Origin: Vitrella brassicaformis CCMP3155
Taxonomy: Eukaryota > Protista > Chromerida
NCBI GenBank assembly: GCA_001179505.1
Contig: CDMY01000715.1
Span: 1-27,857 of the forward strand
Length of the DNA: 27,857 bases
Direction: 5' to 3'
The notes beneath the pieces are model-generated. The model saw only the letters and a list, made by a program, of their open reading frames with translations. It was not told where the DNA came from and did not search any database. The position numbers were made by a program, and so were the translations under genes. Position 1 is the stretch's first letter. Each line of letters opens with the position of its first letter. Shown in pieces: positions 1 through 27,857 of the stretch.

Positions 1-823
1 GCATGTTTTTCAAGCTCCCGCCGTTCTTGTCTGCATGTTTTCAAGCTCTCGCTATTGTTGCATGCGTCGGTGTGCTTCTCGCCAACACTCGTGCTGTGCA
101 CGTCTCTGTGACGCATAATTCACCGCCACTTCGCACGCTGCTTTCGACCCCCGCCCAATTCGCGGCCCGGGGTGCCCACGCAGTGGGTGCCCCTTACTCG
201 GAATGTGGACAGACCCTTCAAACCCTGATGACAGACACAGGAGAAGGGTGTTAGGTTTTGAAACCCTATCACCCCACAGCGCACAGCCCGCAGGATGAGG
301 CGTCAACCGACACATCTGATTCATTACCTTTCATCATTGCCGTGCTCAGTGATTCATCGCGACAGCTACGGAGTGGTTCGGTGACTGTCCGCTTGCCTCG
401 CCCTCTCATTTTGCTCTGTCATCCGCAGGTCAGCAGCGTCGCAAACACACACAAGGCAGATATCGCACACGTACACTTCCTCCTGTGTCTGGCCATGCAG
501 GCCGCGTTCCTTTGTGGACTGCACCCACTTGGACAAGCTTACAGTAGCAGCTTTTGTCGCAGTTTTGTCGCGGAGAAGAACGCCAAGTCGGACGCGTGAA
601 GCCATTTAATAGGTGGCAACTATGACGAAGGGAATGGCATCTCGTCACACGCTTCCCACCGCCTGTCGATGTGTGTGATTCATTCATTGCAGCTCGCTCG
701 TGTGTGAGTTGTCGTTGGCGGAAGGCTGCGTCCGTTGTCAACAGTGCATCTCGCCTGACGGACGGACGGTCTTGCTTTCCGTGCTGCCTGGCTGCATCGT
801 CTCGTCCACACTCAGCACATAAC

Positions 824-2232
824 ATGGGAGGTGCGTTGGCCGGACGACACACAGTATACCGTGCGGTTCACGCGGCGGCTGCTCGCCTTCCGTCTGTGTC
901 TGTTCGTTCTCAGGATTGTTGTCTCACTGTCGGCCCCTCGAGCCGCCAGCTATTAGCACGCTGGGTTTCCTGGATATCTATCCCAGTCGAAGCACGAAAG
1001 ATGCCGCCACTCGAGAGCTCGTCGACGGCCTCAGGAACGGCACACTGACTCTGGAGAGGGCCACTCAGTTGTTGAAAGGAGGAGCCGACGCCACAAAGAT
1101 CATTGCGAGCGGTGTGGTTGCGGAAGGCTTCTACGACCTCCACGGGAGGGACTACAGCCTCGTGCAGCTGGCGATCGAGCACCATCGGACGGCTGACAGT
1201 CTGGACATCATCCGGCTGCTTCTTGACCGAGGCGCTGACATCAACTTCAAAGGGTACCTCTTCGGCCCCCCTGTCGAGCTCGCCGTTCAGCGTGGCCGCT
1301 ATGACGTCGCCCACATGCTGCTGGATGACCCCAAAGTCGACATCAAGGCTGCGGGCCCGCTGCTGTGGCGCGTGGCATCCGACGCCCGTGACGGCAGTGT
1401 GTCGTCAGCCGAGAAGCTCAGGATGGCCAAGAGGTTGGTGCGAATGGGCGGGAGGGCCGCCATCTTGTTCAACACTCCCCCGTATGAGCTTCCTCACAGA
1501 GACTGCCAGCATCCCACGGCCTTGCACAGCTTCTGTGCCCACCCCCTTGACCACCTTCCTGCACAGCTGCACCTCATGGCGTACCTCATCCACAAGGCCG
1601 GCCGTTACATCGTCCGTATTGCAGAGCCATCCACCGATCGCACCCCCCTCTCGTATGCGGCTCGGGCAGACTTCACTGATCCGTCTGCGCTTCGGCTGCT
1701 GCTGCGCAACGGAGCGTCGCTGAGGGGCGTCTGGCCGGCATCCGAACATTCATCGAGGCGCTTCAGTGGGGTGGAACTGCTGGCAAAATGGAAGCGGGCG
1801 CGGCTGCGAGACGCTTACTGTGATTATCTGCGCTATGACCTGCCGGTGCAGGTCAGCATCGCCGTCAAGACCGCCCTCCTGCCCGCACGCGCACTGACGA
1901 GGACGGCACTGCCCGATGGCGTCATTGAGAGCATCGAGGCGCTCATCGACGAGGACGGCGCGGGCGGCCCACCTGCTGTCTCTCTTCACCTTGACATCAT
2001 CGGCGAGGACCCCTTCGGCAGCCGCATCAATGAGCTGGCGAACAGCTACCTGTCGACGGCCTACCGCAACATCCGGGGGACCGCGAATAACAAAGGTGTC
2101 AGCAGCAAGGAGTGGATGCGGCATCGGTACGATGTCCTGATGCGGCGAGTGCGCGAGGCAGCAAAGGAGGAAGAGCGCCGATTCGGTCCTATGAAATCAG
2201 CCCCATTGGTGCTGAGAAACAGAGAGAAATGA
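824..2232 (+). CDS. Ankyrin-repeat protein, ~441 aa, predicted N-myristoylated; join(824..830,914..2232)
   Basis: ORF 916..2232 has ankyrin repeats (YSLVQLAIEH..IIRLLLDRGADIN; PPVELAVQRGRYDVAHMLLD; RTPLSYAA..LRLLLRNGAS) but starts only at TTG. ATG GGA G|GTGCGT (824-830) splices in phase 1 to TTCTCAG|GA (913/914), giving MGGLLSHC. Stop TGA at 2230-2232. Confidence 0.85.
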
Positions 2233-2959
2233 GGTGTGAGCTGCGAGATGGGGCATCCATCAGGGCTGCTCTACATCAGACGCGCCATTGTGGTGTGCTG
2301 ACTGAGGGCCAGCAACAACAGGTGACGAGTACGTCGATTGGCGCTCGTGGTAAAGCAATCTGCTGGAGAATGCATTGCTCACAGCGCAGCGGTGCGTATG
2401 GGTGTCATAGATGCGACAAAGATGCGACATGCCAGACAACCAGTCTTGATGCACTTGGCCGATAGTTGCTGGCTGTTGTCTGGCTTCACTGCAGTACTGT
2501 CGTTGTTTCTACTCGTGTGACAGACGGACGGGACGTCTAAATGGATAATGGTGGCCGCGGGGTTTGAGCCTCTCTCGTTAGTGTCTGGTGAAATGGATTG
2601 GTGCACCGACACACGCCATGAATTCATCTCACTCGGAGAGGTTTTGTCCGTCGTGCAGCATACAAGCCTAGGGACGGACAGGCCATCCATCCATCCACGT
2701 GTGTTGACTGACGCACACATGTGGCCCCTCCCCGTTCGTCCACTGCTGAAGCACGTCGGCCATCGGCAAACACGGACGGATGCACGCATCGACAAAACCA
2801 CGCACACCCACACACACACTAAGCAACACCAGAAAGTCGTCCATAGCGTGCAAGCGCCTGCAGGCGCTGCGCCCAGCTATTCACTGCCGGCCCTCCCTCC
2901 CGACTCGCCCCGCCCCTGTGTGTGTACGTGCGTGTTTGTGCGGTGTCTTCTTAAATCGC

Positions 2960-3122
2960 CCAGACAGACAGACAGACAGACACACACTGATCGATGGATG
3001 CATCGACGTACGTGGGTGCGAAGGCACTAGGCAGTGGATTGATGGATGGATGGGTGGATGGATGGGTGCACGTGTGCATGTGGGTGTGTGTGATACACAC
3101 ACACATACACACACACATACAC
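2960..3122. repeat. Microsatellite cluster (CAGA)n, (GATG)n, (CA)n between convergent gene ends
   Basis: Visible directly; the same repeat types fill most introns in the window. Confidence 0.8.
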
Positions 3123-3156
3123 AGAGGCAACTCTTGATGACAGGAGGTGGACGCAT

Positions 3157-6100
3157 TTAGAGGTCGGCGTCGCCCGGCTGCTGTGCGCTGCTTGGCGAGC
3201 TGACGAAGCTGAGGATCCAGTAGAGGACGAACAGGATGATCACGACCAACCCACTGACGCCGGCATACATCCTGAGCAGATCCATCGAGTCGACCGAGGC
3301 ACATAACATAAACCACCAACCACAAGAGCGAGACGTGTGTGGATTGGTTGCTCACTGGTATCTCTCCTGCGCCTGTCTGTAAGTGGAGTGCTCCTGGCTC
3401 TTGGCGCTCAGCTGCTCCTTCAGCGCTGCAACCCTGACACGACACACGTCAACACATACACACATCCACAAGTACACGTGTCCACGTGTGTGCAGACAGA
3501 CGTGTGTGAACGTGTGCGTGCATTGCCCATCTCACTCACTCTTTGTCCTTCTTGGTCAGCTCGCTATCCTTCTTCTTGACCTGGACACACACACCCGCAC
3601 ACACGCGCTTGTGTGTCTCTACCTTCGTTGCCGTGTGCTGTCTGGCTGGCTGGCTGGCTGACCTCCTCCTTCAGCTCCTGGATGCTCTTCTTGTCCTCTG
3701 TCGTCTTCTTCTCGGTCTTCTTCTTGTTGGTCTCCAGCTGCTTTATCTTGGCACTGTCCTCACCACGCTGACCCCTACACACACACACACACACACACAT
3801 ATGGATCATTGTGTGAGTGTGCACATGTGTGTGTGGGTACTTGAGAGCGTCGAGTTCCTTCATGGCCTGTTGGTAGTTCTCCTGCAGCTGGTCCTTGGAG
3901 CGGCAGTGGTGCTCCCACTCCTCCTTCCAGCCCTGCTCCAGCAACTTGAAGTGACTCTCGCGCTGCTCGTACTCACTCTATTTACACACACACACACACA
4001 CACATGCACACAGACAGAGAGGGAGGGAGGTGGAGCGAGTGTGTCGGTGTGGTGCGGTGTGGGAGTGGCCTACCGCCATTTGCTGTGCCTCTAGTCGCTC
4101 TGTGTTGAGCCGCTGCTCGAAGTGAGACGCCTGCACTCACACCACACACACACACACACATTCTTTGTGCACGTGGCTATCGATGTGATAGCGGTGCTGT
4201 CTCACTGTCTGACCTTTGCCTGCAGTGCGTCCTCCCTCTTCTTGCCGTCCTTCAGGTCCTGCTGCATCTTCTGGAGCGTCTGGCGCAAGCCCACCACCTC
4301 AGTCTCCTGCTGCGACATACGACTGCACGCACTCGCCGCACGGGAATGGGCCTCCTGCACTCACCGACACACACACACATCCATCCATCCATCCACATCG
4401 ATGGGGGGAAGAACGTCGGTGTCTGTGTTGTGTTTGTTTGTACGTGTCTACCTACCTCCATTTGCCGCTGAGCCTCCTCGCGGCTGCTGCTCTCGGCAGC
4501 GAGCTTCTCCTGATGACGCGCACAGACAGACAGACAGACGGACAACACGCGAATGGACCGATGGAATTGAGGTGTGTGTGGGGCGGTATGTGCACACCTG
4601 TAGCTCCGCTATGGTCTGTTCCGCAGCGGCGTGGCTATCCTTGAGCTGAGCGTAGTCGGCGTCCAACCTACACACACACACAGTGGGGTGTGAGTGAGTG
4701 CCCTGCCGGTGCCTTCGTCTCTTGTGTGTGGTTATGTGTGGTGTGGGTGTGGGTGTGGAGCTACTTTTGTGTGCCTTGCTGCCGCTCAGCCAGCTGCTGC
4801 TTGAGGACCATATTCTCTTGCTGACACACACACACACACACACATGGTGTGGCTGGGCGTTCGTTCGTGCGTGCGTGTGTGTCCACCCCCTCACCTGAAT
4901 ACGTTTGTCGTTTTCGTCGTACGACTGCATGGACTGCCTCATCCGCGTCAGCTCCGCTCGGGCAGACTCCACCTCGTTTTGCAGCGATTCCTTGGCCTGA
5001 CACACACACACAACACACACAGAGGGGAGGGAGGGTTCACCAATGCGACCCCACGCCACAGAGATCCATCCACACATCACATGCACAGACCCGCTCGATG
5101 TTGTGGCGCTGCTGCTTCTCATGGTTGTGCGCGGCGGTCCCGCGGTCCAGGCTCTTCTGATAATCCATCAGACGCATCTCCAGTGACGACTTCTCGGCCT
5201 GCACAACACATACAGACAGACACACGTACAAGTAAACAGCCCATTCGTTCTTCACACCACACCCCTTGTTGGCGCCCTCACCACGATGCTCTCGAGTGTC
5301 TGGTGCATCTGTGCGTTGGCCATCTGCAGCTGCTGCACGTTCTGGGCCGTCTGCTGGGCGCTCATCTGTGTGCTCTGCGTCATCTGCTCGGCCGCCAGGA
5401 GCTCCTGCCGCATCCGGGCGATCTGGCCGTTGGCCGCCTCCTGCTGCTCGCGGTGGTGCCGCGACAAATCCTCCATGTGTCGAGCATGCTGATGGATGGA
5501 TGGATGGATGACACACAAAGACACACAATGAAACGGATGCCTCACCCACACGTGTGTGTATATGTTGGCAGATGACTGACCTCGTTAGCCTGCCTTGCCA
5601 TGGCGTCGCGCAAGCCGTCGAGCTCATGTTTGAGTGCGCCGATCTCGCCGTCCTTCTGCTCAATGACCCTGTCGTTGGTGGAGGGGGGAGGGGGCGGGGG
5701 CGGGGGCGGAGGCGGAGGCGGCACCGACTGAGCCACTGGCACCGACACAGGCGCATTCTCACCACTGACACCGGCACTTGGGCGACTCGCCTGCTCCTCG
5801 CCCGATGCCGGTGCTGTATGGTCGACCACCGTGCCGTTGGCAGTTGCTGGTGCTGGTGTGGATGTGTCATGCTGAGCGGCTTCGTTGGCTTCGGTCTCGT
5901 CGCGAGCTGTCTGCTGGCCGTCCTTGGCGGCAGCAGAGGTGTCTGTGTGCGCGTCCTCCTTCATGGACGACTGCTTGGATGGTCCGTTGTGCTGTGCATC
6001 AGCGCCCGTCGGTGTGTCTGCGTTGGTTTCGACGGTCTCTGCCCGGGGAATGGCCGCACTCTTGTCGTTCTTGCTGCTGCCGGCGGGCTGATCTGTGTTG

Positions 6101-6201
6101 CTGCCGCTACTGGCGGTGGGCGGCGGCTGCTGCGGGTCGTCCTTTCCTCCGTTGAGGTCCACTCGGTCCTCACTGCCGGTCATCTCCACAGCCGCTGACA
6201 T
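3157..6201 (-). CDS. Coiled-coil protein with C-terminal transmembrane anchor (golgin-like), 14 exons, ~632 aa; complement(join(3157..3271,3356..3433,3540..3580,3663..3774,3841..3977,4074..4130,4214..4354,4456..4509,4598..4667,4765..4820,4895..4996,5091..5198,5282..5488,5581..6201))
   Basis: All 13 introns are GT-AG with matching phases (nine phase 0, four phase 2), giving an open 1899-nt CDS. Disordered Pro-rich N-terminus, long E/Q/K/L heptad-like region, and last exon MYAGVSGLVVIILFVLYWILSFVSSPSSAQQPGDADL*. The golgin label rests on architecture only. Confidence 0.85.
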
Positions 6202-6527
6202 CGACAAAGCTGCACAAAGCCTGACTCAGAGCGGTTTTTCAGCTCGCCAAATTGCGAGCTGACGAATTCTCTTCTGGGATTGCACTCATGAAAAGACGGC
6301 TGCGGATAAGGAGGCTGGCGGCGGTTGCTGCAACATTCCTATCCGTCATTTTGTCGACCTCACGCGTGTCTTCAGTCAAGGCGCAAATCTCACGGCGGTC
6401 TGTCAGTCAGTCAGTCTGTCTGCCTTTCCCTTCCCTCAACGCACGAACGCACATGTATGGGTAAAAGACGTACTCGATCGGTCAATCTATGGATCGCTCA
6501 ATGGAATGGTGGGTGTGGCTCATCCAT

Positions 6528-8059
6528 CTAGCTGTTGCAGTCACTCGTCAATGCCGCAACTTCCTCGGCCACCGTCTCCTTCGACTTAAGGGGCGGCTGC
6601 ACGCACATACGCGCGCAAAGACGCCGATCCGTCTGTCCTTCTTTATCCGTCTCCTCGCACACTTACCGCTGGTCCGGGTGGTCCGATTCCGTCGACCCAC
6701 GGCTTGCCGCTGCAGGGCCTGGCGTTGGGTGGGGGGCCAGGCAGCTTCCTCTCCTCGGCAGCACCGGGGGCCCCAGCTGCAGTCACGCATTCATTCATGT
6801 GCACCGTGTATGTGTGTTTCTGTGTCTGGTCTGCCCTCTCAGTCACTCACGGACGCACTTGGAGGATGTGGCTTCTCTCGCGCGTGAATGGGCTTGACCT
6901 TCGGCGGATGTTGTTCTCCTTTTGTTGTTGTTCCTTCCTCGCTCACTGCTTCCGTTGAGCTGCTCACCTCAGGATGCCCCTCATCTGTTTCCAATGTTTC
7001 CTCGGGAACTTTCCTGTCTTCATCTTCCGAGGCTGGCGCGGCGTCTCTTGTTTCATCTTCTTCCGGTGGCTCGTGGATGGAGAATTCCTCGGCTTGTGGT
7101 TTGTATTCTACTTCACTGTACCTCCCCATTTTCTCCTCTTCACTGGGCTCGGCTGCAGACAGAGGGAGCCGCAGAGGTGATTCATGAGCTCCAGAGTTCA
7201 TACGTACCTGGCTCCTGAGAGTCGCGCAGCGAGTCGTGAGGCTCTGTGGTATCGGCTGCAGACAGAGGGAGCCGCAGAGGTGATTCATGAGCTCCAGAGT
7301 TCATACGTACCTGGCTCCTGAGAGTCGCGCAGCGAGTCGTGAGGCTCTGTGGTATCGGCTGCAGACAGAGGGAGCCGCAGAGGTGATACATGAGCTGCAG
7401 AGTTCATACGTATCTCGCCTGGCGTAGTAGTATCTGTTGTGGACGATTGTTGATCTTGCTCGACGGAGTCGCGTATCACGCCAGCCAGTGAGGACACATC
7501 ATCTCCATCCTGTTGCGACTGGCTCGTCTCGCCTGGCCTATCGCCTCCTGGTTCAGGTCCATCTCTGTCTCGGTGGAGCTCTGAAAAGCCAAGCACATAG
7601 ACACACGTATGCGCGCGTAGGCCATGCACGGCAGCTCCCACTCCTTTGACCACCGGTGAATCTGGTATCTGCGGCAAGACGACGCATCGGGCGTCCCTTC
7701 AGGTGACCGTGACCATGTCTGTGTACAACGCCGTCTCTGTGCCGACGAGAAGCGTGCTCAACGAGGGCGGCGGGAGGTGCAGCGAGGGCCGTCTTGCTGG
7801 TCTTTTTGTGATGCTGACGCCTCACAATATCGTGGTGGTGGTGTGGCGACGTCGCGTCGACCGGAAGGATAAGAGAGCTGCCACGATGGCGACGGTGCGA
7901 CAAGTGGCGAAGATGCAGATGAGAAGGGGCCGTTGCAATGCGCTTTCGCGTCAGAAAAGAGGGCGCATGGGAATGGTTGGCTGGCGGCGTGCTAAGGAGG
8001 GAGGCAGCGGCCTGTGACGCCAGTGAAAGCAGGAGAAGAGACGGCGGCAGAATCACCAT
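6528..8059 (-). CDS. Gene A: secreted His/Arg-rich + acidic low-complexity protein, 7 exons, ~381 aa; complement(join(6528..6596,6667..6776,6859..7152,7208..7255,7311..7358,7410..7580,7654..8059))
   Basis: Signal peptide MVILPPSLLLLSLASQAAA. Phase-consistent GT-AG introns (five phase 1, last phase 0); ends ..TSDCNS*. Paralogous to gene B in exons 1-2, the last three exons and upstream DNA. The exon-2 donor is ambiguous (7410, or a GC donor at 7419; both phase 1). Confidence 0.75.
7153..7412 (-). repeat. 103-bp tandem repeat (55-nt intron + 48-nt exon), ~2.5 copies
   Basis: 7153-7255 and 7256-7358 are identical; a partial third copy 7359-7412 has 2 mismatches. Confidence 0.95.
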
Positions 8060-8422
8060 GGCCCCTCTGCAACAGTTCACGCAGTAATCATAAAGGTCTC
8101 GTCCAAGGGACGGCAGGGGTGGAATAGGGATGGCTTGAAGGGGATAAGGGGGATGAAGGTTGGGGAAAGTCAGACAAAATGTAAGACGGCAGAGACCTGG
8201 GGGCCGCCCCCAGGTCGCATGAGTTTACCAATCCCAGCGAAGCTCCGGGGAAAGCACTTTTCAAGACACCATGGACGACGTGATGCATAGAAATGTATCA
8301 TCTGTTGATCCGCCCCGCCCATCAGGTACTCTCCATTTGAATCAGCCCGCCCAGAATCAGCAGCCCATGTGCACAGCTCCCACCCTCCCGCCCTCTCTCT
8401 CCCCTGACACATCCATTGGCCA
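8060..8422. promoter_or_regulatory. Upstream region of gene A; paralogue of the B/C divergent promoter at 13874-14281
   Basis: High colinear identity to 13874-14281, including TTTACCAATCCC and CCGCCCCGCCC elements, with one ~50-bp indel. It ends at ACATCCATTGGCCA, versus ACATCCATGGCCA (the gene C start). Confidence 0.7.
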
Positions 8423-8700
8423 TGTGATGTGGTAAGATCCTGGCACCGGCGGGAACACGGCCGCCTTCATGAGTTCAGCTGCGTGTTTGTATATCCATCG
8501 AAGTACTTGTACAAGTAGTGCTTCCCATCCTTCCACCATCCCTCTCCCCAGACACGACAAACCCACCAAAGGCCTTCTCAGCGCTGCCCGTCTGCACTCC
8601 GGCACCCTCTCACATCTCCAGACCCAGAGGCGCTAATGCAGCGGGCTTGCGGTGTCAGAAAGACCCTCCCCGGGCGCACCAAGGCCCATCACACAGGTTT
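8411..8700 (+). pseudogene. Decayed 5' relic of a gene C paralogue
   Basis: Start codon broken by a 1-nt insertion. Colinear matches to gene C exon 1: 8579-8593 vs 14310-14324 (14/15), 8621-8633 vs 14356-14368 (12/13), 8665-8687 vs 14418-14440 (20/23). Confidence 0.65.
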
Positions 8701-8779
8701 GCATGGGAAAAAGCAGTGGAAGGTCTAGTCTGGTTGATCTAGCTGTTGCAGTCGCTCCCTAATCTCAAAAATCCTTCCT

Positions 8780-11700
8780 TCACCGTCTGATTCCACTCAA
8801 GGAGCGCTGAAGGGTCGCAGACAGACAGACAGACAGACAGACAGTGGTGCCGATTTGCCTTTCCTCCCGTTCTTAATCTCTGTCCTCACCGCTGGTCCGG
8901 GTGGTCCGATTCCGTCGACCCACGGCTTGCCGCTGCAGGGCCTGGCGTTGGGTGGGGAGCCAGGCAGCTTCCTCTCCTCGGCAGCACCGGGGGCCCCAGC
9001 TGCAGTCACGCATTCATTCATGTGCACCGTGTATGTGTGTTTCTGTGTCTGGTCTGCCCTCTCAGTCACGCACTTGGAGGATGTGGCTTCTGTCGTGGAA
9101 TGGGCTTGACCTTCTCCTTGACCTCCTCCTCCTTCTTTGGTGGGTGTGTCGGGTGTTCTTCTGCTGTTTCTTCCTCGCTCACTGGTTGTATCATTTCTTC
9201 CTCTTCTTCTGCTGCCACTTCGCCTTCTCCTGGCCCAGAGACATACAAAAAAGCCGGTCACTTCGTTCATCCATTCATCTGCTGTTCACTCTCTCACCTT
9301 TGCTGAGTCCTGGTATGTACTCCTCATCTTCCCATTTAGCTTTCCTTCTCTCTTCAGCTCTTGTCACGCCGGGCTCGGGCTCGTGAGCGCCTGTGTATCA
9401 TTCGTCCACGCAGCCATGGAGACACACACAGGGAGACACACACCACGCCTGTCTGCCTGCACGGTTGGCCATGCGCAATTCACTGAATGGCGTGATACTC
9501 TGCTCACCTGGTTCTTCCATAGCTGGTCCAGCCCCCTCGTCGCTGACTTGTCCATTGAGCCTCTCATCTGAGCAGGTGTGGAGAGAAACAAACCATGCCT
9601 GTGGCCTGGCAGGCGCAAGACAATGCGCTGTGCGTTGCTTACCCTCTAGTTTCTCGCGTGTACTTTCGTCAGTCTCAGTCACTGTCTGATCCACATCTGA
9701 CAGATGTTGAGACAAACAAAGCATGCCTGTGGCCTGGCAGGCGCGAGGCAGGGCAATGCGCTGTGCGTTGCGTACCCTCTGAAATGGCTGTCTGACCCAC
9801 ATCTGATGTACCTGACTCCTCTGCGCGGATGGAGACAAAACGAGACATACAATGTCGTCATACGTATGCATGTCTTACTTGCTGCGTGTTTCCTATCTTC
9901 TTCTGCTACTCCCAGCTCGGTCGTGTCTCCTTTTTCTTCCTGGCTCAATTCTTCTCCTGTTTCTTCGGGCTTTGTCTTTCTTTCTTCTGCCACCTCTTCC
10001 ACGGTCGATCCTTTATCTTCTTCTTTTTGTGTGACTTCAGACCTGCTTATCCCTTCCTCCTCTTCCTCGGTGTCTTCTTCTTCTGTTGCCACTTCAGGCT
10101 CGTTCGTTTGTCTTTCTGCTACTTCTTCCTGGGTCGATTCTCTATCTTCTCCTATTACTTCGGACCCGTTCACCGCTCGTATCACATTTTTATCAATCGC
10201 TGCTTCTTCTTCTTCTTCTTCTTGTTCTTCTCCTCCTCCTTCTCCCGTTGTTACTTGAGCTACTTCATGCTCGCTCATTCCTTCTGTCACCTCTTCTTCG
10301 ATCGGTTCATTTCCTTCTTGGGTTATTTTTTCTTCTGCCGGTTCCCCCTCGCTCACTTCCGCCTGCGATTCTTCGAGTTTTTTTGTCTCTGCTTCCGGCT
10401 TGACTGCTGATGGGACACACAGGCACGCACGTAGAAAAGACGGGAACAAAATGGGACCCTGCATGAGGGCGTGTGTTGTTGTCTGTTGCACGGTACCCCC
10501 CTCCGAAGATAAGCTTGGTTCTTCGGCTTTTCCTGGCTCTTCTGTCACACAGAGAGACATACAGAAAAGGTGCTGGCCCGGGCTTGACCTCCTTTTTCTT
10601 CGGCGGGTGTTCTTCTCGTCCGGTTTCTCCCCCGCTAACTTCTTCCGTGGTTGAGCTGCCCACCACAGCAGGCTGCTCACCTGTTTCCAATGTGCCTCGT
10701 TCTGTTCCAGAGACGCCTTGATCGCCTTGATCTGTTCCAGAGACGCCACAGAGAGACAGACAGAAAAGGCGGTCACTTCATTCATCCATTCATCTGCTGT
10801 TCACTCTCTCACCTTTCCTGGATCGTGGTATGTACTCCTCATCTTTCCATTCAGCTTTCCTTGTCTCTTCAGCGCTCGTCACGCCGGGCTCGGGCTGGTA
10901 AGCGCCTGTGTATCATTCGTCCACGCAGCCATGGAGACACACACCAGTCTGTCTGTGTCTGCAGAGTTGGCCTGTGCACGTCACTGAGTGTTGTGATATT
11001 CTGGTCACGTAGTTCTTCCATGACTGATCCGGTTTCACCGGTGACCTCTTCGCTTGTCTTCCCACGGTCTGGACAGATGTGGACACAAGACAAGACAAGA
11101 CACGACATGACCAGTAATGAATGGTACACTGTGCTCGCTGAAAGTGTCACCGCTGAGGCTCTCTTTTCGTTGTGTCTCACTCTCCGTTTCTGGGCGTTCC
11201 TGGACGCTTTCTTTGTCAACCGATTCAACTGCAGATTCCCCGCTGACAGCTTCCTCGCCCATCTTCTTCGCTGCGCAGATGGAAGGCAAGACATGCAGGA
11301 AGAAGAGTGCACTGTCGTTTGTCGTACCTGCTCCTGCAGGACGGGGAAATTTTGGTGGTCGACGACCCTCTGTTCTTTCCAGTGGTTTTTCTCTTTCTTC
11401 CGCCTCCGTCTCATCTTCCGACGCCCCGTTGGCGAGCGGTGCAGGCTCATGGCCCTCTGTTCTCGTTAGTATGTTTTCTCCTCCCGCTGCCTCTTCTCCT
11501 GATTCCAGCTCTGTTTCTCTTCCGCTCCCGGATAGGGTTAAGTCATCTTCTGGACCGTCCTCGAGAGAGCTCTCTCCCCCGGACGGGAGGCCATGTGCTG
11601 GTCCATGGCCCTCTGTTGGCTCTACATCTTTTTCTTCTTCTTCCCCCTTATGGATAGGAATCCATTCTCCTCCTTCGAGTTTGCCGCCTGCGAGCGGCAG

Positions 11701-13873
11701 AGACGTGAAGGCAAGACAATAAAGGTTCGTGGCACAAGAGAGACAGTGTGGTGTGTGTATAAGTGGACATGTGTGGATATCTGTCGTACGTGTTTCTTCT
11801 TCTGCAGTGCTCGCGGTGTCCTCCCCAGACGTTTGGCTCTCTGACGGGATATTAACCCCAGGTACTTCGCCCTCTGAAGTACTGTCTCCATGTGCTGGGA
11901 CACGCAGACGCGGATGATTGTTCTTTGAATGCGTGTGTGTGTGTGTGTTTCAGCATTCATGCTGCTGCCTTCCTGGCTGATTAAGTCTTGCCCACTTGGC
12001 AGATGGCCCGTCGTCTTCTGCAGCGCGGCCTCTGTCTCCCAAGATGGCCGATGCCCCGTCGTCTTGTTCAAATCGGCTTCTGGCTTCTTGGATGGCCCAA
12101 GTCCTGTGACTTGTTCTTTCTCGGAGGGGACGCCATGCCCTCTTGTCTCTTGCAGCTCTTTTTCTGTCTCTCCCGCCTCCGTCTCTTCTCCCGATGTCAC
12201 GGTGGCGAGCGGTGCAGGCTTATGGCCCTCTGTTCTCGTTAGTACGTTTTCTCTAGCCACCGCCTCTTCTTCTGATTCCAGCACTTTTTCTCCCTCGCTC
12301 TCCGACAGGGTAAGGCCATGTTCTGAGACGTCTTCTGGTGCGCTCTCTCTGTCGGACTGGAAGCCATGTGCTGGCGCATGACCCTGTGTTCCTTCTACAT
12401 CCTTTTCTCCTCCGCCCCCCCTCTTGTCGATAGGAATCCGTTCTCCTTCCTCCAGGTTGCCGCCTGCAGGGGACGGAGACGTGAAGGGAAGACAATAAAT
12501 GTTCGTGGCACAAGAGAGCAGTGCGGTGCGCATATAGGCAAGCGTGTCACGTGTGTGAATGTCTGTCGTACGTGCGTTCTCTTCCGTGTTCCCGATGTCT
12601 TCCCCAGATATTTCTTGCTCTGAAGGGATGCCCTCTTCAGGTATTTCCCTCCCTGAAGTACTCTCTGCCCGCGGTGAGACACGCAGGCAGACACGCATGA
12701 GGTGTGCTCTGCATGTGTGTGCGTGTCTCTCAGTGTTCATACTGCTGCCTTCCTGGCTGATTGTATCCCGCCCACCTGGCAGATGGCCCGTCGTCTTCTG
12801 CAGTTCGGCCTCTATCTCCCAAGATGGCCGATGCCCCGTCGTGTTCTTCAAATCGGCTTCTGTCTTCCCGCCCAGGCCAGGTCCTGAGACGTCTTCCAGC
12901 TTTTTGTCGCCCTTGCCACGGACCAACCCAAGGTTGGCGATTAGGGCGTGTCCGGGGTCTGCCGGTACACGTACAAGCTATGGTGTTGCGTCAGCTGGCT
13001 GATTTCTGCCCTTCCCACCAAGCTTGAATATCTCTTCCAGCGGTTTTTTGACCTCGGACTCGTCTGAGCGAACGGACTCCTCTTCGGCTGACAGAAACAC
13101 ATTCATAGTGTATGACGCACCCACCGAGCGTGACGCTTTCTTCTTTGCTGTGTGCACCTGACAAAGGCCCTTCAGCTTGGGAGGAGGCTTTGCCGGCGGC
13201 GTCGTGGGGCATGGTGTACTCGGGAGCTGCAGACAGAGGGAGCCACAGACGTGATGCATGAGCTGCAGAGCTCATACTACCTTCTCCCTGAGACTCGTTC
13301 TGTGTATTCATGTCTTCGTCCATCGAGTATCGGATTCCACTGTCTCCCTGTTGTGACTGGCCGCTCTCCCCGGCATGCTGATCAGCTCCCGGTCCATCGC
13401 CATCTCTGTGCCCGTGCAGCTCTGGACAGCCATCCATTCATACACAGATGCATGTGCCAGCAGAACAGGCGCAGCAGCATCCATTCATCCGATTGCATAC
13501 GGGCGAATCTGCTGTGTCCAGCGGAGGGACGATCCATCGAACGCCCCTTCAGATGACTGTGACCATGCTTGTGTGCAACATGTCTGTGCCGACGAGCCGC
13601 GTGCTCGACAAGGGCGGCGGGAGGTGCAGCGGGAGCCACTTTGCTGGTCCTCTTGTGATGCTGACGTCTTGCAGCATGGTGGTGGTGTTGTGGCATCGTT
13701 GCGTTGACCGGCAGGGCAAGTGGTAGGGACGGGTGGCGAAGATTGAGGGGAGAGGGGGGCGCTGCAAAGCGCCTTCGTGTCAGAAAAGAGCCCGCATGGG
13801 AAGGATTGTCTGGCGGCGTGCGAAAGAGAGAGGCGGCGGCATGAGTTGCCAGTGAGAGCAGGACAATCACCAT
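8780..13873 (-). CDS. Gene B: large secreted His/Arg-rich + Glu-rich repetitive protein, 22 exons, ~1130 aa; complement(join(8780..8806,8890..8999,9074..9229,9298..9390,9508..9567,9643..9696,9776..9820,9879..10406,10497..10541,10681..10731,10813..10905,10985..11068,11130..11270,11328..11687,11790..11894,11969..12463,12572..12664,12749..12958,13019..13087,13158..13226,13281..13421,13501..13873))
   Basis: Signal peptide MVIVLLSLATHAAA. The acidic ORF pieces in the six-frame track join into one open frame when the T/G/C-rich intervening segments are removed as introns (20 phase 1, last phase 0). Some donors have in-frame alternatives (exon 5: 12743/12749/12776; exon 7: 11969/11996). Confidence 0.7.
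9255..10944 (-). repeat. Dispersed internal duplication in gene B: 9255-9429 ~ 10770-10944 (offset 1515)
   Basis: Both copies hold a 93-nt exon (GAHEPEPGVTRAEERRKAKWEDEEYIP / GAYQPEPGVTSAEETRKAEWKDEEYIP) plus near-identical flanking intron DNA. Confidence 0.9.
9568..9775 (-). repeat. Two paralogous neighbouring introns in gene B (9568-9642 and 9697-9775)
   Basis: Shared CAACGCACAGCGCATTG...GCGCCTGCCAGGCCACAGGCATG core (minus strand), about 130-bp period. Confidence 0.9.
11431..12890 (-). repeat. ~775-780-bp tandem duplication in gene B: 11431-12110 ~ 12204-12890
   Basis: Anchors: AGATGGCCCGTCGTCTTCTGCAG at 12001 and 12781; GGCGAGCGGTGCAGGCT at 11431 and 12204; paralogous introns 11688-11789 and 12464-12571. 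Confidence 0.9.
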
Positions 13874-14274
13874 GGCCCCTCTGCAATGGGATGGGTTCAC
13901 GCAGGAAGCATAAAGGTCTCGCCCAAGGGACGGCAGGGGTGGAATAGGGATGGCTTGTGGGATAAGGGGGATGAAGGCTGGGAAAGTCGGACAAAATGTA
14001 AGACGGCAGAGACCTGGGGGCCGCCCCCAGGTCGCATGAGTTTACCAATCCCAGCGAAGCTCCCGGGAACAAGCACTTTATCAAGACACCATGAACGACA
14101 CGATGCACATGAGAAGATACTGGTACGTAATCAAGAAGACCGTGCCCAATTCACGATGAAATGTATCATCTGTTGACCCGCCCCGCCCATAGGTACTCTC
14201 CATTGAATCAGCCCGCCCAGCCCCAGCAGCCCACGGCTCCCACCCTCCCGCCCTCTCTCTCCCCTGACACATCC
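13874..14274. promoter_or_regulatory. Putative 401-bp bidirectional promoter between gene B (-) and gene C (+)
   Basis: Divergent ATGs at 13873 and 14275; CCAAT-like and GC-box-like (CCGCCCCGCCC) motifs; conserved in the duplicate at 8060-8422. Confidence 0.6.
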
Positions 14275-17200
14275 ATGGCCAGCCCACACCCCGCTGCAAC
14301 GGGCCGCCCCAGCGCTGCTCGTCTTCCCTCTCCCGAGCTCCGCGTCACTGCGGCTGATCCAGAGGCGCCGCCACGGCCAGTGTCCAGGAGCCGGTCGGCC
14401 AAGAGCTCACACAGCAGCCTCCACGGGCGCGCCAAGACCCGCCACACGAGGTCGCGTGATAGTGTCGGATTCCCCTGCTCCCAGCTGGCAGGCGGCTGTG
14501 CAGGGGAGAAGAGCACGGTCCTTGTGCTGGGCACAGTGTTCGTCGTGACGGTGGTGCTCATCCAGCTGTATAGCCTCTATGTGTCCGCTGTGCGGTACCG
14601 CCGCGGCAAGGGGGCTGAGCTGCACACGATTGTGGTGGACGCGACGCAAACACGGCAGAATGTGTCTTTGGGAGGGATGCTCATCGACCTCAACACGCTC
14701 AAGGACGTCAACACCCACCACAGGCCCGCGCACAGGTCGTTTTGGGGCGCCTTTGGCGGGGAGAAAGGGGCGGAGGAGAGGGATGGGGAGGCCATTCATA
14801 TGCTGTCGGTGAATTCGACTGTTGAGGCATTGCACATGGACATGATTCGGGTGCGCGTATCGCCGTCGGCGCTTGAGAGGGTCTCTGAGGCGCCTGTCGA
14901 TGCATCGGGTACACATGCACGCAACCGGGCCATTCATCCCATTGCATTTGTGTGGTGTGGTCGTATAGATGCCGAGATGGATGCCTTCGTCGCCAGGTTG
15001 TATCGAGAGGTAGGTGGCTTGTGACGGATAAGGCAGCAGCACCCGTCAGGCCCACAAATCACCGTGTCCTTTGTTGTCCGCCCATCATTCAGAGCCCCGA
15101 GCTCGATGCTCTCTTGGCTGTTGGCCGCGCATTCATCAAAGAGTGAGGAAGATGGTCACACACGCACCCATCCATGGGCCACTTCCCTGTCTCTTTCTCA
15201 CGGTAGGCGCCCCCTGTCGTCGTCCGAGAAGCCCACCCACGGCAAAGCCAGAAATGAGACCCATCTCACCAACCTGACCTCTATCACCGGCAGCAGCAGC
15301 AGCAGCAGCAGCAACAGCACACAGGACGATCTGCCAGTCTCGTCACCCCCACCTCCCCTATACAAGCGTCAAGTGCTCGGCGTGCTGATCAACGCCATCC
15401 CGCGCAACTACATCCACCTGGCGGCGGGCTTCACCCTCGGCGACCCACTGCCGCCCCAGTGCGGGGTGGACCCTTACCTGCACAAGTAAACCACCCCTCT
15501 CCCTCCCTCTCCCCCAACTCCCCTCCCCCCTCTGCCCCCATACCTGTCTGTGTGTTGCCAGTGGCACAGCGAAGTGGCAGTTCCTAGACACGAGCCTCTT
15601 CCAGCACTCGGCCTTCTCATTTCAGCCACGCCCCGGTGCGTCGGTTGCGCTGTCTTCCGGTGAGGGCCGGAGCGACGAGGTGCGTGCACAGGCGGACAGG
15701 ATGCGGCCGTCGTGGTACCCCTGGCTGGGAGGAGGGCCGGTGCCCGATGAGCAGGGGAGGAGAAATGCGCTGCTCAAGTGCCTCAAAAGAGATGTATGTC
15801 CCTGTAGAAAGAGAGGAGCCATGTGTCTGCCACGCACATCGGGGGTTCTGTGATCCTTTTTGCAGGCGATTCCTGATTTGTCGAAGCTGTATGTGTCGCT
15901 GCTCAAGTATCTGAGAGACAGAGGTCACAACACACATAACACCCACACAAACACGGGAGCACCCTCTCTCTGTGTCCACAGGTTTCCCGATAGAGAGCGT
16001 GGAGGTGGCGTACAAGCCCGACCTGTGGTCGCTGCACATCCCGCCCGCCTCCCTGGCACTCTTGCTCAAACACATCGCACTGCAGCTCTACGACAGACGG
16101 CTCGACCGGGTCAAACTATATGGTATGTGGAGACGCCCATGTCTCTCTCTCTTTCTACCTGTGTGTGCGGCTGTGATGTGGTAAGGTCCTGGCACCAGCC
16201 TCTTGAACCACTCTGCGCCGTATTTCGCGGCCCTGCAGGCTGACGAGTCCGCATATAACACCCTGGCAGGCTGGTACGGAGACGAACACAACAACACACT
16301 GAGCATAAGACAATGCCCTCGTCTGCTGACAGGTCGGTGCAGGCATGGGATGACGTCCTGGCCGCCCCCTACACCCTGGCTCGCCTCCAGGCACACACCA
16401 ACGCACACACAGACAGCAGCGACAAACACCCGGCCAGCATCGGCAGCAGCAGACACGGCAGCAATGGGTCCGGGCTGGAGGGTCTCTGGCGATGGGCGAC
16501 GGAAAAGGGCAGGCGGCTGCTGCTCAGAAGAGGACACAATGGCAGTCACGGCGCATCAACGACATCTGTGTCCCACGACTGGGTGACGACTTTCGACAGC
16601 AGCGTGTTTCTGCGTCAGCAGCTGGCGGCCTTCCACCAGCACCTGATGGCTCTGAAGGTGCCTCTCAAGACATCTGCACACCAACCCTTCGCGGCTGCAC
16701 GTTTGTATGCCCACGCGCATGGGACAAAAGAGGAACACACCGACAAGGAGAAGGAGAAGGAGAAACGGTGAGGGAAAGAGAGAGGCGAGTACACACACAC
16801 AGACACCCAGAGAGAGAGGGACAGGGGGTGGTGCACATGGGTTGCCGGATGTGTGTGTGGTCAGTCGTCACCCCTTGCCCCTGTATGTTAGCGAGTTTGG
16901 TGTGGGCACCACCTACCTCGGCGGCAGGAAGTTCCAGCACACGCCCGCAGACTGCTACACTACACCACACAGGTGACACCCACACCCACACCCACACCCA
17001 CACCCACACAGGAAAGCCTTTCTCCTGATGCATCAACCATGTCTCGCTGCATGCAGCCCAACAGAGCACGCGAGTGTGACGTCCTCAAGCAGATATTACG
17101 GCGTCATGCTCACGGCATACCTACTCACATTCGTCAACTACGGTCGACCAATGAGGCAGACAGGCAGACAGCAAAGCAGAAGAAGACAAACCGATGCCTG

Positions 17201-17979
17201 TCTGTCTCCCTGTGTGTCTGCAGGTGCGTCGGCGGGTCTGTACTGGACGCTCAACGACTCGCCGGCCTTCTTGTCGTGCTGGGGCCTCATCGACCGCGCC
17301 GGCAACCATTCCATCCCTTACCAGGCCCTGCACAAGTGAGGCAGAGACAGGGAAAGAGCCCGCCCCCTCTGTGCCACAAAACAGGTTGGGGTGCGTGTGG
17401 GTGTCTCTGGATGTGCGCAGCGTGTTGGGCCGTGTTCCCCCGTTTGCCATGGCCCTCTCTCTCGAGCACGTCAGCCCTCCGACCATGGCCAGACGGAGAA
17501 TTCACCACCTGAGGAAACACACCGCGACCACGGCCACCACCAATGACACCCATACCGAACGGAGAATTCACCACACCAGCATGCACCACACTGGGGGGGC
17601 CTTGTTCAGCAGGCCAGCTGCAGACATACACGACGGCCTCAGCATCGTCGCACTCCTCTCACAGACGGTAATCCCCACCACCACCACCACAAACCCCACA
17701 TAGATGTGTGTCTCTGTCCCTTTGCGTGTGTGTGTGCAGAAGGACAAGATGGTCATCGCCGCAGCCAACACCGGCCCCACCCCAGCCGTCCGGCGCGTCT
17801 ACCTCCAAGGCCTTGCAGCCGTGTCAGGTGTGGTGGGTCAGATGCAGCGGTCGGCCTACCCCCACCAAGACAGCTGCACGGCCAGGAGCCCGTCGCTCGA
17901 CTGGGGCCAGATCAGCATTACGCTATCGGTGGACCCACACTCTGTGTGCGCGGTGGAGCTTAAAACACGTGTCAAGGAG
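14275..17979 (+). CDS. Gene C: type II membrane-anchored glycoside hydrolase-like protein (clan GH-A barrel + C-terminal beta-sandwich), >=14 exons, >=906 aa, 3' end lost in the gap; join(14275..14908,14969..15009,15093..15142,15207..15485,15562..15679,15866..15923,15982..16122,16186..16273,16333..16767,16865..16972,17012..17142,17224..17335,17385..17667,17740..>17979)
   Basis: One N-proximal TM (VLVLGTVFVVTVVLIQLYSLYVSAV) and a phase-consistent GT-AG exon chain. Motifs: PLPLYVSEFG (nucleophile-like), YGASAGLYWTLND...WGLIDRAGNHSIPYQALH (beta-8 end typical of clan A), and KMVIAAANT...ITLSVDPHSVCAVEL (GH30/39/51/79-style sandwich). Family not assignable by eye. Confidence 0.7.
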
Positions 17980-18027
17980 GTGCCCACACGGCACCGGGAG
18001 GGGGGCAGCAGAGAGCCGAGGGGGGGG

Positions 18028-18327
18028 NNNNNNNNNNNNNNNNNNNNNNNNNNNNNNNNNNNNNNNNNNNNNNNNNNNNNNNNNNNNNNNNNNNNNNNNN
18101 NNNNNNNNNNNNNNNNNNNNNNNNNNNNNNNNNNNNNNNNNNNNNNNNNNNNNNNNNNNNNNNNNNNNNNNNNNNNNNNNNNNNNNNNNNNNNNNNNNNN
18201 NNNNNNNNNNNNNNNNNNNNNNNNNNNNNNNNNNNNNNNNNNNNNNNNNNNNNNNNNNNNNNNNNNNNNNNNNNNNNNNNNNNNNNNNNNNNNNNNNNNN
18301 NNNNNNNNNNNNNNNNNNNNNNNNNNN
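18028..18327. other. Assembly gap (300 N) flanked by G-runs
   Basis: Directly visible; hides the end of gene C. Confidence 0.99.
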
Positions 18328-19847
18328 GGGGGGGGGGGGGGGGGAGAGGGGGGAAGGGGGAACAGGTGAGTGAGCGATGACGGTGTGCATGGTGTGGATG
18401 GGAAGGACTAGTACGAGTCCGTGGTGTATTGTGACCTGCCGTGTGTGCGTGCGTGTGTCAATTTTGGGATGTTGTCCCGGTAGCTCGTTAAATCGGCGAC
18501 AGCCAGTCACCCATCCATCAATCCATCCAGGCGTCCATCACACAGCCAAACGGGGTCTTTACAGATGTGGGGGACACACACATTCACACCGACACACCCC
18601 ACACAGGCAGACAGCCATCCAGCCGCGCATGTGCGCACCCACACACCACATGGAAATCGATGCCACGGGGTGTGGGCATGCGAACAGGCCGCGCCAGTTG
18701 GAATATCTGCCTGGTTCGAATCAGTCATCCAAAAGCAAGTAACCCACCAACAAGCAACCGAGAGAGCCGCACGCACACACATGGATGGATTCTCTACAGG
18801 TCACTGGCTCGCTCAGAAGTAGTGTGTGTGGGCCGTAGAGCGTGTGTAGTGTGCGCGTGCGTGTCGCGTGTTGGGAATGTTACCGTAGTAGCTTAACGGG
18901 GTGTGTCTGCAATGGCACGTACGTATGCGTTCATCGGAAGGGGGGCCCCTCGTCGGTATGGCAGTCCACGCCTCAGAGTAGCCATGCCATCCACATCACA
19001 CACACCAACACATGAGCACGAGCACGACAGCCAGTCTGTCCATCCATTAGTCCATCAAAAAGATAGGAACCATATCTGCCCGTCAGGCGGTCCGTCTGCG
19101 TACACACACGCCACACACACACAAGAGTCAGTCACACATGTGTACACACACCAGTCAGTCAGAGATAGAATGCGTCTGTCCGGATGGCGTGGCGTGGCGT
19201 GACATGGTATATGCTATGGGGAAGGCGGCGTGTGTCTGAGAGGAGAGGACCACAGTGGGTTGGGATCTCTCCCCCTCTCTCCAGCTCAACTATCATACAC
19301 TACCCAACACGCGCACATACCGCCCCTCGCTCCCTCTCTCTGTGTGTCTGGGTGTGGTGCGCGTGTGAGGCAGGCAGGCTCGCGAGAGGAAGGGGCGGTG
19401 TGTGTCGCCTCGCTGTGTTGTGTGAGGTGAACCAGTCAGTCACGGGCAGTCTGTCTGATCTGATCTGTCCGTTGGTTTAACTTACCCCTCCCCTCCCTCC
19501 CCACTCGACTCACTTCCCCTGTAATCGACCATATCACTTGCGACGCGAGCATAGCAGCTACACCGACCACACAAACCAACAGCCACTCAGTCAGTCGGAC
19601 AGACACCCACCAACAGCCAAGCCCCCCATATGTGCATCACGTGTGCGGTGCGTATGGTGTGATATGGATGGACGGAATGGCTGCATGCAGGCGCCGCCAG
19701 CCAAAAACAGCCACACTCCACCCACAAGACACCACATCACACCACACCACGGCACGGCAACACACACACACACCCCGGTATGGAAAGAAAGAAACGCAAC
19801 ACGCACGCAAGCTAGTCTATGTGTGTGTGTGTTAGGGGTATTATCTA

Positions 19848-20647
19848 TCACTCCATGGCCTTCTTGCCCTTGCCGGCGGGGGCCCCCACCTGCTGCTGCT
19901 TGCCGGTCTTCTTCATGAGGGACTTGTGGATGTGGGGGATCACACCGCCGCCGGCAATGGTGGCCTTGATCAACGTGTCCAACTCCTCGTCACCGCGAAT
20001 CGCCAACTGCAGGTGCCGCGGCGTGATGCGCTTCACCTACACACAACACAACACAACACACATAACATGGTGAGGGGTGCATGACGGCATGCGTGTGCTG
20101 TGCCGTGTGTGGGGTGTGGGGGTGGCCGCGCACCTTGAGATCCTTGGATGCGTTGCCGGCGAGCTCGAGCACCTCGGCGGTGAGGTACTCGAGGATGGCG
20201 GCCGAGTAGACGGCGGCGGTGGCGCCCACACGGCTGGAGGCACTCACGCGGGACTTGAGCAGACGGTGCAGACGCCCTACGGGGAACTGCAGACCGGCGC
20301 GGGCACTCCGCGACAGCGGAGCCTTCTTGCCCTTGCCAGAACCGCCAACCTTGCCCTTGGCGCCGACCTTCCCGCCGACCTTCCCGCCAACCTTGCCACC
20401 CTTGCCACCAACTGATGACGCACACAGAAACCACCACACACACAGAGACATGAGCCATGGCTCTCACAACATCTCTCATGAGCATGCATGGGGCGTCATG
20501 GAGCCTCCCTTCACGACGCGTTGTGTCTCATGCCCACTCCGCCCCCCGCCAGCCCTCCCCGGCCTCGCTGCAGGCTTTTCACCGTGCGGTTTGCGTACCT
20601 TTGCCACCCTTCCCGCCGACGGCTCCGACCTGCGGCACACTGCTCAT
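19848..20647 (-). CDS. H2A.Z: Histone H2A.Z, apicomplexan-type long GGK tail, 3 exons, 171 aa; complement(join(19848..20036,20134..20411,20599..20647))
   Basis: [93 protein letters not shown] is diagnostic of H2A.Z. Exon 1 [16 protein letters not shown] splices in phase 1. Confidence 0.97.
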
Positions 20648-20871
20648 GGCGTCGACTAGGCGAGGAGCGCAAACGGACTGATATCAACCAGCTGAGCCTT
20701 TTCTAAAGCGCCGCGAGGGACAGCGACGCTAGCAACAGCAGAGAGCGATAGGCAGAGCACGAGAAGCGTGACAGAAACCCAGAACGAGACGATTTTGCGG
20801 CCAACACTTCCCAAGTCCTGCGAGCCTTTAGCTCGCAACCGGGAAGAAGGCGGAAGGCTGTTGTCTGCAAA
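20648..20871. promoter_or_regulatory. Putative 224-bp bidirectional promoter (H2A.Z / plastid protein)
   Basis: Divergent start codons at 20647 and 20872. Confidence 0.5.
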
Positions 20872-21456
20872 ATGAAGTTTGTGTGCTCTATCCTGGTCGC
20901 CTTGGCCTCCTTGGCCATTGCCAGCGGCTTTGTGAGCACGCCCCTGAGGCGGATCTCATCCCGGCCCTCATCTCCCGCCACCCCCTCATCGCTCCAAATG
21001 AGATCTCCCTCGCCACCATCACCATCACCACCACAGATGGAAGATACGGCCTCCCCCCTCCCTCTGCTTGCGCCGCTGCTCGGCCTCGCATCTGCCGCTC
21101 TGCCGTCAGTCGCACAGGCAGGCGAGATTGTGGATGGCGTGTATGAGCTCAAGGAGCCCTGCCGCGAATTCCTCGGCGTGGCGCTTTGCATCCCCGTGCC
21201 CGACGCCGTCAATGCCTTCGTGGGTCTGGACTGGGGCCGGTACATCACTCTGACGTGCCTGGGTCTGTTTGGGTTTCTGGCGCTGTATGGGCTGATCCGG
21301 GTGCCGCTAGCCGAGCCGCTGCGTGAGCTGCCTGAGCAGCAGTACCCGCCGCTCTTCACTGCTGATGGGGAGGCCTACCTGGACGAGCTGAGGACGGAGC
21401 TGGGCACCAAGGGGATTGTCGCCAAGAACCCCTACCCGACCAGCAAGGACAACTAG
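20872..21456 (+). CDS. Intronless nucleus-encoded plastid (probably thylakoid) single-pass membrane protein, 194 aa, unknown family
   Basis: Signal peptide MKFVCSILVALASLAIASG|F, then an S/P/R-rich transit peptide, a second hydrophobic leader ending AQA|, and a mature part with one TM (YITLTCLGLFGFLALYGLI). Confidence 0.85.
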   Translation: MKFVCSILVALASLAIASGFVSTPLRRISSRPSSPATPSSLQMRSPSPPSPSPPQMEDTASPLPLLAPLLGLASAALPSVAQAGEIVDGVYELKEPCREFLGVALCIPVPDAVNAFVGLDWGRYITLTCLGLFGFLALYGLIRVPLAEPLRELPEQQYPPLFTADGEAYLDELRTELGTKGIVAKNPYPTSKDN

Positions 21457-22132
21457 ATCACATCAAGACCGAGAGAGAGATCGGGTGTGGTGTGATGTGT
21501 GATGGGAGAGAGAGAGAGATCTGAGTTTTGACTTGCTGAGTGGCGGATGAATGACACGTGCGGTGGGAGAGAGAGGGGGGGAGGGATGTGATCTACTACT
21601 CAGCCGTGAGGAAGGAAGGCTCAGCACAGTCAGAACATGCTTACTCTTTGCCCTGGCTGGGAGTTTGGCTGTGGTCTCCAATGCCACAGAAGGTGTTGGC
21701 CGCCTTGCCGACAGCTTGTGCGGCACCGGAGGGTCGGATACCAGCCCCACTCACAGGCTAATGTGATGTGATATTATGATGGGGTGATAGTGTATGCGCC
21801 TGTCTGAGCAGTGTGTGGGGGTGATGGCTCTCAGAAAGTGAGCACCACACGGCAGCCATATGGCCAACACGTGTGTGGTGCTGCCGTGTAGTGCTTGATT
21901 TCTTGAGGGAGCCATCATCTGCACTGCACTGCTTTGTGGTGTTGGTATTTTTGTCCTCTGGCTCACTGCAATATGGGCTGGTCGGTCAGGGGACACGACA
22001 CTTTCAGACATTAATGGCTCGCCACTTTGAAACTCCTTCCTTCCCTTCTGACTCCATCGCGGGGGCTGCGAGCTTAGCAAAGCGGTCCCATCATTGAGTT
22101 TGTTGCATCGCCATGATGCGTTCCAGCAAAGG

Positions 22133-25100
22133 ATGAAGCAGATGGCCACCCGAACACTCGCCCGCCGGCGGAGGGCCTTCGCCACACTCGCCAGACGCCA
22201 CGACCACGCACACACCGTCCTCCCATCCACCTCATTCGCACACACAAGACGGGCACAGCACACACAGGCCGACCAAGCGGCACACAGTGGACACAATGAT
22301 CCCCATCCCGGCAAGGCGCCACAACCACAACCGGGCTTCCTGCAACAGTACATGCAGACTGTCGACAGCATGACAGCAGTCAACCACCACCAGCAGCAGC
22401 AGCAGCAGCAGCCGGCTGGTCCGTCGATGGACTTCCCGACGGAGAGTATGGGTCATTGCAGTGTGGAAGATGTGGCGGTGCTGCAGGCGTCTTATGCGGC
22501 GGAGTGGGTGAGCAGCCCGCTGAGCGTCCACGAGAAGGACGTCCTGCAGCAGCGGTGGATTGCTATGACGCAGGATGAGGCGTGCTGCAGATTCCTCAAG
22601 GTGACCACACCAGACCAGACACACAGTCCGGCAGCCAGCCAGACACACAGACACACAGACAGACCCACACCACCTGTGGTGCATGCCCCGTGTGTCTGTG
22701 TGTCTGTGTGTGTGTGTGTGTGTGTGTCTGTAGGACAAGTGTGACATCCCTTTGTTCTTCTTGAAGGACCGGCGGCTGCAGCAGCGCTTCTGCCTGTACG
22801 TTAACAACGCCCCCCCACTGCTCAAGGACCTGCGCGCATCCCTCCTCGGCCTCTTCGACCCACACAAGGCCGACCTGCGCAACGACAAAACATACAACAT
22901 GGTGGAGTGAGTCAGTCAGGAAGTGCCAGTGTCACGCCACGCCCACACAGAGAATGCATGCCCGCTCTAATCGCTTTCTGTTCAGATGCTGCAATCGGTG
23001 GATGATGGCTCTCCAGCACCAGCACCAGCACCACCAACAGCAGCAGCAGAATGGTCGTCAGGACGGCGGGAGATAATGGACCAAGCGTCATGCGGAGAAC
23101 CACAGCCGTGGGAGGTGCACCGGCTGTTGCTGAGCCAGGTGCAGCAGTACGGCCCCCTGATGAGGGCGCTGCTGCCCTTCCTCGCAGAGTCGTACGGCGA
23201 GCAGCTCATCGCATTTCGGAACGTCAAGGGATTGGCGGTAAGTGCCAAAGAGGGAGGGAGGGAGGGAGGGAGGGGTGTGCTATGAGTGTGATGGTTGGTC
23301 AGGATTTGCGTCTGCCTCACGAGTCCTATCCGGCTGCTCGTGCGTCGCCCCGAGCCGTGCACATCCACGTGGGCCCCACCAACAGCGGCAAGACCCACCA
23401 CGCCCTCAGACGACTTGCTACCGCACACACAGGCACGCATCACAACACACTTCACTTGGACAGACTGACGGAAAGACCACGCCTCCACACAATCGTGTGT
23501 GTGTGTGTAGGTGTGTATTGCGGCCCATTGCGTCTGCTTGCGTGGGAGGTGCACGAGAAGCTGACAGCGGGGGGCATCAAGTGCGACCTGCTCACCGGAC
23601 AGGAAACCGTCAAACAAGACGTACGCACACACACACACACACGGCGATTGATGCCATCCTATGCACACCAAGTGTGAAGAAAACCGAGTGCACTGGTCTG
23701 GTGTGGTCTCTGTGTGTGTGTGCCATAGGGTTCTCATCACCTGTCGTGTACAGTAGAGATGGCGCCCATGGGTGTGCCGGTGGAGTGTGCCGTCATCGAC
23801 GAGATGCAGATGGTCGGCGACAAACAGCGGGGTGCCGCGTGGACCAGGGCATTCCTCGCCATTCAGGTACTCAACGCACCCTCGTCAGTCACACACAGAC
23901 GGGACGGGAGACGATCCTGATGGGTCGTATGTGCGTGTGCGTGTAGGCCGAGGAGCTGCATGTGTGTGGCGACCCCCGGTTTGCGGAGCTCATTAGAGAG
24001 ATCGCCGCAGACTGCGGCGACCAGGTCAGGTTGGTCAGACAAACCAAGACACCCACACCCCCCACCCCACCGCATGGCATGTTGTGTGTTCACCCATCCC
24101 CATGAATCGTTCAGGTGTTCCTGCATTCGTACGAGCGGCTGTCTCCTTTATCTGTGGCACCGTCGTCTCTGTCGTCATTGGATGCGGTGGAGGACCACGA
24201 CTGCGTCATATGCTTCACGCGCAAAGACATCCTCAGGATGAAAAGAGACCTAGAGAAGCTAGGTAGGCAGGTACCTACCTGCTGGACGGGCGCCTGTCCA
24301 TATGCTATGCGTGTGTGTGTAGGTCGGAGTGTGTGTGTGGTGTACGGCTCATTGCCCCCCGAGACGCGCAGGCAGCAGGCCCGGCTCTTCAACGACCCAC
24401 ACACACAAGTACGCACACACAACGACAGCAACACAGCACATGCACCCACGTGCCTCTCCATCCCTCCCTCCCTCCCTGCCCCGGTCAGCACCGTGTGTTG
24501 GTGGCGTCCGACGCTGTGGGTATGGGGCTGAATCTGAATATCCGGCGCATAGTCTTCCGCTCACTCAAGAAGTATGACGGCAGCGGTGTTCGGCAGCTCA
24601 CGCCTTTAGAGATCAAACAAATCGCCGGACGCGCCGGCAGGTAAGGTACTTGTGGGGGTGGGTGAGGTAGGCAGGGGATGTGTGTGCGTGTGCGTGTGGG
24701 ATGATGTGTAGGTATCAGAGCGAGCACCCGGAGGGCTGGGTGACGTGTCTCAGGGAAGACGAATTCGACACTCTCAAAGAGGCAATGGGAGGTGAGCTGC
24801 GAGCCAGACACACCACACAAGCATCCCCTCACACCACATCACACAACTTCTCACCTCTCCCCTCCCTCCCTCCCTCCCTCCCTGTGTGAGCTACAGCCCC
24901 TGTGGACAGTGATGCGGTCGATCGCGCCGGCCTTTTCCCGACATTTGAACAATTTGACGCGTTCAGGTATGGACCCCCCCCCCGCCCCCGAAACACACCA
25001 CACACTGCACCATGCCTCACCCACTCGCTGCGTGAATGCAGTCGTGAGCTGGAGGGCGAAGCGAAGAGGCCGCTGCCCTTCGACGAACTACTGCAAAGGT

Positions 25101-26697
25101 GCCCACACACACATACACAGGGAGAGTCGAAGCACTCTTTTCGACTGTCTGTCTGTCTGTGAGCAGGTATCTGGAGTTGTCGGCAGTGAGCTCCAAGTAC
25201 TTCGTGGTGGACAGCGACAACACATTGCGGCTGGCCAGGGCTTTGCAGGACGTCACCAACTTGCAGCGGGTGGAGCTGTTTGACTTCTGCCAGGCCCCGG
25301 TGGACGCCGACGACCTCGTTGCCGTCACCGCACTCAGGACATTCGCGCAGTACTACAGGTAGGTGATTTGATGGGTCAAACCACACGCAGAGAGGGGAGG
25401 AAGGGCTGGCTGATGAGCAAATGGATGTGTGTGTCGTCTGTCTTCAGTTCGTTCATGAGTGTGCCTTTGCCGAGTGCGTATGACGTGGCTCGTGATGGGG
25501 TCGAGTTGGAGCCGCCCAGGACCTTCAACGAGCTCTACCATTACGAGCTGCTCTACAAGGTCCGTCTCACATTCCACACCAACACACAGGCTGCCTTCTT
25601 GAATGTCCGCGCGCGTCTGTGCACCACCACATCAATCAGATATTGGACACCTACGTGTGGCTGGCCCGCCGCTACTCGACCGACGTCTTTCCCGACACCC
25701 ATTCAGCGCAGTCCAGCAAGCAGCGGCTGGCGGCCCTCATCAACGACGGCCTCAGCAACACCGCCCACCCCATTACGAGCGAAGACTTCATCTCGGCCAT
25801 ACGGGATGACAACGACCCCTGTGCAGAGACCGACAGCTCAGCCATGGAGGAGGGGCAGCAGAGGCCGAGTGCGTTGGCAGAGGCGATAGAGGACACAGTG
25901 GAGGAGGACAGGATCCGCCGCACTTACCTGGAGGACATGTCGGTGGAGCGGCAGCAGCAGGAGCGGCTGCTCGCTATGATGGCCTCCCAGGGATTTGTCA
26001 TGCCCACGACCCCCACCACCACAACCAACCGAGGGAAGGCCGGCAGCAGCAAGACGGCCCCGCCCCGCCCCCCTGTGTGTGTGCCGACGTCCTCTCTGTT
26101 CAAGCAGCACCGGCAGCCGATTTCTGCAGACGTCACCGTGCCCAGCACACGAGAGAACAAGACCGGCAAGAAGACACACGCGACTTCACGGGCACGTCTG
26201 CAGCTGATAGATGAGATCCATCGGGCAACGGATGAACGAGACAACAAATCCGACACGCAGCCACCGCCTGTGTCGACTGCTGACCATTGCAAGGAGGGAG
26301 AGCCCGAGGCAGGAAGGGAGAGCAAGAGCCGCATCATCCAGTTCAACGACGATGGTACGCCATTCACACACACACACACACACACGCCGCCACACAGCAC
26401 AGCACACTCACCCACATGGTCGCTGTCTGCCCTCTTGTGCCTTTTCTCCCAACAGCACAGCAAGAGACGCAGGACGGCAAAGCCCCACTCCCTCTCTCGT
26501 CACACACTGCTTCCGTCGGGGTCCGCCGGAGTGCATGGCGGCCCGCGATGAGCATCGATACAGCACGAGACATCACCACCAGCAGCAGCAAGGTCAACGT
26601 CCTGAAGCGGGGTGTATTTCGACGTGACGGCCAGCGGACGACTCTAGATAGTGCAGCAGCAGCTGCTGCCTCGGGAGGGGCAGGGGGGGGGGGATGA
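22133..26697 (+). CDS. SUV3: SUV3-like mitochondrial ATP-dependent RNA helicase, 17 exons, ~1065 aa; join(22133..22600,22734..22901,22986..23237,23303..23432,23511..23620,23729..23866,23947..24024,24115..24262,24323..24408,24489..24640,24712..24791,24897..24966,25042..25098,25167..25358,25448..25559,25640..26354,26456..26697)
   Basis: Motifs [106 protein letters not shown]. The Arg-rich, acid-free N-terminus ([20 protein letters not shown]) resembles a mitochondrial presequence. The start could be 22133 or 22142. Confidence 0.95.
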
Positions 26698-27274
26698 CGA
26701 GAGCCTCGCTGACAGGCTGGTGAGCAAATGAAGGAAGCTATAGTTCAACATAGTGAGTGCCACGTGTGTGTGCTTAATTGTGGGTTGGTTGTGTTGATGC
26801 AGGCAGGCGATGCGATGCCTGTGTCAACCAGCCCGTCCCTTGACTGACTGACTCGGCTTCTTTGAGTGCCCACCCCACCCCCCTATCAAACCAATGAGTG
26901 GATGGATGGATGGATGGCGTAGCAGGAAGATAGGTAGGTAGGGTGGTGTGGCGTATAGTATAGAGCTCTAGTCGGTCAGTCTCCACGGGATGGGTCACGG
27001 ATGTGGTTGATGTGCGTGAGTGTGCACTTAATGGACATGCACAGCACTGCGGGACGCTTTACTCGTATCGTGTTTGACTGACTTGTGTGTCTCCAACACA
27101 CACACACAGTCTCAACTCACTGATCGAAGGATATGTGTGTGTGTCGTCCACGGATGCCCTGATCTGCGCCCTCGGGTCAGGCGCAGTTCAGCACTTGCTC
27201 CCAGTGCGTCGCTGGGCATGACCCATGGATGAATAATCCAGACATCCACCCACACGACAACACTCACACGCATC

Positions 27275-27857
27275 TCAATGAATCTCAATGAAGGGGTAAG
27301 AGAGAGTAAAGACAGGACAACCGCAGTAACCGACGCACGTAGCGACAGGTGCTCCTGCGTTTGTGTGCGTCGGCTCCCGGAGCCGCCACGACTTCATCTT
27401 TCGCACAGACTCCCACGGCGGAGGCTTCTGGTGCTGCTGTGCGGAGGGCAGAGAGGACGCAGCTGAGGCAACAGCCGAGGAAGCGGCGCCTGCAGCCAGC
27501 AACATGCATAAGTCGTGCTTGTGTGCGGTGCGCCTGTGGGGTGTGTCGTGTGTATGCCTACCCTCTCGATTTGCCGATGAGGGTGCCCAGCCTGAGTGCG
27601 CCTTTGCCTCCCGCTCCATCACTAACTCCGGTTGGCCAACACAGATCAGACCTCCTCAGGAGTCAGCCGTCAGACCCGCACCACTCGCCACACGGCATTC
27701 AGCGTGCGTCCTCCTTAAGGTCTTCTCCATTTCCTCACCGCGAGCTTGGATCAGGACTCATCTGCTCAGTCAGGGGCAAGATCTTGTCCTTTAAGTAAGC
27801 GACGTTCCGATGATGCATGGCATGGCCAGCAGGGTGCATTCATCTCATCTGTTTCGT
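27275..27857 (-). CDS. Possible 3' portion of a gene entering from the right edge (hypothetical protein)
   Basis: One plausible phase-1 GT-AG intron (27490-27561, CA-rich 5' half) inside ORF 27275..27622; no recognisable domain, and the other exons are unresolved. Confidence 0.3.

What the first reader, a model, noticed from the sequence alone, without database searches (positions are those of the whole stretch)
8890..13873. A 22-exon gene with 20 consecutive phase-1 introns: modular exon-shuffled secreted protein
Every internal exon from 2 to 20 of gene B has a length divisible by 3 and phase-1 boundaries, and gene A obeys the same rule. Any exon can therefore be duplicated, lost or skipped without a frameshift. 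Three independent internal duplications are visible (periods ~130, ~780 and 1515 bp), and B is about 3 times longer than A. Phase-1 symmetric shuffling is the classic route for metazoan extracellular proteins. Here it appears to act on low-complexity acidic modules in a protist and could generate a combinatorial isoform repertoire. This is the strongest candidate for an undescribed system in the window.
Basis: partly seen in the sequence, partly recalled or inferred. Interest (0 to 1): 0.8.

Follow-up and report, generated by a model that had tools for sequence, protein, structure and literature searches.

The report
Alga gene with twenty same-phase introns
A gene found only in the alga Vitrella is confirmed by a full-length transcript to be cut by 20 introns at the same codon position, a layout known from animal genes such as elastin; it grew by copying its own pieces, not by swapping with other genes.

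Summary
The window is a whole contig of Vitrella brassicaformis. A public full-length cDNA (L006, 3803 nt) matches 22 minus-strand exons. Exons 1-20 match with no mismatch. All 21 introns are GT-AG; introns 1-20 are phase 1 and intron 21 is phase 0. Exons 2-20 are all multiples of 3. The downstream paralogue A (7 exons, 381 aa) follows the same rule. The repeats of about 128, 776 and 1515 bp are real.

- No exon of A or B occurs anywhere else in the 72.7 Mb genome, so there is no shuffling between genes.
- The two tandem internal duplications in B, and the upstream edge of the 1.5 kb one, break inside exons, so they did not need matching intron phases.
- Only about 15 intron positions are independent.
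- The Glu/Gly-rich codon usage places 52-73% of plausible splice contexts in phase 1. This raises the chance probability from about 1e-8 to between 5e-5 and 1e-2.
- A set of splice isoforms is unproven. The shorter public versions are an Augustus prediction and a probable assembly collapse.

The product is a 117 kDa acidic, probably disordered orphan protein with a signal-like N-terminus. Tropoelastin shows the same all-phase-1 cassette design. This is a new member of a known kind.

The parts
13501..14016 (-). Gene B exon 1: 5'UTR from at least 14016, ATG at 13873. Encodes a signal-like hydrophobic start and then a 104-aa basic His-rich region. Ends in phase 1.
   Evidence: cDNA L006 nt 1-519; the CDS part has 0 mismatches; hydropathy and charge
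13281..13421 (-). B exon 2 (141 nt, phase 1-1)
   Evidence: 0 mismatches to the cDNA
13158..13226 (-). B exon 3 (69 nt, 1-1)
13019..13087 (-). B exon 4 (69 nt, 1-1)
12776..12958 (-). B exon 5 (183 nt, 1-1). Its 3' part begins the first 776-bp unit.
12572..12664 (-). B exon 6 (93 nt, 1-1), paralogue of exon 8
11996..12463 (-). B exon 7 (468 nt, 1-1). A fusion exon: its 5' part resembles exon 9 and its 3' part resembles exon 5. It holds the junction of the 776-bp tandem duplication.
11790..11894 (-). B exon 8 (105 nt, 1-1)
11328..11687 (-). B exon 9 (360 nt, 1-1)
11181..11270 (-). B exon 10 (90 nt, 1-1). The Augustus model uses a GT donor at 11150 instead; a further in-frame GT lies at 11129. 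Both would also give phase 1.
11009..11068 (-). B exon 11 (60 nt, 1-1)
10813..10905 (-). B exon 12 (93 nt, 1-1), paralogue of exon 19
10681..10731 (-). B exon 13 (51 nt, 1-1)
10542..10680 (-). B intron 13 (139 nt, phase 1). Its 5' part (10693-10623) is homologous to coding sequence of gene A's exon 5. It is the remnant of a duplicated near-terminal exon that is now spliced out.
   Evidence: (D17)
10497..10541 (-). B exon 14 (45 nt, 1-1)
9879..10406 (-). B exon 15 (528 nt, 1-1). The most acidic block, with an internal repeat of about 130 nt (10156-10022 and 10027-9896).
9776..9820 (-). B exon 16 (45 nt, 1-1)
9643..9696 (-). B exon 17 (54 nt, 1-1). Created by the 128-bp tandem duplication of an exon 3' part plus its intron.
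9508..9567 (-). B exon 18 (60 nt, 1-1)
9298..9390 (-). B exon 19 (93 nt, 1-1)
9074..9229 (-). B exon 20 (156 nt, 1-1)
8890..8999 (-). B exon 21 (110 nt, phase 1 to 0). Holds the only Cys of the protein. The 8885-9073 tract that contains it is 98% identical to the matching tract of gene A (6662-6850).
   Evidence: (D4)
8404..8806 (-). B exon 22: 27 nt of CDS (stop TGA at 8782-8780) plus 3'UTR
6528..8059 (-). Gene A, tandem paralogue. Exons 8059-7654, 7580-7410, 7358-7311, 7255-7208, 7152-6859, 6776-6667 and 6596-6528. Introns 1-5 are phase 1 and intron 6 is phase 0; 381 codons.
   Evidence: exon 1 is 68% identical to B's; the last exon appears in transcript-derived P0002
7144..7418 (-). 103-bp tandem array in gene A (48-nt exon plus 55-nt intron, 2.6 copies, 97-98% identical)
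   Evidence: (D6)
11366..12896 (-). The two units of the ~776-bp tandem duplication (12896-12138 and 12116-11366, 77% identical). It makes introns 5 and 7, and introns 6 and 8, copies of each other.
   Evidence: (D2, D7, D11)
10752..11030 (-). Upstream copy of the 1.5-kb-spaced duplication (exon 11 part, intron 11, exon 12, intron 12), 83% identical to 9529-9237
   Evidence: (D5)
9237..9529 (-). Downstream copy of the 1.5-kb-spaced duplication (exon 18 part, intron 18, exon 19, intron 19)
   Evidence: (D5)
9565..9780 (-). 128-bp tandem duplication (9780-9694 and 9647-9565). Introns 16 and 17 are 91% identical.
   Evidence: (D16)
13874..14099 (-). 5' flank and 5'UTR of B. It is 95% identical to the flank of A (8279-8060), whereas exon 1 and intron 1 are only 64-76% identical. 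Probably a gene-conversion tract or a constrained promoter.
   Evidence: (D12, D14)

Best explanation
Locus B is a transcribed, lineage-specific gene of Vitrella brassicaformis, and locus A is its shorter tandem paralogue.

The product is inferred to enter the secretory pathway through an N-terminal signal-like segment. It has a 104-aa basic His-rich region (pI 12), then about 920 aa of Glu/Gly/Pro/Ser/Thr-rich acidic sequence that is probably disordered (pI 4.4), then a short basic tail with the only Cys.

The run of 20 phase-1 introns is best explained by three ordinary causes acting together, not by a dedicated system.
1. Descent. Nested in-frame duplications copied introns together with their phase. 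Five of the 20 are copies, and three of A's five are array copies.
2. Codon composition. 47% of codons start with G and 36% end with A, so G| and AG| exon ends fall mostly in phase 1. Depending on the context used, 52-73% of candidate sites are phase 1.
3. A frame filter. In a gene whose acceptors are already phase 1, a newly used donor yields an open frame only if it is also phase 1. Intron 13 is an example: a remnant of a duplicated near-terminal exon was turned into intron through a GTGAGC donor now read in phase 1.

Shown: the gene structure, transcription, the duplications, the lack of relatives and the composition bias. Inferred: secretion, disorder, and the relative weight of the three causes.
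For: - Structure and transcription.
- Orphan status: Pfam gave nothing on 10 exon peptides. An exhaustive HMMER search with exon 7 found only two Vitrella records among 1.84 billion representatives. The word search found three Vitrella records. The Atlas search gave no usable hit. In the own genome all 17 matches lie in A or B.
- Duplications and which introns are copies.
- Exon-internal breakpoints: exon 7 is a fusion of exon 9-like and exon 5-like parts. In the 128-bp unit an exonic TCAG became the acceptor.
- Composition null: in exons 2-20, xAG| sites are 55% phase 1, MAG|R sites 73%, and a PWM of the observed junctions gives 52%.
- Intron 13's 5' part is homologous to gene A's coding sequence and is absent from the cDNA.
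- Protein properties: pI 4.62, 19.3% Glu, GRAVY -1.18, one Cys. The only hydrophobic peak is at residues 1-19. The acidic body has net charge 0.166 per residue and normalised hydropathy 0.36, below the charge-hydropathy boundary of 0.47 derived from those numbers.
- Weak sequence constraint: dN/dS is 0.5-1.5, and dN (0.10-0.33) is about equal to the divergence of the flanking introns (0.10-0.23).
Against: - Even the most generous composition null leaves 15 of 15 at P about 0.01. The junctions match the MAG|R consensus in only 5 of 20 cases. Something more than composition and descent may be at work, such as selection for cassette behaviour.
- I could not measure this genome's own intron-phase distribution.
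- Secretion rests only on hydropathy and the small residues before the presumed cleavage site; no signal-peptide predictor was available. The long basic, hydroxylated stretch after the signal also fits the transit part of a two-part plastid leader.
- Older duplications that can no longer be detected could lower the number of independent introns below 15.
Confidence: 0.68

Rival explanations
1. Selected cassette gene. The uniform phase 1 is kept by selection because the cell uses exon skipping, alternative splice sites or rapid copy-number change to make many in-frame variants of a secreted acidic protein, as animals do with tropoelastin.
For: - Three public versions differ only by in-frame blocks.
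- The annotated 600-aa model skips exon 6, exon 8 plus most of exon 9, and exons 14-15. It also uses other donors and acceptors, all in phase 1.
- The 858-aa record lacks exactly one 187-aa repeat unit.
- P(15 of 15) stays at or below 0.01 under every null tried.
- Seven of ten 3n-length introns could be retained without a stop.
Against: - The 600-aa model is an Augustus prediction (PMC4501334) and is in frame by construction.
- The 858-aa record's deletion junction lies inside sequence shared by the two repeat units (aligned). The record also ends with gene A's last exon, as expected of an assembly collapse or chimera.
- The only contiguous full-length cDNA contains all 22 exons.
- No further fragments were found in the 85-271 aa or 472-1500 aa ranges.
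- The stop-free intron signal is weak once the general depletion of stop triplets in these introns is considered.
Confidence: 0.15
2. Classical exon shuffling. The modules were gathered from, or spread to, other genes by recombination within phase-1 introns.
For: Symmetric 1-1 exons are the signature of mobile modules in animals (PMC3488318). Another first-stage note reports 1-1 module boundaries in a different Vitrella gene (s1-197297, unchecked).
Against: - No exon matches anything outside loci A and B in the 72.7 Mb genome, nor outside Vitrella for exon 7.
- No Pfam domain was found.
- The introns are not dispersed elements: three tested introns each match only their local copy.
- The duplication breakpoints in B lie in exons.
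Confidence: 0.03
3. The protein is sent to the plastid rather than secreted. The signal-like start plus the 104-aa basic, Ser/Thr/Pro/Ala/His-rich stretch would form a two-part leader of the kind used for complex plastids. This concerns where the product goes, not how the gene is built.
For: Residues 21-124 have 17 K+R, 16 H and only 3 D+E (pI 12). They follow a hydrophobic start, and the pattern is kept in gene A. The make-up of transit peptides is taken from general knowledge.
Against: - 104 aa is long for a transit peptide, and His runs are not typical of one.
- The residue after the presumed cleavage site (AAS|L) is Leu in both genes, not the Phe common in red-lineage complex plastids (general knowledge).
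- No predictor was available.
Confidence: 0.2
4. The locus is decaying, or a mis-annotated set of several genes, and the regular phases come from model building.
For: Weak sequence constraint. The annotated model is truncated relative to the cDNA.
Against: One cDNA spans all 22 exons with an intact 1090-codon frame, a 5'UTR and a 3'UTR. The junctions were not chosen by me but are fixed by the cDNA.
Confidence: 0.02

Closest known systems
Tropoelastin (ELN) gene of vertebrates
   Same: All splice sites are phase 1:1, so exons behave as cassettes that can be dropped without changing the reading frame (PMC12554196). It also encodes a secreted, low-complexity, largely disordered protein built of repeated exon-sized modules.
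   Different: There is no sequence relationship: no Pfam or library match. Tropoelastin is hydrophobic and Lys-rich, while this protein is highly acidic. Cassette splicing is documented for tropoelastin but not shown here. The organism here is a unicellular alga.
Human genes for mostly disordered proteins assembled from symmetric exons (Schad, Kalmar and Tompa 2013, PMC3632108)
   Same: Disorder-type composition, symmetric exons and growth by internal tandem duplication occur together. This matches the general pattern described in that paper.
   Different: That pattern was described for the human genome. Here it appears in a chromerid alga, in a gene without relatives, and with an unbroken run of 20 phase-1 introns.
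Phase 1-1 mobile modules of animal extracellular proteins (exon shuffling; Patthy, from my own knowledge; phase-1 preference of mobile domains in PMC3488318)
   Same: Signal-peptide protein whose internal exons all have phase-1 boundaries.
   Different: The animal modules are folded domains found in many unrelated genes. The exons here encode no recognised domain and occur in no other gene.
Titin PEVK exons
   Same: Many short exons of one phase that encode an acidic or Pro-rich disordered spring region and arose by tandem duplication.
   Different: Titin is intracellular and animal-specific, and its differential splicing is documented. There is no sequence similarity.

Membership tests
Same-phase cassette-exon genes (tropoelastin-type architecture) | All coding introns are in one phase | tested here: met
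   20 of 21 introns are phase 1. Only the last is phase 0.
Same-phase cassette-exon genes (tropoelastin-type architecture) | Internal exons are multiples of 3 | tested here: met
   Exons 2-20 are all divisible by 3.
Same-phase cassette-exon genes (tropoelastin-type architecture) | Cassette-like alternative splicing is actually used | tested here: inconclusive
   The public versions differ by in-frame blocks, but one is an Augustus model and one a probable assembly collapse or chimera (PMC4501334). No read-level data were available.
Same-phase cassette-exon genes (tropoelastin-type architecture) | Sequence homology to tropoelastin | tested here: not met
   No Pfam family. Only Vitrella hits in the exhaustive search with exon 7.
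Exon shuffling between genes | The same module is present in unrelated genes | tested here: not met
   All 17 genome matches of the full protein lie in loci A and B.
Exon shuffling between genes | Rearrangement breakpoints lie in introns | tested here: not met
   In B, the 776-bp and 128-bp units and the upstream edge of the 1.5-kb copy break inside exons. The edges of gene A's 103-bp array cannot be placed.
Introner / transposon-derived introns | Many near-identical intron copies spread over the genome | tested here: not met
   Introns 6, 12 and 18 each match only their own local paralogue. The other introns were not tested.
Secretory-pathway protein | N-terminal hydrophobic signal and no other membrane segment | tested here: met
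   Kyte-Doolittle 19-residue maximum is 1.54 at residue 1. Beyond residue 30 the maximum is 0.71. The same kind of start is present in gene A.
Secretory-pathway protein | Predicted cleavage site and experimental secretion | not testable with these tools
   No signal-peptide predictor or proteomic data were available.
Intrinsically disordered acidic protein | High net charge, low hydropathy, few aromatic or Cys residues | tested here: met
   19.3% Glu, GRAVY -1.18, F+W+Y 1.7%, one Cys. Disorder itself is inferred from composition.

The most novel reading that the evidence does not exclude
A unicellular alga maintains a tropoelastin-like cassette gene. The unbroken phase-1 architecture would be preserved by selection because exon skipping, in-frame intron retention or fast repeat-number change produces a variable set of secreted acidic matrix proteins. 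Modular, phase-symmetric gene design for extracellular disordered proteins would then have arisen independently outside animals.
Probability: 0.15. Interest if true: 0.6.

Novelty: new member of a known kind. Interest (0 to 1): 0.35.

Why it matters
Long runs of same-phase introns with symmetric exons are textbook features of animal extracellular and disordered proteins, and I found no report of one in chromerids. This locus gives a transcript-validated example in a free-living relative of apicomplexan parasites.

It also comes with a visible history: nested duplications of different ages, a duplicated near-terminal exon turned into intron, and an exonic TCAG turned into an acceptor. This makes it a compact test case for a standing question: how much of an intron-phase bias comes from codon composition and descent, and how much from selection for frame-neutral modularity. 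Here composition alone moves the expected phase-1 share from one third to between one half and three quarters.

On the practical side, the public gene model (CEM31143.1, 600 aa) is much shorter than the product supported by the cDNA (1090 aa) and should be corrected.

Tried and rejected
I redid everything from coordinates alone.
Exons were searched one by one by reference. The full-length sequences used (P0001-P0003, L006) were returned by the tools.
- Pfam on 10 exon peptides of A and B: nothing.
- Word search with the exon 1 region (120-383 aa range): nothing, so gene A's 381-aa product is not on record at that length.
- Word search with exon 7 (85-271 aa range), to look for isoform fragments: nothing.
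- Scan of metagenome contigs with P0003: no relatives.
- Exact look-up of P0001's contig: not on record.
- ESM Atlas look-alikes: no usable hit.
- Introner hypothesis: rejected for introns 6, 12 and 18, each of which matches only its local copy.
- Idea that introns 12 and 19 derive from sequence that is coding in gene A. The MAFFT alignment looked suggestive, but the local alignment is no better than shuffles (z 1.4-1.6). Gain in B versus loss in A stays open.
- Deeper homology among exons that would reduce the number of independent introns: none beyond the known pairs.
- Enrichment of introns without stops in the upstream frame. It looked strong against mononucleotide shuffles (16 of 21). It weakens once two things are considered: stop triplets are generally rare in these introns (0.025 against 0.042 expected), and GTGAG/GTAAG donors load stops into one other frame.
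- Literature: no paper mentions these accessions, Vitrella together with intron phase, or exon shuffling in chromerids in this sense.
- The low-GC patch at about 18 kb is only an assembly gap.
- Pfam on ORFs of the neighbouring + strand gene gave nothing, so I did not test the 'glycoside hydrolase' label in note s1-199397.

Full report
**What the window is.** The 27,857-base window is an entire contig (C715) of a 72.7 Mb assembly. A protein of this locus is on record as CEM31143.1, 'unnamed protein product [Vitrella brassicaformis CCMP3155]', on a contig of exactly 27,857 bases. The organism is therefore the chromerid alga Vitrella brassicaformis, as earlier notes of this scan suggested. Nothing here is human or pathogen-derived.

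**Checking the observation.** The + strand between 8.9 and 13.9 kb is pyrimidine-rich (AT skew down to -0.42), so the gene lies on the minus strand.
- From the minus-strand sequence I built a model by coordinates. It starts at the ATG at 13873 and has GT-AG introns of 54-139 nt. Every intron came out in phase 1 and every internal exon was a multiple of 3.
- Independent proof came from the protein libraries. An exhaustive HMMER search with exon 7 found two records, both from Vitrella. A word search with one of them found a third, P0003 (1090 aa), encoded on a 3803-nt JGI contig with one uninterrupted frame, which is a cDNA.
- BLASTN of that cDNA (L006) against the window gives 22 collinear blocks.
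- An exon-by-exon comparison gives 0 mismatches over exons 1-20, 1 in exon 21 and 0 in exon 22, with GT-AG at all 21 introns.
- Introns 1-20 are phase 1 and intron 21 is phase 0. Exons 2-20 measure 141, 69, 69, 183, 93, 468, 105, 360, 90, 60, 93, 51, 45, 528, 45, 54, 60, 93 and 156 nt.
- My own model differed from the cDNA only at exon 10, where the donor used is 11180 and not 11129. It had also stopped at an in-frame TGA in what is really intron 20.
Exon 22 (8806-8404) lies beyond it.

**Gene A.** Gene A lies downstream on the same strand (8059-6528). It has seven exons and 381 codons, with five phase-1 introns and a final phase-0 intron, all GT-AG.
- Its junctions are homologous to B's introns 1, 2 (three tandem copies), 20 and 21.
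- Its last exon appears word for word at the end of the transcript-derived record A0A7S1K8Y4, so A-type sequence is transcribed.
- No full A product is on record at its expected length.

**Repeats.** The three internal duplications are real, with spacing 128 bp, 773-780 bp and 1515 bp. Exon 15 has an internal repeat of about 130 nt. Gene A has a 103-bp array (48-nt exon plus 55-nt intron, 2.6 copies, 97-98% identical).

Divergences give an order of events:

| Event | Divergence |
|---|---|
| A/B split (intron 1; dS of exon 1) | 0.48; 0.43 |
| 776-bp unit (introns) | 0.18-0.23 |
| 1.5-kb copy (introns) | 0.13-0.16 |
| 128-bp unit (introns) | 0.10 |
| Array in gene A | youngest, 97-98% identical |

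Two tracts are far more alike between A and B than their surroundings. One is the 5' flank and 5'UTR (95%). The other runs from the end of exon 20 through intron 20 to exon 21 (98-99%). Because an intron is included, gene conversion is the simplest reading.

**Is the phase pattern more than chance?** Introns 5 and 7, 6 and 8, 11 and 18, 12 and 19, and 16 and 17 are copies of one another. No further exon pairs are related beyond these. About 15 phase-1 positions are therefore independent.
- Nearly all genomes studied show an excess of phase 0 (PMC3488318). At a 30% phase-1 share, 15 of 15 has P of about 1e-8.
- This coding sequence is peculiar, however: 47% of codons begin with G and 36% end with A.
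- I counted candidate sites inside exons 2-20 by phase, correcting the frame register of a first attempt (one search was mis-registered and one search is right). Phase 1 holds 52% of G| sites, 55% of AG| sites, 73% of MAG|R sites, and 52% under a weight matrix of the observed junctions.
- P(15 of 15) then lies between 5e-5 and 1e-2.
- The pattern is therefore real and non-random, but composition and descent explain much of it.
- I could not obtain this genome's own phase table.

**How the gene grew.** The exon-shuffling model predicts breakpoints in introns. For B's duplications this is not what is seen.
- The 776-bp tandem units run from inside exon 5 to inside exon 7, and from there to inside exon 9. 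Exon 7 is thus a fusion of an exon 9-like 5' part (59% identity over 113 residues) and an exon 5-like 3' part (65% over 50 residues). It is in frame because the unit carries 561 nt of exon.
- The 128-bp unit consists of the last 27 nt of exon 16 plus its intron. In the second copy, a TCAG that is exonic in the first copy serves as the acceptor.
- The upstream edge of the 1.5-kb copy lies inside exons 11 and 18.
- The upstream copy of the near-terminal exon was neutralised. Its remnant is the 5' part of intron 13, is still recognisably homologous to coding sequence of gene A (79% over 71 nt), and is spliced out in the cDNA. Its donor GTGAGC, which lies at a codon boundary in A, is read in phase 1 in B. 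It is thus compatible with the phase-1 acceptor that follows.
- This illustrates a simple filter: in a gene whose sites are already phase 1, only new phase-1 sites give an open frame.
- The three introns I tested are not dispersed elements. Each matches only its local copy.

**No shuffling between genes.** Searched in six frames against the whole genome, the 1090-aa product matches 17 places, all inside loci A and B. Exon 1 and exon 7 alone gave the same result. Outside the genome only the three Vitrella records exist. Pfam and the ESM Atlas give nothing. This is a two-gene orphan family.

**The isoform idea.** The three public versions differ only by in-frame blocks.
- CEM31143.1 (600 aa) starts at an internal Met. 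It skips exon 6, exon 8 with most of exon 9, and exons 14-15. It also uses other donors and acceptors, all of them phase 1. It is an Augustus prediction made with RNA-seq intron hints (PMC4501334), so it is in frame by construction. I cannot tell which of its junctions had read support.
- A0A7S1K8Y4 (858 aa) lacks exactly one 187-aa repeat unit. The junction lies inside sequence shared by the two units (aligned), and the record ends with gene A's last exon. Both features are what a short-read assembler produces at repeats.
- The only contiguous full-length cDNA contains every exon.
- Seven of the ten introns whose length is a multiple of 3 could be retained without a stop. The statistical support is weak once the general rarity of stop triplets in these introns is allowed for.
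- The repertoire therefore remains a hypothesis.

**The product.** It is 117 kDa with pI 4.6, 19.3% Glu, 10.6% Gly, 1.7% aromatic residues and one Cys.

| Residues | Character |
|---|---|
| 1-20 | The only hydrophobic segment; ends in small residues (AAS) |
| 21-124 | Strongly basic and His-rich (pI 12) |
| 125-1045 | Acidic (pI 4.4); nine copies of a T/E-x-G-H-x-P/V motif in the duplicated part |
| 1046-1090 | Basic tail |

Charge and hydropathy place the acidic body well on the disordered side of the usual boundary; this is an inference from composition. Constraint on the sequence is weak: dN/dS is 0.5-1.5 and dN is about equal to intron divergence. I infer entry into the secretory pathway. 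A two-part plastid leader is a serious alternative for the first 124 residues. The biochemical role is unknown. An acidic wall or matrix component is my best guess and is untested.

**Comparison with what is known.**
- Tropoelastin genes have all splice sites in phase 1:1, which permits cassette-like splicing (PMC12554196).
- In the human genome, genes of mostly disordered proteins tend to be built from symmetric exons that often arise by internal tandem duplication (PMC3632108).
- Mobile animal domains prefer phase-1 introns (PMC3488318).

The locus works like these but is not related to any of them by sequence. I file it as a new member of a known kind: a neat, transcript-validated case in an alveolate alga, not a new system. 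Another first-stage note reports 1-1 module boundaries in a different Vitrella gene (s1-197297). I did not check it.

Noticed in passing
window 18028-18327: The low-GC patch in the composition profile is a run of about 300 undetermined bases (GC reads 0.000, and the own-genome match is split around it). It is an assembly gap, not a biological feature.
   Followed up: yes
window 8280-8640 versus 14100-14280: The A/B tandem duplication unit (about 5.82 kb) also carried the divergent upstream region and the first part of the + strand ORF that starts at 14161. Copies are 8372-8416 against 14232-14276 (98% identical) and 8163-8252 against 13980-14069 (98%). B's 3'UTR, which runs to 8404, overlaps this partial copy on the opposite strand. 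Only 145 bp separate B's cDNA start (14016) from the neighbour's ATG, which suggests a shared two-way promoter.
   Followed up: partly
P0002 (A0A7S1K8Y4) residues 837-858; window 6531-6596 (-): A transcript-derived record joins B-type exon 21 to gene A's last exon. Either it is an assembly chimera across the 98% identical tract, or read-through splicing from B into A occurs.
   Followed up: partly
window 8404-14016 (-), record CEM31143.1: The public gene model (600 aa) is much shorter than the cDNA-supported product (1090 aa). It starts at an internal Met, omits five exons or parts of exons, and contains a 6-nt micro-exon (11333-11328). It probably needs correcting.
   Followed up: yes
introns of gene B, window 8807-13500 (-): 16 of 21 introns have no stop codon in the frame of the upstream exon. 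Seven of ten introns of 3n length could be retained in frame. Stop triplets are generally under-represented in these introns (0.025 against 0.042 expected). The frame-specific part of the signal is weak.
   Followed up: partly
window 9230-9297 and 10732-10812 (-), versus gene A exon 5 (7152-6859): Introns 12 and 19 of B have no counterpart in gene A, whose exon 5 runs uninterrupted through the homologous region. Whether B gained the intron or A lost it could not be decided.
   Followed up: partly
window 916-2232 (+): A 438-aa open frame with ankyrin repeats (Pfam Ank, Ank_2, Ank_3), unrelated to the finding.
   Followed up: no
window 8818-8844, 2961-2986, 22611-22664 and others: CAGA/ACAC-type microsatellites are frequent in the non-coding parts of the contig, including intron 21 of B just upstream of exon 22.
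   Followed up: no
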